Assembly: GCA_048886685.1 (NCBI GenBank)
Contig: JBHLKM010000007.1
Span: 64,001-128,000, forward strand
DNA: 64,000 bases
Reading direction: 5' to 3'
From: Candidatus Hodarchaeota archaeon
Lineage (GTDB): Archaea > Asgardarchaeota > Lokiarchaeia > Sigyniarchaeales > SOKP01
This document shows positions 1 to 64,000 of the stretch, one piece after another. The position numbers and the translations under genes are program-made. The notes under the pieces are model-generated. The model worked only from the letters and a program-made list of their open reading frames with translations, was not told the origin of the DNA and ran no database searches. Each line of letters begins with the position of its first letter. Position 1 is the stretch's first letter.

Positions 1-452
1 GAGAATTTTCCCCTTGGACTGTAAATTCCCATGCAGTTTGGACCCACAAGTCGACTATTTTCGTTGTTTTTGAATAGTTCATATAATTCTGCTTCAATTT
101 TAATTCCTTTCTCATCGAATTCACCAGTTCCTGCGGAGAATACATGAATTGTATAAAATTTCTTTTCTAAACATGTCTTTATAGTTTTTATTAATCTATT
201 TCTGTTAACCGAAATTAAACTGTGGTCTATTTCATCAGGAATCTCTGAAAGATCTCTGTAAACATTCACACCTTTTAATCGTTCTGCGTGTTTTTCCATT
301 AATTTGTCATAGTAATTTGTAACAATATAGAGAGAATCTTTTGGAAATCTATCTATGTAACCATCTATATGCCAAATTCTTCTTGGATTGGCACCTATAA
401 ACGCAAGTGTTTTTGGATAGAACAATTTCTCGAAAAAGTCAATTTGTTTCAA
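1..452 (-). CDS. Acyl-CoA synthetase (NDP-forming), CoA-binding subunit, 5' part (runs off window start)
   Basis: Manual translation from TTG at 452 (preceded by AAGGTGG): MKQIDFFEKLFYPKTLAFIGANPR...VYRDLSEIPDEID...VFSAGTGE...RLVGPNCMGIY, typical of the CoA-binding domain of AcdA-type ligases. Not in the ORF track because it is truncated. Confidence 0.85.
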   Translation of the reverse strand, partial: MKQIDFFEKLFYPKTLAFIGANPRRIWHIDGYIDRFPKDSLYIVTNYYDKLMEKHAERLKGVNVYRDLSEIPDEIDHSLISVNRNRLIKTIKTCLEKKFYTIHVFSAGTGEFDEKGIKIEAELYELFKNNENSRLVGPNCMGIYSPRGKF

Positions 453-649
453 TATACCACCTTAAAAACATCAAATAAATTATCCAATTAAAACATTATT
501 TTATTCTTTTAATCAAAAGTAAAGGATATTAAATTTTTAATACTAAAATTTGGAAGATGAGGTTTTTTCCTGAATTTCATTTTTTTTTTCTAAAATATTA
601 AATAATAAAATATAATCATTATCATAAACTAGCTCTGTGGGTATAAATT

Positions 650-1522
650 TTGAATTTAAATAAGAATCCAGGCATAGACTTAGTTGCTGATGAAAGGATT
701 TGGAGTGAATCCGTATATGCTGATTGCGTTAGTTCTGATGGTCACACCGCTATTATGACAAGATTATGCCGTTATCCTGAATATTCTACTTCATGGCTTT
801 GGGCTTTCTGTTTTTTAACTCAAGGAATTTATGGATATAATAACAATTACCTCCCATGCGATAATGAAATAAGTCTTGTTGAAGGTCCTGATTTAAATTA
901 TATTCATTTAAGGCAAGAGAAAGCTAAATTTGAGCGATTTGGACCTCGAGATTCTCCTAATGGGGCTCAAGTTACAGTTGATATTAAGGCACATAAGGGT
1001 TCGAAGGTTCCTCAAAACTTAGGTCCTCTTAAAATGCAGATTAAAGCCGATATTACTCCTAAACATAAACCATGGAGATTGAACCGATATAGGACAGAGT
1101 GGATAAATGATGCTAAAATTGTGGTTAAAATTGATGATTTAGAGTTTAAATATAAAGGATCCGGCCATTGGCACGAACAGCATCAGAAAGCACCAAGATG
1201 GAAAATACAATTCACATATATTTCTCTTCGTGGCGATAATCTCTGTTTAATTGGTAGTGCAACAGAACCCAATGATGCTGGATTCGTTGTCAACTCATCC
1301 AAGCGTACAAAAATTACACAAATTAAGATTGATCCACCATCGACGATACGGAATATTAAAATAACGCTTGAAGATAATTCTACATTGAACGGTACGATTC
1401 ACACTATTTACAATTATCTAGTACCTATATATAATCAATTGCGACCAGGTACCATAGTAACTGCACAGTTCAAAAAAGAATTACTTTCTGGAGTTGTAAA
1501 TGATTGGTTAATAAACGATTAA
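650..1522 (+). CDS. Hypothetical protein, possibly AttH/CrtC/tocopherol-cyclase-like beta-barrel
   Basis: 290-aa beta-rich ORF. N-terminal WSESVY and GSGHWHEQH..PRW loosely resemble the WxExxY and GxGxxDHxWG motifs of that superfamily; the fold call is tentative. Confidence 0.45.
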   Translation: MNLNKNPGIDLVADERIWSESVYADCVSSDGHTAIMTRLCRYPEYSTSWLWAFCFLTQGIYGYNNNYLPCDNEISLVEGPDLNYIHLRQEKAKFERFGPRDSPNGAQVTVDIKAHKGSKVPQNLGPLKMQIKADITPKHKPWRLNRYRTEWINDAKIVVKIDDLEFKYKGSGHWHEQHQKAPRWKIQFTYISLRGDNLCLIGSATEPNDAGFVVNSSKRTKITQIKIDPPSTIRNIKITLEDNSTLNGTIHTIYNYLVPIYNQLRPGTIVTAQFKKELLSGVVNDWLIND

Positions 1523-1561
1523 AAAATTTTAATTTAGAATTATAGGCATATAATTATTTTT

Positions 1562-1924
1562 TTGTTTCATATGTTCATCTTAAATCAATATGATTACATT
1601 ATACCACTTAGAATTCTTGGAATTCTTGCATTGATTGGAACTCCATTACTCCTTAGTGGAATATACCTTGCAAAACTAAGAAAAAAAAAGGAACTTATAC
1701 TAATGTTAGGATACATTTCGATCATTTTTGGGGCATTGTTTATTATTTTAGCTATATGGGGTGATATCTGCTGGAATCGGTATTTAGAAACTTGTAACCC
1801 CTGCATTTTGTTCGATTATACTCCAATTTTTTTATTGTTAATTATGCTAGGGATAATATTAATTATATATGCGATGTTTTTAATACATAATACGATAGTG
1901 GGAATAAGAGTTAATGAAAATTAA
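1562..1924 (+). CDS. Small membrane protein (3 predicted TM helices)
   Basis: Three hydrophobic stretches, a basic cytoplasmic loop (KLRKKK) and a Cys-containing loop. The start is more likely the ATG at 1570. Confidence 0.65.
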   Translation: MFHMFILNQYDYIIPLRILGILALIGTPLLLSGIYLAKLRKKKELILMLGYISIIFGALFIILAIWGDICWNRYLETCNPCILFDYTPIFLLLIMLGIILIIYAMFLIHNTIVGIRVNEN

Positions 1925-1931
1925 TGAATCG

Positions 1932-2072
1932 ATGAAAGAATTGAAAAATCTATATCCATTGACCTTGGTTAATACAACTAATAGATTTAGCCTAAAATGT
2001 CAATATTGTTTCCTTTTTCGGGAAGGTAATCCGAATAAAGGTTGTGTAAATGATTGGTATAAAATTAAATAA
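1932..2072 (+). pseudogene. Chimeric relic: degenerate copy of the radical SAM gene 5' end fused to a copy of the 3' end of the 650..1522 gene
   Basis: Translates MKELKNLYPLTLVNTTNRFSLKCQYCFLFREGNPNKGCVNDWYKIK*. Residues 1-35 align with MRELKKLFPLALVNITNRCNLKCKHCFVFREGNPN (2881..), with the first Cys changed to Phe. The tail GCVNDW matches GVVNDW at the end of 650..1522. Confidence 0.8.
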
Positions 2073-2129
2073 ATAATATGGAAACTAATATTGTTAATCT
2101 TGATATAATTATTAAATTATAATTATGAG

Positions 2130-2861
2130 TTGATCATGTCGTTTAAGGGAAAAGTTATAATAATAACAGGAGCAAGCGGAGGAATTGGAAGTGAAACTGC
2201 TCGATTATTTGCTAAAAATAGAGCCAATATTATTATTAATTACAACTCTTCTCCTGCTAAAGCAAAAAACACTTTAAACATGGTTAAAGACTTGGGAGTA
2301 GATGCGATAAATATTAAAGCGGATATTTCTAATACAAATGAAGTAAAAAATATGATTGATGAGACTATAAATAATTTTGGGAAAATAGATGTCTTAGTGA
2401 ATAATGCCTCTAAACATCCTCCTCCCTTATTTAACTTTCACAAACCTGATTGGGAATTATGGAAAAGGATGGTTCAAGTGAATGTTATGGGAATTTTAAT
2501 TTGTTCTCATTTTAGTTTTCCTTATTTGAAAGAAACTAATGGTAATATTGTCAATATAGTAATGGATTATGATCCAGGAGGATTAGGTTATGTGTTTACT
2601 AAAATGGCAGGAACTCCTCTGACTAGAGGATTAGCCAGAAAATTAGCACCAGTAAGAGTTAATGCTGTATCTCCCGGAGTGATTGAAACATGGGAAATGA
2701 GTGAAGAAGAGAAAAAGGATTGGTTAAAAACAATAATTATAAAAAGAATTGGTCAACCTATAGATATCGCAAGAGCTATCCTATTTTTGGCATCTGATGA
2801 GGCATCATACATTACAGGAGAAACTCTTCATGTAGATGGGGGACATCAATTATTAGTTTAA
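2130..2861 (+). CDS. Short-chain dehydrogenase/reductase (FabG-like SDR)
   Basis: TGASGGIG Rossmann motif, DVLVNNA, YxxxK (YVFTK), VNAVSPG, ITGETLHVDGG. Confidence 0.93.
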   Translation: MIMSFKGKVIIITGASGGIGSETARLFAKNRANIIINYNSSPAKAKNTLNMVKDLGVDAINIKADISNTNEVKNMIDETINNFGKIDVLVNNASKHPPPLFNFHKPDWELWKRMVQVNVMGILICSHFSFPYLKETNGNIVNIVMDYDPGGLGYVFTKMAGTPLTRGLARKLAPVRVNAVSPGVIETWEMSEEEKKDWLKTIIIKRIGQPIDIARAILFLASDEASYITGETLHVDGGHQLLV

Positions 2862-2880
2862 AATAAAATTAAAGGGAACC

Positions 2881-3804
2881 ATGAGAGAATTGAAAAAGTT
2901 ATTTCCATTGGCCTTGGTAAATATAACAAATAGATGTAACCTTAAATGTAAACATTGTTTTGTCTTTCGGGAAGGTAATCCTAATAGACCTACTGAGAAA
3001 AATGAAATGGAAACAGACTTAATGATAAAAGAAATAAAAAGCTATAAAAGTAGATATGGAATTTTCAGAATGCTTTGGATGGGAGGAGAACCACTTCTAA
3101 GAAAAGATGTGTTAAAACAAGGGGTCACACTTTTTCCCCAAAATGTTATTGCTACTAATGGAACATTACCACTAATCAATTTAGGTCCGAGTATTAAATG
3201 GACAATTTCAATAGATGGTCCTGAAGAAATAAACGATGAAATTAGGGGTAAAGGGAGCTTCGAAAGAGTGATTTACAATTTGAATAATTTACCTGAGGAT
3301 TTTACTGGAGATCTCCAATGTAATTGTGCAGTTACAAAATTGAATGAAGATTGTTTTGAAGAACTTATTAATGTCTTGCATAAAGAGACTCCAATAAGAG
3401 GTATAAACTTTAATTTTTATGTTCCGAAAGAACACGATACTTCCAAATTTGCTTGGAAATCTCTAATGGAGAGGGATTCTGCGGTGATTAAGATATTAAA
3501 ATTAAAAAAGAAATATCCTAAATTTATTCTTAATAATAAGATGGTACTTAAACTAATGCTATCTCAAAATGCAGCTGAAATAACAAAAGATTGCCCATTA
3601 AAAAAAATTATACTTCCCCTCTATTTAGGAGAAAATGGATTCGAAATTCCATTTTGTTGTTATGGGAACAATGTTAATTGTGATTTATGTGGATCTTGGG
3701 CAGTTTTTCATCTTGAATATATCAGGAGGTTAAATCCAGGATTTCCTTTTAAAATGACAGGAAACATTTTCAAAAAAGTGACACCTTCAGGATTTACATT
3801 ATAG
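2881..3804 (+). CDS. Radical SAM protein with C-terminal Cys cluster
   Basis: CNLKCKHC (CxxxCxxC), GGEPLL, TNG, SIDG; C-terminal C...CC....CDLCG. Confidence 0.92.
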   Translation: MRELKKLFPLALVNITNRCNLKCKHCFVFREGNPNRPTEKNEMETDLMIKEIKSYKSRYGIFRMLWMGGEPLLRKDVLKQGVTLFPQNVIATNGTLPLINLGPSIKWTISIDGPEEINDEIRGKGSFERVIYNLNNLPEDFTGDLQCNCAVTKLNEDCFEELINVLHKETPIRGINFNFYVPKEHDTSKFAWKSLMERDSAVIKILKLKKKYPKFILNNKMVLKLMLSQNAAEITKDCPLKKIILPLYLGENGFEIPFCCYGNNVNCDLCGSWAVFHLEYIRRLNPGFPFKMTGNIFKKVTPSGFTL

Positions 3805-3911
3805 GGATTAAAATATACTAAACAATACAAAAATCCCTCAAAAACCCAAATTAGACTAGCTTCCTAATTTAGAAAGAATTAATTATTAGCTAGTAATTAT
3901 AAGTTCTTATT

Positions 3912-5258
3912 TTATTTTTGAATATTATTATCATCTGATTGATTTCTTAAATCTTGAGCTTGCATAACTGTACGTCCTGGCATTTCTTTATCAGGGTCAC
4001 CACCCATTTTTCTTGCTGCTGATAAATAAATTCCAATTGCCATTGTTGATTTTTCCATTTTAGCTCTTGTAATAAACACTTTCGAAGCAATCTCACTGAC
4101 ATATTTATTATTAGGTGAACTAGACCAAGCCCATTCAGCAAGGTGACATGCCATCCTTAATTCACCCTTATTCATAAGCTCTAATGCTCTTTCAGCTAAC
4201 TTTACTGCGCCTCCAGCAAGGTTTGCAATTTCTTTTGCTTGAATTATTTCAGGAGCCGGTTTTAAATGAGAAGGGATTCCATCATACCAACCCCCATATA
4301 ATCGCCAAATATTTCTTACAATGAATTCAGGTTCATCATATACTGGTTTAAGATATGGTTTTTTGAATAATTCATCAGGAGTTTTCACTGTATGAATAAT
4401 TGTATCTAAAGATACTCCCTTATTCATTAGAGAAATTACTTGTGTATGAAGTGATTCAAGTAAGAGAGCTGTATTATCTAATGCTTCATTAACACGTTCT
4501 TGGCCAATTATAGGAACTCCATGTCCTGGGCATAAGATTTTAGGATTATACTCTTTCATTTCCCGTAATGTTAACGCCCATTCATGAGCATAGCGTTGAA
4601 CTTTTTGGGGATTTCCCGCATTTGGTACTCCCCAAATAAATAGATCACCAGAACATAATATATTGGTATCAGGGAAATATACCCATGTATGATCATCTGT
4701 TTCTCCTCGAGAATGGTTTAACTGAACCTGCACACCAGCAATTTGAATTGTCATATCATCTTTATAAGTCAAATTTGGATAATAAAAATCTTTCTTAAAA
4801 AGAGGTTCACCTTTATCTCCTCTAAATTGCCTTAAATTAATAAGCGCATTCCAAGAGTTTGTTAATTTATATCTATCAAAACGATCAATAATTGCTTCGT
4901 GTGCAATAATACGAGGTACAGGCCAATGGTTATTTTCACATTCCTCCATATAAGGTTTTATTCCAACATGATCAACATGGCCATGAGTAAATATTACTGT
5001 ATTTACTCTTTGAGAAGTTTCTTCACGTAAAGCTTTAAATTTCTGATCTACGTCAAAATCTGCCCCTGGATCAATAATTATCAACCCTTCGTTGGTTTCT
5101 CTTATTATTGAATTTGAAAAACCTCTGTAAAACCAAGTTCGTTGAGAATTATATTCATTTATGAGTTCAAGACCACGAGGTACTCCAAATGGATGATGAG
5201 AATATGTATTTTTCCTTCCAACCCATAGATCTTCAGCAAGGTCTAAAATTTTTCCCAT
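3912..5258 (-). CDS. Alkyl/aryl sulfatase (SdsA1/BDS1-like, metallo-beta-lactamase fold with dimerisation domain)
   Basis: THGHVDH, GETDDH, SGD..PNAGNPQK, PGHG, RNIWRLYGGWYDG. Confidence 0.88.
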   Translation of the reverse strand: MGKILDLAEDLWVGRKNTYSHHPFGVPRGLELINEYNSQRTWFYRGFSNSIIRETNEGLIIIDPGADFDVDQKFKALREETSQRVNTVIFTHGHVDHVGIKPYMEECENNHWPVPRIIAHEAIIDRFDRYKLTNSWNALINLRQFRGDKGEPLFKKDFYYPNLTYKDDMTIQIAGVQVQLNHSRGETDDHTWVYFPDTNILCSGDLFIWGVPNAGNPQKVQRYAHEWALTLREMKEYNPKILCPGHGVPIIGQERVNEALDNTALLLESLHTQVISLMNKGVSLDTIIHTVKTPDELFKKPYLKPVYDEPEFIVRNIWRLYGGWYDGIPSHLKPAPEIIQAKEIANLAGGAVKLAERALELMNKGELRMACHLAEWAWSSSPNNKYVSEIASKVFITRAKMEKSTMAIGIYLSAARKMGGDPDKEMPGRTVMQAQDLRNQSDDNNIQK

Positions 5259-5534
5259 TATTTTTCACCCTATTTTGATTTTAAATTAAATTCTTAATTA
5301 ATTGTGATTTTCTCAAGATAGAGATGATGTATCATTCATATTTAAAACATAATATATTTTTTATTTATTTGATAGAGTTTATATTGTGCTTTTTTTAATA
5401 GCTTCTATAACCTTTTTGAAGATGAAATGACACATTTTCAAGATTTAGATAATTCCAGTTAGTGAGAAAGAAAATTATAAATAAAACTAGCATTATTATA
5501 CATAATAAGAGATCATAGATAATTTAAGATTTGA

Positions 5535-5669
5535 ATGGCAAAATTACGTAAAGCTTCAAATATTTCTATTCGATGGAATCAACCAAAGATTTTATTGATT
5601 GTTATAGCATTCCTCTTGAAAGGTATATTAATGGCTTTCTGGGCAATTAGTTATTATATATGCAGTTAG
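5535..5669 (+). CDS. Possible 44-aa single-TM peptide or gene remnant
   Basis: MAKLRKASNISIRWNQPKILLIVIAFLLKGILMAFWAISYYICS*: a basic N-terminus plus a hydrophobic segment, in a 540-bp gap. Below the ORF-track cutoff. Confidence 0.3.
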   Translation: MAKLRKASNISIRWNQPKILLIVIAFLLKGILMAFWAISYYICS

Positions 5670-5798
5670 ATTCCTACATTTATCTGAAGAATTTTTAAAT
5701 TCATTTAAGTTTATATTTAATCAGATGAGATTACTCAGGATTTAGATAAAAAAATAAAAAGAGTTATAAAAGTAGATTAGAAATTAATGAGAGTATTC

Positions 5799-6125
5799 TT
5801 AAACTGCTTCTATTTCTTTCACAAATACTATTTCGCTGTTAACTTCATAAAACTTACGACCTACTATTGATTCTATAAATGCTGCAAATTTTTTTACCTG
5901 CTCTTGATACAACCCACTTTTTTCTATTGCTTCAGCATCCTCTTTCGTCTCCCATAACGCTAAAGAGATTCCTTCATCTCTTTGTTCTGAAGCTAATAAA
6001 AAGCCGCCGATAAAGCCTTTTTGATCTCTAATAGCAGGCATTATATTTTCGTCCCATATTCTTCTTGCCTCATCTAAATCAATATCTGGCTTTAATTTTG
6101 AAGTTGTCATGCTAACGATTACCAC
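5799..6125 (-). CDS. Antibiotic biosynthesis monooxygenase (ABM)-like dimeric alpha-beta barrel protein
   Basis: PAIRDQKGFIGGFLL...GISLALWETKEDAEA pattern. Start moved to GTG at 6125, which follows GAGGTGA (the track start is 6146). Confidence 0.75.
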   Translation of the reverse strand: MVIVSMTTSKLKPDIDLDEARRIWDENIMPAIRDQKGFIGGFLLASEQRDEGISLALWETKEDAEAIEKSGLYQEQVKKFAAFIESIVGRKFYEVNSEIVFVKEIEAV

Positions 6126-6489
6126 ATTTATCACCTCAAATTTCAATTCATATAATTTATATTTTTTTGTTAAATTTTATTCCATTGTTAGTGATGCAAC
6201 TCAGATTTATAAATATTATACTGAAAACATCATTTAGCCGCTTTAGGGCGATTTTCAGGGAAATGGATTAAAATCAAAATTCATGTTTTTGTGTTGCATA
6301 ATCTATAGAAACATTTAAAAATGAAACTTAAAATGGATCTCATTATATTTTATATAAAAACGGTTTTTTAATATTAGAGAAATAAGAATCTAAGATTAGT
6401 CTAAGACTCCATTGAAAGTTCTTATTATTAAACTATATATATAATCTTAACAGTATTATAATTATAAAAAAAAGAAAAGTGGAAAAAAA

Positions 6490-6681
6490 ATGACACAAGT
6501 TATTGAAAAAGTATTGGAAGAGAAAAGACCTAAAATTGAACAAGCTGAAAATGATCAAATGCTTGGAGATTTAAATCCAAGATATTTTGAGGAAGCCATG
6601 ACTCTTAAAGAAGCACAACAAAAAGTTTATTCATCAACTATTAATTTGAGTTGTAGATATAACGTTTTTAGGGCTTTTTAG
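6490..6681 (+). CDS. Small hypothetical protein
   Basis: 63-aa ATG ORF in its own intergenic space, with an upstream TATA-like region and a downstream T-run. Confidence 0.6.
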   Translation: MTQVIEKVLEEKRPKIEQAENDQMLGDLNPRYFEEAMTLKEAQQKVYSSTINLSCRYNVFRAF

Positions 6682-6882
6682 AAGAATTAAATGATTTTTT
6701 TTATACCCTTATCCTTTTTAATTTTAACAAAGTAAAGATATTATTATACACATTATTAATTATTAATCTTCAGAAGATATTAAAAATTCTTCAGGTATTA
6801 GACAAGCTAGTTTTGAAATAAGTTAAAAAAATAATGAGAATGTAAAAAAAAAAGTTAATTATATTGATAATAAAAACAGCAG

Positions 6883-7962
6883 TTACTGGAGAAAGCTATT
6901 CGCTTGTTTTAATGCTTTCTCAGTATCTTTTATAACTGTTTCGATGATATCAGAAACACTTTCAATCTGGTTTATAGCCCCTATACTCTGCCCTAATAAG
7001 ACCCCACCATTCTCCATATCGCCTTGATAAGCTGCAAACGCAGCATATGCATCTTTTCTTAATTCTTCCTCAAGTTCTTCCTGTGATATCTCAGAACGGT
7101 GATCAGCCCTAAATTTTTCTTCAGCCATTTTTTCTTCTTTGCTCTTTACTAAACCTTTTGACAGAGCATATTTATTCTTCCAATACCTTATGGTTCCTAG
7201 AGTTCCTGTTCTGATAATTGTATCTGAAGCTTTTGCCGGTGGTATCACATTTTTGTAATTTTCATGGAATTCACTATCTTTCGATGCAATAAATCTTGAT
7301 CCCATCGCAATTCCTCCTGCTCCAAGAGCTAAAGCTGCAGCCATACCTGCTCCTGTAGCAAATCCACCACACGCAATTTTTGGAATATCTGGGTGTTTTT
7401 GCTGTACCTGTTGTAATAAAACCAAACCGCCAACTTTTTCATATGACTGATGACCTCCTCCTTCGAATCCTGTGACCACCAGCCCGTCACATCCCGCTGC
7501 GACACATTTATCAGCTAACCAAAGCGCGGGAGCAACATGGAAATGTTTAATCTCCGTACTTTCCCTTAATTTTTGGAAATCCTTGTTCTCAGGCAGTCTC
7601 CTTGCTGAACCCGCACTACTGAGTGCATATAAGCATTGTTCTCTCAATTTGGGATTTGCCATTATATGCTTTGAAGTTTCTGAAATTAAATTGTCACAAT
7701 TTAACGTAAGTCTCGAAGTTCTTATGTTGAAACCAAAAGGTTTATCTGTATGTTCTACAACATAATCAAGATTTTTTTTCATGGCAACAAGGGCATTTGT
7801 TTCCCTACCATCCATAGATTGGTTTGCATGAGAGATCATCCCAAGACCTCCTGCTTCTGAGACTGCTATTGCCAATTCGGTTGTTCTGAAAGGTCCCATA
7901 GCTGCGCTTGCGATTGGATGTTTTATTCCAAACATTTCGGTAATGATAGTTTTTAATGTCAA
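6883..7962 (-). CDS. Nitronate monooxygenase / FabK-like FMN oxidoreductase
   Basis: GIKHPI..AAMG, AVSEAGGLG, GFEGGGH, IACGG, ALALGAGGIAMGSRF..SKDS, GQSIG. Confidence 0.9.
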   Translation of the reverse strand: MTLKTIITEMFGIKHPIASAAMGPFRTTELAIAVSEAGGLGMISHANQSMDGRETNALVAMKKNLDYVVEHTDKPFGFNIRTSRLTLNCDNLISETSKHIMANPKLREQCLYALSSAGSARRLPENKDFQKLRESTEIKHFHVAPALWLADKCVAAGCDGLVVTGFEGGGHQSYEKVGGLVLLQQVQQKHPDIPKIACGGFATGAGMAAALALGAGGIAMGSRFIASKDSEFHENYKNVIPPAKASDTIIRTGTLGTIRYWKNKYALSKGLVKSKEEKMAEEKFRADHRSEISQEELEEELRKDAYAAFAAYQGDMENGGVLLGQSIGAINQIESVSDIIETVIKDTEKALKQANSFLQ

Positions 7963-8120
7963 AATAAATCACCTTCTATTCTATTTTAATTGGAATCTAA
8001 ATAAAATTAACCTTTTTCTTTTTTCATTGTAGTTTTTGTTTGCAATTGTCTATTTACAGGATTTTGAAATCTAGAGCTTTTAAAACATAGATTATAAATC
8101 TTCAAGTAACTGAGTTTATT

Positions 8121-9221
8121 ATGAAGGAAAACAAAGAATCCAAAAAATTATATATCTTTTACTTTGACCAAGTAGAAGGTCCAAAGTTATTTTTCAGTAA
8201 GCATGAATTTAATCCATTTGATAGTGTAATATTAGATATGCTATTGGGCTATGGTGGTGGAGAAAAACCATTTCCTATAGCATTTGAAGACTTTCAAACA
8301 TTAAACTATAAGTTTTATATTCCCTCAAAATTAGCAAGAAGTGGATTCGAAGAATTCATGATTACTTTGCTAGTAAATGAGCCATCTATAGAGAATTTCA
8401 AATCATTAAAACTCAAATCTCAAATTCTAAAAGAATTCGCTCATGAATTAAAAAATCTTAAAGAATTCCCCAAAATTCTATTTGAGAAGCGTAAATCAAG
8501 AAAAGAATTCTGGGAGATGGGTTATAATAAGTTTAGAAATACTCTCTTAGAGATATATGATAAATATTTTAATATTTTAGCATTACCTTTTACTGGAAAA
8601 CCGAGAAATGAGACAATTTTTAAGTTGAAAATGAATATCAAGCCAGAGATCTTAATCTATATTGTTCATGCTCACTTATTTAGGAAGAAAATATTTATTC
8701 CAATTAATAAGGAATATTATCATTCGATTCATGAAATAAATAATTTTATTGATTATATTTTTCAGAAATCTTTCACAGGAGATATTTTAATTAAATCTAA
8801 AACCCAATACAAGAGAAATAGGCAATTGTATGAAGAATACATCATAATGTATGAAAAAGATTTAGTTAATGAAACTAGGAAACTGATAAATTCTAATCTA
8901 CTAAAATATGAAACAGAATTAATAAGAACTTTCTATAATAATAAGGATAATGATTTATGTGTTCTTGATTTAAAAGAGAAGCTTGAGGGAATTTACATCT
9001 TAACAAGACATTTATTTAATTTTTATGAAAGGATTGATATCAAAAAACCGTTATCTCCAAGAACCCTAATAAAACATTTAGAGGAATCTCTTCTAGTTAA
9101 AAAAATCCAAAAGCAATATCTCTATTTTTTAACTGATGTTATTAGGGCTTATTTTGGTTTAAATATTATTTGGAAATGGGATGAACTCGGTGAAAAAATT
9201 GATGATTTATGGAAAGGCTAA
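8121..9221 (+). CDS. Folliculin/SMCR8-like longin (uDENN) + DENN-core-like protein
   Basis: N-terminal YFDQVEGPKLFF and FYIPSKLARSG resemble the FLCN (HFCELHGPRTLF; FFIKDSLARGF) and SMCR8 longin motifs. IVHAHLFRKKIFI resembles the start of the cDENN domain. Confidence 0.6.
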   Translation: MKENKESKKLYIFYFDQVEGPKLFFSKHEFNPFDSVILDMLLGYGGGEKPFPIAFEDFQTLNYKFYIPSKLARSGFEEFMITLLVNEPSIENFKSLKLKSQILKEFAHELKNLKEFPKILFEKRKSRKEFWEMGYNKFRNTLLEIYDKYFNILALPFTGKPRNETIFKLKMNIKPEILIYIVHAHLFRKKIFIPINKEYYHSIHEINNFIDYIFQKSFTGDILIKSKTQYKRNRQLYEEYIIMYEKDLVNETRKLINSNLLKYETELIRTFYNNKDNDLCVLDLKEKLEGIYILTRHLFNFYERIDIKKPLSPRTLIKHLEESLLVKKIQKQYLYFLTDVIRAYFGLNIIWKWDELGEKIDDLWKG

Positions 9222-9289
9222 ATTCAATAAATATTAGAAAAAAATCCCAAAAGATTGGTTTTTAAAAATATAATTTTAGACTAAAAAAT

Positions 9290-9889
9290 ATGATTATAGA
9301 TCATGTCGATAAAATATTGAGTATAAAAATTGTATATTTTGGACCTGCTCTTTCGGGTAAGACAACTTCCATTAAGGCATTATTTTCTCTTTTTGGTATG
9401 GATGAAAAAATATGTAGCATTGAAAGTACGGTCGAAAGGACATTATTTTTTGATTATGGTGTGGTTACCTTTCAAAATCAGGATTGGCAACTTAAAATTC
9501 ATATTTATACGACAACAGGTCAAGATTTCTATCTGATAACTAGATTAACGACATTACGTGCAGTAGATGGAATTATCTTTGTAATAGATTCACAAAAAGA
9601 AGTTTATGAAAGGAATTTAATATCTTGGAAAGAACTTTTTTCATATTTTACTGAATCTATAGAAGCTATTCCAATCCTCATAGCATTCAATAAACAAGAT
9701 TTAGGTTTAGAATTAAAATTTAATGCTGACGACTTTTTGAAAGAAATAGACTATTACAAGTATAAAAATATCGATTCGAGATATACTAGTGCGATTAACG
9801 GAGAAGGTGTATTAGAGTGTTTCGAAGATATTTTGCGATTAGTATTGAAGAAGTATTTTAGAAAAAAATTGATTTCTGTTATAATTTAA
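9290..9889 (+). CDS. MglA-type small GTPase
   Basis: KIVYFGPALSGKTT (G1), ERTLFFDY (MglA switch I with Arg), YTTTGQ (G3), NKQD (G4), SAING (G5). Confidence 0.9.
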   Translation: MIIDHVDKILSIKIVYFGPALSGKTTSIKALFSLFGMDEKICSIESTVERTLFFDYGVVTFQNQDWQLKIHIYTTTGQDFYLITRLTTLRAVDGIIFVIDSQKEVYERNLISWKELFSYFTESIEAIPILIAFNKQDLGLELKFNADDFLKEIDYYKYKNIDSRYTSAINGEGVLECFEDILRLVLKKYFRKKLISVII

Positions 9890-9890
9890 G

Positions 9891-10667
9891 TTATTTTTTA
9901 CTATTTAATAGTTCTTTGATATCACTCGTAAGCTTTTCTGCTAATTTCTCGATATAAACCTTACCTTTCTCAATGTTCGCTTTAGTTGGATCGCCTACAA
10001 CACCTATTTCAGATAAGGCAGAAATTCCTTTTTCATATAACAATTTTTCTGTTTTTGGACCAAGTATACCCAAATATCCTGGTTTAAAACGTTCTTTTCT
10101 TACCTGATTTTCTGTTATGGCTAATACTTGAGAAGTCTCAACTTCACCTGCATGTGCACCAGCTTCTTCATTAGTTATCCCAAATTCATTCGCAATCTGC
10201 CATTCATACACAATAAATTTTAATATATTAGTATATCCAACAATGTTGATGTCTTGGTAGTCAGATTGTATTTCTTCTACAGCTTCTTTTATTGCAGCAG
10301 TGTTTCCACCGTGAGAAGGAATAAAGATGATTTTTTGAAAACCATGTTTTGAGAGGCTTCTAATATAATCAAAAATTATTGCCTTTAATGTATCCTTCTC
10401 CAAAGAAATTGTTCCAGGAAAAGATAAATGATGATCTGAACAACCTACTCTAATGGTTTGAGCTTGTAATGCATTTCCTAGCTTTAATGCTATTTTATTA
10501 GCTAAAATATCACCAATAATCGTATCTGTGTGGGTAGGAAGATGTGGGCCATGTTGTTCTGTAGATCCAACCCCAATAACAACCGTAGTAAATCCACTCT
10601 TAATTGCGTCTTTAATATCTACCCAATTCATCTCTTCCATACGGATAGTCTCCATAAAAACTTTCAC
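9891..10667 (-). CDS. Creatininase-family amidohydrolase
   Basis: GSTEQHGPHLP..TD, GCSDHH..FPGT, SHGGN, HAGEVETS, GVVGDP. Confidence 0.93.
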   Translation of the reverse strand: MKVFMETIRMEEMNWVDIKDAIKSGFTTVVIGVGSTEQHGPHLPTHTDTIIGDILANKIALKLGNALQAQTIRVGCSDHHLSFPGTISLEKDTLKAIIFDYIRSLSKHGFQKIIFIPSHGGNTAAIKEAVEEIQSDYQDINIVGYTNILKFIVYEWQIANEFGITNEEAGAHAGEVETSQVLAITENQVRKERFKPGYLGILGPKTEKLLYEKGISALSEIGVVGDPTKANIEKGKVYIEKLAEKLTSDIKELLNSKK

Positions 10668-10737
10668 CTATTATTCTTCTATTAATTAATTTGATGTGAT
10701 TAAAAAGATAAAAAAAATTAAAAAAATATTTATTAGC

Positions 10738-12642
10738 TTAGTTAAGCAACCAATCTAATTTCAATCTCTTTAGAGTTTCTTCAGTTGGGTTTCCTGTTTT
10801 TTTGTCCCAACCCGCCATATCATAATACATTTCTTGAGCTTTGAAAAATTCTTCTTTATTGATGCCAACGCCTTTACCAGGCCCTTCAGGAACGGGTTTG
10901 AAGACTCGATCTGGTAATTTATCATCTTCTTTAGTAAATCCTTCTCGTGCATTAAAGTGTCTCATCATATTGAGGCAACGCTCCCCGATTTCGAGAAGTT
11001 CTTTCATGTTAGTTTCCCATCCTAATCCGTATTTGCACAAATCAATAAGATGATTAGGCCCATAAAGTTGCCAAGCGAAGCCCCAGGCAAATGTACAAAG
11101 AGACAGGGAATTTTGCATAGAATAGTAACATTGACCGTCATATATGTAGCGAATTTTATTCTCATCTAAAATAGTTGAAACTTCATAATGATCGTAATTT
11201 CCAACCATATCTGTACGACTCTTAAATGGATTTCCTGGAATTGCAATCAATGTGTCATGTTCAGTCGTTTGATGATCTGCTCCATAAGGATTTGCCGCAT
11301 ACACAACAGCTAGCCCTGGTTTCTGTTGAGGCATATGAGCGGGAAATTCTTGTCCTTTTACACCCATAAAGAGGGATTTTGCCTCTTCACCTAATTGATC
11401 AGCATATCGTTTACTACCTTCTGCCAAAAGATTTCCTATACCCTCTCTTTTCGCAATTTTTTTAACTAAAATTGGGAGAACTTCATGATTTCCAAATTTT
11501 AGTTCTAAACCATCAGTATTTTCTTGAGTGAGAATTCCTTTTTCATAACATTCCATTGCAAAAGCAATAGTTGCTCCCGCCGAGATTGTATCTAGACCAT
11601 GCATATTACAAAGTTGATTGCATATGCAAATAGTTTCTAAATCAAGTACTCCACAATAAGAACCGAATGTGGCAAGTGTTTCATATTCAGGACCACCATA
11701 TTGAGGATTAACTTTACCAGGAATATCAATTATTCTCTTGCATGTTACTGCGCAAGCATAACAAGTTTCTCTGCCTTTTAGGATTCCTGTTTCTTCCATT
11801 GCTCTTCCATCAATTTTAGGAGCATTTTTCAATGTTCCCTCTGAAAAATTTCTAGTTGGAAGAAAGCCACTCCTATTCATGGGAATTATAGTTCCACTCG
11901 TACCATATTTCCCAAAACCATCAGCAAATCCGGGAATTCTAGCTTTCATCTCAGGAGAATTGATTAATGATGTATTTAAGCCTTCTTTATCATAGGGTCT
12001 TATTGTTGCCTGTCTTTGAACCACTACAGCTTTTAAATTTTTTGAACCCATTACTGCTCCTGTACCATTTCTACCATTTGCTCTTGTCTTCATATTTATA
12101 ACACAGGCATACTTAACTAAGTTTTCACCAGCAGGACCTATTTGAGCTACTTCAATTTTATCACTACCAATTTCCTTTTTTATAACTTCCTCAGATTCAC
12201 CTGTTACTTTTCCCCAAATGTTCTTTGCATTCTTGATTTCAACTTTTTCTCCATCAATGTAAAGATATGAGGGCCCTTCTGATTTTCCACGAATAACTAT
12301 CGCATCATAGCCATTAGATTTTAAATAAGCAGGAAAATTTCCCCCTGCTTGAGTATCTCCACAACCGCCTGTAAGTGGACTCTTGGTTGTAATCGTCAGC
12401 CTACTAGTGCCACTAATTGGGAGACCGGTTAGGGGGGATACAGAAAATATAAGTAAATTATCAGGAGATAGGGGGTCTATTTTCGGTTTTTGTTCTTGCA
12501 ACATTAAATATACTCCTAAAGCAGATCCTCCAGGATATAATTTATAAAGATCTCCTGAAAGAGTTCTTTTAGATATTTTTTTACTTGTCAGATCTACATC
12601 TAATATAATAGCATCTGGAAATGATTTTTGTATTGTTGTCAT
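10738..12642 (-). CDS. aor: Aldehyde:ferredoxin oxidoreductase (W/Mo-pterin AOR family)
   Basis: KSPLTG, IGPAGENLV, GRNGTGAVMGSKNLKA, CYACAVTC, PEYET, GLDTIS, DKLPDR. Confidence 0.93.
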   Translation of the reverse strand: MTTIQKSFPDAIILDVDLTSKKISKRTLSGDLYKLYPGGSALGVYLMLQEQKPKIDPLSPDNLLIFSVSPLTGLPISGTSRLTITTKSPLTGGCGDTQAGGNFPAYLKSNGYDAIVIRGKSEGPSYLYIDGEKVEIKNAKNIWGKVTGESEEVIKKEIGSDKIEVAQIGPAGENLVKYACVINMKTRANGRNGTGAVMGSKNLKAVVVQRQATIRPYDKEGLNTSLINSPEMKARIPGFADGFGKYGTSGTIIPMNRSGFLPTRNFSEGTLKNAPKIDGRAMEETGILKGRETCYACAVTCKRIIDIPGKVNPQYGGPEYETLATFGSYCGVLDLETICICNQLCNMHGLDTISAGATIAFAMECYEKGILTQENTDGLELKFGNHEVLPILVKKIAKREGIGNLLAEGSKRYADQLGEEAKSLFMGVKGQEFPAHMPQQKPGLAVVYAANPYGADHQTTEHDTLIAIPGNPFKSRTDMVGNYDHYEVSTILDENKIRYIYDGQCYYSMQNSLSLCTFAWGFAWQLYGPNHLIDLCKYGLGWETNMKELLEIGERCLNMMRHFNAREGFTKEDDKLPDRVFKPVPEGPGKGVGINKEEFFKAQEMYYDMAGWDKKTGNPTEETLKRLKLDWLLN

Positions 12643-12794
12643 TTTTAATAACCACTTTTATAAAATTCAGATTATAAAGCTAATAATATTTTATATAAAT
12701 TTATTAATTTCTGGTTTAATTTCAATTTTGAAATATAATTAGTGACAACAAAGTAAGTTCTACATGTACTTGATGTGAAAGCTAGAAGTGGAAA

Positions 12795-13685
12795 CTAAAG
12801 ATTATACTTATTAATTTTGGTTTTACCTTTTTTATGGAGTTTTTTCTTATATTTTTCTAGATATTTTTTATTTAGAATATAATTTCTGTTAGCTAATAGT
12901 CGTAGTAAGGCATCAACAATAATTTTCTTACCATATTCATCTTCAAACATATTCAAGGTTAATTTAAGAAACTTTTTTGTATTTTTTAACTTTTGAAACG
13001 CTCTATCGCGAAATACATTATGTCGCACAGCAAATCCTCTTAATAATTCTACAAGAATATTTTTTGCATTTTGATCATAAAACCTAGCGATTTTATAATT
13101 GCCATAGGTTGTACACAGCAAATTCCAATTTGGGACATAAGCAAAATTTACATTTCGAATAAAAAAGGAGTTAAATCTTATTCTAAATAAGTTAGGCGAG
13201 AATCTATCAGAAAAAGAGAAATATAAAGCATAAGGTTGCGTAGTTTTGAATTTTTCTTCTTGGTATTTGATATTTACATAGTAAACCCTTCCTCTGTAAA
13301 GCTGATGTAACCGCATTTCAGCAGGAGAGATTTTTAGATTTTTAAGATGGTGAGGACTTTTCGGTGACCCAACACATTTCCCATGCCCATAAAAGACCCA
13401 TAACACGTATATTCCTCTATTATTATAATCCTTTGTTCTGGCGGTAAGCTCCCTTGAAGTTATTGGAGAATTCTGGATCTCTACTACTATTTCTTGCCCT
13501 GTGTTATATTTAAAATATATATCGGCTTGTCGAGTTCCAAAATATTTTTCTAACGAGGTTTCAATTATATTGGAATTACTTTCTAAAATTTTATTGTAAA
13601 ATAGATATTTTATTGCTTTATGGGCAAATGATTCTGATTTGGATTCTACTTTTGGTATGATATAATTAATAAATTTAGATTTCAT
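12795..13685 (-). CDS. CoiA-like PD-(D/E)xK-superfamily nuclease
   Basis: ES..H..IK, E...RQADI, VEIQNSPI...L..RT..Y...GIYVLWV match the CoiA nuclease pattern. Confidence 0.75.
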   Translation of the reverse strand: MKSKFINYIIPKVESKSESFAHKAIKYLFYNKILESNSNIIETSLEKYFGTRQADIYFKYNTGQEIVVEIQNSPITSRELTARTKDYNNRGIYVLWVFYGHGKCVGSPKSPHHLKNLKISPAEMRLHQLYRGRVYYVNIKYQEEKFKTTQPYALYFSFSDRFSPNLFRIRFNSFFIRNVNFAYVPNWNLLCTTYGNYKIARFYDQNAKNILVELLRGFAVRHNVFRDRAFQKLKNTKKFLKLTLNMFEDEYGKKIIVDALLRLLANRNYILNKKYLEKYKKKLHKKGKTKINKYNL

Positions 13686-13889
13686 AATTTAGAATGTGTT
13701 AATTGATGAGATTTTTATAATCCCTTTTCTAATACAACTGAATTTAACGAGCATAAAGCAAATCAACGATATAAAGAAAGAGACAATGAAAAATTTGTAA
13801 ATTACTAATAAAAATTTAATCATAAAATCAGTTTTCTCTTTTTCTTTAAATATTTCGGAAAAATTATTATCATAAATTTAATATCAATA

Positions 13890-14600
13890 GTGAAAAATAT
13901 GGTAGATGTCCATAGTCAAAGTTTTTTTGGTCAAAGCACCGGAATGTTCATACAGAGTTCTTCGAAGAGTGAATCTTTTATATTCATGAAATTTATAAAA
14001 AAGAAAAATAATGGTACATGGGAAAAATTATCCAATGGAGAAGGAAAAACAATTAAATGTGGTTTGGAAGAAATAGTAATGATTCTTGAAGTCCTAAAGA
14101 AGAAGAGTAATTCATGGTCCACTGTACATAGTTTTAAAGACGAGAAAACTCAGATATCTCTTAACTGGGAGGGAGATAATAAACTATGGTTTAATGTGGG
14201 GGATTATCCCAAAATGTTAATTTTTACTCAAATAGAGATTTTGAGATTGTTATTAACTCATATCTTAGAGGAAAAAATTGAATTTTCAACCGTTCCAGAC
14301 ATAAGTAAATCGTTTGTAACTAATAATCCAAAAAAAGACAATAGTATCGTGGAACAAAATAATAAGAAAGATGATGGGTTAACTGTTCACGAGGAGATGA
14401 ATTTAGGAGCGAAAATAAGACAACTAAAGGGAAAAATTTTAGGTGAAACCGAAAAGGCTTTACGGGTGGCAATAAATAATGGAAGTGATATATGGATTCC
14501 TAAATCCACAATAAAATCTCAATATAATCCTGAAATAAACATAAAACAAACTTTCTTAATTGATTCGTGGTTTTTAGAAAAAAACAATCTTCAACTATAA
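13890..14600 (+). CDS. Whirly/PC4-fold-like ssDNA-binding protein with C-terminal small beta domain (ETEKA...WIPKS)
   Basis: The N-terminal ~130 aa show a duplicated beta4-alpha pattern that aligns by eye with plant Whirly. A low-complexity linker leads to the C-terminal ETEKAL...WIPKS.I....IDSWF domain. Confidence 0.5.
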   Translation: MKNMVDVHSQSFFGQSTGMFIQSSSKSESFIFMKFIKKKNNGTWEKLSNGEGKTIKCGLEEIVMILEVLKKKSNSWSTVHSFKDEKTQISLNWEGDNKLWFNVGDYPKMLIFTQIEILRLLLTHILEEKIEFSTVPDISKSFVTNNPKKDNSIVEQNNKKDDGLTVHEEMNLGAKIRQLKGKILGETEKALRVAINNGSDIWIPKSTIKSQYNPEINIKQTFLIDSWFLEKNNLQL

Positions 14601-14605
14601 ATTTT

Positions 14606-14809
14606 TTAATCATCATGCTTAGAAACAAAATCCACAAATTCATAAAGCATGAGAGCTTGAAATATGGGATGTCTCTCTTTGAAAGGTATCTTTTCTACTC
14701 CAATATAAATATATTCTTCATTCTTTTGGCTGGAAATCTCAGAAAACGGTATGATTAAATCAGTTATACCTTGAGTTCTTCTATCGTTCGTTTCTAAAAC
14801 CGTTGATAT
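14606..14809 (-). CDS. Possible small protein with non-canonical (ATA) start
   Basis: 67-codon open frame ISTVLETNDRRTQGITDLIIPFSEISSQKNEEYIYIGVEKIPFKERHPIFQALMLYEFVDFVSKHDD*, immediately after AAAAGGTGA and ending 5 bp from the convergent gene's stop. There is no upstream ATG/GTG/TTG in frame. Confidence 0.4.
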   Translation of the reverse strand: MSTVLETNDRRTQGITDLIIPFSEISSQKNEEYIYIGVEKIPFKERHPIFQALMLYEFVDFVSKHDD

Positions 14810-15027
14810 TCACCTTTTTAAAGAGTTTATTCTTATTTATAGTATTTAGTTTAGTCACAAATATTTAGTTTTACTTCGTATACTTCAAGCGAACTTCGAA
14901 TCAACGTAAAAGTTTCATCCTAAACGCTTAAGGATTGCTTTAAACAGTTAATTTACTCATATACCGAAAATAATCGGTACCTACCAACAAAAATAGAAGG
15001 ATAGTTCAAATCTATAAAAGGAAGAAA

Positions 15028-15141
15028 GTGCCCCGTGCCAACCGACGCAATTTAGCGCCTAAAAATCAATAGGGTAAGATTATAGAGTGTAATGAATTAC
15101 ACTACCAAAAGACAAAAATCCAGGGTGTAAGCATGGGGCAT
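15028..15141. ncRNA. Candidate structured RNA / cis-regulatory element
   Basis: GC-rich closing stem GTGCCCCGTGC (15028-38) / GCATGGGGCAT (15131-41) encloses hairpins GACGC-AATTTA-GCGCC, CCTA..TAGG and AGTGTAAT-GA-ATTACACT, in an otherwise AT-rich ~900-bp gap. Confidence 0.4.
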
Positions 15142-15530
15142 AGTTTAATTTCATTGTATATAGTATAAGACAAAAAATTCCTGTCTTCTAGTAATGAGTA
15201 AGATATTTGATAATTTAAATTTCACATTTTTTCTTTATAAACAATCAGTTTAATAATGGTTGAAAATGAGATTGAGATCGAAAGAAAGAAAATCACACTA
15301 GATCATATTATGAAGAAGCATAAAAAACAGTAGCGTCAGATAATATTGAGCAAGCAATTGATTTAACCGAAAAATTAAAGTAATAAAGTCTAAAAAGTTT
15401 CTAGACACCTTATATTTTTTTACTGAAAATAATTGTCATGAGAATTAGTTGATTTTAAAAAAATAGATTATGATTAAAATTTAGAAATTTATAAGATTTA
15501 AAAACAGTAAAAAAAGATGAGAGGAGTAAA

Positions 15531-16352
15531 ATGCAAACAAGGCAGAATTATCTCTTAACTTTAGTTTTAGGTATTATTATTGGTTTCATTTCGATTATAA
15601 TATTATATTTAATTAATTTAAATATTGTTAAAGAAACAATGGCTACTGTTGAGGGAGCTATCCCAGTTCTGACAGCATATATTATTAGAATCTCTATTCT
15701 GATGGGTATGTCTATTTATTTATTTATTAGATGGTTTATGCAAGAAAAAATGTATACTTCGGACCTTCCTTTCTTATTCGGGATGTTTTTTATCCTTTTG
15801 GTGTTCGGAAAATTATTAGATATGCTTTCAAATTTCATGTATCCTGTTGTAGCTCAGGACATTTTTTTGTTTTATCTTAAAATCCGTCAATTTGTAGTAA
15901 TCGCTACTTTGGCACCGATGGTATTCTTAAGTATCATGATGATTGTTATTTTTCTCCAAGCAAGTGGTAAGATTAAGAAATACAATGTCCCTCGAGAAAG
16001 AAACACTTTCTCACTAAAAATCTTGATAATAATAGCAATTATAGAAGCTATATTGATAATTATCACTCCCAATACAACTATTGCAGGGATAAATTTCGCT
16101 AATTTTGTGATATTTTCATTGTTAGTTATCACATGGATGTTTTATTTTTCTTATCGCAATAGAAGATTATCTCAAATACACCCATTAATTGTAGCCGTTG
16201 GATTTACAGTTTACTTGATATCTAATATACTAAGAGTTCTATTCCAGAATATAATCGGAGAAAATGCATTATTTATCGTTACAACTGAGGTTTTAGATAT
16301 AATTATATGTCTGGTTATTTTCATAGGCTATATCAAGAAAGCTAAATATTAA
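15531..16352 (+). CDS. Multi-pass membrane protein (about 8 TM), unknown function
   Basis: Repeated hydrophobic helices; GAGGAG RBS upstream. Confidence 0.8.
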   Translation: MQTRQNYLLTLVLGIIIGFISIIILYLINLNIVKETMATVEGAIPVLTAYIIRISILMGMSIYLFIRWFMQEKMYTSDLPFLFGMFFILLVFGKLLDMLSNFMYPVVAQDIFLFYLKIRQFVVIATLAPMVFLSIMMIVIFLQASGKIKKYNVPRERNTFSLKILIIIAIIEAILIIITPNTTIAGINFANFVIFSLLVITWMFYFSYRNRRLSQIHPLIVAVGFTVYLISNILRVLFQNIIGENALFIVTTEVLDIIICLVIFIGYIKKAKY

Positions 16353-16489
16353 ATCTATTATTTGTATATTATACAAATTTAATTTTATCATACTATTTAT
16401 TAAAAAAAATAGAAAATCGAGGAATTTAAATAGGTAAAATCGAAAAGAAAAATATTTTTTGATCACTATTTTTACTCAATTCTAAAATG

Positions 16490-16512
16490 AGAGAAGAATT
16501 TTTTTCTTCTCT
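16490..16512. terminator. Inverted repeat between convergent genes (possible terminator)
   Basis: AGAGAAGAA-TTTTT-TTCTTCTCT, a perfect 9-bp stem between the ends of 15531..16352 and 16553..16999. Confidence 0.35.
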
Positions 16513-16552
16513 TATCATATTTATAGAAAGAAGGATAATTTCAAGTAAAAGT

Positions 16553-16999
16553 TTAATTTTGAGAAGTTACTTTAATAGGTTTTAAAACGATGCATATCCT
16601 TTCTACACTTTCAATATCCGTTCGAGAACGGAACATTTCTAATATTGCATCTAACTCATTAGTATCCGGAACATTTACTTTAATTAAAATACCACACCTA
16701 CCATCCAATTTATATACTTCCTCACATTGGGGTAGTATTACAGTTTCTCTCAATAACTCTTTAATTTCCGATTCATTTTTCGGTATAAGTGTAAGGAAAG
16801 CATAAATACATCTCTCATCTTCACGACAGATCTTAATAGTAAATTTTTCAATTACACCCCCCTCTTGTAATTTCATTACTCTTTTTCTAACTGTTGATTC
16901 AGATAATCCAACTTCATCCGCAATTTCATGATAAGGTCTTCTTGAATTTTCAAATAACATTTCGATTATTTTTTTATCTTTCTCATCAAGATTTCTCAT
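16553..16999 (-). CDS. Lrp/AsnC family transcriptional regulator
   Basis: LDEKDKKII..L..NSRRPY.EIA..VGLSESTVRKRV..L...GVI..FT HTH plus C-terminal RAM domain. Confidence 0.93.
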   Translation of the reverse strand: MRNLDEKDKKIIEMLFENSRRPYHEIADEVGLSESTVRKRVMKLQEGGVIEKFTIKICREDERCIYAFLTLIPKNESEIKELLRETVILPQCEEVYKLDGRCGILIKVNVPDTNELDAILEMFRSRTDIESVERICIVLKPIKVTSQN

Positions 17000-17072
17000 T
17001 TTTTTTCCTCATCTTCGGGTATTTAAAATATAAAAAAATATAAAATTTAATAAAAAAATTTCACCTAATTAT

Positions 17073-18026
17073 TTACTTCACATATTCTGGAAAATCTCCT
17101 AATAGGGGTGCGAAAAGTCTCTCATATTCAACAGCCATACAATGTATTCCAGCAGCTTTTGTAGTCTTTTTTATCTCATCGATAAATGGTTTAAAGAAAT
17201 CGATATTAATTTTATCTATAGCAGCATATTTTGCCGGTTTATTTCCTTTATTCTCTTTTTCCGCAGTTTTTAAAGCTTTAAGAAGATCCTTTGGAACTGA
17301 GACCCCTGGAATGAAATTATCGAAATACCAAGCAATTCCATGAGATTTAAGAGGAAAGACACCCAATAGCACAGGTACATTGAATTGTTCTAATTCCTTT
17401 AAGAATTCTTTTGCTTGATCAATATCAAAAGCAGTTTGAGTCTGGATGAAGTCAATTCCACGTTCCACCTTACGACCTACCTTAAGGATTTCTGGTTCCC
17501 GAGGGTTACTATTAGGATTTGCAACACATCCAAAGTTCATCTCGATTTTTCCACCTTCAATTTCATTACCTTCATAGTCGGTTCCATCATCTATCATCAT
17601 AGATAACATTTCAGCAAATTGAGTACTATCTATATCATATACCGCCCGACCTTTTTTATGATCTCCCAGTGCTGTATGATCACCTGTAAGTGTTAGTATA
17701 TTTTTTAAACCAAGAACTGCACCTGCGATAACATCCCCAAAGAGAGCAACACGATTTCTATCTCTTACAGTTACTTGCCATACTGCTTCAATATTTGCTC
17801 TTTCTTGAACTAAATAGCTTGGTACCATTGATGACATGTAAGCATCACCTTGTGGACCATCTGTCACATTAGCAGCAACAATCCTCCCTGTTTTTTTCAT
17901 TTCTTTAGCAGAATGGATTATCTCATCAAGATTTAAGATTTTTTTTGGCTCGAGTTCTCCTGTAAATACGAAATGACCTTCTTCAATTGCCTTCATTAAA
18001 TTGCTATATGCTGGTCTTTTTCCCAT
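17073..18026 (-). CDS. metF: Methylenetetrahydrofolate reductase MetF
   Basis: GELEP, NVTD, QVTVRDRNR.AL, NILTLTGD, FIQTQ..FD, PGVSVP, GIHCM. Confidence 0.9.
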   Translation of the reverse strand: MGKRPAYSNLMKAIEEGHFVFTGELEPKKILNLDEIIHSAKEMKKTGRIVAANVTDGPQGDAYMSSMVPSYLVQERANIEAVWQVTVRDRNRVALFGDVIAGAVLGLKNILTLTGDHTALGDHKKGRAVYDIDSTQFAEMLSMMIDDGTDYEGNEIEGGKIEMNFGCVANPNSNPREPEILKVGRKVERGIDFIQTQTAFDIDQAKEFLKELEQFNVPVLLGVFPLKSHGIAWYFDNFIPGVSVPKDLLKALKTAEKENKGNKPAKYAAIDKINIDFFKPFIDEIKKTTKAAGIHCMAVEYERLFAPLLGDFPEYVK

Positions 18027-18722
18027 TTATTTGCTCTCCTCCTTTTTTTCTTCAATATTAGTATAATCTTTGTAGATATTACCATACCCTGGGCTTGTAG
18101 AAGTTCGAAAATCTCTCGGACCTCTATACTTCTTAAAGAGATCAAGCCTGTCAAATTCTTTTAGCCGCATCCAAATGCGTACCCAAGCGCAAGGAATCGT
18201 ATAACCTCCAACTTCACACATTCCTTCAACCATTCCTCCGCAAGGACCATTACTCAGATGCTTAGCACATCCTGCTCGAGGACAGACTCCCCCTGTTTCA
18301 CCAATTATACAGTCTCCACAAGTTTCACATAGTTCAATGTAATTATTTTGACTATTGTCTTGTACACCACCGAACATGCTATTTTGGGCAGGATAGGTTA
18401 AAATATTTGGAAGAACTTTATTCATCATTACTACACCAAGACCACATGCCAATGACACAATTGCTTCAAAATCTTCTACATAGGGACGGCATGTCGTAGC
18501 AACGATTCTATCATCACACTGTCTTAGAACTGTAATAGCTTTCCATTTTAGCTCTTTACCTTCAGTTTTTGCTTTTAATTCTAAAAGCTGTCCAAGTACT
18601 TTTGCTTCATTAAGTGATCGAGGAGGTTGACAGCATCCATCACAACCAGTAATTAAGATTTTATTGAATGGTTTTATGAGTTCATATATTTCGCTTATTT
18701 CTTTTTGTTGTGTAATTATCAT
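18027..18722 (-). CDS. metV: MetV (MTHFR-associated Fe-S/Zn subunit)
   Basis: GCDGC, RQCD, ACGLG, CETCGDC....TGGVCP...CAK.LSNGPCGG...G.CEV.....CAW; directly adjacent to metF. Confidence 0.9.
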   Translation of the reverse strand: MIITQQKEISEIYELIKPFNKILITGCDGCCQPPRSLNEAKVLGQLLELKAKTEGKELKWKAITVLRQCDDRIVATTCRPYVEDFEAIVSLACGLGVVMMNKVLPNILTYPAQNSMFGGVQDNSQNNYIELCETCGDCIIGETGGVCPRAGCAKHLSNGPCGGMVEGMCEVGGYTIPCAWVRIWMRLKEFDRLDLFKKYRGPRDFRTSTSPGYGNIYKDYTNIEEKKEESK

Positions 18723-18814
18723 ATTACAAAACTCCTTTTTTTCACATTTTTTAATTTTTTCTTTTCATTTTCATTTTATATTAGCTTTATTAGTGTTTAA
18801 AAAATTCACACATC

Positions 18815-19696
18815 TTAGGTTGTTAATTTATCAATTAACTTATTCGGTTTGACACTTCTTTTTTTCAGACTGAGATCTTGAAGATCCACTCCTAATGCAT
18901 ATGCCATAATTTCTGCTAAATACAAGACAGGAATATCTAAATCCTTTCCCGATTTACGTGAAATTATTTTTTCCTTTCTATCATATTGAGTAGTACAAGC
19001 AGGACACACAGCAATTAACGCATCAACTTCTTCTTCAAGTTCACATAATTCTGTCATTTTATCTTCAACCAATTTTTCACCAATTTCATCTTGTAATCTC
19101 GCGCAATAACCACAACATTCTAATTTGTTCGCAAACTCGATTGTTTTAGCTCCAAGTGCCTGGAGTATGATATCAATTTTTTGAGGTTTCTCTGGGTGAT
19201 CAAACTGCATAATCTTACTAGGCCTTACAAGATGGCACCCATAATGTACGGCAAGATTCAAATCATCTAAAGGGTTTACCAAAATATTCTTCATTTTTTC
19301 TAACCATTCTGGTTGGCTGAATAATTCAACAAAATGAAATACTTTCGTTTTCCCGGTGTATTTGTAATTAATTTTCTTTAGTATTTCATTAATTTTTGCT
19401 AAATATTCCTGATCTTCTTCCAATAACACACTTACTGTCTTTAACGTCTCATAACAACCAGAGCAGATTGTCATAATATTTAAACCCATTTTCTCGGCAA
19501 TTGCTAAATTTCTTGCGCCCAAGGTCATCCAAGTATCTATATTTAAAGATTGTAAAGATACTGGTTCAGGACAGCAACTTACTCCTTCCATTTCCTTTAA
19601 TTTTACGTTTAGAATGCTTGCAACATCTCTAAAAGCTTTCTCTAAATGAGGCAGCTTTAAAGGTATTGTACATCCCAAAAATAGTGCATATTCCAT
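18815..19696 (-). CDS. hdrB: Heterodisulfide reductase subunit B-like
   Basis: Two CCG domains: FLGC, SCCP, CSGC; HYGCH, ECCG, CPAC..QYD. Confidence 0.92.
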   Translation of the reverse strand: MEYALFLGCTIPLKLPHLEKAFRDVASILNVKLKEMEGVSCCPEPVSLQSLNIDTWMTLGARNLAIAEKMGLNIMTICSGCYETLKTVSVLLEEDQEYLAKINEILKKINYKYTGKTKVFHFVELFSQPEWLEKMKNILVNPLDDLNLAVHYGCHLVRPSKIMQFDHPEKPQKIDIILQALGAKTIEFANKLECCGYCARLQDEIGEKLVEDKMTELCELEEEVDALIAVCPACTTQYDRKEKIISRKSGKDLDIPVLYLAEIMAYALGVDLQDLSLKKRSVKPNKLIDKLTT

Positions 19697-19699
19697 TTT

Positions 19700-20236
19700 T
19701 TAATCACCTTCTCCTTGTTTTGCGAGATCTCCCAATCCCGTTTCTTCTATAATAAACCTTATTTCGTCTAGATCAGGGGGTATGAGTTCTGGTAACCCCA
19801 TTCTAGTCCGTCTTCTATCAATATTAACTTTTAATCCCCCAGTATATGGTACTACATATCCATTATTATATATTGTTACTACTGTCCCAGAGTATTCTTC
19901 GGGAATCTTACCTTCTTTAACTGCCATATTTCGTAAGAGAGCAAGAATAAATGAATAATCAACATTTTTAGGACAACGTTCAGTGCATCTATGACATAAA
20001 GAACACGTCCAAATTGCCTGGCTTGAAAGCACTTCTTCTTTTAAGCCTAAAAGACATGAGGCAACAACTCTATGGGGTTGCATATCTACATATTCTGTCA
20101 CAGTACACCCTGAGCTACATACTCCACATTGTATGCAGTTAAGAAGTGATTTAGCTCCAACTCTTTTACTAATTTCATAGCGAAAATCGTGATCTAAATT
20201 TTTAGCCTCTTTCTTAATCATTTCTACCATATTCAT
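19700..20236 (-). CDS. hdrC: Heterodisulfide reductase subunit C-like
   Basis: CIQCGVCSSGC and WTCSLCHRCTERCP 4Fe-4S motifs. Confidence 0.92.
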   Translation of the reverse strand: MNMVEMIKKEAKNLDHDFRYEISKRVGAKSLLNCIQCGVCSSGCTVTEYVDMQPHRVVASCLLGLKEEVLSSQAIWTCSLCHRCTERCPKNVDYSFILALLRNMAVKEGKIPEEYSGTVVTIYNNGYVVPYTGGLKVNIDRRRTRMGLPELIPPDLDEIRFIIEETGLGDLAKQGEGD

Positions 20237-23200
20237 GCACCCTCCTTAGCTTTTTCTTTTTTTTCAATTTTATCACCCGTTTTAGGGAGAGGTCCTAACT
20301 CTTTAATTGTATTAACAAATTCAGTAACAACTTGAGAAAATCGTTTTCCTTCTGATGCGCTTACCCATTCAAGACGATATCTATCAGAATTGATCCCAAC
20401 ATCTTCAAGAATATCTTTAAGCTCATTATAGCGTTGAAGCATATCATAATTACCTTCTAAATAATGACAATCACCAATATGACATCCTCCAACAAAAACA
20501 CCATCAGCACCTTCCAAAAATGCTTGTAAAATAAAACTTTTTGGTATTCTCCCTGTACACATTACTCTTATTGGTCGAACATTTGTGGGGTATTGGAAAC
20601 GACTTACCCCACAAGTATCAGCTCCTGCATAACTGCACCAATTACATAAGAAAGCTACAATTCTTGGTCTCTCATCTACGTACGCACCTTTAACAGCCTC
20701 ACGTATCATTGGATAGATTTGATTATCTGCAAAATGACTCATCGTTATCGCTCCAGCTGGACAAGCTGCTGAACAATCTCCGCACCCTTTACATAAGAGT
20801 GGATTAGATTCTGATACCAATACATCATTATCAAAATTAACTCCTATTGCACCGAAATTACATACCTCTTCACATTTTTGGCATGCAATACACAAAGCAG
20901 GATCTACAATTGAAACCAGTGGCTCATTTTCCACTTCACCTGAGATCAAAGGGATCAAAGCATGAGCTGCAGCACCACGTCCCTGTGAAATTGAATCTGC
21001 AATTCCTTTGGGACCATGACATGTCCCTGCTAGGTATATACCGTCAGTCGAAAAGTCTACTGGCCTTAATTTGATATGGGCTTCTAAGAAAAATCCGTTT
21101 TGATCCCGGGCACATTTTATCATTTCTCCTAATTGTTGAGTATCGTGGGGTATTAAAGGTGTAGATAAAACTACTTTATCTGCTTCGATAATAAGGTCAG
21201 TTTGAGTTAAAATATCTTTGACGTTAACATTTAACTTATTATTATTAAGATCGACAGTAGGATATTCATTAAACCGTAAATAGTTAACATTCTCACGCGC
21301 CTTCCAATAATATGGTTCTTCATCTGTGCCTACTCTAATGTCTCTATACAAGACGTATATAGTGGAGTTAGGGTATGTTTCTCTTACATATAAAGCATGT
21401 CTAATCGATTCTGAACAGCAAATTAATGAGCAATAGGTAACCCCATTTCCATCCTCAGGTTGTCTGGATCCTACACAATGGATAAAAACAAGGGTTTCTC
21501 CATCCTTTAGTTCATTATTCCTAAGTTTTTCAGATAATTCAAGTTGAGTCATTACATTGTTGTTTTCACCGTAATGATACCACCCGTGAGGTTTATATTC
21601 ATAAGCACCTGTGGCAGTAATGATTGTACCCACATTCAAATTGATGTCTTTCTCCCCAGCTTTATCCTTGACTTTAACTTTGAAATCTCCGATAGAACCT
21701 TTTACATCAATAACTTCTGAATTTAAATAGAGGATTATATTTTTTTGATTATTAAATTCTTTTAATTTTGTATCTAAGAATTTCTTTGAATCAATTCTAT
21801 CGAAATTAATTTTGTAAATCAAGTTTAATTGTCCTCCTAACTTATCATCTTTTTCCACTAAATGAACTTTAAATCCCTTATTTGCGATTTCCATCGCTGC
21901 ACTCATTCCAGCGATTCCCCCTCCAACCACTAAAGATTCACGTACAACATCACCCTTGATTTTTAATTCCGCTTTTTGAGCAGCTACGCGTGCTACACCC
22001 ATTCTAATAAGGTCTTTTGCTTTATCGGTTGCTTTAGGATTATCATTCATGTGTACCCATGAATCTAATTCCCTAATACTAACGAAATTAAACAAATATT
22101 CGTTTAAACCTGCTTCTCTAATAGTTTTTTGGAATAAAGGTTCATGGGTTCTCGGTGTACAAGCTGCAACAACAACTCTATTTAAATTTAACTCTTCAAT
22201 TTTTTCTTTTATAATATCTTGAGTTAATTGTGAGCAACTATATTTATTTTCCATTGAATATACTACATTTGGGAGAGTTTTTGCATATTCTACCAATGTT
22301 GGAACATCCATATATCCAGCAATGTTGATGCCACAACGACAGATGAATACTCCAATACGAGGTTCATCTTTCGGATTAACAGGTTTAAGAGGGGGAAGTT
22401 CTATTTTTGCTTCTTCGGCGCTTAATGGAATAGCATGAGTAGCAGCCAATGCTGCAGCTCCTCCTGCTTTTGCCACTGAATTAGCAATATCATCAGGAGA
22501 TTGGCATGAACCAGTCACATAAACTCCCTCTCTAGTAGAACGCAGATCTTCTGTGGAATCTTTAGTTTTGAAAAAACCAAACTCATTTTGTTCAATACCT
22601 AATATCGTTGCCAATTGTTCAGCATCTTTTCTAGGGATAATTGCATTTGCAAGTACAACTAAATCAAACTCACTAATTTCAACATCACCAGTATCAAGGT
22701 TCGCATGCTTTACATAAAGATTATGGTTTTCAGGATTTTCGCGGATATCTCCAGGAATCCCTCTGTAATAGATAAGACCATATTCTTTTTTAGCTCTTTC
22801 AATAAATTCTTCTTGGTTTTTTCCGATTACCCTACTATCATTAAAGAAAATAGTGACATTAGTGTCCGGAGAATGTTCTCTAGTGATAACACCTTCTTTT
22901 GTTTGATACATACAACAAAATTTTGAACAGTATGAACATAAATCCAAGTTTCTAGACCCCACGCAACTAATAAAACCTATATTATACGCATGTTCTTTAT
23001 CTGAGGGTCTTAGTAATTCACCCTCAGTTGGACCGGAGGCACTCAACAATCGTTCATATTGCATTGCAGTAATAACATTCGGATATTCTCCATAATGATA
23101 ACGATCAAGAACACTTGGATCTAACTGATCATACCCTGTTGCTACTATTATGGATGCAACATTATAATCTACGATTTCATCCTTATCATCCCAATTGATT

Positions 23201-23718
23201 GCTCCAGCTTCACATTCTTTTTCACATAATTTACATGCATTTTTAGTTAAGTAAAGGCATTTTTCTGCATCAATAACTGCTTTTCGCGGAACTGCTTGAG
23301 GAAATGGGATATAGATAGCAGTTCTATTACTCATCTCCTCTTCAAATTCAGATGGGATTTTTTTCATTGGACATTTCTCAGAACACGCTCCACATCCAGT
23401 ACAAGCATCCCAAGATACATATTTAGCTTTCTTTTTAATTTTAACATTAAAATTCCCCACTTCACCTGACAACTCTTGTACTTCTGAGTAAGCAAGAAGC
23501 TCAACATTAGGATGTCTAGATACTTCTACCATTTTAGGAGCAAGAATACATATACTACAATCCAAAGTTGGAAATGTTTTATCTAGTTGTGCCATTCTAC
23601 CTCCAACAGAAGAAGATTTTTCAACCAGAATAACGTGATATCCTTGATCACCAAGAGACAATGCTGCTTCGATTCCACTAATACCAGCACCAATAATTAA
23701 TACATTATTACGTGTCAT
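20233..23718 (-). CDS. hdrA: HdrA-like flavoprotein (two FAD modules) fused to C-terminal MvhD
   Basis: GAGISG..GGRMAQLDKTFPTLDCSIC, CVGSR..CSKFCC; internal RIGVFICRCG..YSCS..AACTPR.HE; second GGGIAG..CVGSR..CSLICC; ferredoxin motifs; C-terminal FLCNWCSYAGAD..MCTGR..GCHIGDCHY (MvhD). Confidence 0.93.
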   Translation of the reverse strand: MTRNNVLIIGAGISGIEAALSLGDQGYHVILVEKSSSVGGRMAQLDKTFPTLDCSICILAPKMVEVSRHPNVELLAYSEVQELSGEVGNFNVKIKKKAKYVSWDACTGCGACSEKCPMKKIPSEFEEEMSNRTAIYIPFPQAVPRKAVIDAEKCLYLTKNACKLCEKECEAGAINWDDKDEIVDYNVASIIVATGYDQLDPSVLDRYHYGEYPNVITAMQYERLLSASGPTEGELLRPSDKEHAYNIGFISCVGSRNLDLCSYCSKFCCMYQTKEGVITREHSPDTNVTIFFNDSRVIGKNQEEFIERAKKEYGLIYYRGIPGDIRENPENHNLYVKHANLDTGDVEISEFDLVVLANAIIPRKDAEQLATILGIEQNEFGFFKTKDSTEDLRSTREGVYVTGSCQSPDDIANSVAKAGGAAALAATHAIPLSAEEAKIELPPLKPVNPKDEPRIGVFICRCGINIAGYMDVPTLVEYAKTLPNVVYSMENKYSCSQLTQDIIKEKIEELNLNRVVVAACTPRTHEPLFQKTIREAGLNEYLFNFVSIRELDSWVHMNDNPKATDKAKDLIRMGVARVAAQKAELKIKGDVVRESLVVGGGIAGMSAAMEIANKGFKVHLVEKDDKLGGQLNLIYKINFDRIDSKKFLDTKLKEFNNQKNIILYLNSEVIDVKGSIGDFKVKVKDKAGEKDINLNVGTIITATGAYEYKPHGWYHYGENNNVMTQLELSEKLRNNELKDGETLVFIHCVGSRQPEDGNGVTYCSLICCSESIRHALYVRETYPNSTIYVLYRDIRVGTDEEPYYWKARENVNYLRFNEYPTVDLNNNKLNVNVKDILTQTDLIIEADKVVLSTPLIPHDTQQLGEMIKCARDQNGFFLEAHIKLRPVDFSTDGIYLAGTCHGPKGIADSISQGRGAAAHALIPLISGEVENEPLVSIVDPALCIACQKCEEVCNFGAIGVNFDNDVLVSESNPLLCKGCGDCSAACPAGAITMSHFADNQIYPMIREAVKGAYVDERPRIVAFLCNWCSYAGADTCGVSRFQYPTNVRPIRVMCTGRIPKSFILQAFLEGADGVFVGGCHIGDCHYLEGNYDMLQRYNELKDILEDVGINSDRYRLEWVSASEGKRFSQVVTEFVNTIKELGPLPKTGDKIEKKEKAKEGA

Positions 23719-23960
23719 TTTTCTTCAATTTTTAGCTTTAAATTATCTAAAAAAATCTATTTGTAAAAAATATTCTAATCAATTTGAAAATTTCTCTTTA
23801 TTCCGAAAAGACTAGACTTTTTAATTATTTTATTTAACAGATTTCTATATAAAACTTTTTATTATCGACTAATTTTGACACTATATTATTGATTTCTTTA
23901 GGAAAAAGTGATTTATCGATCAATTTATTCTGAAAATCTTATTGATTTTGCCAATTCTAT

Positions 23961-24015
23961 TAAAATCATAAAATCATAAAACTGTCAAAAACATGCTAGA
24001 AAAGTAGACTTTTCT
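23961..24015. promoter_or_regulatory. Tandem repeat and palindrome in the divergent hdrA / GTPase intergenic region
   Basis: TAAAATCA-TAAAATCA-TAAAAC tandem (from 23961) and perfect palindrome AGAAAAGT-AG-ACTTTTCT (23998-24015). Confidence 0.35.
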
Positions 24016-24265
24016 GTCAAATAATAGGAAGATAAATTAACTAAATAGGAAAAGATCTCTCTCAAAACCAATTAGATATTATTTTGTATAAAGAAAAGAT
24101 CCTCTTAATTATATAAGTAAAATTGATAAGAAAATGAAGATTCTAATAATTAAACTACAAATTAGTTATTATCTCTGTAATAAAAATTTATAATTATAGA
24201 TATTACATCCTTTTATATAAGAAAAATCTAAGTTAAAATTGCATTATTAAATATTTGGTGATCGT

Positions 24266-24946
24266 TTGAAAATCGTTGTCTCTGGCCCATTACAATCAGG
24301 AAAATCAAGTTATATAAAGGCTCTAGATGAAAATGCACTGAATGTCGAAGCAAAAGGCAAGGATGATAAATATTATACAGTTGGGATGGATTTAGGGTCA
24401 GTTAAGTTAAATGGTTTTGATTGTTATCTATTCGGTACACCGGGACTTCTTAGATTCTCAATTATGAGAAGTATAGTGATGCAAGGGAGTGATGGCATTA
24501 TTTTTCTTTTTGACGCTGTCGCTCCTGAAAAAGATGATAGTGCAATTATGATATTAAACTCCATTAGAAAATTATTACCTTCCAATGTTCCCATAGTTTT
24601 CTTAGCTAATAAACAAGATATTGAAGGTGCTCGGCCTCCGGAAGTGATCCGTGAGCAAAATTATCTACCTGAGAATACTAAAATCTTTCCAACAAGTACA
24701 AAAACAGGATTAAACATAAAAGAAGCAATAACACATTTAGTTAATATAATATATGAAGAGTATTCCTCACTTCTACAGATATTAAAAGTGTATGAAAAAG
24801 ATATTCAGGGATTAGGAGAGGAACTTAAGAAAGATCGTGCTGAAATGAGGGATTTTCTTAACAATCTTGAAATTAAGAGATTCATTGAGGTAGATAGGGT
24901 TAATAAAACCTATAAAGTAAGAAGTGGATTAAAATATTTAGTCTAA
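24266..24946 (+). CDS. Small GTPase (MglA/CvnD-like) with C-terminal winged-helix domain
   Basis: GPLQSGKSS, YTVGMDLG, FGTPGLLRF, NKQD, STKTG; C-terminal helix-helix-beta-hairpin (GLGEELKKDRAEMRDFLNNLEIKRFIEVDRVNKTYKV). Confidence 0.85.
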   Translation: MKIVVSGPLQSGKSSYIKALDENALNVEAKGKDDKYYTVGMDLGSVKLNGFDCYLFGTPGLLRFSIMRSIVMQGSDGIIFLFDAVAPEKDDSAIMILNSIRKLLPSNVPIVFLANKQDIEGARPPEVIREQNYLPENTKIFPTSTKTGLNIKEAITHLVNIIYEEYSSLLQILKVYEKDIQGLGEELKKDRAEMRDFLNNLEIKRFIEVDRVNKTYKVRSGLKYLV

Positions 24947-24961
24947 TTAGATTAGTATAAC

Positions 24962-26839
24962 TTACGCTTTCTTTAATAGTAAAGGTGAAACTTCTTCAAT
25001 ATTATATTCATTATTCAGACTTATCAAGCTTTTTCTCTGACCATTAAGGATATCCCAGAAAAATTGTGGAACATCTTTTTCTTTTTTATACATGGATTCA
25101 ATGCGATCTAATTTTTCTAATATTTTTTTAGTACGAATAGAAAATTGTTTAATATAATCTGGTTCTGAATAATCTATAGCAAGGTATTGCTTAAATAAAG
25201 TTTTTAAATCTGTATATATAGGTATATAGCCAATAGGTGTCCTTATAGCCTCAAAATCATATTGAGATCGACCTTCTGCCCAGATTACCCAGCAAAGTTT
25301 ATCTAACATTCCATTTAAATACTTTCCATCTTTATCTTTAAGGAAGTAGTTAGTTGCAAACACTTTTGGGCAATTTTCTAGCATTTTACCAAAATCTAAA
25401 TGATTTTTGAGATATTTTCCCAAACTGACTACTATAAAATCTAAATTTGCGTTAGGCTGTTGTGTTCTTACACCTTCAGCACCTAATGTAGCTGAGGTTG
25501 TTTCTGATTCAATCGAGGCTCCCAAGAAAATTCCGTGTTCCCAATTTAGGCTTTCAATGATAGGAGGCATTGTGTCACTGTCCCGTCCACCATAGAATAT
25601 TCCAGATATAGGAACGCCATTTGGATTATGTAGATTTTCATCAGCATTACTTAATTCTTCAATCGCAATTGTATATCGAGCATTCGGATGTGCATGTGGA
25701 ATTTCTTTTCCATCAGTATCTTTTTTACCAATATACCAATCACCTGAAAAATTAAATCCCTTTGTAGGAACTTCTCTTCCATCACCAATCCAATAGGGTG
25801 TTCTCTCAGTTACTAAAACATTACTAAATATTGTCTCTCTAGGTGTTGTTATTGCTTCAAAAATAACAGGATCATCTTCTGGATTAACATCTTTTATTAT
25901 ACCAAAAATTCCTCTCTCAATATTGACAGCATGTGCATATCCATCATTCAAAACTCGCAAATAGGCAATATCATCACCCACTATAGTCTGACCAGGTAAC
26001 ATAGCTGTACTAGTCTTTCCACAAGCACTAGGGAAGGCGCCACAGAAATATGAAACTCTATTCTTTCCTTTCGGGTGTACGCCTAGAATAAAATAGTGTT
26101 CTGCTAACCAATCCTCATTATTGGATTTATAAATTGCTAATCTTAAAGCTAACTTTTTTAGTCCAAGACTGTTTCCCGCGTATTGATTATTAACAGATAA
26201 TACACGTCCTTCTTGTAGATCCACATAAATTCTTCTCTTACTCAGGTTTTTTGTTACTGGTGGATCTCCAATTAATTCTCCGGAGGAATGAATAAAATAG
26301 AAGAAATCTTCAGATCCGTTCAATTTTTTGAATTCTTCATAACCTGCTCTATAGAGGAGATCTTCTGAATGAGCTACGTAAAATGAATCTGTAAGCTGAA
26401 GGGCAAGGATTGAGAATTTTGAATTTTTAGGGCCTAAACAAAAAAATCGCACTACACATTCGTGACCTTCCATACATCCTTTCATAACTTCTAAAATTTC
26501 TTTGAGTCCCTCTTCTCTCTCAATAGTATTTATGGCAGGAGGGTGATATTGACCTTTAGGGATTAGTACTTTCGTATTTTTCTTGTCTCTTGCTTGATCA
26601 TGATTTGACATTGAAAAGAAACCATCAAAATGGATAGTATGACCATTTATCTCTAATTCTTCTTCTTCGCCAATTTCAATCGCTCTTTGTCTGCAATATG
26701 CAATATCATCAATTGAATCTGTTATTACTGTAACCTTAGAAGGTCTACACAATTCGACAAATTCATTTATGATCTTTATAACCTTTTCATTATTTAGTGC
26801 TTTTAATTTGTCAAAATTTTCTTTATCAATGATCTCCAT
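24962..26839 (-). CDS. pckG: Phosphoenolpyruvate carboxykinase (GTP)
   Basis: YAGNSLGLKK, WLAEH, GAFPSACGKTSTAM, VGDDIA, HPNARY, GGRDSDT. Confidence 0.96.
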   Translation of the reverse strand: MEIIDKENFDKLKALNNEKVIKIINEFVELCRPSKVTVITDSIDDIAYCRQRAIEIGEEEELEINGHTIHFDGFFSMSNHDQARDKKNTKVLIPKGQYHPPAINTIEREEGLKEILEVMKGCMEGHECVVRFFCLGPKNSKFSILALQLTDSFYVAHSEDLLYRAGYEEFKKLNGSEDFFYFIHSSGELIGDPPVTKNLSKRRIYVDLQEGRVLSVNNQYAGNSLGLKKLALRLAIYKSNNEDWLAEHYFILGVHPKGKNRVSYFCGAFPSACGKTSTAMLPGQTIVGDDIAYLRVLNDGYAHAVNIERGIFGIIKDVNPEDDPVIFEAITTPRETIFSNVLVTERTPYWIGDGREVPTKGFNFSGDWYIGKKDTDGKEIPHAHPNARYTIAIEELSNADENLHNPNGVPISGIFYGGRDSDTMPPIIESLNWEHGIFLGASIESETTSATLGAEGVRTQQPNANLDFIVVSLGKYLKNHLDFGKMLENCPKVFATNYFLKDKDGKYLNGMLDKLCWVIWAEGRSQYDFEAIRTPIGYIPIYTDLKTLFKQYLAIDYSEPDYIKQFSIRTKKILEKLDRIESMYKKEKDVPQFFWDILNGQRKSLISLNNEYNIEEVSPLLLKKA

Positions 26840-27056
26840 TATGAAAACAGTATTAATGTTAATGTTTATTGATATCTATTAGTGTATAATGTGTTATATG
26901 AAAAATTGGTAACTATATTAACTTTATCTAAGCTTACATAATAGTTTACATTAAATAAGATGATCTTAGTTAAAAATTATCCTGAGATTGTTAAATCTAT
27001 AATTTTATGTAGATTAAATAAAGAAAAAAAAGAAAATAAAGAAAAATAATCTAATA

Positions 27057-28646
27057 TTACATTCCGCCTTCTTTCGAGCCTTTTGCACTAATGATTCGAT
27101 CAATCCGTAAAATCAAATTTGCTAATTCGCTTCCAGATTTGATAATGTGGTTGATCAACTCAGCGGGTTCAACAATTCCTTTTTTGAAATTGTCCGAAAT
27201 TTCATTAGTTATCGTGTCAATACCAATCCATTTATCAGCATCCGTTTTATGCGCTGCTCTTAATTCAGTCAGTTTTTCAATCTCTTCTAAACCCGCATTT
27301 CTAATCAAGGTTTTTGGGATTTCTTCAAGCGCAAGAGCAAATGCATTTACAGCAAGCTGTTCTTTTCCGCCAATTTCATTAGCATAAGCTCGAATTAGTT
27401 TAGCCAGTTCCATGTAAATTGCCCCACCGCCAGCGACGACTATTCTTCCATCCATTATCTTACTAATCACGCATAACACATCATGCAAAGACACCTCAGC
27501 AGTGCTTAAGATCTTATCAAGTCCACCTTTAAGAAGAATAGACACAGATTTTGGATTTTTACAACCTGAAAATAATGTATATTCATCGTCGCCTAGTTTC
27601 TCAAAATTTACTTTTTCAGCAAACCCCATATCATCCTCTGAGAGTGAAGTTAAATCGTCAACAAGTTTTGCACCAACAGCTTTTAAGATAGATTTATAAT
27701 CACTTTCACCAACATTCTTAATAGCAGCAATTCCTTCTTTAGCCAAAAAAGCACCAAATTTATCAGAGATATCACTACTGTTTACAACCATGTTAACTCC
27801 TAAATCTTTGAAAATCTTCAGGTAATCTAACAAAATTTTCTCCTCTTGGTCAAGAAATCTTTGGATTTCTGTTGGACTAGAAATTCGAACTTGGGCATCA
27901 AATTCAGTCTTTTTCACGTCGAGTTTCTTTCTAATTACAGCTATCTTCGCATCTCTTACAACTGCAGGCATCATAGCATTGACTTTTTCTTTCTGAATGT
28001 AAACCCCATTAATTAACTCACTGTCTTTTAATGATTTCCCGGGAGCTTTTACGATTTTTACATTTGCTATTTTACCGAATGTATTCCCCTCATCATCTGC
28101 TATTTGTTTTACAGCTTTTAAAGCCAATTCCGCAAAAAATTCTTTTAAAGGCGAGATATCTTTTGCATTCATAGCAGTCTTTGCTGCATTAATGAGGATT
28201 TCATCATTATCCTTGGAAATTGTCTCTGCGATTTCTTTAATAATTTCAAGTGATTTATCTGCTGCTAGTTTATATCCATGAGTAATCGGTTTTGGATGAA
28301 TATCTTGTTCAATTAAATCTAATGCATTATTTAATAGAGTGGCGGAAAAAATTACAGCAGAAGTAGTTCCATCTCCTATATCATCATCAATCGACTTAGC
28401 TACATTGACCATCATATTAGCTGCAATATTTTCAATATCTAAATTCTTAAGGATTTCAGCACCATCATTAGTAATAGTAACATCACCCATAGAATCGACG
28501 AGCATTTTTGACATACCTTTAGGGCCAAGTGTAGATCGTATAGACTCAGCAATAGCAACCATCGCCGAAATATTTTGTTTTCGAGCTTCCTTTTCACGAA
28601 CTTCTTCTGTCCCCTCTTTAAGTATAATAATTGGAACGCCTGACAT
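27057..28646 (-). CDS. ths: Thermosome (group II chaperonin) subunit
   Basis: STLGPKGMSKMLVD, TNDGA.IL, GDGTTS, VAGGGA, GIVEP, ILRID. Confidence 0.96.
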   Translation of the reverse strand: MSGVPIIILKEGTEEVREKEARKQNISAMVAIAESIRSTLGPKGMSKMLVDSMGDVTITNDGAEILKNLDIENIAANMMVNVAKSIDDDIGDGTTSAVIFSATLLNNALDLIEQDIHPKPITHGYKLAADKSLEIIKEIAETISKDNDEILINAAKTAMNAKDISPLKEFFAELALKAVKQIADDEGNTFGKIANVKIVKAPGKSLKDSELINGVYIQKEKVNAMMPAVVRDAKIAVIRKKLDVKKTEFDAQVRISSPTEIQRFLDQEEKILLDYLKIFKDLGVNMVVNSSDISDKFGAFLAKEGIAAIKNVGESDYKSILKAVGAKLVDDLTSLSEDDMGFAEKVNFEKLGDDEYTLFSGCKNPKSVSILLKGGLDKILSTAEVSLHDVLCVISKIMDGRIVVAGGGAIYMELAKLIRAYANEIGGKEQLAVNAFALALEEIPKTLIRNAGLEEIEKLTELRAAHKTDADKWIGIDTITNEISDNFKKGIVEPAELINHIIKSGSELANLILRIDRIISAKGSKEGGM

Positions 28647-28727
28647 ATTTTTTCACGTTTTTATGTGTTTTTGAATTTAAAATATAATTTGTTTATAATT
28701 ATTTATAAAGATCTCTAAGTCATAAAA

Positions 28728-28751
28728 TTAAAAAAAGTTTACTTTTTTTAA
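28728..28751. promoter_or_regulatory. Palindrome between the lrp 3' end and the thermosome promoter (operator or terminator)
   Basis: TTAAAAAAAGT-TT-ACTTTTTTTAA perfect inverted repeat. Confidence 0.3.
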
Positions 28752-28811
28752 AGTAAAAGAGGTAGAATATGAGATTGATTCCTAATTGTCATTTATACGG
28801 GAAAATAAAAA

Positions 28812-29297
28812 TTACCCTTCTTTTAAGCCCCCAATATCGACAAACGCCGAGTTTTTGTACTCTTTTAAAATCATATTAGAATTTGTGCGGGTTATATATT
28901 GTTTTTTATTCAGTTCCCGAATGAATTTATGTACATCTTCGCTATCTTTGAATCTACAAATTAATGCTGCGGATTGTTCCCCTGTTGTATGGAATACAGA
29001 ACAAACTTCAGGTACTGAAGCAATATCATTCAAGATTTCTTCAGTAAACTTACCATCACAATTGATCCTTATTAAAAAAGATAATTTATACCCAAGTTTA
29101 ACATTATTAAGCCGAAGGGTGTAGCCCTCTATAATGCCATTATCTCTTAGTTTAGAAATTCTATTATGTATAGTACCAATCGAGATACCAAGTCTGTCTT
29201 GAATCTCTCTATAGCTTGTACGAGCATCATCTTGAAGAATTCTTAGAATATTTTTATCAATATCATCGAGTGCTTTTTCTTTTTTCATAAAGAACAA
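28812..29297 (-). CDS. Lrp/AsnC family transcriptional regulator
   Basis: LDDIDKNILRILQDDARTSYREI...LGISIGTIHNRI..L...GIIEGY; TTGE RAM domain. Confidence 0.94.
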   Translation of the reverse strand: MFFMKKEKALDDIDKNILRILQDDARTSYREIQDRLGISIGTIHNRISKLRDNGIIEGYTLRLNNVKLGYKLSFLIRINCDGKFTEEILNDIASVPEVCSVFHTTGEQSAALICRFKDSEDVHKFIRELNKKQYITRTNSNMILKEYKNSAFVDIGGLKEG

Positions 29298-29409
29298 CCC
29301 TAATAGGAATAAAATTTTTAAACAAAACCAATATAATTTATCTTGATAAATATATAAAACTTTAGAAAATCTTCTAATTTTTCTAATTTTTTATGAAAAT
29401 TGTTTAAAT

Positions 29410-29832
29410 CTAATTCTCATATACCTCTTTAGGATCAAAAATTCTTTTTCTAAATTCATTAAATCTTCCATTATTGAAAGTTCGATAAAAGCAAGAATAA
29501 TATCCTTCATGACAAGCAGCCCCAATTTGCTTTACTTTCATCAGAATTGAATCATTGTCACAATCTGTAATTATTTCTTCGATTTCTTGAAAATGTCCGC
29601 TAGTTTCTCCCTTTTTCCATATTTCTTGCCTTGATCTTGAATAGTAATGCATGAATCCCGTTTCTAAGGATTTTTTAATAGCCTTTTTATTAGCAAATGC
29701 GAGCATCAAAACTTCATTAGAATCTAAATTTTGGGCAATGACTGGTATTAATTCACCTTCAATTTTGGAAAAATCTAATAAATCTATTAAAACTTTAATT
29801 TCTTCTTTAGAAAATTTCTTCATACTTATCAA
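29410..29832 (-). CDS. hisI: Phosphoribosyl-AMP cyclohydrolase
   Basis: LIPVIAQ, YYSRSR..IW.KGETSG, DCDND, ACHEG..SCF. The start is likely the ATG at 29823. Confidence 0.96.
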   Translation of the reverse strand: MISMKKFSKEEIKVLIDLLDFSKIEGELIPVIAQNLDSNEVLMLAFANKKAIKKSLETGFMHYYSRSRQEIWKKGETSGHFQEIEEIITDCDNDSILMKVKQIGAACHEGYYSCFYRTFNNGRFNEFRKRIFDPKEVYEN

Positions 29833-29879
29833 AATTTATGTATATATTTTAATTATTATTATTATTAAACGTCATTTTA

Positions 29880-30992
29880 ATGGAGATCATTATGGCTGAT
29901 AATTTTAAAATAGATCCATGGGGTGCCTCGACTCTCGAGGAGGAAGATTATGCTAGACTTATTAAAGAGTTTGGAATTGAAGAGATAACGGAATCTTTAA
30001 GGCAGAAAATGCTCAAAAATAGATTTATTAGGAGGAAAATTATATTCGGGCATCGAGATTTGAATCTTATTTTTAAAGCTATTGAAAAAGGTCAGCCTTG
30101 GGCAGTAATGAGTGGAATTAAACCATCCGGACCATTCCATTTAGGAACATTAACAACAGCCCTAGAAATCGTTGAATTTCAGAAAATGGGTGGAAAGGCT
30201 TATTATGCAATCGCAGATATTGAAAGTTGGGAAGACAACGGGATACCTTGGGATGAAGCTGAAGAAGCTGCAGTTGATAACATTGCTGATATCTTAGCAC
30301 TTGGTCTAGATCCTTCACCCGAAAAGGCGTATATTTGGCGACAATCAAAAGAACCAATCGTAAAAGATGTATGCTTTAAGGTAAGTAGGTTAGTCACACA
30401 GAATATGTTAAACGCTATTTATGGAGAACGAACATTTGGGCTTTATATTTCTTCATTAATCCAAGTTGGGGATATAGTTTTACCCCAAGTGTTAGACGGT
30501 TTACAACCAACAGTTGTACCAGTAGGTATTGATCAAGATCCGCATATACGACTCACCAGAGATTTAACTCGTAGAAATTACAAAAAATTTTTCTTACCAG
30601 GATCCACATATCATTATTTATTATCGGGTATAGATGGCTCAGAAAAAATGGCTAAGAGAAATCCGAATAGTTATTTTACGTTTAATGAACCTTATGAATC
30701 AATTGAAAGAAAAGTAAAGGGAGCTTTAACTGGGGGAAGGAGAAACCTGAAAGAACAACGTGAGTTAGGTGGAGAACCTCAGAAATGCATGATTTACAAA
30801 ATATTGATGTATCACTTTGAAGAAGACGATGAAAAATTGGCGAACGATTTTGAAATGTGTGCAAAAGGAGAATTAATGTGCGGAGATCATAAACAAGAAT
30901 GCGTCGAAAAAGTGTTAAAATTCATTAAAAATCATCGAAAGAAAAAGGAAAAACTAATCGACAAAGCTAAAAATCTTTTGAAAATTGACTAA
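29880..30992 (+). CDS. trpS: Tryptophanyl-tRNA synthetase (archaeal type)
   Basis: IDPWG, GHRD, SGIKPSG.FHLG, PVGIDQDPH.RLTRD, KMAK, TGGR....EQR..GG. The start is likely 29892. Confidence 0.95.
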   Translation: MEIIMADNFKIDPWGASTLEEEDYARLIKEFGIEEITESLRQKMLKNRFIRRKIIFGHRDLNLIFKAIEKGQPWAVMSGIKPSGPFHLGTLTTALEIVEFQKMGGKAYYAIADIESWEDNGIPWDEAEEAAVDNIADILALGLDPSPEKAYIWRQSKEPIVKDVCFKVSRLVTQNMLNAIYGERTFGLYISSLIQVGDIVLPQVLDGLQPTVVPVGIDQDPHIRLTRDLTRRNYKKFFLPGSTYHYLLSGIDGSEKMAKRNPNSYFTFNEPYESIERKVKGALTGGRRNLKEQRELGGEPQKCMIYKILMYHFEEDDEKLANDFEMCAKGELMCGDHKQECVEKVLKFIKNHRKKKEKLIDKAKNLLKID

Positions 30993-31001
30993 TTTTTTCT
31001 A

Positions 31002-31928
31002 TTAAATTAATTGTTTTAAAATCTGTGATAAGTCTTCAAGAAATTCTGGAAAATTAGTTAAGAGATCGTCTTTGTGGCTTTCTTTTGTTACAACTGAAAT
31101 AAAAAACAACTCTGAACCTAATTTATATCTATGTAAATAGGAGAAAAGAGTATGTTCACTTGATGATATATCATGATCATATTCATATGTCGATTCTTCT
31201 TCCATCCTTTTAAGTAAAAATAGGTGTTCCTTAATTGATTCTAACAATTCAACGTATACGTCGGGTTTTATATCACTATAATATTCAGAAATAATTATAC
31301 CATTTCGATCAAATACGAGCAAAGCCTGACTATTGAAAACTTCTATATATTTCTCTAATAATTCAGATAGTTCAAAAAATTTATCGTCAAATACAGAAAG
31401 TCCATATGAAACTAATTGAACAATGGAAATAATATCATAAATAGAAGTTTGTTGAAACAAGATTTTAAAATTCGAATATTTATCTGATATCCTTATTCGT
31501 AATTTATCAATGTCCTGTAAAATCTCTTCATTTCCTCTTAAATCCGGATCATACTTATGGAAAGTTATTATCAGAGGGACATCCATTTCACTTTCAGTAA
31601 AAAACGTTAAAATTGAATTTAAATACTCAAGCGAGTTCTCAAATCTTTCAGGATCTTGAATATCAATCACATATATTAATAAGTCAGTAGCATCAAAATA
31701 AACATCTTGATAATTAATATAAATGTCTCGGTATTGATCTTGTCCTCCCATATCCCAGAAGATCGTATTATTCCTCAGGAAATTCATCTTGTGATATTCA
31801 ACCCTAATTGTTGGCTTCAATTGAACAATATCCTTTTGAAAATCATATTTTTTATCTAAAGCAGTCAAAATCGAAGTTTTTCCTGCATTATCGAGCCCAC
31901 TAATGATTACTTTTAAAAGATTTTCCAT
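31002..31928 (-). CDS. Rag/Gtr-like (Arf-superfamily) small GTPase with C-terminal roadblock-like domain
   Basis: GLDNAGKTS, PTI, WDMGGQ, HKYD (Rag-type His G4), TSIYD (Rag-type G5); C-terminal ALLVFDRNGIIISE roadblock/longin-like strand pattern. Confidence 0.82.
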   Translation of the reverse strand: MENLLKVIISGLDNAGKTSILTALDKKYDFQKDIVQLKPTIRVEYHKMNFLRNNTIFWDMGGQDQYRDIYINYQDVYFDATDLLIYVIDIQDPERFENSLEYLNSILTFFTESEMDVPLIITFHKYDPDLRGNEEILQDIDKLRIRISDKYSNFKILFQQTSIYDIISIVQLVSYGLSVFDDKFFELSELLEKYIEVFNSQALLVFDRNGIIISEYYSDIKPDVYVELLESIKEHLFLLKRMEEESTYEYDHDISSSEHTLFSYLHRYKLGSELFFISVVTKESHKDDLLTNFPEFLEDLSQILKQLI

Positions 31929-32227
31929 TGATTATACCAAATTTACGATTTTTAAATTTAATAAAATAATAGTCTAAACTAATTTAAACTTCTTGGATAG
32001 TTAACTCATATGTTTGATCCGCTGTAATTTATTATATTGTGTGCTATAATATCGAGATACTATCTTAATATTACTCCAATATTAATAATTTCTTTTTTCT
32101 AAGCGAATCTCCTTAAAAATATATGATTTTGGAGTGAAAAATATGATATATAAATGATATTTATATTTTTTAAAGGGATGACCGTGATTTTACTAAATGA
32201 ACTAGTTTTTAAATGGGGTTGATGTAA

Positions 32228-32455
32228 TTGACTGAAGTTGGAAATAATTTTCTGGAACATTTAGAATATCAAATAGGAATGTTAGAGAAATCTGAAGAAG
32301 CTTATAAAAAAATTCCAGTTTTTACAGAACAGTTAGAGCAATTTGATAAATCTGTAATGGATCTTAGAGAAAAATTCGAAAGAATACATCTTAGAGATAA
32401 ATATCAGATTATAATTTCAGAATTGGAAGAATTAATACAACAATCAAAAAAATAA
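32228..32455 (+). CDS. Small helical / coiled-coil hypothetical protein
   Basis: 75-aa amphipathic helical ORF after a GGGGTTGA RBS-like sequence. Confidence 0.65.
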   Translation: MTEVGNNFLEHLEYQIGMLEKSEEAYKKIPVFTEQLEQFDKSVMDLREKFERIHLRDKYQIIISELEELIQQSKK

Positions 32456-32496
32456 AAAATTCCTTCCCATTTTTTTTACTGGAATGAAGATAGGTT

Positions 32497-32919
32497 TTAC
32501 TCACCTATAATTGTACAATAAATAGTCCTTGAGCGTGGTTTTTCATCACATTCAATGAAAATAATCTGCTGCCAAGTTCCTAATATTAATTTTTGGTTTT
32601 TAAATGGAAAGGTTTGTGATGTTTTTATAAGAAAGCTTCTTAAATGCCCGGCTCCATTGTAATCATGCCAAGTCTTATGGTGAGCATAACTTTTTTCATA
32701 GGGAATTAGTTTTTCCAAAATATTTTTAATATCATGATCTACTAAACCTGGTTCATACTCAGTTGTGGATATTGCTCCTGTCGAACCACCTATATGTACA
32801 TTTACTATTCCATCTTTTATTCCACTTTTTTTAATTGAATTTTGAACTTGATTAGTAATGTTAATAACATCGCAATATGCTTTTGATTTTAAACCAAAAG
32901 TTTGAAAATCTACAGTCAT
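32497..32919 (-). CDS. yjbQ: YjbQ / UPF0047 family protein
   Basis: DGIV.V...GST.AI...EYEPG, HH..W...NG..H.RS, LGTWQQI...E.D...R.R. Confidence 0.92.
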   Translation of the reverse strand: MTVDFQTFGLKSKAYCDVINITNQVQNSIKKSGIKDGIVNVHIGGSTGAISTTEYEPGLVDHDIKNILEKLIPYEKSYAHHKTWHDYNGAGHLRSFLIKTSQTFPFKNQKLILGTWQQIIFIECDEKPRSRTIYCTIIGE

Positions 32920-33965
32920 TTTAGCTTCCTTTTATAGTCACACATATTCAATGTTTTTATCTGTTTAATTACCGATTTAGGCAAACTTTTTTCATCCCCC
33001 TCATTTAAAGCCAAGACTTTTGCTAAAATAAGGAGCTCATTTTGATCAAATCCCTTAATATTTGTCCATCCTGTTGAATCTCCTGCCTCTATACACACAA
33101 AATAAGGAGCTTTTTTAAATTTTGGACAATATTTATCTTTACATTTCTCACAAATTTTAGGAAAATAATAAACATTGCCATTTTTTAAGTATATAGAGAA
33201 CGTACCGAAAGATTTATTTTTTATTTTAATCCAATTAAGATAGTCAAATTCTATTTGGAGATCTAATTTTTGAAGGTATTCAATTAATAAATCCGTATTT
33301 ATAATTTGACGAATTTTTAATGTATGAGTTTCTGGTTCATAATATTCGTTACACTCATCTGTAATACCACTTTGACCAAATAAAGAAGTGAGTAATATCA
33401 GGTTGATAAAATATCTATTCTCTATTTCTTTAATTTTTGTTTTTTCTATAAAAAAACTAGAAACCTGATTAAGTATTTCATTAGCATCGGTAATCTCAGT
33501 TATTTTAAATCCGTGTTCTTCTCTGATTGAGTTAAATTCTTTGTTTATAAATTCTGAATTTATTATATCTTCTTTAGAAAGTTTTTCAAGAATTATGCAA
33601 AAAATAAGTGGTACTTCTGGTATTTTTGATTGAAGTTCATCAAAATATTGTCTAATTTGGTCGATTTTAGTTTCAGATATAAAAATTATTATCGCATCAG
33701 CTCCAGAATAGAAAATTGTGCGTAAGAAAGCTCTACGTTGACCACAGTCTATATTCCATAAAAGATATTCAAATTTCTGTTTCGGTTTGAAAAAATAATC
33801 GAGTTTACTAATATTCACACCAATATTTTGTTTATTCTCTATTGGTAAGCAATTTGAACTTAAAGATTTTTGAAACTCATTTTTTGTTATCTCGAGACCC
33901 CCAAGGATCACTATTTTTTTCTTAAAATAGAATTGGTAAGTTTCAAGAGTTTCGTAAGCACTCAA
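32916..33965 (-). CDS. Degenerate Rab-like GTPase domain fused to a Cys-rich C-terminal domain
   Basis: KKIVILGG (no GKT), NIGVN (Rab TIGVD-like), LLWNIDCGQ..AFLRTIFYSGADAIIIF (Rab WDTAGQ..YYRGA-like); C-terminal CEKCKDKYCP...C...C. Confidence 0.65.
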   Translation of the reverse strand: MSAYETLETYQFYFKKKIVILGGLEITKNEFQKSLSSNCLPIENKQNIGVNISKLDYFFKPKQKFEYLLWNIDCGQRRAFLRTIFYSGADAIIIFISETKIDQIRQYFDELQSKIPEVPLIFCIILEKLSKEDIINSEFINKEFNSIREEHGFKITEITDANEILNQVSSFFIEKTKIKEIENRYFINLILLTSLFGQSGITDECNEYYEPETHTLKIRQIINTDLLIEYLQKLDLQIEFDYLNWIKIKNKSFGTFSIYLKNGNVYYFPKICEKCKDKYCPKFKKAPYFVCIEAGDSTGWTNIKGFDQNELLILAKVLALNEGDEKSLPKSVIKQIKTLNMCDYKRKLK

Positions 33966-34075
33966 ATTAACTTCCTCTAGGAATCATAGATTTTAATATA
34001 AATCCATTTAATAATAAAATTTTTTATGAATTTTAATTTAATCTTTTTAAACACTTTTAAATTTTTGAATTACCG

Positions 34076-34492
34076 ATGAAAAAATTAGATGAATTCCTTA
34101 AGAAGATACACAACCCTAAATCTCAAATCCCTGAATACGCAAGCATAATAATAAAACCTGGGAAAAAAGTATTAAACATTAAAATAAAAAAAGAAGATGA
34201 AAATATTTTAAAAGTAATTGCCCATGAAGAAAATCAATCTGGATGGTTCCTCCATTCTGTACATATTCCATTGAAGAATTTAGGTTTGTCATATAATTCT
34301 AAAGATAAAGAAATATTAGAATATTTATCAGATCCCAATAAAATTAGAAATAAACCAACCAAAGAATATATAGAAAATATTTTAAGGAAGTATTTAGATA
34401 TCCTGCCCGAGAAGAAGAAGCACTTCTTTAAAACTGAACGATTTAAGAAAAAGAAAGAATTCAAAGCTGGAACTCAGTTGAAAGGATTCTAA
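34076..34492 (+). CDS. Basic hypothetical protein
   Basis: 138-aa Lys-rich ATG ORF filling the gap between flanking genes. Confidence 0.7.
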   Translation: MKKLDEFLKKIHNPKSQIPEYASIIIKPGKKVLNIKIKKEDENILKVIAHEENQSGWFLHSVHIPLKNLGLSYNSKDKEILEYLSDPNKIRNKPTKEYIENILRKYLDILPEKKKHFFKTERFKKKKEFKAGTQLKGF

Positions 34493-35355
34493 CCTCTTAA
34501 TGGCATATTTTTTAAATCAAAAAATTCCTTACTGGTTGGTTTTCTTTCTCGATACGGATTTTTTATATCATCAATTTTCCTTCCAAAGGTTAAATATCCA
34601 GTATGTCCTATCATTCTTACTTCAGGACGGGTTGCGTTTTTCTTAACCTGGATTTTCCTCTTAATTAATTCGTATGTATTGATTTCTATGAAATTATTAT
34701 CCCTCAATGCAAATGTAGTTTTTTTCACTTGTTCAATCGTTGGTGAAAAAGAAACAAGAGTCCCACTCAATTTGAGATATTTCATTGCTTTTTCAATCGC
34801 ATTCCATGGTTCAGCAAGATCTAAGACAACTGAATCCACATCTTTCAAATGTAAATCATCAGTAATTATATTGCCAAATTCTATTGATACAATGTTTTCC
34901 AGTTTAACTCTTTCAACATTCTTCTTTGCATTTTTAAGTGATTTTTCGCGAATATCGAACGAGTATATATGTCCACTAGGTCGAACATAATTGCCTAGAA
35001 TACATGTCAATGCTCCAGAACCGCATCCAGCTTCAATAACTACGCTACCTGGTCCAATCCCAGAATATAGTAAAATAATCCCAGCATCTTCAGGATAAAT
35101 TATTTGAGTTTTGCGAGTCATATGAAGTATATAATCAGATGGCTTCGGTTTCAATACATAGAATTTGTATCCTTGAGTTTCATATGGTTTTGAGAATATT
35201 ACCGAGCCATAATTTTTTCCTATTATCTCATCAAATTCAATTATTCCTCTATGTGTTTGAAAACTGCCCCCAGGTTTCACTTGAACTAACCATCTTCTTT
35301 TATCATCAAGAATCAAAAAGATTAAATCATTTTCTTTTACTTTCTCGGAGGTCAT
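34489..35355 (-). CDS. trmI: tRNA (adenine-N1)-methyltransferase TrmI/GCD14
   Basis: THRG, R.TQIIYPED, EAGCGSGALT, LDLAEPW, FSPTIEQV, RP...MIGHTGYL. Confidence 0.95.
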   Translation of the reverse strand: MTSEKVKENDLIFLILDDKRRWLVQVKPGGSFQTHRGIIEFDEIIGKNYGSVIFSKPYETQGYKFYVLKPKPSDYILHMTRKTQIIYPEDAGIILLYSGIGPGSVVIEAGCGSGALTCILGNYVRPSGHIYSFDIREKSLKNAKKNVERVKLENIVSIEFGNIITDDLHLKDVDSVVLDLAEPWNAIEKAMKYLKLSGTLVSFSPTIEQVKKTTFALRDNNFIEINTYELIKRKIQVKKNATRPEVRMIGHTGYLTFGRKIDDIKNPYRERKPTSKEFFDLKNMPLRG

Positions 35356-35528
35356 TTTATATTTTATATTTTTAGTATATCTAATGTTGATAAATCTTTA
35401 ATTTTTTTTCATTCATCCTATTTATATTATTATTTTATATACAAAAAATATATAAAACATATAAAACTGTCATAATTAACCTCTGTAAATAAGATCTTTT
35501 TTATAAATACTCTCTAAAGTATGAATTC

Positions 35529-36437
35529 ATGAGTAGAAACAATTCCAAAACCTCGCAAGATTCTCGAACATCTTTTAAGGGACTTCAAATCTTAAGCGAT
35601 GATTTAAGGAAAAAAAGAGATGATCTTAACCTTAATACTAAGAAATTCATTAATGATTTGCAGGATATTGAAACTGAAATTAATGAAAGTTTAAAAACAG
35701 CTAAGGACAAATATAAAAAGAGAAGGGATTATTGGAATAATAAAGTTAAAGAACTTAAAGAAAAAAAAGTAGAATATAAGAACTTATTTGATAAATTATT
35801 AGAAGAAAAAAAATCAATTCAAAAGAAAAGTAATAGTTCAGATAGATTTGTTTCCATCAAGCAAGTAGAGAGAAAAATTGATAATTTAGAGAGAAGAATT
35901 GAGACTGAAAACCTTGATATTAGTGAAGAAAATTTAATCATAGATAAGATAAGGGAATTAGCAAAATCAAAGCAAAATTTCTTAGCAGAGCAAGAAAATA
36001 GTGATCTCTTCAAAGTAGAACGTAAAATCGAGATTGTAAAAATAAATTTAAACAAGATATATGAACAATTAAATAAGTGGTCTAATAAGTCTCAGGAAAA
36101 TCATGCTAAGATGTTAGAAATCTTCCAAAAAGTCGATGAACTAAGAGAGCGGAAAAAAAAAATGGAAGAGGAGCTAATAGAAAATAAAAAATCTGCAGAT
36201 CGGTATCATGAACAATATTTACAGGTAATGAATCAAAGAAAGAAAATTTCGAGAGGTAAAAAACCTTATAAACCAAGTAAACAACCCGCAAAAAGAACTG
36301 ATCAATTCAAAAAGAAAAATGAAATAATGGAAAAAATTAAACAAGATAAATTAGCAGAGGCTTTAGAAAAACAAAAGGCGGGCAAAAAATTAAATTTGTT
36401 TGAAGCTCGATTAATATTAGAGAAATCTGAAAGATAG
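35529..36437 (+). CDS. Archaeal coiled-coil protein (COG1340-like)
   Basis: Long heptad repeats, KRDDLN, LE..IET..L....E, and a C-terminal GKKLNL.E motif. Confidence 0.75.
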   Translation: MSRNNSKTSQDSRTSFKGLQILSDDLRKKRDDLNLNTKKFINDLQDIETEINESLKTAKDKYKKRRDYWNNKVKELKEKKVEYKNLFDKLLEEKKSIQKKSNSSDRFVSIKQVERKIDNLERRIETENLDISEENLIIDKIRELAKSKQNFLAEQENSDLFKVERKIEIVKINLNKIYEQLNKWSNKSQENHAKMLEIFQKVDELRERKKKMEEELIENKKSADRYHEQYLQVMNQRKKISRGKKPYKPSKQPAKRTDQFKKKNEIMEKIKQDKLAEALEKQKAGKKLNLFEARLILEKSER

Positions 36438-36652
36438 TTTCTTTTTTAAAAGTAAAATTAATCCAATAGTTTAATACCCTAAATTATAAATCTACAGTAG
36501 TTAATATTAATCTACTTGTACTAATTTTCCTTACAATTCTAATTCGAAGATGAAATATTACTTAAATCATTAATAGAACTGACATAATATTTAAAAAAAT
36601 TGAAGATTTATTTTTTTCAACTCGTTAAAAATAAAGAAAGATTTGATTAAAT

Positions 36653-37981
36653 TTGAGTGAAAAAGTAGCTGAAATCCGAGAAATTTTAATGAAACATCAC
36701 GAATGGTTTAAAAAATCAATTCCTTTAATTGCGTCGGAGAATATAACTAGTCCTGCAGTAGATGAGGCTTGTGCCAGTGATTTCTCACATCGATATGCTG
36801 AAGGATGGTCAGGTGAAAGAGTATATGCGGGTTGTACGTATATTGACCAGATTGAGGACATTTGTATGGAGCTCGCGAAAGAGTATTACTCCGTTCTTCA
36901 CGCCGACGTACGCCCTGTCTCAGGTGTTGTAGCAAATTTAGTAATGTATAATGCATTCACTTCAGATAATAACGGTAAAATGTGTTGTATGGCAATCGTT
37001 AGAGGTGGTCATATTTCACATGGCCCAAGATTTGCAAAAAGTGGGCGAGAAATTTTTGGAACAGCAGGGACAACAAGAGGTATAAATGTTGAATATTTAG
37101 CTTTTGACAATGATGAAATGAATTTAGATATTGATGCTTCTGCGAAAATAATAAGAGAATTTGAACCAGAATTGGTTTTATTTGGTGGTTCAGTATTCTT
37201 ATTTCCACACCCCGTTAAAGAGCTTGGTGATGTTTCAAAAGAAGTTGGAGCCTATGTTGGGTATGATGCAGCTCATGTAGCCGGTTTAATAGGTTCTGGA
37301 TATTTTCAAGATCCTTTAAGAGAAGGAGCAGATGCTATGACAATGAGTACTCATAAAACTCTTCCTGGCCCTCAACATGGGGCTTTAGTATCGAATAGGG
37401 AGGATTTAATTGATACATTAAGGTCATGTGCTTTTCCAGCATTATTATCTAATCATCATCTTCATAATGTAGCTGGTTTAGCAATTGCCATAGCAGAGAT
37501 GTTAGAATTTGGGAAGGAGTACCATAAAAACGTTATTGAGAATGCTAAAGCGCTTGGACAAGCATTGTATGAACGGGGAATTAAAGTATTAATGGAACAT
37601 AAAGGTTTTACAGAATCTCACCAAATAGTTGTTGATATAACTGAATTTGAGAAAACAATTGGATTAGGTGGGGATATTGAAAAGTTATTAGAAAAAGCAA
37701 ATATCATTCTTAATCGGAATCTTCTTCCCTATGACATTGCTGAAGGAAGACATTATCAGAATCCTGGAGGATTGAGAATTGGGACATCAGAAATCACCAG
37801 ACTTGGAATGGGTAAAACTGAAATGACAGATATCGCAGAACTAATCAAAAAATTACTAATTGATAAGAAGAATCCTAAAATAATAGGAAATGAAGTCGCA
37901 GAATTTAGAAAAGAATTCCAAAGTATTGGATATTGTTTTCAAACTCCCAGTAAGGCTTATGAATACCTAAAATTTTATTAA
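36653..37981 (+). CDS. glyA: Serine hydroxymethyltransferase
   Basis: LIASEN, RYAEG, GGHISH, YDAAH, STHKTLPGP (PLP Lys), GLRIGTSE.TR.G. Confidence 0.97.
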   Translation: MSEKVAEIREILMKHHEWFKKSIPLIASENITSPAVDEACASDFSHRYAEGWSGERVYAGCTYIDQIEDICMELAKEYYSVLHADVRPVSGVVANLVMYNAFTSDNNGKMCCMAIVRGGHISHGPRFAKSGREIFGTAGTTRGINVEYLAFDNDEMNLDIDASAKIIREFEPELVLFGGSVFLFPHPVKELGDVSKEVGAYVGYDAAHVAGLIGSGYFQDPLREGADAMTMSTHKTLPGPQHGALVSNREDLIDTLRSCAFPALLSNHHLHNVAGLAIAIAEMLEFGKEYHKNVIENAKALGQALYERGIKVLMEHKGFTESHQIVVDITEFEKTIGLGGDIEKLLEKANIILNRNLLPYDIAEGRHYQNPGGLRIGTSEITRLGMGKTEMTDIAELIKKLLIDKKNPKIIGNEVAEFRKEFQSIGYCFQTPSKAYEYLKFY

Positions 37982-38115
37982 TTCAAAATATTTTTTTTAA
38001 CACCAAAATTAAAGAGTTCTTGCTAAATATTCATATTTTTGCTAGAAATATAACAATAAAACTTATCTTATATCCTTCATGATTTTGAATATTAAATAAC
38101 TTAATTTACATTATC

Positions 38116-38949
38116 ATGGATATCGAAGTTCTTGAAAAATCAAATCAAAGGATAATATTTGTTGTACAAGATATTTCTATTGAGATGGCGAATGCTATTA
38201 GAAGGATAATTATGTCTGAAATCCCTGTAATGGCAATTGATGAAGTCATCGTTTTGAAAAACGACAGTCCTTTATATGATGAGATAATCTCTCATAGACT
38301 TGGAATGATACCGCTTACTACTGATTTGGAAACATATAAACTACCACAAGATTGTGATTGTGGAGGATATGGTTGTCCACTATGCCAAGTTTCATTAACA
38401 TGCGAAGTTTCTAACATGACGAATATGCCATTAGATGTATATTCGGGTGATTTAAAATCAAATGATCCTAAAATCGTGCCGGTTAATCCAAAAATCCCAA
38501 TTGTGAAAATTGATAAAAATAATCAATTAATTATTGAAGCATATGCAATTTTAGGGAAAGCGAGAGATCATGTAAAATGGCAAGCTGTATCTAATATTTT
38601 TTATAGATTTCATCCAGAAATAGAATTTAACGATGAAAACTGTAAAAATTGTGTAGATAAATGCATAGTATCGAGAATGTGCCCTGAAAGTTTATATGAT
38701 TTTTCAGATGGGAAAATAGTAAAATTAAAGGAAGATTACTGGAAGACTTGCACATTATGTAAATCGTGTGAAAGAGATTGTCCACAAAAAGTTATCAAAG
38801 TAGGATCAAAAGATAATGCTTACATTTTTTCTATCGAAAGCGACGGAGTTTTACCCTTTAACACAATTATTAAGAAAACTTTTGAAATCTTTTTAGGAAA
38901 AATCGATGAATTTGTTGAAAACCTTGAAGTCATTGAGTTAGAATCGTGA
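38116..38949 (+). CDS. rpoD: DNA-directed RNA polymerase subunit D (Rpo3)
   Basis: ANAIRR..MSEIP.MAIDEV, DEIISHRLGMIPL, CDC...GCPLC, H.KWQ, ferredoxin-like CTLCKSC..DCP, IESDG. Confidence 0.96.
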   Translation: MDIEVLEKSNQRIIFVVQDISIEMANAIRRIIMSEIPVMAIDEVIVLKNDSPLYDEIISHRLGMIPLTTDLETYKLPQDCDCGGYGCPLCQVSLTCEVSNMTNMPLDVYSGDLKSNDPKIVPVNPKIPIVKIDKNNQLIIEAYAILGKARDHVKWQAVSNIFYRFHPEIEFNDENCKNCVDKCIVSRMCPESLYDFSDGKIVKLKEDYWKTCTLCKSCERDCPQKVIKVGSKDNAYIFSIESDGVLPFNTIIKKTFEIFLGKIDEFVENLEVIELES

Positions 38950-39015
38950 AATTACAAAATTTATTAATATATCAATAATTTAAAATAATAATTAAACCGA
39001 GAGGAATACCTCCTA

Positions 39016-39372
39016 ATGTCTCATAAGATAACTGGTTCAAGTAATTATTACGTTAGAAAGTTGATTAGAGATTTATGGAAAACAAAAATTAAGATTTGGA
39101 GAAAAATCTCTAAAAAGTTAAGTGGTCCGAGAAAAAATAGAGTTTCCCCTAATTTATATCGTATAAACAAAAAAACTAAAGAAAATGATGTGGTAGTTGT
39201 GCCTGGAAAAGTGTTAGGGATGGGACAATTAGATCATACGGTTACAATTGCTTGCTTAGATTGTACAAAATCAGCAAGACAAAAAATCGAATCTTCAGGA
39301 AGTAAGCTGATATCTATTGCGGAGTTATTGGAACAGAACCCTAAAGGCAGTGGAGTAAAAATTTTTTTCTGA
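39016..39372 (+). CDS. rpl18e: 50S ribosomal protein L18e
   Basis: VVVVPGKVLG, NPKGSGVKI; follows rpoD. Confidence 0.95.
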   Translation: MSHKITGSSNYYVRKLIRDLWKTKIKIWRKISKKLSGPRKNRVSPNLYRINKKTKENDVVVVPGKVLGMGQLDHTVTIACLDCTKSARQKIESSGSKLISIAELLEQNPKGSGVKIFF

Positions 39373-39391
39373 TAAAATAATAGAGTGTGTT

Positions 39392-39871
39392 ATGATTATG
39401 GGATTAGAATTTCAATTAATCGATGCTACAGATAAGATTTTAGGTAGATTTTGCAGCCAAATTGCTAAAAAAGCTTTATTAGGCTATAACATAGTAATAA
39501 TTAATGCAAAAAATGCGATAATAAGCGGGACCAGAAGAGATATTCATGAAAAGTATTTAGCAAAATTAAAAATTTCTACTGCTACAAATCCCCTAAGAGG
39601 TCCATTTCATGAAAGGAGACCTGATACTTTCATGAGAAGGGTAATAAAACAAATGCTTCCGCGAAAAAAACTTCGGGGGAAAGAAGCGCTCAAAAGGGTT
39701 CATGTGTATATTTCTGAGATTCCTGAACGGTTTAAAAGCAAATATCAAAAGCTAACGCCAACAGAAATATATAATGCTGAAAAAAAGCGTCTTTCTTATT
39801 ATAATAGATATATTACTTTAGAAAATCTTTGTATGCGTATTGGATGGAATAAAAAAGAAATTGAGGTGTAA
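39392..39871 (+). CDS. rpl13: 50S ribosomal protein L13 (uL13)
   Basis: IDAT..ILGR..S.IAK, NP.RGPFH.RRP, MLPRK..RG..AL. Confidence 0.95.
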   Translation: MIMGLEFQLIDATDKILGRFCSQIAKKALLGYNIVIINAKNAIISGTRRDIHEKYLAKLKISTATNPLRGPFHERRPDTFMRRVIKQMLPRKKLRGKEALKRVHVYISEIPERFKSKYQKLTPTEIYNAEKKRLSYYNRYITLENLCMRIGWNKKEIEV

Positions 39872-39876
39872 TCAGT

Positions 39877-40287
39877 ATGTCAGTTAAAGTGGTTCAATCA
39901 TCAGGTAAAAGGAAAGCTGCTATAGCGAGAGCTATATTGAAACATCCTTCAAAAGGACAAATCAAAATCAATAATGTTCCTCTACATTTATATGAACCGG
40001 AAATAGCACGGTTGAGGATCCAAGAAGTTCTTGAAATCATAAATCATCCTAAGCTTGAAAAATGTGATATTAATGTTCGGGTTAAAGGTGGTGGGATAAG
40101 TGGGCAAACAGACGCTGTACGTATGGCTATTGCTAAATCAATCCATAAATTTATAGGAACAAAAACAATAGAACGGACTTTTAGAGAATATGATGATTCA
40201 TTGTTAAGTGGAGATTCTCGAAGGACAGAACCAAAGAAATTTGGTGGTAAAAAGGCACGCGCTCGTAGACAGAAAAGTTTTAGATAA
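39877..40287 (+). CDS. rps9: 30S ribosomal protein S9 (uS9)
   Basis: GKRK.AIARA, V.GGG..GQ..A.R.AIA, D.RR.EPKKFGG..ARARRQKSFR. Confidence 0.97.
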   Translation: MSVKVVQSSGKRKAAIARAILKHPSKGQIKINNVPLHLYEPEIARLRIQEVLEIINHPKLEKCDINVRVKGGGISGQTDAVRMAIAKSIHKFIGTKTIERTFREYDDSLLSGDSRRTEPKKFGGKKARARRQKSFR

Positions 40288-40299
40288 TTTTTAATAGGT

Positions 40300-41616
40300 T
40301 TACCTTGTTTCTATCTGAACACCTAATTTTTGTAGATCCTCTAAAAAGGAAGGGTAAGAATCTTTTACAATTTCGATATTTGTTATTTGAGATTTTGAAG
40401 AAGCATATAAAGCAGCAATAGTACAAGCCATTGCTACCCTATGATCGTATTCATGATCTATTATCGACCCATTTAATTTGTTACAATGATAGATTGTTAG
40501 TTTTTCATCTTCTTCCTTGACATTAACACCCATTTTTTTTAATTCTCTTGCCATAGACGCAATTCGATCGCTTTCTTTTAAGCGGAGATTCCCAGCATTA
40601 TAGAGTATAGTTTCGCCATTCGCAAATGCACCTATAACAGAAAGAATCGGGAATAAGTCTGGGATATCACTACAATCGATCTCTATCCCATTTAAGCTAT
40701 TATTGGTTAAATCTCCGTGTACAACTACTTGTTTTTGATTCTCATCAAATTCGATGTCAGCACCCATTTCTCTTAGAATCTCAATTATTTTTTTGTCTCC
40801 CTGAGCATTTTCCATACTTAAATTATTTATTATAACTATCGTTGGTTCACTAGACAAAACAGCCGCTGCGATAATGAATGCAGAAGAAGAGAAATCTCCA
40901 GGTATTTCATATGATTGAGCTCTATAACTTTGTTCGCTTGTGACATAAAATTTCCCTTCTTCCAGATCTTCCTGTATATTAATCCCAAATGCGTTTAATA
41001 CATCTAGAGTAATTTTTATATATGGAATAGAAACTAATGGAGTGGTTAGTTCTATTTCAATGAAATCGGTATCTCTACATACCAATAGAGGGCAAGCAAA
41101 TAATAAGGCGGTTATAAATTGAGAACTTATATCTCCGGGGATTTTTATTTTATTACATAACTTTTTCTTACGTTCTATCTTAATTTTATCTCCAGATATT
41201 TTATATTTTCCTCCTAAAGCCTCTAAAGCATTGAGGAGTGGAATAATTGGTCTATTCCTCTCTAAAAATTCTCCTGTCAAAAAAAGACCACCTTTAACGA
41301 AAAGGCTTAAAGCGCAAAAAATTCTAAAGGAGGTCCCTGAATTTTTACAATCTAAAGCTTTTTTGACTGATCTAAACGGTATTTTATCACATTTAACGAC
41401 ATAGGAATTTTCTGTGGATTTTATTATTTTAACACCTAAAGCTTTTAAATTTTTAATTGTTATTTCTGAATCTCCAATTGTCAACGGATTTTTAATTATG
41501 GAAATTCCCTCAGCTAAGCTTGCCGCAACAAAAGCTCTATGTGTATAACTTTTAGACCCAGGTGCTGTGATTTCACCCTTTAAGTTGCTTATTAATGGTG
41601 TTATTTCTAAATCCAT
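40300..41616 (-). CDS. aroA: 3-phosphoshikimate 1-carboxyvinyltransferase (EPSP synthase)
   Basis: PGSKSYTHRA, NSGTS.R, SSQFITALL, GDFSS, LRLKESDRI, DHRVAM, SYP.F. Confidence 0.96.
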   Translation of the reverse strand: MDLEITPLISNLKGEITAPGSKSYTHRAFVAASLAEGISIIKNPLTIGDSEITIKNLKALGVKIIKSTENSYVVKCDKIPFRSVKKALDCKNSGTSFRIFCALSLFVKGGLFLTGEFLERNRPIIPLLNALEALGGKYKISGDKIKIERKKKLCNKIKIPGDISSQFITALLFACPLLVCRDTDFIEIELTTPLVSIPYIKITLDVLNAFGINIQEDLEEGKFYVTSEQSYRAQSYEIPGDFSSSAFIIAAAVLSSEPTIVIINNLSMENAQGDKKIIEILREMGADIEFDENQKQVVVHGDLTNNSLNGIEIDCSDIPDLFPILSVIGAFANGETILYNAGNLRLKESDRIASMARELKKMGVNVKEEDEKLTIYHCNKLNGSIIDHEYDHRVAMACTIAALYASSKSQITNIEIVKDSYPSFLEDLQKLGVQIETR

Positions 41617-41686
41617 TAAATAATAAATAGAAAATAATAGATATAATATTAATTAAATATTATTGTAAAATTAAGTTATAGTAGAT

Positions 41687-42805
41687 GTGATTATTGTGGT
41701 AGATAATACTCTTGGAACACTCTTTAAAATAACCTCATTCGGAGAGAGTCATGGTGATTTAATTGGTATAATTGTAGATGGTACTCCAGCAGGGATTGAG
41801 TTAGATTTGGAATTTATCCAAAAAGAATTAGATAGGAGAAAACCCGGACAATCTTCTCTAACGACTACTCGTATAGAAGAAGATAAAGTAAAAATAGTAT
41901 CAGGTATCTTCAATAAAAGAACAACAGGGGCACCCATTTGTCTAATTATTGAAAATAAAGATGTAGATTCTTCAAAATATGAAGAGTTTAAGAATATTTT
42001 GCGTCCTTCTCATATAGACTATTCTGCATTAAAGAAATACGGACAATATTACGACTATAGAGGATCAGGAAGATTTTCTGGGAGAATAACTGCAGGATTC
42101 GTTATGGCTGGATCGATAGCTAAACAAATCCTTAAAAAATATAAAATTACAACATGTGCTTATACTAAAAGCATTGGAAATATAATTGATGAGAATGTGT
42201 ATAGCATAAGTGATTATGAGAAATTTCTTGAATTAAGAGAGAGATCTCCTGTTAGAACATTAAATCGAGAAAAATCAATATTAATGGAAAAAATAATAAA
42301 AGAAGTTAGAGCTCAAAGAGATTCGGTTGGTGGATTGGTAAAATGTATTGTTAGCGGATTCCCTGCTGGAAAGGGAGGGCCTATCTTTAATAGCATCGAA
42401 TCAAACATAAGTAAGGCAATATTTGCAATCCCTGCAATAAAAGGCATAGAATTTGGAGCAGGATTTAAAGCTTCGAGCATGAAAGGTTCTGAGCATAATG
42501 ATCCTTGGATCCTTAAAGATGGTAAGATACAGACAACAAAAAATGATTCTGGGGGGATCATAGGGGGAATTTCAATAGGTATGCCCATTGAGTTTACGGT
42601 TGCTGTAAAACCCACTGCTTCTATTGGAATCCCTCAAAAAACTGTAAATATTAATACAAAGGAAAACATAGAGTTTGAATTCTCTGGTCGTCATGATCCG
42701 TGTATAGTGCCACGAATAATTCCAGTGGTTGAAGCTATGACATCAATTGTCTTACTTGATTGTTTATTAATTGAAGGTTATATTCCAAGAGTTTTTGAAG
42801 CTTAG
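41687..42805 (+). CDS. aroC: Chorismate synthase
   Basis: FGESHG, RRKPGQS, RPSH.D, GRFSGR.TA, GGIIGGIS, KPTASI, GRHDPC. Confidence 0.97.
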   Translation: MIIVVDNTLGTLFKITSFGESHGDLIGIIVDGTPAGIELDLEFIQKELDRRKPGQSSLTTTRIEEDKVKIVSGIFNKRTTGAPICLIIENKDVDSSKYEEFKNILRPSHIDYSALKKYGQYYDYRGSGRFSGRITAGFVMAGSIAKQILKKYKITTCAYTKSIGNIIDENVYSISDYEKFLELRERSPVRTLNREKSILMEKIIKEVRAQRDSVGGLVKCIVSGFPAGKGGPIFNSIESNISKAIFAIPAIKGIEFGAGFKASSMKGSEHNDPWILKDGKIQTTKNDSGGIIGGISIGMPIEFTVAVKPTASIGIPQKTVNINTKENIEFEFSGRHDPCIVPRIIPVVEAMTSIVLLDCLLIEGYIPRVFEA

Positions 42806-42878
42806 AAGAATACATTAGCCATTAAGAAATTCAAAAAAAAGGGTACTCCCAGAAGAACAAAATAAGTTATGATTTATT

Positions 42879-43112
42879 ATGACAAAAACACTCCAGGAAA
42901 AGTATATTAATGCAATTATTGAAATAATAGATCGTTGGTCTTTTGAACAATGTGCTTTTTGTGAAGATGGAACCATGGTTTCTATAGAAGGCATGCTTGA
43001 TTATAAATGTAGTAGATGTGGAAAGACTATGAATCCTGTTAATTATTTAGTTGAAATTGCTAGAATTGTTTTAGATTACAGAGAACAATTTGAAAGTGAA
43101 AAAGATAACTGA
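42879..43112 (+). CDS. Small zinc-ribbon protein
   Basis: CAFC..G.M......YKCSRCG. Confidence 0.7.
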   Translation: MTKTLQEKYINAIIEIIDRWSFEQCAFCEDGTMVSIEGMLDYKCSRCGKTMNPVNYLVEIARIVLDYREQFESEKDN

Positions 43113-43332
43113 TAGAATGATTAATTTACTTAATTAGTTAACTTAATCCCTAAAGCTTTGGTTTAGAAATTTAATTTCAATTATAGTATTTAATCTATAA
43201 TTCTACAGAAAAGTAGAACCTCTCTGGAAAAAGATCGAGTAGAAGAAAACGTATAAATTATAGTTAAGTTATTATAATTTAAAACACAAAATACTATATA
43301 ATTTAAACTAGATTTTTTGTAATTACAATTAA

Positions 43333-43563
43333 ATGGATAAAAAAATCGACACTTCGGACCAATTCATTGAATTTTATAAAAAAAAGGGTGATTACTTAGT
43401 ATCTTTATCAGAAAATCATTTCAAGAATGTAGAATATCGAAAATGTCTTGAATTATTAAATCAAGCATATAATATGTATATGAAAGGAAATTACACCGAA
43501 CTTGCTGAACAAACTAAACAAAAGTTCATGGAAATTAAAGAAAAATATTTTCAAAAAAAGTAA
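43333..43563 (+). CDS. Small helical (TPR-like hairpin) protein
   Basis: 76-aa ORF; Y.KCLELLNQAYNMY.KG....LAE resembles a single TPR/SNAP-like repeat. Confidence 0.65.
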   Translation: MDKKIDTSDQFIEFYKKKGDYLVSLSENHFKNVEYRKCLELLNQAYNMYMKGNYTELAEQTKQKFMEIKEKYFQKK

Positions 43564-43574
43564 GTGTAATTTTT

Positions 43575-44069
43575 TTAATCCGTAATGGAATTTGTACTTA
43601 ACCTTTTCTCAATATCATCAATATGAGAACCTTTCCAATAGATTTTTTTACATTGCGAATTTAAACATTGGTAAAATTCATTATGTTGATTAAAAGTTTC
43701 TTGTAGAATAAGATGTTTGATATCGCTTATTTCCTCAACTTTTTTCATTTTGGAATTGCATATAGAACATCGTGCATGCTGAATATTGAATTTAAAATTC
43801 AATCCCAGATTTTTTTTTAACTGATTTAAGTAATTATATACACCTTCTCCTTTCAAATATATAGCATTATTGGCAAAACTCTTATAAAAAAGATAATCTT
43901 TTGTTATAACAAATCTATTAGTCTCCTTTGCAAATACTAATAATTGTTCGTCAGGGACAGGATCCCTCTTGAAGAAATCTATTAAATCATTTGCATATAA
44001 AGTATCATAACCGAATATCCTTAGGAATCGAGCTAGTTTACCTAACATCGAATCAACTAAAAATTTCAT
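43575..44069 (-). CDS. Mut7-C RNase (PIN-like + Zn ribbon) family protein
   Basis: FLVDSMLGKLARFLR.FGYDT, ITKD, RCSICN, C...CKKIYWKGSH. Confidence 0.92.
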   Translation of the reverse strand: MKFLVDSMLGKLARFLRIFGYDTLYANDLIDFFKRDPVPDEQLLVFAKETNRFVITKDYLFYKSFANNAIYLKGEGVYNYLNQLKKNLGLNFKFNIQHARCSICNSKMKKVEEISDIKHLILQETFNQHNEFYQCLNSQCKKIYWKGSHIDDIEKRLSTNSITD

Positions 44070-44174
44070 ATTATTATCCCGATTATTTAATTAAATTCTT
44101 CTAGATTAAATATATTTAAAACATGTAATAAATTATATAACTGGAATTTAACGAAAAAAAATATATCACCTCAA

Positions 44175-44702
44175 ATGGAAACTAAAGACTTAATGGAAAA
44201 GGCAGCAAGGTTTCATGGACATATATGTCCCGGGTTGGCAATAGGTGTTTTAGCCGTTAAATATGTTCTAGAAAATGGTTTCAATTATTCTCCTAATGAA
44301 GAAGTTGTTGCAGTGGTTGAGAACGATAACTGTAGTGTAGACGCGCTTCAGTCGCTCCTCGGAGTCACCTATGGTAAGGGCAACTTGATTCATCAAGATT
44401 ATGGTAAACTTAATTATTACTTATATAATAGAGAAACTCAAAAAGCGTTAAAATTGTCTGTAAAAAGTAAAACTTTTGGAGACAAGAAGTTATCAAAACA
44501 CGAGCGCATTAAACATCTACTTGATTCTAAACCTGAAGAAATATTTTCAATATATGAAATAGAATTTAATCCTCCTAGTTTAGCTGAGATTGAAGAATCT
44601 ATACCTTGTGACATTTGTGGTGAACCAACTATGAATAGTAGACTTATGTTCTATGAGAATAGTAGTATGTGTATTCCATGCTATAAAGCTCAGAGAAAAT
44701 AA
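44175..44702 (+). CDS. FmdE family protein with C-terminal Zn finger
   Basis: FHGHICPGLAIG, C.VDALQ...G.T.GKGN, CDICGE...CIPC. Confidence 0.92.
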   Translation: METKDLMEKAARFHGHICPGLAIGVLAVKYVLENGFNYSPNEEVVAVVENDNCSVDALQSLLGVTYGKGNLIHQDYGKLNYYLYNRETQKALKLSVKSKTFGDKKLSKHERIKHLLDSKPEEIFSIYEIEFNPPSLAEIEESIPCDICGEPTMNSRLMFYENSSMCIPCYKAQRK

Positions 44703-44808
44703 ATAATGAGTTATATTTTGTTAATCTATGAAGTTCAAACCTCTATGTTTTCCGTTTTTATACTTGAAAAATATTTTTAAATTAATTTGTACATTAGATG
44801 AATAACTC

Positions 44809-46041
44809 ATGATTAAGAATATTGATAAAGGAAATACTTTATTAGTAAAAGGCCCTACAAGAATAACATTATTAGAGGGAAAATTAGACGTTTTTGGAAA
44901 GTTAGTTCTTCCAGAAAAGGAAATTTTAACATCAAATAGATCCGATATTGAAGATGAAAATGTTTTAATAATACCCAGTGCCCAATGTTATCCCCTCTAT
45001 GCATATGAGAATGCAAAATTAGAAATTTATACAAGTAACGAAGAAAACCTAAAATTAGTTAAAGAAAATTCAATTTCATCAGCATGGATTGATATTAAAA
45101 ATGAGATACTAGAAGAATTAAAAAAAGGAAAAGAAACACCTCTAAAAATTATGGTGATAGGTTTTAGTAGTGGTAAAACTACACTCATTAAATACTTAGC
45201 AAATAATTTTATGAAAGAAGGATTAAAGGGAGGATACCTTGATTCAGATCTTGGCCAACAAATTATTTATATCCCAACTACTATAAATTTGGGTACAATA
45301 AAAGAATATATAATTTCGAGTAAAGATATCCATTCTGAAGACACTGTATTTATTGGAGCAACATACCCTAAGGGAGATAATAAATATATAGTATCACTTT
45401 CATGTAGGAAAATGATTGATGATTATATTACAGAAAATCCAGATGTTAACTTTATTTTAATTGATACTGATGGCTGGATAAAAACTGAAGCAGGTATCCT
45501 ATATAAGAATTATTTCATAAAAACAGTAGATCCAGACATTTTAATTGCATTTCATGATGATACGATTGAAGAATTAAAGGATATTGAGAAGACTGCTTCT
45601 AGTCAAAGGAAAGATAGAAAAATTTATTTGATAAAGGAAGTAAATGAATATTTCTGTGAACGAGATAAAGATGAAAGAAGATTTCTGAGACAAAGTCAGT
45701 TTTCTAAGAAATTTGAGGAATTTAGAAAAATATCTATACCGTTAAATGATATTAAATTTATAAAAACAGATTATAATAAGGAATTAGATGAAATAGTTGA
45801 AACAGAAATAGAAATTAATGAATTAATAAACCTACCATATCATTACGTAATAATTGGTTTACTAACAGAAAATTCCGAATTAGTGGAAATTGGACTTCTT
45901 TTTACTATAAATGCTGAAAAAAATTACATATTGCTTTATTCAAACTTAACTTATAAACAGCAACTTCAAATAAAAAAAATACTGCTTGGGAGTCTTAGAT
46001 TATCTACAAAAGGTAATCATCAAGGTTACTTATATCTATAG
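44809..46041 (+). CDS. Clp1/Grc3/Nol9-like polynucleotide 5'-OH kinase
   Basis: SGKTT, LDSDLGQ..I..PTTI, IDTDGWI, ERR.LR. Confidence 0.85.
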   Translation: MIKNIDKGNTLLVKGPTRITLLEGKLDVFGKLVLPEKEILTSNRSDIEDENVLIIPSAQCYPLYAYENAKLEIYTSNEENLKLVKENSISSAWIDIKNEILEELKKGKETPLKIMVIGFSSGKTTLIKYLANNFMKEGLKGGYLDSDLGQQIIYIPTTINLGTIKEYIISSKDIHSEDTVFIGATYPKGDNKYIVSLSCRKMIDDYITENPDVNFILIDTDGWIKTEAGILYKNYFIKTVDPDILIAFHDDTIEELKDIEKTASSQRKDRKIYLIKEVNEYFCERDKDERRFLRQSQFSKKFEEFRKISIPLNDIKFIKTDYNKELDEIVETEIEINELINLPYHYVIIGLLTENSELVEIGLLFTINAEKNYILLYSNLTYKQQLQIKKILLGSLRLSTKGNHQGYLYL

Positions 46042-46178
46042 TTATTTCTATGAATTAAGATAACCAAAATTCAAAAGTTCTCGCTCCAATTTATTAAAAT
46101 AAATAGAATGAGGATTTCATTTAGTAAAAGATTATAAAATAAGATTGAATTAAAATTATTATATAAATATAATATTAA

Positions 46179-47627
46179 ATGATTTACATGGAAGAGGATT
46201 TACTTACTAAGTTTCTTAAATTAATGTCATCCTCGATAACTGATTCCGATCTTGAATTAATCAAACTTGGAAACTCATTAGGCTTAGATTTGGTATCTTT
46301 CGCAGAATTAAGAGCTTCACAAGAGGACGCTTTTGTAGATCTTATTAGAGATAAAGCATTAGAGAAAATGAAAAAAAATGAAGATAATATCCTAATTAAT
46401 AACGACTTCTTTTACTCTGGGAGTATCGATTTCATGGTATCTGATGAACCTGAAGGAAAAAAATTTTTTCTGTTGGAAACAAATGGTGGGTCACATAGAG
46501 GACTGTCTATAATTACCAAAAAACAGCAAGCTTTATTATATAATGGATACCTTGAAGCCATCTATCAAGCGATTAAGAAAAAAGAAAGGAGAGACGATAA
46601 AGTTTTTGTATTAATTGGAGTACCGATTAATGATGCTTTAATCCATGAAAAAGTAATTATGATAGAGTATTTCAGAAAAACTCTTAAATCAGAAGGATAT
46701 AGTGTAAAAATTTTCAATAGAGAAAGTTTTAATATCGATTTTAAAGCGAAGATTATTTTTCTAATAGCAGATTATAGACAACTTTCTACTTCTCTGTCAT
46801 TTACTGATAATTTTATTAAATACAAAGGTGAAGAAATAAGTGTTTTAATCGGTGATGGTATTACAAGACGTATTAACGTTAAAAAATTTCAAGAGCAAAT
46901 AAAAAAAGATTTTCGAAAGATTAAAACAATAATTGTGAATCCAATTTTCAAAGTCACTGATGATAAATCTTTAACATACCTGGCGAGTTTTCTTAGTAAA
47001 GATATTTTAAAAAAGTATAATCTTAGATATTTACTGTTTACTAAAGCTTATAATGAGAAAGATTTAATAGGTAAATTAAGTTTTCTTTTAAAGAATTACG
47101 ATAAATCATTTATTATTAAACCTAGTGGGGGTTCGGGAGGGGCTGGAGTTATTCCTATTTCTAAAGATGAACAATCAACTAATTTAAAAGAAATTATTGA
47201 AACGAGTAAAAAGGAATTTTTTGCTAAATTTATGAAAAGTCGTAATCCGTACCCATACACTATACAAGAAAAAGCAAATTTTTCTTTAATTGATTGGGGT
47301 GATAAAAAACATACATTTGACTTAAGGTTTTATTTAGCTCAAAGTAGAGGGAAGGTAATACCAATTGGAGGATTAGGAAGAATTGCACGCGGGAGTTTTA
47401 CAGATGGATTGAATAAAGAAGAGTTTGTTGTTAACTTATCAGGTTATGATGGTCAAATAGAAGTGAAAAGGGGTATTGGTTTTTCTAATGAAACGAGCAA
47501 ACTGTTAAACTTAACTGAGGAAGACTTTATAAATATGTTTTGTATAGGATGTGTACTATTTGCCACGATTGTTAAAAATTATAATAAGATCGTACATTTT
47601 TCTAATTGGGATAAAATCATTGGTTAA
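46179..47627 (+). CDS. Circularly permuted ATP-grasp ligase
   Basis: The metal-binding motif SIDF...FFLLETNG lies N-terminal to DDK, IIKPSGGSGGAGV, YTIQE, FDLRFY and VVNLSG. Confidence 0.75.
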   Translation: MIYMEEDLLTKFLKLMSSSITDSDLELIKLGNSLGLDLVSFAELRASQEDAFVDLIRDKALEKMKKNEDNILINNDFFYSGSIDFMVSDEPEGKKFFLLETNGGSHRGLSIITKKQQALLYNGYLEAIYQAIKKKERRDDKVFVLIGVPINDALIHEKVIMIEYFRKTLKSEGYSVKIFNRESFNIDFKAKIIFLIADYRQLSTSLSFTDNFIKYKGEEISVLIGDGITRRINVKKFQEQIKKDFRKIKTIIVNPIFKVTDDKSLTYLASFLSKDILKKYNLRYLLFTKAYNEKDLIGKLSFLLKNYDKSFIIKPSGGSGGAGVIPISKDEQSTNLKEIIETSKKEFFAKFMKSRNPYPYTIQEKANFSLIDWGDKKHTFDLRFYLAQSRGKVIPIGGLGRIARGSFTDGLNKEEFVVNLSGYDGQIEVKRGIGFSNETSKLLNLTEEDFINMFCIGCVLFATIVKNYNKIVHFSNWDKIIG

Positions 47628-47630
47628 ATT

Positions 47631-48797
47631 ATGATAAACGCAGAAATTTTAAAAGATTTATTGTTTTTACCTAACAGACGTAAAATATTTGATAAAATCC
47701 TAAATACTCTAAAAAATTTTTCACATTTAAGTGATATTCATTATTTCGAATTTGATATATCAGAAGGTAAAATTCCGGTTATTGTAATTGCAAAATCATT
47801 GAATCCTGAAGAAGTTAGTTACTTAAAATTGTTTGTTGGGGCTCAGCATAATGAATACAACGGGCTCTTCGGAATTATTGAGTTCTTAAAGATGATAGAA
47901 AAATCGATAATACCTCTTGATGAAATTTTGATAAATAACCAGATTATAATTTTCGCTCCTCTGATGAATCCTTATGGTTTCTTAAATCCAAAAAATAATA
48001 ATAAATCAGGATATTATCTAAAAAATGGAACAAATTTAAATCGTTATTGGAGAAGAACTTTTGCTCCAGGATATAAGAATGATGAGAATGATTTAAATAA
48101 TTATCCCATTCCAGAACATGCTAGAATTTTATATAACATCCTTGAAAAATATTGGAAAAAGAATAATATCCCAATATACATTCTAGATTTTCATGAAACA
48201 TCATTACTTGAAAGATTTTTGACAGATTTAACTAATAATTTACAAAAGAAATCAATTACTTACAAATTTTCTCATTGGCTTAAGGAGGGAATAATCTTTA
48301 ACATTGTTAAACTATATAATATCCCTTACTCTAGAAAACCCTTATTTTATAGATGTAATTCTAATGCAGATCATACTCATATAAACTTTACAATTAGACA
48401 ATTAGATACAGTATACCAACACCTCCAAGAATATATATCCCAAAATCATGGAAAATTAGCATTCTATTTTTGTTATAGTAATAGAAGTAAGGAATTTTGT
48501 GAAAAGTTGGCATCAAATGTATATAATAGATTAACCGATATACTATGGGAAACTTATTTTCCTGCATTTAATCATCATTTCCATGACCATGGTTGTTTTG
48601 TAAACATGAATGATGCCACAAAAAGAAAAGGTGTATATTCTATGGAATTAGAGTCTCAAAAACAATTTTTTGATATTTTTGATGAAGTTGATAAGTCTAA
48701 AACAGATAGTAATTATTTTGAAAATAAAATTAAAATAATAAAAATGAGTACTCAATTAGTTGTAGAGTCAATAAGAGAATTATTAACTCTTTTCTAG
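47631..48797 (+). CDS. M14-family zinc carboxypeptidase-like protein
   Basis: GAQHNE, PLMNPYGF, NLNRYW, LDFHE, SMELE; starts 3 bp after the ATP-grasp stop. Confidence 0.75.
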   Translation: MINAEILKDLLFLPNRRKIFDKILNTLKNFSHLSDIHYFEFDISEGKIPVIVIAKSLNPEEVSYLKLFVGAQHNEYNGLFGIIEFLKMIEKSIIPLDEILINNQIIIFAPLMNPYGFLNPKNNNKSGYYLKNGTNLNRYWRRTFAPGYKNDENDLNNYPIPEHARILYNILEKYWKKNNIPIYILDFHETSLLERFLTDLTNNLQKKSITYKFSHWLKEGIIFNIVKLYNIPYSRKPLFYRCNSNADHTHINFTIRQLDTVYQHLQEYISQNHGKLAFYFCYSNRSKEFCEKLASNVYNRLTDILWETYFPAFNHHFHDHGCFVNMNDATKRKGVYSMELESQKQFFDIFDEVDKSKTDSNYFENKIKIIKMSTQLVVESIRELLTLF

Positions 48798-48818
48798 TTT
48801 TTTAATTGTTAGGAATCT

Positions 48819-49001
48819 TTAAGTAATAGAAGATTGTAATTTTTCTTCTTTAGAGTCAAGTCTATTCAAACATTTTACGTGATAATAATAAGATTTTACT
48901 CCATGAAATTTGCCATATTTTACATTTCCCAACGTGAACTGAAATGTATTTCTTAAATTTTTAGTTTCAATAAATCTCCCGCATATTTTGCATTCATACA
49001 T
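48819..49001 (-). CDS. Small Zn-finger protein
   Basis: CKICGR...YYHVKC (C2HC pattern as in PARP/LIM-like fingers). Confidence 0.6.
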   Translation of the reverse strand: MYECKICGRFIETKNLRNTFQFTLGNVKYGKFHGVKSYYYHVKCLNRLDSKEEKLQSSIT

Positions 49002-49077
49002 TTAAAATAAGTTATAGATTTTATCAGAAGAAGTTTAGAATGAAGTTATTTAAACTAAACCAAATATGAAAATTATT

Positions 49078-50091
49078 TTAATCTTCTGAGTTATTGAAAT
49101 TTAAGAATCTAAGTGTTGCACCAACCAACGCAGGTTCGTTTTTCTTTTGAGAATGGCCCCCTTTTGCTAAAATCAATGCATTTTTTTCAGGAGTCTCTAA
49201 AATTAATGCATTTTCTTTAAAATTTCTGAATTTTATTACTCTATCATTTTTACAATGGATTAACATAACTCGTTTTGAATATTTCTTCCATTGATCTAGA
49301 GGAATATTGTTCTTTGCTTTTTTAATAATTAAATAGGGTGACAATTTTTTATTTTCTTCATTACTCGGAAAGAGTTTTACACCTTTCATTAAATAACTTA
49401 ATGTAATTATAGGATTGAATTTTGGAATATTTTGTTTATAATAAGACATTGAGGAGATGGCAATTATTTTCTCTACATCCTTATTTTGAAATCCTCCTCC
49501 TAACACCGTCAATGCGCCAACACTAAATCCTATACAATAGATTTTTAATTTTGAATAATCATCATCAGATTTTATCCATTTGATTATATGGTTAAAATCT
49601 TCAATCCTTTTTATAAAATCACTCCTGTGTCCCGTTTTCTTAGATTTCCCTGTGCCTCTGGCATCATATGCTAACACTACATAACCTTGATAAGCAAGTG
49701 GATAATAAAAATACTCAAGTGTTTCTTTCGTGTCTGAAAACCCATGACAAACAATAATTATCGCATTTTTTAATTTTGTTTTTGCTTGATTCTTGCTTTT
49801 TACCAGATTTGCTGACAAAAATCCACCTGCAACGTTTATTTTTACTGTTGATACTTTTAAATCTTCATGATAAAGTTTTGGCCAACGATCAAACCAGAGA
49901 TCGCGAAATGAAAAATATATTTCAAAAGGAGTATAGACGATTAAGAAGGTAGTTATTGATAATATAAAACATCTTGAGAAATCAGCAGTATAACATAGAT
50001 TTCCTAACGAGATATTTACTTCCCAAATATACCAGCAAAATAATACATCAATAAAGATTAAAATAATACGTTTGTGTGTATTTGAAAGCAA
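49078..50091 (-). CDS. Membrane-anchored alpha/beta hydrolase
   Basis: Two N-terminal TM helices; CHGF, YDARG.GKS, GFSVG (nucleophile Ser), NDRVI (Asp), GGH (His). Confidence 0.88.
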   Translation of the reverse strand: MLSNTHKRIILIFIDVLFCWYIWEVNISLGNLCYTADFSRCFILSITTFLIVYTPFEIYFSFRDLWFDRWPKLYHEDLKVSTVKINVAGGFLSANLVKSKNQAKTKLKNAIIIVCHGFSDTKETLEYFYYPLAYQGYVVLAYDARGTGKSKKTGHRSDFIKRIEDFNHIIKWIKSDDDYSKLKIYCIGFSVGALTVLGGGFQNKDVEKIIAISSMSYYKQNIPKFNPIITLSYLMKGVKLFPSNEENKKLSPYLIIKKAKNNIPLDQWKKYSKRVMLIHCKNDRVIKFRNFKENALILETPEKNALILAKGGHSQKKNEPALVGATLRFLNFNNSED

Positions 50092-50161
50092 AATATTCCA
50101 CTAAAAAAGATAATCAAGGATGATATAAATGATTAAATAATAAAAAAATAATATATTTTTT

Positions 50162-50491
50162 TTATGGCTGCTTTGGTTTTGGACACCCATAATCATGAGC
50201 AATTTTACAATCTGGTTTGCTCTTCAAACCTGGACAAGGTTTACATTTTACATCTCGTAACATCTTAACAACTTCATCAACTTCCATCCCAAATTCTTCA
50301 TCTTCAGTCTCCTCCTCGATCATTTCATCATCATCCGGTATTTCATAAACAATATCTTCTTCTAAATTATCTTTCCAATCATTTAGATCTAATATTTCAT
50401 CTCCATCTTCATCTATTTTTCCACTTGGAAGTTCAAGATCTTCTTCTTCAATTGGAGCACCCTTTTTTTTAGCCATAATTCTTATTCCCAA
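50162..50491 (-). CDS. Highly acidic small protein with C-terminal Cys cluster
   Basis: D/E-rich centre; CKPCPG....PDC.....GCP. The start is likely MAKKK (about 50476). Confidence 0.7.
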   Translation of the reverse strand: MGIRIMAKKKGAPIEEEDLELPSGKIDEDGDEILDLNDWKDNLEEDIVYEIPDDDEMIEEETEDEEFGMEVDEVVKMLRDVKCKPCPGLKSKPDCKIAHDYGCPKPKQP

Positions 50492-50587
50492 TTCTAATTG
50501 ATTTTAATAATTATTATTTTGAATAAATAATATTTGTTAAAATTTAATTTTAATTCGATGATCCAAAGACAATTTTAAAATAACATT

Positions 50588-52672
50588 TTATTTAAAATTA
50601 TTTTTCATTAGGTTGTTCAACTGATTTTTTAATCCTTTTATATTTTGTAATCGGGTATAGAGTCTTTTTATTTTAGATAAAACAGAATCTAATTCATCTA
50701 ATGAAAAGATTTTATAATTTTTAATATAGAATCGAGGAATTAAAAATTTGTATGGAACTTTATACGGTTCTATTTTTAAATCTAATAAATCTCTTAATAA
50801 ATTGTAATCTAAATTAGACTTTAAATAAAACTCATCTAAAAATAATAAATTCACTAAAGAATTGCTCAACCTTTTGAAAAATGTAAGATAACGTACGATC
50901 TCATCATAGCTTTTGTGATTAAATTTCTCGATAATTGGATTTCCTACAATTTTAGGCGCTGTTGAATCAAAATCATATTTTAACTGTGAAAGAAGTTGCA
51001 AAATTTTACCCAGTTGTGATAGAAACGAAGGAAATTTGTTTGGTAATGGTAATCGTTTAATGAAACTCCCATTAAATCGTAAATAACCTCCAGCCATGTG
51101 AAGAGAACTAAATAATGTTTTAAACACTGTATCTAATAAGTTTGAGTTTAATATTGTTAAGAGGCAATAAAGGATCTCAGTATTTACCGAAGGGATTCTT
51201 ATGAAATATAACCCGGTTATATTAGTAAATATCCCGGAATCATAAGAACAAGTTAAATCTTTAGCTATTTCTCTGAAAATTATTTTTTCGTTGTTGAGTT
51301 CTTGCCAAATCGGTTTAAAAGTATGATCGTAATTAAAATATGAAATTCCAATATCTCGTTTGGCTATTTTTATCCTTCTATCAAATTTAATATGATACTT
51401 ACCGATATTTCCTGTCCCGATCAACAAGAGATCCTTATCAGATTGGGATTTTTCGCTGATATTATCAAAAAATTTACTATATTTCAAAAATCCATAGGGA
51501 CGATATATGATTTTTAAATCCCTAAACGTATCCTTAACTAATTTAAATTTATTATACAAATATTCAATTAAATCAATATTACCTGAAATAGGAATAACAT
51601 AAGATGGAAGAATTTTAATTAATTTCTGAGGTAATTTAATTAATTTTGTCCTATTAAAGGTCAGAAGATCGTCGAGATCATCAAATTTTCTTATATTAAT
51701 CTCAAACATATCATCGGGATTACTTTTTTTAAAATATATAATTATTGGATATGTTGCTGCTTTTTGAAAAATAGATAAAGAAGAACTATTATCAATTTCT
51801 CTTAGTTCAATGTTTTCAATTAGGATTTCTCGAATTTTAATTCCATAATCAGCCGATAAAAATTTGTTAGGTAAAATTAAGGAAAGATAACCATTCTCTT
51901 TCAATAATTCAATAGATTTTTCAATAAATACAACGGAGAGATCGAATAATTTATACGCTGACATAAACCTTTCATATAGTTTGCTTTTGTACTCAGTATC
52001 TAGTTTCTTATTTTCAACATAGGGAGGATTTCCTATTATTATATCAAACATTCCAGATTCAAGCTCCAAAAGAAAGTCTAAGTTGAATATATTGAGTTTA
52101 ACATCAATCCTATTGATAAACTTGTCAATTTTTTCTAAGCTTAATCTTTTTATGTTGAAATCAGGAAGACTATGTTTGGTTTCATTACCAGAAATAAGCC
52201 ATGAAATTAAACGTAATTTTGTGATGATATATGCAAATTTTTCAATTTCAATCCCATAAAGGTTTTCTTGTAAAATTTTTCGTTTTATTTCATAATCGTC
52301 TAATCCAGAATCTAGAATTTTATAAAATTGATAAAGATTTTTAGCAGAAGAAATTATAAACCTTCCAGATCCACAAGCAGGATCCAAAATTTTAATATTT
52401 TCGAGCTTTTTGAGAAATTTTTTTTTAAGATAATGGTTTTCAGATAAATCCTGTAACATAAATTCAAAAGAGGAATTATTTTCAGAGGTTTTTGCATTTT
52501 TAAAGAAGTCTTCAAAATATAATTTGAATACATTTGAAAAAATATAATCAACAATAAACTCTGGAGTATATATTACTCCTAAACTCCTATCATTAATTTT
52601 ACTATTAGCTTTTTTGTTCTCAAAGTCTTTAATAATATTATTCAGATACGTCAAAAAATCGTGAGTCGACAA
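50588..52672 (-). CDS. N6-adenine DNA methyltransferase (Eco57I/TaqI-like) with target-recognition domain
   Basis: YTP..IV, ILDPACGSG.F, YGIEI, FDIIIGNPPY, C-terminal ILNS....F...(TaqI_C-like)...LPLP. Confidence 0.9.
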   Translation of the reverse strand: MSTHDFLTYLNNIIKDFENKKANSKINDRSLGVIYTPEFIVDYIFSNVFKLYFEDFFKNAKTSENNSSFEFMLQDLSENHYLKKKFLKKLENIKILDPACGSGRFIISSAKNLYQFYKILDSGLDDYEIKRKILQENLYGIEIEKFAYIITKLRLISWLISGNETKHSLPDFNIKRLSLEKIDKFINRIDVKLNIFNLDFLLELESGMFDIIIGNPPYVENKKLDTEYKSKLYERFMSAYKLFDLSVVFIEKSIELLKENGYLSLILPNKFLSADYGIKIREILIENIELREIDNSSSLSIFQKAATYPIIIYFKKSNPDDMFEINIRKFDDLDDLLTFNRTKLIKLPQKLIKILPSYVIPISGNIDLIEYLYNKFKLVKDTFRDLKIIYRPYGFLKYSKFFDNISEKSQSDKDLLLIGTGNIGKYHIKFDRRIKIAKRDIGISYFNYDHTFKPIWQELNNEKIIFREIAKDLTCSYDSGIFTNITGLYFIRIPSVNTEILYCLLTILNSNLLDTVFKTLFSSLHMAGGYLRFNGSFIKRLPLPNKFPSFLSQLGKILQLLSQLKYDFDSTAPKIVGNPIIEKFNHKSYDEIVRYLTFFKRLSNSLVNLLFLDEFYLKSNLDYNLLRDLLDLKIEPYKVPYKFLIPRFYIKNYKIFSLDELDSVLSKIKRLYTRLQNIKGLKNQLNNLMKNNFK

Positions 52673-52826
52673 CTTATCTATTGAAAGTAAACAATTTTTA
52701 GAATTTTCTGTTATTTTTGTTTTTAAATTAGATTTCCTTATTAATAAAAATTATAGAAATAATATTAAAAATAGGAAAATAATAAATAGAGAAAATTTCT
52801 TATAAAATTCCTTAAAGAGGATAGCT

Positions 52827-53726
52827 ATGATTGAATTAGCATTTCTAAAAGATTTGATTAAGAATCCATTATTATTATCTGGCTTAAGATTTGATGATAT
52901 TTCGAAAATTCTACAAATAGCTAAAGATATTTTTGAAAAAGAAAATCTCCTGTTAGAGTTCAATTTGACAGATAAAGAGAAGGAGATTTATATTATTGGG
53001 GATATCCATGGAAATTTAGACACATTATTGAAACTAATTGAAATCATAAATGAAAATAAGCCAGAAATAGTTATCTTCTTAGGAGATATTGTTGATCGTG
53101 GCCCAAAACAGTTAGAATGTTTATTGATTATACTAGCCTTAAAGATTCTTGATTCTCAAAAATACTTTCTATTAAAAGGAAACCATGAAACCTTAGAAAT
53201 GAACCAATATTACGGATTTTTTCAAGATTTTATTTATAGATTTAAAAATCCTGACAATTTTAGCGAGATATTAAAATTATATAATGTACTTCCTGTATGT
53301 GCCGTCATTAATAATATTATTTTATGTCTCCATGGTGGGATTCCCCAAGATAATGATATTCTCAAAAAATTAAGAGGTATTAAAACAAGAGAAATAGAAT
53401 CAATATTAAAATCAATCTCCTATGGTATATTTCAGATAATTTGGAATGACCCTAAAGCAGGTTTAAAAGGTTTTACAGATAGTTTTAGAGGTTCTGGTAT
53501 TAAATTTTTTGGAGAAGATGTTTTTGATAATTTTATGAAGGAAAATAACCTCAAATTACTTATTAGAGCACATGAATGCTTTCCAGAAGGATATAGGTGG
53601 TTCTTTAACAATCATTTGTTATCGATATTCTCAAGTGCTAATTATCGAGGTATATACTCTCAAAACCCAGCTTCGTATGCGATAATTAAGGATGACAAAA
53701 TCATCCCAAAACTATTAGAGTTATAA
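52827..53726 (+). CDS. PPP-family Ser/Thr protein phosphatase (PP1/PP2A-like)
   Basis: GDIHG, GDIVDRG, GNHE, HGG, WNDP, IRAHE..PEGY, FSSANY. Confidence 0.94.
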   Translation: MIELAFLKDLIKNPLLLSGLRFDDISKILQIAKDIFEKENLLLEFNLTDKEKEIYIIGDIHGNLDTLLKLIEIINENKPEIVIFLGDIVDRGPKQLECLLIILALKILDSQKYFLLKGNHETLEMNQYYGFFQDFIYRFKNPDNFSEILKLYNVLPVCAVINNIILCLHGGIPQDNDILKKLRGIKTREIESILKSISYGIFQIIWNDPKAGLKGFTDSFRGSGIKFFGEDVFDNFMKENNLKLLIRAHECFPEGYRWFFNNHLLSIFSSANYRGIYSQNPASYAIIKDDKIIPKLLEL

Positions 53727-53803
53727 TCCTATTATAAATCTACGGTTTTGTGAGATATAAATAGGATTTAATCGTGAAGAATATGAGATCTTTTGCCCCT
53801 AAA

Positions 53804-54067
53804 TTATGTAATTTGAGAGGCGTCTGGTTTTATGAAGAGAAGGTTATTCCCACGAATGAATATCTCATTGTATTTTGCAACAGGCGTTCCTTCTAGAAGT
53901 TCCGTAGCATCTTCTAATATCATGTTCATGTAAGCATCGATTTCTTTTAATAATCCTTTATATTCTGTACCATCTTTTAATCTAAGTAAAATAATGCTGT
54001 TTTGTGCGGCCTGTAATATGGAGAGAGGATTTTTTGACCTCTGCTGATTGTTATTCCTATAAGACAT
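53804..54067 (-). CDS. Sm/LSm-like archaeal protein (SmAP)
   Basis: LKDG.EY.G.L...D.YMNMILEDA.E; IFIRGNN. Confidence 0.95.
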   Translation of the reverse strand: MSYRNNNQQRSKNPLSILQAAQNSIILLRLKDGTEYKGLLKEIDAYMNMILEDATELLEGTPVAKYNEIFIRGNNLLFIKPDASQIT

Positions 54068-54184
54068 ATTAAAACCTTATTTTAATAAAATTATAATTAT
54101 ATTTATTGAAAAGATAATTTAAAGATAAATTTTTTTCAATTAAAACCTTTTTATCGATATTAAAAATAGAAAGATTAAAGTTCT

Positions 54185-54793
54185 TTGGTTTTATTATTGA
54201 AAAGACATTTTAAGGCTCTGAGTAAGAAGAAAAAGGTTATTGAAAATTATAACTTAACATCACATTTTTACGATAAAAGATATAAGAAAATCCAAGGAAA
54301 AAAATATGGGATAATTCTAAATAATTATCAATTAAAAGAGAAAAGAGTTTTAGATGTGGGATGTGGTACAGGACTTTTGATTGAATTTATTTTGAATAAT
54401 GAGATTTACAACTCGGATTTAAGTTGTAATTTTGTAGCAATAGATATTTCATGGAATATGCTGCGAGAATTTAGGTCAAAACTATTGAAGATAAAAAGTA
54501 AAGCTAATATCTCCTTGATGTTATCAGATATAGAAAATTTACCGTTTCGAGATAGTACTTTTAATCTAATTTTTTCATTCACGTCTTTTCAAAATCTAAA
54601 TGAAATTCGGGAAGGAATTCAAGAATTATTTAGAGTGGCTTCGATTAACAGTGATTTAAAATTCTCAATCTTAAAAAAGAAACTTCAATTAGATGCTTTA
54701 GTTGATTTTTTAAAACTTAACATTAAAAATCTTGAGATAATTAACGAGGATTATTTAGAAGATTTTATAATACAAGGAAAAATATTCAAATAA
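54185..54793 (+). CDS. Class I SAM-dependent methyltransferase
   Basis: YD.RY, VLDVGCGTG, IDIS..ML, DIENLPFRD..F. Confidence 0.88.
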   Translation: MVLLLKRHFKALSKKKKVIENYNLTSHFYDKRYKKIQGKKYGIILNNYQLKEKRVLDVGCGTGLLIEFILNNEIYNSDLSCNFVAIDISWNMLREFRSKLLKIKSKANISLMLSDIENLPFRDSTFNLIFSFTSFQNLNEIREGIQELFRVASINSDLKFSILKKKLQLDALVDFLKLNIKNLEIINEDYLEDFIIQGKIFK

Positions 54794-54816
54794 TTATTTT
54801 AGTTGCATTTATATCT

Positions 54817-55692
54817 TTACGTATAAAAGCTAGTTATAATTTCATCCACATTAGTCTCAATATTAAATTTCTTTTTAAAATAATTACAAATATTAGTGAT
54901 ATCTCTTTCTAAAAGTGTATTTGCATTGGGATGATCACTTGGTATCCATTGTAACCAATCAATAATTAAAATTTTTCCTCTCTCACTCACAACAATGTTA
55001 AATTCACCTAAATCTCCATGAATCATATGTGCCTTTTGATAAATTATTTTCATTTGCTTAATAATGCGTTTAAAAATCTTTAATGGATTTTTAATTTGTT
55101 TATAATAAATCAACTCCTTTCCCCTTAAATAAGACATAACAATGATATGACGGTTATATGCAATTGGTTTGGGCGTATTTAACTTTAATTTAAACATTTT
55201 AGTCAATGCCTCAAATTCCTTTTTAGCAGCAAGTCGATTTATATAAAGCCATGATAGATGGCCTCGCTCACCTATGATATCCCTGTACATTTTAATATTT
55301 CTAAAGCTTGCGCGCCCCATACGATAAAATTTTAAGGCAAAGATTTTTTCATTGTCATCCATACAACTATATACATCTGATTCTTTTCCTTTTCCGATTA
55401 AAGGTCCAAGTTGGCTTATTATATTTTTTTCCACTAATGTATGTAAAGCAAGCAAATCATATGCTTTTGAATTAAGGGTATAGGCAATTTCATATTGTGA
55501 AGCATTTCTTATTATTAAATCAAGTTTATGAACTTTATTCAAACGGAAGAGAGTTTCTTCCATTTTATATCTTGAATAAAATTTTATATTATTGATTGTG
55601 ACATATTCAGATCTCTTCATTCCAATCTCTATTGCCATGAGGATTCGAAAATCCTCTTTTTCCAAACTCTTGAGAAGATTTGCGGCTTCCAC
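54817..55692 (-). CDS. rio2: RIO2 serine/threonine kinase
   Basis: N-terminal wHTH (DFRILMAIE.GM), GKGKESDVY, KF.R.GR.SFR, IHGDL.EFNI, IIDW.Q. Confidence 0.94.
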   Translation of the reverse strand: MEAANLLKSLEKEDFRILMAIEIGMKRSEYVTINNIKFYSRYKMEETLFRLNKVHKLDLIIRNASQYEIAYTLNSKAYDLLALHTLVEKNIISQLGPLIGKGKESDVYSCMDDNEKIFALKFYRMGRASFRNIKMYRDIIGERGHLSWLYINRLAAKKEFEALTKMFKLKLNTPKPIAYNRHIIVMSYLRGKELIYYKQIKNPLKIFKRIIKQMKIIYQKAHMIHGDLGEFNIVVSERGKILIIDWLQWIPSDHPNANTLLERDITNICNYFKKKFNIETNVDEIITSFYT

Positions 55693-55932
55693 ATTAATTC
55701 AGCTAAAAATTAAATTTTCGGGATGTGTTCAGAAATGGTATTAATTTATTTATTTTGTGATTAAAGCTGTTGTTTCTCTTTTATCCATTTAGATTTAGAA
55801 TCGTCAAAATTGTATGTTCTTAGCACAAGATATTTAACTAAAATTAGTTTTTAATTTTTTCCATAACAAAGTAATAAGAAAAAACAAGTAAAAATTAGGA
55901 AATTCTCAATTGATTCTTTTAGGCTTAAAAAC

Positions 55933-56832
55933 TTAGCGACTTTCAAGTCTACTCTTTATTTCGTTCCACATATTTGTAATATATTTCTGATAAATTTTAA
56001 CAGTCGCATCATCGATTGATTTAAATCTATTTTGAGCTTTCAAATATTCTGTTATTGGTTTTCTTTTTGATGAGTCTAAATATCTTTTGCTTGTATTTGA
56101 TAATTCGAATTTCCCATCAAGAACTTCATAAAGAGGCCAAAAACCCGTTTCATTTGCTAACCTGCCAATCAACATTGTATCTTTAGGATCATAACCCCAA
56201 CCAGGAGGACAGGGTGATAATATATGAATATATTTTGAGCCTTTAATATCCTTCGCTCGTTTAAATTTTTCATATAAATCAAGGGGGTAAGCGGCGTTTG
56301 CAGTAGCAACGTACGGAATCCCGTGAGCTTCTAAAATTTTAGGCATATTTTTTTTATGAACTAATTTGCCTTCTGGAGTTGTTGTTGTCTGAACACCAAA
56401 TGGTGTTGAACCACTTCTTTGAACTCCTGTATTCATATAAGCTTCATTATCATAGCATGCATAAATAAAATTTGTACCTCTTTCTGCTGCCCCGCTTAGA
56501 GCCTGTACTCCAATGTCTGTTGTTCCACCATCTCCTGCAAAAGCAAGAACAGTTATTTCATCCGCTAAACCTTTATCTTCCAATGATGCCAAGATCCCAG
56601 ATGCCGATGCACCTGTAGTGGCAAATGGAGTATGGTAAACAGAAACTTTTGTTGTACAAAAACCTTGCATTCCATGGAGAACGGTTAAGCAAGAAGCAGG
56701 AACTGTTATAATGGTGTTAGGACCGAGAGCTTTTAATGCGATCCTATATATTAATGCCATGGCACATCCGGCACACGCTCGTGTACCTGGAAATATATAT
56801 TCTTCTTCAGGAATATCCATTACATTTACCAT
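55933..56832 (-). CDS. porB: 2-oxoacid (pyruvate-type):ferredoxin oxidoreductase beta subunit
   Basis: ACAGC, GDGGTTDIG.Q.LSG, YDNEAYMNTG.QRS, SPCPPGW. Confidence 0.92.
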   Translation of the reverse strand: MVNVMDIPEEEYIFPGTRACAGCAMALIYRIALKALGPNTIITVPASCLTVLHGMQGFCTTKVSVYHTPFATTGASASGILASLEDKGLADEITVLAFAGDGGTTDIGVQALSGAAERGTNFIYACYDNEAYMNTGVQRSGSTPFGVQTTTTPEGKLVHKKNMPKILEAHGIPYVATANAAYPLDLYEKFKRAKDIKGSKYIHILSPCPPGWGYDPKDTMLIGRLANETGFWPLYEVLDGKFELSNTSKRYLDSSKRKPITEYLKAQNRFKSIDDATVKIYQKYITNMWNEIKSRLESR

Positions 56833-56838
56833 TGTCTA

Positions 56839-58131
56839 TCATCCTCCTTTAAAATAAGTTTCTTCATCATAATCATCCAATTCTTCTAGTCTCAATCCTA
56901 AGAAGTCAGTTTTATTGGTAAAAATATCTTTTCTAAAATCATCCAAAGCTTTATAGATACCTGTTATTATGTGTTCTGTTTTAACATCTCTTCCCCCTAA
57001 TCCAACAATGAAGCCTTTGATATTTGGTCGATTTTTTAATCCATAAAGAGCTGCTTTTAATTCATATGATAGGATACCTTCATATCCATACCCAATATCC
57101 CTATCAAATACTACAATATTTTCCTTATCTCTGAAAAATTCCCTTAATTCCTCGGCAGGAAATGGTCGAAATAACTTCAGACTTAATAAACCGACTTTTA
57201 GACCTTCTGCTCTAAGTTTCTGAATAGCAACTCTAGATTGTGAAGCTACTGATCCCATTCCAAAGATTATAGTCTCTGCGTCATCGGTTCGAATTGCTTT
57301 ATATATACCATTTCCATAAGATCTTCCAAATTTCTTAGAAAAATTATTATGAACTTCCCTTATGATATTAATTGAATTTTCTAATGCTTTCTGTAATGAA
57401 TATCGATATTCATAATATCCCGGAGCGACACCCTCATCTCGCTTAACTACTTGAGGTGTTGTTACTGGATCAACTCCTTTAACAGTAGAAACATCAGACA
57501 AATTAATATGGTGATTGAGAGGTGGTAAAAACTCATCAATTTCTTTTTGAAGTTCTAATTTTACTGGCATTGCTGTGTGTGAAAGCACATAACCATCGAA
57601 AGCACAAGCTACAGGTAGGAAAACCCTTGGATCTTCTGCAATTTTAAATGCTTGAAGGTTAGTATCATAGATTTCTTGATTATTCTCACAAAATAATTGA
57701 ATCCATCCAACATCTCTGATTGTTACAAAATCTTGATGGTCTGTCCAAACTGACCATGGTGCCCCTAAGCTCCTAGTGGCTAAATTAAGAACTATTGGTA
57801 GTCTATTCCCTGAAGCCCAGGGTAGCATTTCATACATTAATTCTAAACCATGAGCAGAGGTTGCTGTACCTACTCTTGAGCCCGTAGCAGAAGCAGCACA
57901 TAAAACAGCCATCGCACTATGTTCAGATTCAACTTTAACAAATCTTGCCTTTAGTTTACCCTCAGCTATAAAATCAGCTATTTTTTCTACTACCGGGCTT
58001 TGAGGTGTAATAGGATATGCAGATATAACCCCCACTCTTGCTTGTCTAAAGGCATGTGCAGCAGCATGATTCCCTGTTAAAATCATGATATTTTCATTTA
58101 TTAATGATTCTTCTTTTTCAGTAATTGTCAT
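56839..58131 (-). CDS. porA: 2-oxoacid (pyruvate-type):ferredoxin oxidoreductase alpha subunit
   Basis: GN.AAA, YPITPQS, ESEHSAM, TATSA.GL, DGY.LSHT, FRPFP, GLGGRD. Confidence 0.92.
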   Translation of the reverse strand: MTITEKEESLINENIMILTGNHAAAHAFRQARVGVISAYPITPQSPVVEKIADFIAEGKLKARFVKVESEHSAMAVLCAASATGSRVGTATSAHGLELMYEMLPWASGNRLPIVLNLATRSLGAPWSVWTDHQDFVTIRDVGWIQLFCENNQEIYDTNLQAFKIAEDPRVFLPVACAFDGYVLSHTAMPVKLELQKEIDEFLPPLNHHINLSDVSTVKGVDPVTTPQVVKRDEGVAPGYYEYRYSLQKALENSINIIREVHNNFSKKFGRSYGNGIYKAIRTDDAETIIFGMGSVASQSRVAIQKLRAEGLKVGLLSLKLFRPFPAEELREFFRDKENIVVFDRDIGYGYEGILSYELKAALYGLKNRPNIKGFIVGLGGRDVKTEHIITGIYKALDDFRKDIFTNKTDFLGLRLEELDDYDEETYFKGG

Positions 58132-58430
58132 TCAATTTTCACCTCTTCCATTGATATTGCTTTAACAGGGCATTCTTCCATGCAAATACCGCATCCTTTG
58201 CAGTAATTAAAGTCTATTTGAGGTGGAATTGTTTTAGAGACTACGGCTTCTGGGCAATACAACCAGCAATTAAAACAACTGGGTTTTCCAGATTTAACTG
58301 GTATACACTTTTTCAGATCAATTATTGGCTTTTTGGAACTCCATGTTCCTGTTTGACCTGCTTCTCCAATAACTGGTTTCTGAACTGAACCTAATATTTT
58401 TTGATATTTTTTTTTCGAGTCTGTCATCAA
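58128..58430 (-). CDS. porD: 2-oxoacid:ferredoxin oxidoreductase delta subunit
   Basis: TG.W...KP.ID..KC, C..CW.YCP, YCKGCGIC..ECP..AI. Confidence 0.9.
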   Translation of the reverse strand: MMTDSKKKYQKILGSVQKPVIGEAGQTGTWSSKKPIIDLKKCIPVKSGKPSCFNCWLYCPEAVVSKTIPPQIDFNYCKGCGICMEECPVKAISMEEVKIE

Positions 58431-58727
58431 TTCATCAGATTCTTGTATAAAATCATTATATACAATTCGTATGTATAAAACGTATCCAAATTTTATAATT
58501 GTTTTTATTTAAAAAAATAAAGATTGTTGTATGACTTTGTTTATTATAAAAAAAATTTAGGTCATGAGAATAATTAGATAATACTGTCTTTTAAATTAAA
58601 AATAAATACTTATTCTTTCATTAGTCTAATATGTAAAAGTTATACCATGTCTTAATATTGGATAACCTGTAGAGGAATGTATTTCGTTTAATTAAGGATT
58701 AAAAAACTAATGGATTAAGGGAGTGGC

Positions 58728-61394
58728 ATGGAAATTTTAAAAGAAAATTATTTAATATTGGCCGATAACGTAAATGATTTAATTTGTATTCTAAATCTGA
58801 ACCTTGAAATTGAATTTATAAATGAAGAAGTCCATTTAAATATATTGGGATTTTCATATGAGGATTTAATCGGCAAGAGCATTAAACAACTCATAGATAA
58901 TAAAGATATTAATAAAATCCAAAAAATTCTTAAAAATTTCGATAAAAACGACGAATTTATACTAAATTTACAATATAATCATAAGGATGGTAATAAAGTT
59001 TGGCTTGAGGTGAAGATTAAATTATTAGAAGATACAGGAATAGGGAAAAAAGTTCTCTTAATTTCGAAGGATATCTCAGATAAAAAGCTAACTGAACTTA
59101 CATTAAAAGGTTCAGAAGAAAAATATCAAAGTATTATCAAAAACATTAAAGAAGGATATTATGAAGTTGATTTGAAAGGCAATTTTATGTATGTTAATGA
59201 TGCTTTATGTAAATTTCTTGGATATTCAAGAGAAGAGTTGTTAAAAGAAAATTATATTATAACGACTGATGAGAAGACGCGTGATTTAGTTTTTAAAACT
59301 TACAATAAGGTATTTAGAACAGAAATTCAACAGAATATATTTCAGTTTCCAGTTATTAGAAAAAATGGAGAAAAAGCGTTTTTTGAAACCTCTGTATATT
59401 TAAAATATAATCCTCGAGGTATAAAAAGAGGTTTTTATGGTATAGTACGAGATATCACTGAAAGGAAGAAAGTGGAAGATTTAGAGGAGAAATTTAAGAT
59501 TGAACTCACTCAAAAAGTTAGATTGAGAACAAAAGAACTAGAAGAATCCCAAGAAAAATACAGTAATCTTTTTCAACATTCAAATGATGCCATTTTTTTA
59601 CATAATTTAGAAGGTAAAATATTAGATGTTAACCAAAAAGTATTAGATCATTTCGGATATACAAAACATGAAGTCCTATCTCTTAATATTGCCCAATTAC
59701 ATCCAGCTAGTGAACTTGTAGAATCAAAAAAAGCTTTCGAAGAAATTGCGAAAAAAGGTTTTGTAATGTTTGAAATTAACTTTAAAAAGAAAAACGGAGA
59801 AATTTTTCCTGCTGAAGTATCCTCAAGTCTTTTTACTATAGGTGGAAAGACCTTCATTCAAGGAGAAGTTCGTGATATTACAATACGGAAGCAATCTGAA
59901 CAAAAACTAAAGGAATCTGAAGAAAAATATCGAAATATGATTAACAATTTAGATTTGGGGTTTTATCAAGTAAATTGGGAAGGTAATTTATTAAATTATA
60001 ATCCTGCATTTAGTCGTTTATTAGGTTTTAAACCTACAGAAGATTTAATAAGGATAAATGTAAAGCAGTTTTGGCAAAATCCGAATGAGCGTGACAGTTA
60101 TTTAAAAAACTTAGTTGAAGATGGATTTGTTAAGAATTATATTGTACATTCACTAAAAAAGAATGGTGAAAAAATTGTTTTACAGCTAAACTCTCATTTA
60201 ATTAAGGATCTTGAGAGTGAACCTGTTAAAATTCAAGGAGTAATATCAGATATTACCAAAAATTTTGAATTGGAGCAAAAAGTAAAGGAATCTGAAAGTA
60301 GATATCGCAATCTCTTTGAATCTGTGCCATTTGCAATAGCTCTTATCGATCTACAAGGTCAAATCAATTATTGTAATCCTGCAGTTGAAAAATTATTGGG
60401 ATATAAAGTAGAAGAATTAATTGGAAATAATTTTAGAACTCTTACAGCAATCGAGCCGAATTATCTACCTATGATGCTTGAACGATTTCAAAAATTATTA
60501 AAAGGTGAAAATTTACCTCCTTTCGATGCAGAACTTTATAAAAAGAATGGTGAATTAGTTTGGATTAATTATCAAACATCTTTAGTCAAATTAGGGGAAA
60601 ATTTCTTAGTTCAAGCAATTCTCCATGACATAACAGACCGAAAAACGGCGGATCTATTAGTACAAGAGGAAATTCAAAAATTGAAAGAGCTTGATCAAAT
60701 TAGAAAAGATTTAATCTCAAGAGTTTCGCATGAATTAAAAACACCACTTGTATCTGTCTGTGGAGCTTCGGAATTACTTTTAGAACTATTTAAAGATGAG
60801 TTTTCGAATGAGAGTAAAGAACTAATAAAGATGATTGAAAAAGGAGGTTCAAGATTGAAATATTTGGTGGATAATCTTCTTGATATCACTCGAATTGAGT
60901 ATAACAAATTTGATTTAATAACAGAATTTACTAATTTAAGCGAACTCATCCAAGACTGTGCGAATGAAATGATGTATTTGATAAAAAGACGTAAATTAGA
61001 TTTAAAACTTGATCTTCCTAATGAATTATTGATAAACATTGATAAAATAAGAATGGAACAAGTAATTCTAAATCTATTATCCAATGCTATTAAAAATACA
61101 CCACCTAATGGGGAAATATTGATAAAATTATATAAGAAAGGAAATTGGGCTGAATTTTTTGTCAATGATACTGGTATTGGTTTGACTCGAGATGAAATGG
61201 ATATAATATTTACCAGATTTGGCAAGATTGAAAGATATGGGGAAGGTTTAGAATTTATTGATATTCAAGGTTCTGGGCTTGGTTTGTATATTTCAAAAGA
61301 AATAATTGATTTGCATAAGGGGCAAATTTGGGCAGAGTCAGCTGGAAGAAATAAAGGAAGTACTTTTCTAATCAAATTACCAATTGTGGAGTAA
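58728..61394 (+). CDS. Soluble multi-PAS (5 PAS/PAC) sensor histidine kinase
   Basis: Repeated PAS/PAC units ending DIS/DIT; SHELKTPL (H-box), NLLSNAIK, DTGIG, GSGLGL. Confidence 0.95.
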   Translation: MEILKENYLILADNVNDLICILNLNLEIEFINEEVHLNILGFSYEDLIGKSIKQLIDNKDINKIQKILKNFDKNDEFILNLQYNHKDGNKVWLEVKIKLLEDTGIGKKVLLISKDISDKKLTELTLKGSEEKYQSIIKNIKEGYYEVDLKGNFMYVNDALCKFLGYSREELLKENYIITTDEKTRDLVFKTYNKVFRTEIQQNIFQFPVIRKNGEKAFFETSVYLKYNPRGIKRGFYGIVRDITERKKVEDLEEKFKIELTQKVRLRTKELEESQEKYSNLFQHSNDAIFLHNLEGKILDVNQKVLDHFGYTKHEVLSLNIAQLHPASELVESKKAFEEIAKKGFVMFEINFKKKNGEIFPAEVSSSLFTIGGKTFIQGEVRDITIRKQSEQKLKESEEKYRNMINNLDLGFYQVNWEGNLLNYNPAFSRLLGFKPTEDLIRINVKQFWQNPNERDSYLKNLVEDGFVKNYIVHSLKKNGEKIVLQLNSHLIKDLESEPVKIQGVISDITKNFELEQKVKESESRYRNLFESVPFAIALIDLQGQINYCNPAVEKLLGYKVEELIGNNFRTLTAIEPNYLPMMLERFQKLLKGENLPPFDAELYKKNGELVWINYQTSLVKLGENFLVQAILHDITDRKTADLLVQEEIQKLKELDQIRKDLISRVSHELKTPLVSVCGASELLLELFKDEFSNESKELIKMIEKGGSRLKYLVDNLLDITRIEYNKFDLITEFTNLSELIQDCANEMMYLIKRRKLDLKLDLPNELLINIDKIRMEQVILNLLSNAIKNTPPNGEILIKLYKKGNWAEFFVNDTGIGLTRDEMDIIFTRFGKIERYGEGLEFIDIQGSGLGLYISKEIIDLHKGQIWAESAGRNKGSTFLIKLPIVE

Positions 61395-61429
61395 GGCTAA
61401 ATCAAATTTATGAAATATGTGAGCCTTAA

Positions 61430-62929
61430 ATGAAATATAACAAAGAAGAAATAAGAGAAAAATATAAGGATTTATTTGAATATTCTTTAGATTTAATTTA
61501 CGTTAATGATTTGAGAGGAAATTTTCTAGACGCTAATGATATTGCGTTAAAAAAGTTAGGTTTTGCAAGAGATGAAATTCCAAATATTTCTTTCATAGAC
61601 TTACTCGATAGAGAGAATTTAATGAAAGCGATAAAAATTACGAATGAAATTAGAAAAACAGGAAAACAAACAGAACGAAGTCAATATAAGCTTAAAACAA
61701 AAGAAGGGAAATATATATACGTTGAAACCTATGCGATACCCTTAAAAAAAAATGAAAAAATTTATGCCATTCTAGGGATTGGAAATGATATTACTGAGAG
61801 AAAATTAGCAGAACAGAAATTAAGAGAATCAGAGGAAAAATATAGATATTTATTCGAAGATTCCCCATTTGCTATAATTTTAATTAACTCAGAAGGTGAA
61901 ATAGTTGATAGCAGTCCTGCCACTGAAACAATAGGTGGTTATAGCAGAAGTGACTTAGTCGGGAAAAAATTTAGAGATCTTAAAATTGTACACCCAGATT
62001 TTCTTCCATTGTTAATTGATTTATTTAGAAGATATATAAAAGGAGAAATTTTACACCGGATAGATATTCAATTGTATAAAAAGAACGGTAGTTTAATTTG
62101 GGCAAATCTTCAAGCATCTTTGGTGAAATTAGGGAGTGAAACTTTTGCTCAAGTAATTTTACATGATATTACTAAACGGAAAGAAGCAGATTTATTGATA
62201 AAAGAAGAAATACAAAAGTTAAAAGAATTAGATCAATTAAGAAAGGATTTAATTTCAAGAGTCTCTCATGAGCTAAAAACACCCCTTGTTTCGGTCTTTA
62301 CAAGTTCTGAACTTTTATTAAATGTTTTTAGAGATAAATTGGGAGAAGATGTATTAGAATTAATCCAAATGATTCAAAAGGGTGGAAAACGGTTAAATCA
62401 TCTAGTTGATAATTTATTAGATATAACAAGAATTGAATACAGGAAATTTAAATTAGAAAAAGAATCAATGAATCTCACTAAAATAATTAAAGAGAACTCA
62501 GAGGAAATGAGATTCTTGATAAAAGAGAGAAATTTAAGTCTCATTTTAGAACTCACCCCAAATGTCCATATTGAAATAGATAGATTGAGAATTGAGCAAG
62601 TAATTACTAATTTACTTTTAAATGCTATAAAGAATACCCCCCCCAACGGGAAAATAATAATAAAGCTATCAGAAGAAGAAGGTTGGGTTGAAATTTCTGT
62701 AATTGATACTGGAATTGGTCTAACTGAAGAAGAAATGAATATAATTTTCACTAGATTTGGAAAAATAGAAAGACATGAGGAAGGATTAGAATATATTGAT
62801 ATTCAAGGTTCGGGACTGGGTTTATTTATTTCAAAAGAAATTGTTGAATTACATGGGGGTAGTATTATAGCGGAATCAGAGGGTAGGAATAAGGGAAGTA
62901 AATTTGTTGTAAAATTACCTTTTCATTAG
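61430..62929 (+). CDS. Soluble 2-PAS sensor histidine kinase
   Basis: Two PAS/PAC units; SHELKTPL, NAIK, DTGIG, GSGLGL. Confidence 0.95.
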   Translation: MKYNKEEIREKYKDLFEYSLDLIYVNDLRGNFLDANDIALKKLGFARDEIPNISFIDLLDRENLMKAIKITNEIRKTGKQTERSQYKLKTKEGKYIYVETYAIPLKKNEKIYAILGIGNDITERKLAEQKLRESEEKYRYLFEDSPFAIILINSEGEIVDSSPATETIGGYSRSDLVGKKFRDLKIVHPDFLPLLIDLFRRYIKGEILHRIDIQLYKKNGSLIWANLQASLVKLGSETFAQVILHDITKRKEADLLIKEEIQKLKELDQLRKDLISRVSHELKTPLVSVFTSSELLLNVFRDKLGEDVLELIQMIQKGGKRLNHLVDNLLDITRIEYRKFKLEKESMNLTKIIKENSEEMRFLIKERNLSLILELTPNVHIEIDRLRIEQVITNLLLNAIKNTPPNGKIIIKLSEEEGWVEISVIDTGIGLTEEEMNIIFTRFGKIERHEEGLEYIDIQGSGLGLFISKEIVELHGGSIIAESEGRNKGSKFVVKLPFH

Positions 62930-63292
62930 AAAGTATGGTTTAAAAATTCAATCACTCCTTCTCTTATGTTATAACTTTCTACATATATCCTTGATTATAT
63001 TTTATATATCTTTTTCTATCAATCTCGCATAATATACTAAATAATGAAAGAGAGTAAATGTAAAAAAAGTGGATATTAAAATTTTATTCTTCAAAAAGAG
63101 AAATCGGGTTTGTTTTTAACAGATAAACGTGAACTCTTTTAATAATTGGATAAAAGATTTAATATTTAATCCCTAAATACTGAAAAACTTGAAATATTCA
63201 GATATTATTAAAAGAAACAAATAAATATTGGAAAATGCCATGTTCTTTTTAGAAGAGGATAAGTATTTAAAAAATAACTAAACATTGAGGTT

Positions 63293-64000
63293 ATGATAAT
63301 GGAATTGATGAAATATGATAGGGTCGAAATTTGCGAAAAATTTAATGATTTATTCGAATATTCTTTGGATTTAATTTATGTATGTGATTTGGAAGGAAAT
63401 TTTCTGGACGCGAATGATATTACATTATTTTCATTAGGTTATGAAAGAGAAGAAATATCAAATTTAACATTTTTAGACGTCCTTGAGAAAGACGAAATCA
63501 ATAAGGCATATGGTGTTATTAAAGAAATTCTTAAATCTGGGAAACAGTTTAAACGTAGAGAATATAAAGTAAGAGCTAAAAATGGGGATTTTATTTATAT
63601 AGAAACATATGGTATTCCCCTAAAAAGAAATGGTATTATTTATGCAATCTTAGGTATTGGTAAAAATATTACTGAACGTAAAAAAGCAGAACTCAGGTTA
63701 AAAGATTCTGAAGATGTGTTCAAAGCCCTCTATAAAGAGGGTCCAATTGCGGCTTATACTTGGAAAAAATTAAATGATGACTTTGTTCTTATTGATTTTA
63801 ATAACGCAGCTGAGAATTTAACTCAAGGTAATGTCCTTAATGTGTTAGGCCATAAAGCTTCCGTAATGTATAAGGATAGATCTGACATTTTGGAAGATTT
63901 ATATAAATGTTTTAATGAGAAAACGCATACCACGAGAGAGATGAGATATAAATTTCAATTTACTGGAGAAAATAAGTATTTATTAGTAAATTATGGCTAT
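63293..64000 (+). CDS. PAS-domain sensor protein (likely third histidine kinase), 5' part, runs off window end
   Basis: Manual translation MIMELMKYDRVEICEKFNDLFEYSLDLIYVCDLEGNFLDANDI...IETYGIPLK...ILGIGKNITERKKAE, a close paralogue of the 61430 N-terminus; open to 64000. Confidence 0.88.
   Translation, partial: MIMELMKYDRVEICEKFNDLFEYSLDLIYVCDLEGNFLDANDITLFSLGYEREEISNLTFLDVLEKDEINKAYGVIKEILKSGKQFKRREYKVRAKNGDFIYIETYGIPLKRNGIIYAILGIGKNITERKKAELRLKDSEDVFKALYKEGPIAAYTWKKLNDDFVLIDFNNAAENLTQGNVLNVLGHKASVMYKDRSDILEDLYKCFNEKTHTTREMRYKFQFTGENKYLLVNYGY

Follow-up and report, generated by a model that had tools for sequence, protein, structure and literature searches.

The longin-DENN gene and the fold of its product

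Two open reading frames lie next to each other on the forward strand of the DNA analysed here, a stretch of 64,000 nucleotides referred to as the window. The first (8121..9221) encodes a protein of 366 aa and the second (9290..9889) an MglA-type small GTPase of 199 aa, with a spacer of 68 bp (9222-9289) between them. Both frames, their strand and the gap had been given correctly in an earlier note on this DNA, and the motifs quoted there from the upstream frame, YFDQVEGPKLFF, LNYKFYIPSKLARSGFEEF and IVHAHLFRKKIFI, were all found in it. The second of these motifs contains Arg73, which falls within 'SKLARSGFEEF'. The upstream gene is described here as encoding a longin-DENN protein of folliculin architecture, based on the reading frame, an AlphaFold2 (AF2) model and the Foldseek matches of that model.

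Sequence searches with the 366-aa protein returned zero matches in Pfam, NCBIfam or the PDB sequences, and the cut-offs of the Pfam families Folliculin (PF11704) and DENN (PF02141) were not reached. When 23 homologues were scanned one by one against Pfam, no consistent weak Folliculin or NPR2 signal emerged, and a longin-only profile run against PDB sequences produced chance matches only, with no FLCN, NPRL2 or SMCR8 chain among them. The 47 close homologues of the protein are all from Asgard archaea (Promethearchaeota-type) and are all named 'hypothetical', and a search of the ESM Atlas recovered only unnamed Promethearchaeota clusters.

The AF2 model, built on 24 sequences, reached a pLDDT of 80.8 and a pTM of 0.65. 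When it was searched against the PDB with Foldseek, the top ten matches were all longin-DENN proteins, including DENND10 (5.5e-6), FLCN (2.3e-5), FNIP2, DENND1B and C9orf72/SMCR8, with NPRL2/3 ranking next; FLCN, SMCR8, NPRL2 and DENND1, with which the earlier note had proposed a structural comparison, are all represented among the matches. VIA-align, which is independent of Foldseek, divides the model into two domains. The N-terminal domain (residues 6-156, 8136..8588, forward strand) has the topology strand-strand-helix-strand-strand-strand-helix and is a longin (uDENN) domain, as had been predicted for the N-terminal ~150 aa. Its highest score was to an Asgard longin (8yqg, Z 12.3-12.4), and it also matched Lst4 (Z 10.4-10.6) and Npr2 (Z 10.4). 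The longins of TRAPP, Mon1, SNAREs and adaptors scored at most 9.2, a margin of only ~1 Z unit below the GAP-class longins.

The remainder of the protein (residues ~160-347, 8598..9161, forward strand) matches a DENN core followed by a helical dDENN, with VIA-align Z scores of 8.5 for DENND1A (6ekk, 151 residues aligned), 8.1 for DENND1B and 7.7 for DENND10, and of 7.1 for the C-terminal domain of FLCN (3v42). The alignment to FLCN (Z 10.6) covers 298 residues and spans both domains. The full-length Foldseek matches, together with Z scores of 7.6-8.5 for residues 157-350 against DENND1A/B and DENND10, point to a tripartite DENN module, although these scores are moderate; the uDENN-cDENN-dDENN architecture suggested earlier agrees with both the model and its structural matches. 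At the sequence level the DENN half belongs to a family common to ~280-aa Zn-ribbon-DENN proteins. Strongly conserved motifs of the DENN half include FQxSF and, at the C-terminus, GEKIxxLW.

Longin motifs, Arg73 and the arginine of the GTPase

Longins with GAP activity have been distinguished by a GP motif located either where the first inter-strand loop ends or where the second strand begins (PMC12290439, Traffic 2025). The motif adjoins the arginine finger and is found in FLCN, NPRL2, SMCR8 and C9orf72, whereas FNIP2, NPRL3, TRAPP, adaptins and DENND proteins are without it, and the pair of GP motif and arginine finger has been reported in Asgard longins (PMC12290439). In the 366-aa protein, conservation and the AF2 model place a GP motif at Gly20-Pro21 (8178..8183, forward strand), where it opens the second strand (20-25), and a candidate arginine finger at Arg73 (codon 8337..8339, forward strand), in the loop that joins the fourth strand (59-68) to the fifth (76-85) and is modelled with confidence (pLDDT 81-86). 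Among homologues at 21-37 % identity (alignment A2), columns L10, Y14, G20, P21, L42, N62 and F65 are invariant and F15, D16, S69 and R73 are at least 90 % conserved. An alignment of the longin only (A3) has Y14, F15, G20, N62, S69, A72 and R73 invariant and P21 at 90 % or more. Arg73 is likewise conserved at 90 % or more in alignment A1, and its retention in such distant homologues answers the question that the earlier note had raised about its conservation. The position of G20-P21 is that given for the GP motif of GAP-class longins.

The best eukaryotic match to the longin domain is NPRL2 (Z 10.1-10.8), to which it is collinear from residue 6 to residue 6. This VIA-align match (model 6-156 to chain 6-141) brings Arg73 near NPRL2 Arg78, the published catalytic arginine of that protein, as a collinear correspondence rather than a residue-level superposition. 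Taken with the fold, the motifs indicate that the 366-aa protein is very probably a longin-DENN protein of the GAP-longin class.

Published structures place determinants of partner specificity just before the GP motif (FLCN loop 10-16, NPRL2 T18/P19, SMCR8 E62/F63). The tripeptide at this position is QVE in 22/22 orthologues and is variable between paralog families, a pattern that fits a specificity loop, as judged from the alignments.

The downstream protein belongs to the MglA family by homology to solved MglA (E 6.6e-24 to 6hjh/3t12), by the arginine in its switch I and by its TxxGQ, in agreement with the identity first given to it. Switch I reads ERTLFFD, and TTTGQ replaces DxxGQ; every orthologue of the GTPase has both xRTLFFD and TTTGQ, so the caution already voiced, that this GTPase has a switch-I arginine of its own, is well founded. 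Because an intrinsic arginine and the catalytic glutamine are present in every orthologue, there is no obvious need for an arginine from outside. In bacteria, MglB activates MglA without donating one.

With its own catalytic residues in place, the GTPase might be bound by the 366-aa protein for a purpose other than GAP action. The protein would then serve as an exchange factor, a nucleotide-state-specific platform or an effector, either through its DENN domain (as in DENND1-Rab35) or through its longin face (as in TRAPP and Mon1-Ccz1), and Arg73 would be a structural or interface residue. The DENN half resembles the Rab GEFs DENND1A/B (Z 8.1-8.5) and has strongly conserved motifs of its own, in line with such a role, and Liu et al. 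(10.1101/2020.10.19.343400) suggested that the Asgard DENN module acts as a GEF. However, the GP motif is reported to be specific to GAP longins, being absent from DENND, TRAPP and adaptor longins (PMC12290439), and here GP and Arg are the best-conserved positions of the longin. In addition, the Zn-ribbon-DENN proteins related to the DENN half have no GTPase nearby in this genome. We therefore consider an exchange or effector role unlikely.

A TATA-like box, GGTTTTTAAAAAT, lies in the spacer at 9257..9269 (forward strand), 21-33 nt upstream of the start codon of the GTPase gene. Six orthologous loci share its first 12 bases (GGxTTTTAAAAA), the one substitution being A as the third base in locus L014, and the box stays while the spacer between the two genes varies from 68 to ~200 bp. 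Judged from sequence, the box is probably an archaeal promoter of the GTPase gene; a promoter of its own would mean that the two genes are paired as neighbours but do not form a strict operon.

Linkage of the two genes and their distribution

The genome contains ~117 small-GTPase ORFs, and a GTPase is the immediate neighbour of 5.6 % of its non-GTPase genes. Against this background a single adjacency is weak evidence, and it is the conservation of the adjacency that counts. Ten orthologous loci were recovered, nine of which extend far enough for linkage to the GTPase to be judged, and the MglA-type gene is linked in 9/9 of these informative loci; a synteny comparison had been suggested in the earlier note. 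The pair is not co-oriented or not contiguous in four of the nine. A 534-aa gene on the opposite strand sits between the longin-DENN and GTPase genes in three loci, and the locus that has diverged most (56 % identity) keeps the GTPase gene, inverted to a convergent orientation, as its sole retained neighbour. Among the closer relatives general synteny is also high (AOR in 7 loci, NPD in 4), and for this reason the linkage by itself is only moderate evidence. In a tree of the MglA-type copies of the genus, however, the GTPases linked to the longin-DENN gene form their own clade (support 100/99), whose members all come from genomes with the longin-DENN gene. Genome G335 has the two standard paralogs and, in an unrelated context, the pair as an additional third copy. 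From the separate clade and the relocated extra copy, the pair behaves as a unit, and the functional tie to the adjacent MglA-type GTPase that had been proposed is supported by the conserved linkage and the dedicated GTPase clade.

A different GTPase in the same window had also been put forward as a partner, a Rag-like protein encoded at 31002. The gene is real (Arf 5e-22, Gtr1_RagA 2e-20), but its strand has to be corrected to minus (31002..31928), and at 21 kb from the longin-DENN gene it is unlinked to that gene in five other genomes. On this ground it was rejected as the partner. More generally, the 366-aa protein could be a longin GAP for some other small GTPase that is without an intrinsic arginine (Rag-like, Arf-like or an MglA paralog), with the adjacent gene as a pathway partner or a syntenic neighbour. 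The published targets of eukaryotic longin GAPs are Rag and Arf, the ~117 small GTPases of the genome offer many candidates, among them two MglA paralogs without intrinsic Arg (C1:418280 and C2:136322), and the high general synteny among close relatives could account for the gene order. Yet the link to the MglA-type gene, in addition to defining a GTPase clade, outlives both rearrangement and relocation, the window's Rag-like gene shows no such link, and where paralogs of the longin have an associated GTPase it is the fused or adjacent one. A target elsewhere in the genome thus appears quite unlikely.

These paralogs bear on the class as a whole. The longin module of the family is also found fused to a C-terminal Arf-like GTPase domain, in proteins of ~340 aa. 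Seven GP-longin paralogs were identified in the genome: two are GTPase fusions, three have an immediate GTPase neighbour, and the remaining two have a GTPase 1.8 kb away in one case and none nearby in the other. Adjacency in three of five paralogs compared with the 5.6 % background corresponds to P ~0.0016. The GTPase-fused paralogs support small GTPases as the targets of the GP-longin class.

Given that a DENN-fold protein adjoins an MglA-type GTPase, the locus was compared with the conserved Asgard operon Roadblock ('LAMTOR1-like') - small GTPase - DENN described by Liu et al. (10.1101/2020.10.19.343400), of which it might be another copy. The probable copy of that operon in this genome (C1:419453-421975) consists of three genes, for a Roadblock protein (336 aa), a protein of 298 aa and an MglA-type GTPase. 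The 298-aa middle protein, a putative DENN protein, gave a poor AF2 model (pLDDT 59), with only local Foldseek matches to DENND1A/B (E 0.12-0.2, prob 0.85-0.89). The present locus differs in several respects. There are zero matches to Roadblock/MglB (PF03259) on the contig, in keeping with the earlier remark that no MglB/roadblock gene is adjacent, whereas the rest of the genome has 23 (18 above cut-off), and no Roadblock gene was found by ORF content in the flanks of the orthologous loci. The 366-aa protein carries its own longin domain fused to the DENN part, and its DENN part is of a different sequence family, the one common to the ~280-aa Zn-ribbon-DENN proteins: hhalign of the 366-aa family against the 298-aa protein aligned the last 10 residues only (probability 0.4 %), and an iterated HMM of the DENN half did not reach the 298-aa protein. 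The two GTPases are different paralogs, 51 % identical. With Roadblock absent, the longin fused, and both the DENN family and the GTPase paralog different, it is extremely unlikely that the locus is a copy of the published operon, and this interpretation was rejected.

The full-length longin-DENN gene was found in 10/52 species genomes of one genus. No copy was found in 81 genomes of 12 sister genera or in the remaining genomes of a sample taken from across the phylum. MglA-type genes of the GTPase's subfamily, on the other hand, are present in 51/52 genomes of the genus, from which it follows that this type of GTPase works without the longin-DENN gene. In one genome the surroundings of the locus are the same, with small membrane ORFs occupying the longin-DENN position. 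The genomes carrying the gene may fall in one subclade, and its co-occurrence with the linked GTPase may stem from one or two events. This narrow and patchy distribution, together with the non-GTPase roles known for longin folds, would be compatible with the longin and DENN folds serving some other function, for example in membrane or SNARE-like interactions, and with a gene order that is simply inherited. The conserved GAP-class motifs, the persistence of the linkage and the repeated fusion or adjacency of this longin class to GTPases make such a function very unlikely. Since only one Loki-type genus has the full-length gene, it looks like a product of lineage-specific domain shuffling and not a direct forerunner of FLCN or GATOR1; the view that it represents a precursor of FLCN/GATOR signalling does not agree with a gene restricted to one genus and patchy within it.

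Relation to known systems and proposed role

The human tumour suppressor folliculin, FLCN (with FNIP), and SMCR8 (with C9orf72) share with the archaeal protein an N-terminal longin followed by a C-terminal DENN, the placing of the GP motif at the second strand, and an arginine conserved in a later loop of the longin. In contrast to them, the archaeal protein is much smaller, is without the long insertions and has no sequence-level similarity to either, and its neighbour is an MglA-type GTPase with its own arginine finger, not Rag or Arf. NPRL2 and yeast Npr2, the catalytic subunits of GATOR1 and SEACIT, have a C-terminal domain of their own that is not DENN, and act within a three-subunit complex on RagA/B. 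For the role of FNIP, C9orf72 or NPRL3 as heterodimer partner, neither a second longin-DENN gene at the locus nor a further full-length paralog in the genome was found. The bacterial MglA-MglB system resembles the locus in its GTPase, since the archaeal one is clearly homologous to MglA and has its own Arg and Gln, and in the related platform folds of longin and Roadblock. However, MglB works as a small Roadblock dimer and contributes no catalytic residue, whereas the protein beside the GTPase here is a longin-DENN protein with a candidate arginine finger.

Asgard DENN proteins, proteins of FLCN architecture and longins with GP and Arg are already published (Liu 2020/21; Traffic 2025). Liu et al. 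(10.1101/2020.10.19.343400) described Asgard DENN proteins and NPRL2-like longins, the exact domain organisation of FLCN in Heimdallarchaeia and an expansion of DENN paralogs in Loki. The FLCN/SMCR8-type Asgard longins of that work and of PMC12290439 are of the same class as the protein described here, with GP and Arg in the longin and a longin plus DENN 'as in FLCN', but these studies stressed Heimdallarchaeia and left the partner GTPase open, suggesting ArfR or Rag. In contrast to the published Asgard longins, the family of the 8121-9221 gene is Loki-type, occurs in a single genus, carries no annotation and is tied to an MglA-type GTPase.

We propose that the 366-aa longin-DENN protein regulates the adjacent MglA-type GTPase as a longin GAP acting through Arg73, and we give this statement as a whole a probability of roughly 0.45, somewhat below even. 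What was observed is the fold, the conservation of the motifs, the linkage, and the occurrence of this longin class fused to or beside small GTPases. From these we infer, by analogy, binding, a GAP rather than a GEF direction, the role of Arg73 and dimerisation. As in FLCN, NPRL2 and SMCR8, the face of the longin would dock on the nucleotide pocket of the GTPase, partner specificity would lie in the short loop D16-E19 ahead of the GP motif, and Arg73 would stimulate GTP hydrolysis; of the mechanisms considered, this putative GAP action through Arg73 is the most likely. The protein would probably act as a homodimer, since a second subunit like FNIP or NPRL3 is not encoded nearby. A further step is more doubtful, namely that the locus encodes a homodimeric, one-gene, folliculin-like longin GAP working on an MglA-type GTPase with its own finger, which would call for a two-arginine mechanism or for a switch between intrinsic and supplied finger.

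The evolutionary weight of the locus is limited, as the full-length gene is found in one Loki-type genus only, and its importance is moderate, mainly as a testable pair. The recent survey of longin GAPs raises the question of which GTPases are the partners of the Asgard longins with GP and Arg (PMC12290439), and the locus offers a concrete and small candidate pair (366 aa and 199 aa), probably soluble, whose linkage is conserved and which can be tested at the bench. If the more doubtful reading, a homodimeric one-gene longin GAP, is true, the pair would provide the first model of longin-GAP catalysis that is prokaryotic and tractable at the bench, and GAP-class longins would have been wired to MglA-type GTPases earlier than to Rag or Arf.

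Distribution and DENN half of the longin-DENN gene

Within the genus-level genome set (52 species genomes), contamination is estimated at 5 % or more in every genome with the longin-DENN gene, and the gene was absent from all 35 high-quality genomes of the family. Such contamination values may be a sign of a paralog-rich subclade and not of true contamination. The DENN half of the window's protein places it in a large family of proteins ~280 aa long, in which an N-terminal Zn-ribbon-like segment (CPxC...C.H) takes the place of the longin domain. Members include the homologous proteins P0047 and P0063, among others, and two proteins of the same genome (contigs C10:124213-125067 and C6:122790-123632), neither of which has a GTPase gene nearby; further family members (P0103, P0134) carry N-terminal HTH domains.

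GP/Arg longins in other contexts

Longin domains with the GP motif and the conserved arginine were also found in the same genome in fusion proteins with an Arf-like GTPase domain at the C-terminus, at C11:159245-160282 (locus L002:1492-2526) and C25:33056-34066 (locus L004:961-1968). In these fusions the P-loop of the GTPase domain is normal, no DxxGQ motif is recognisable, and several family members have a CxxC...C insert at the expected place of switch II. In the metagenome protein P0107, a GP/Arg longin of the family is joined to a TIR domain (PF13676, E 6.6e-14). Additionally, GP-longin paralogs occur in clusters with multidomain small GTPase genes at their flanks, two such GTPase genes at C32:4583-12283 and three in tandem, of 300-350 aa, at C6:100305-105215.

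Other GTPases and the Roadblock cluster

The minus-strand region 31002-33965 of the window encodes a 308-aa Rag-like GTPase (Gtr1_RagA, 2e-20) and, near it, a 349-aa protein with a weak, below-cut-off match to a Roc-type GTPase at its N-terminus (E 1.8e-5). Elsewhere in the genome, C1:419453-421975 (locus L021:3454-5976) encodes a Roadblock protein of 336 aa, a 298-aa protein that is highly conserved, and an MglA-type GTPase of 203 aa. This cluster is probably a copy of the Roadblock-DENN-GTPase operon published for Asgard archaea. The C-terminal end of the 298-aa protein (GDKIVSLWG) resembles that of the window's protein (GEKIDDLWK); the structural model of the 298-aa protein (pLDDT 59) did not confirm a DENN fold. 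Adjoining this cluster is an MglA-type paralog (C1:418280-418966) that, like another at C2:136322-137014, lacks the intrinsic switch-I arginine, reading GSTLYFD and GATLYFD, respectively, in contrast to xRTLFFD. Both paralogs might depend on an arginine given in trans.
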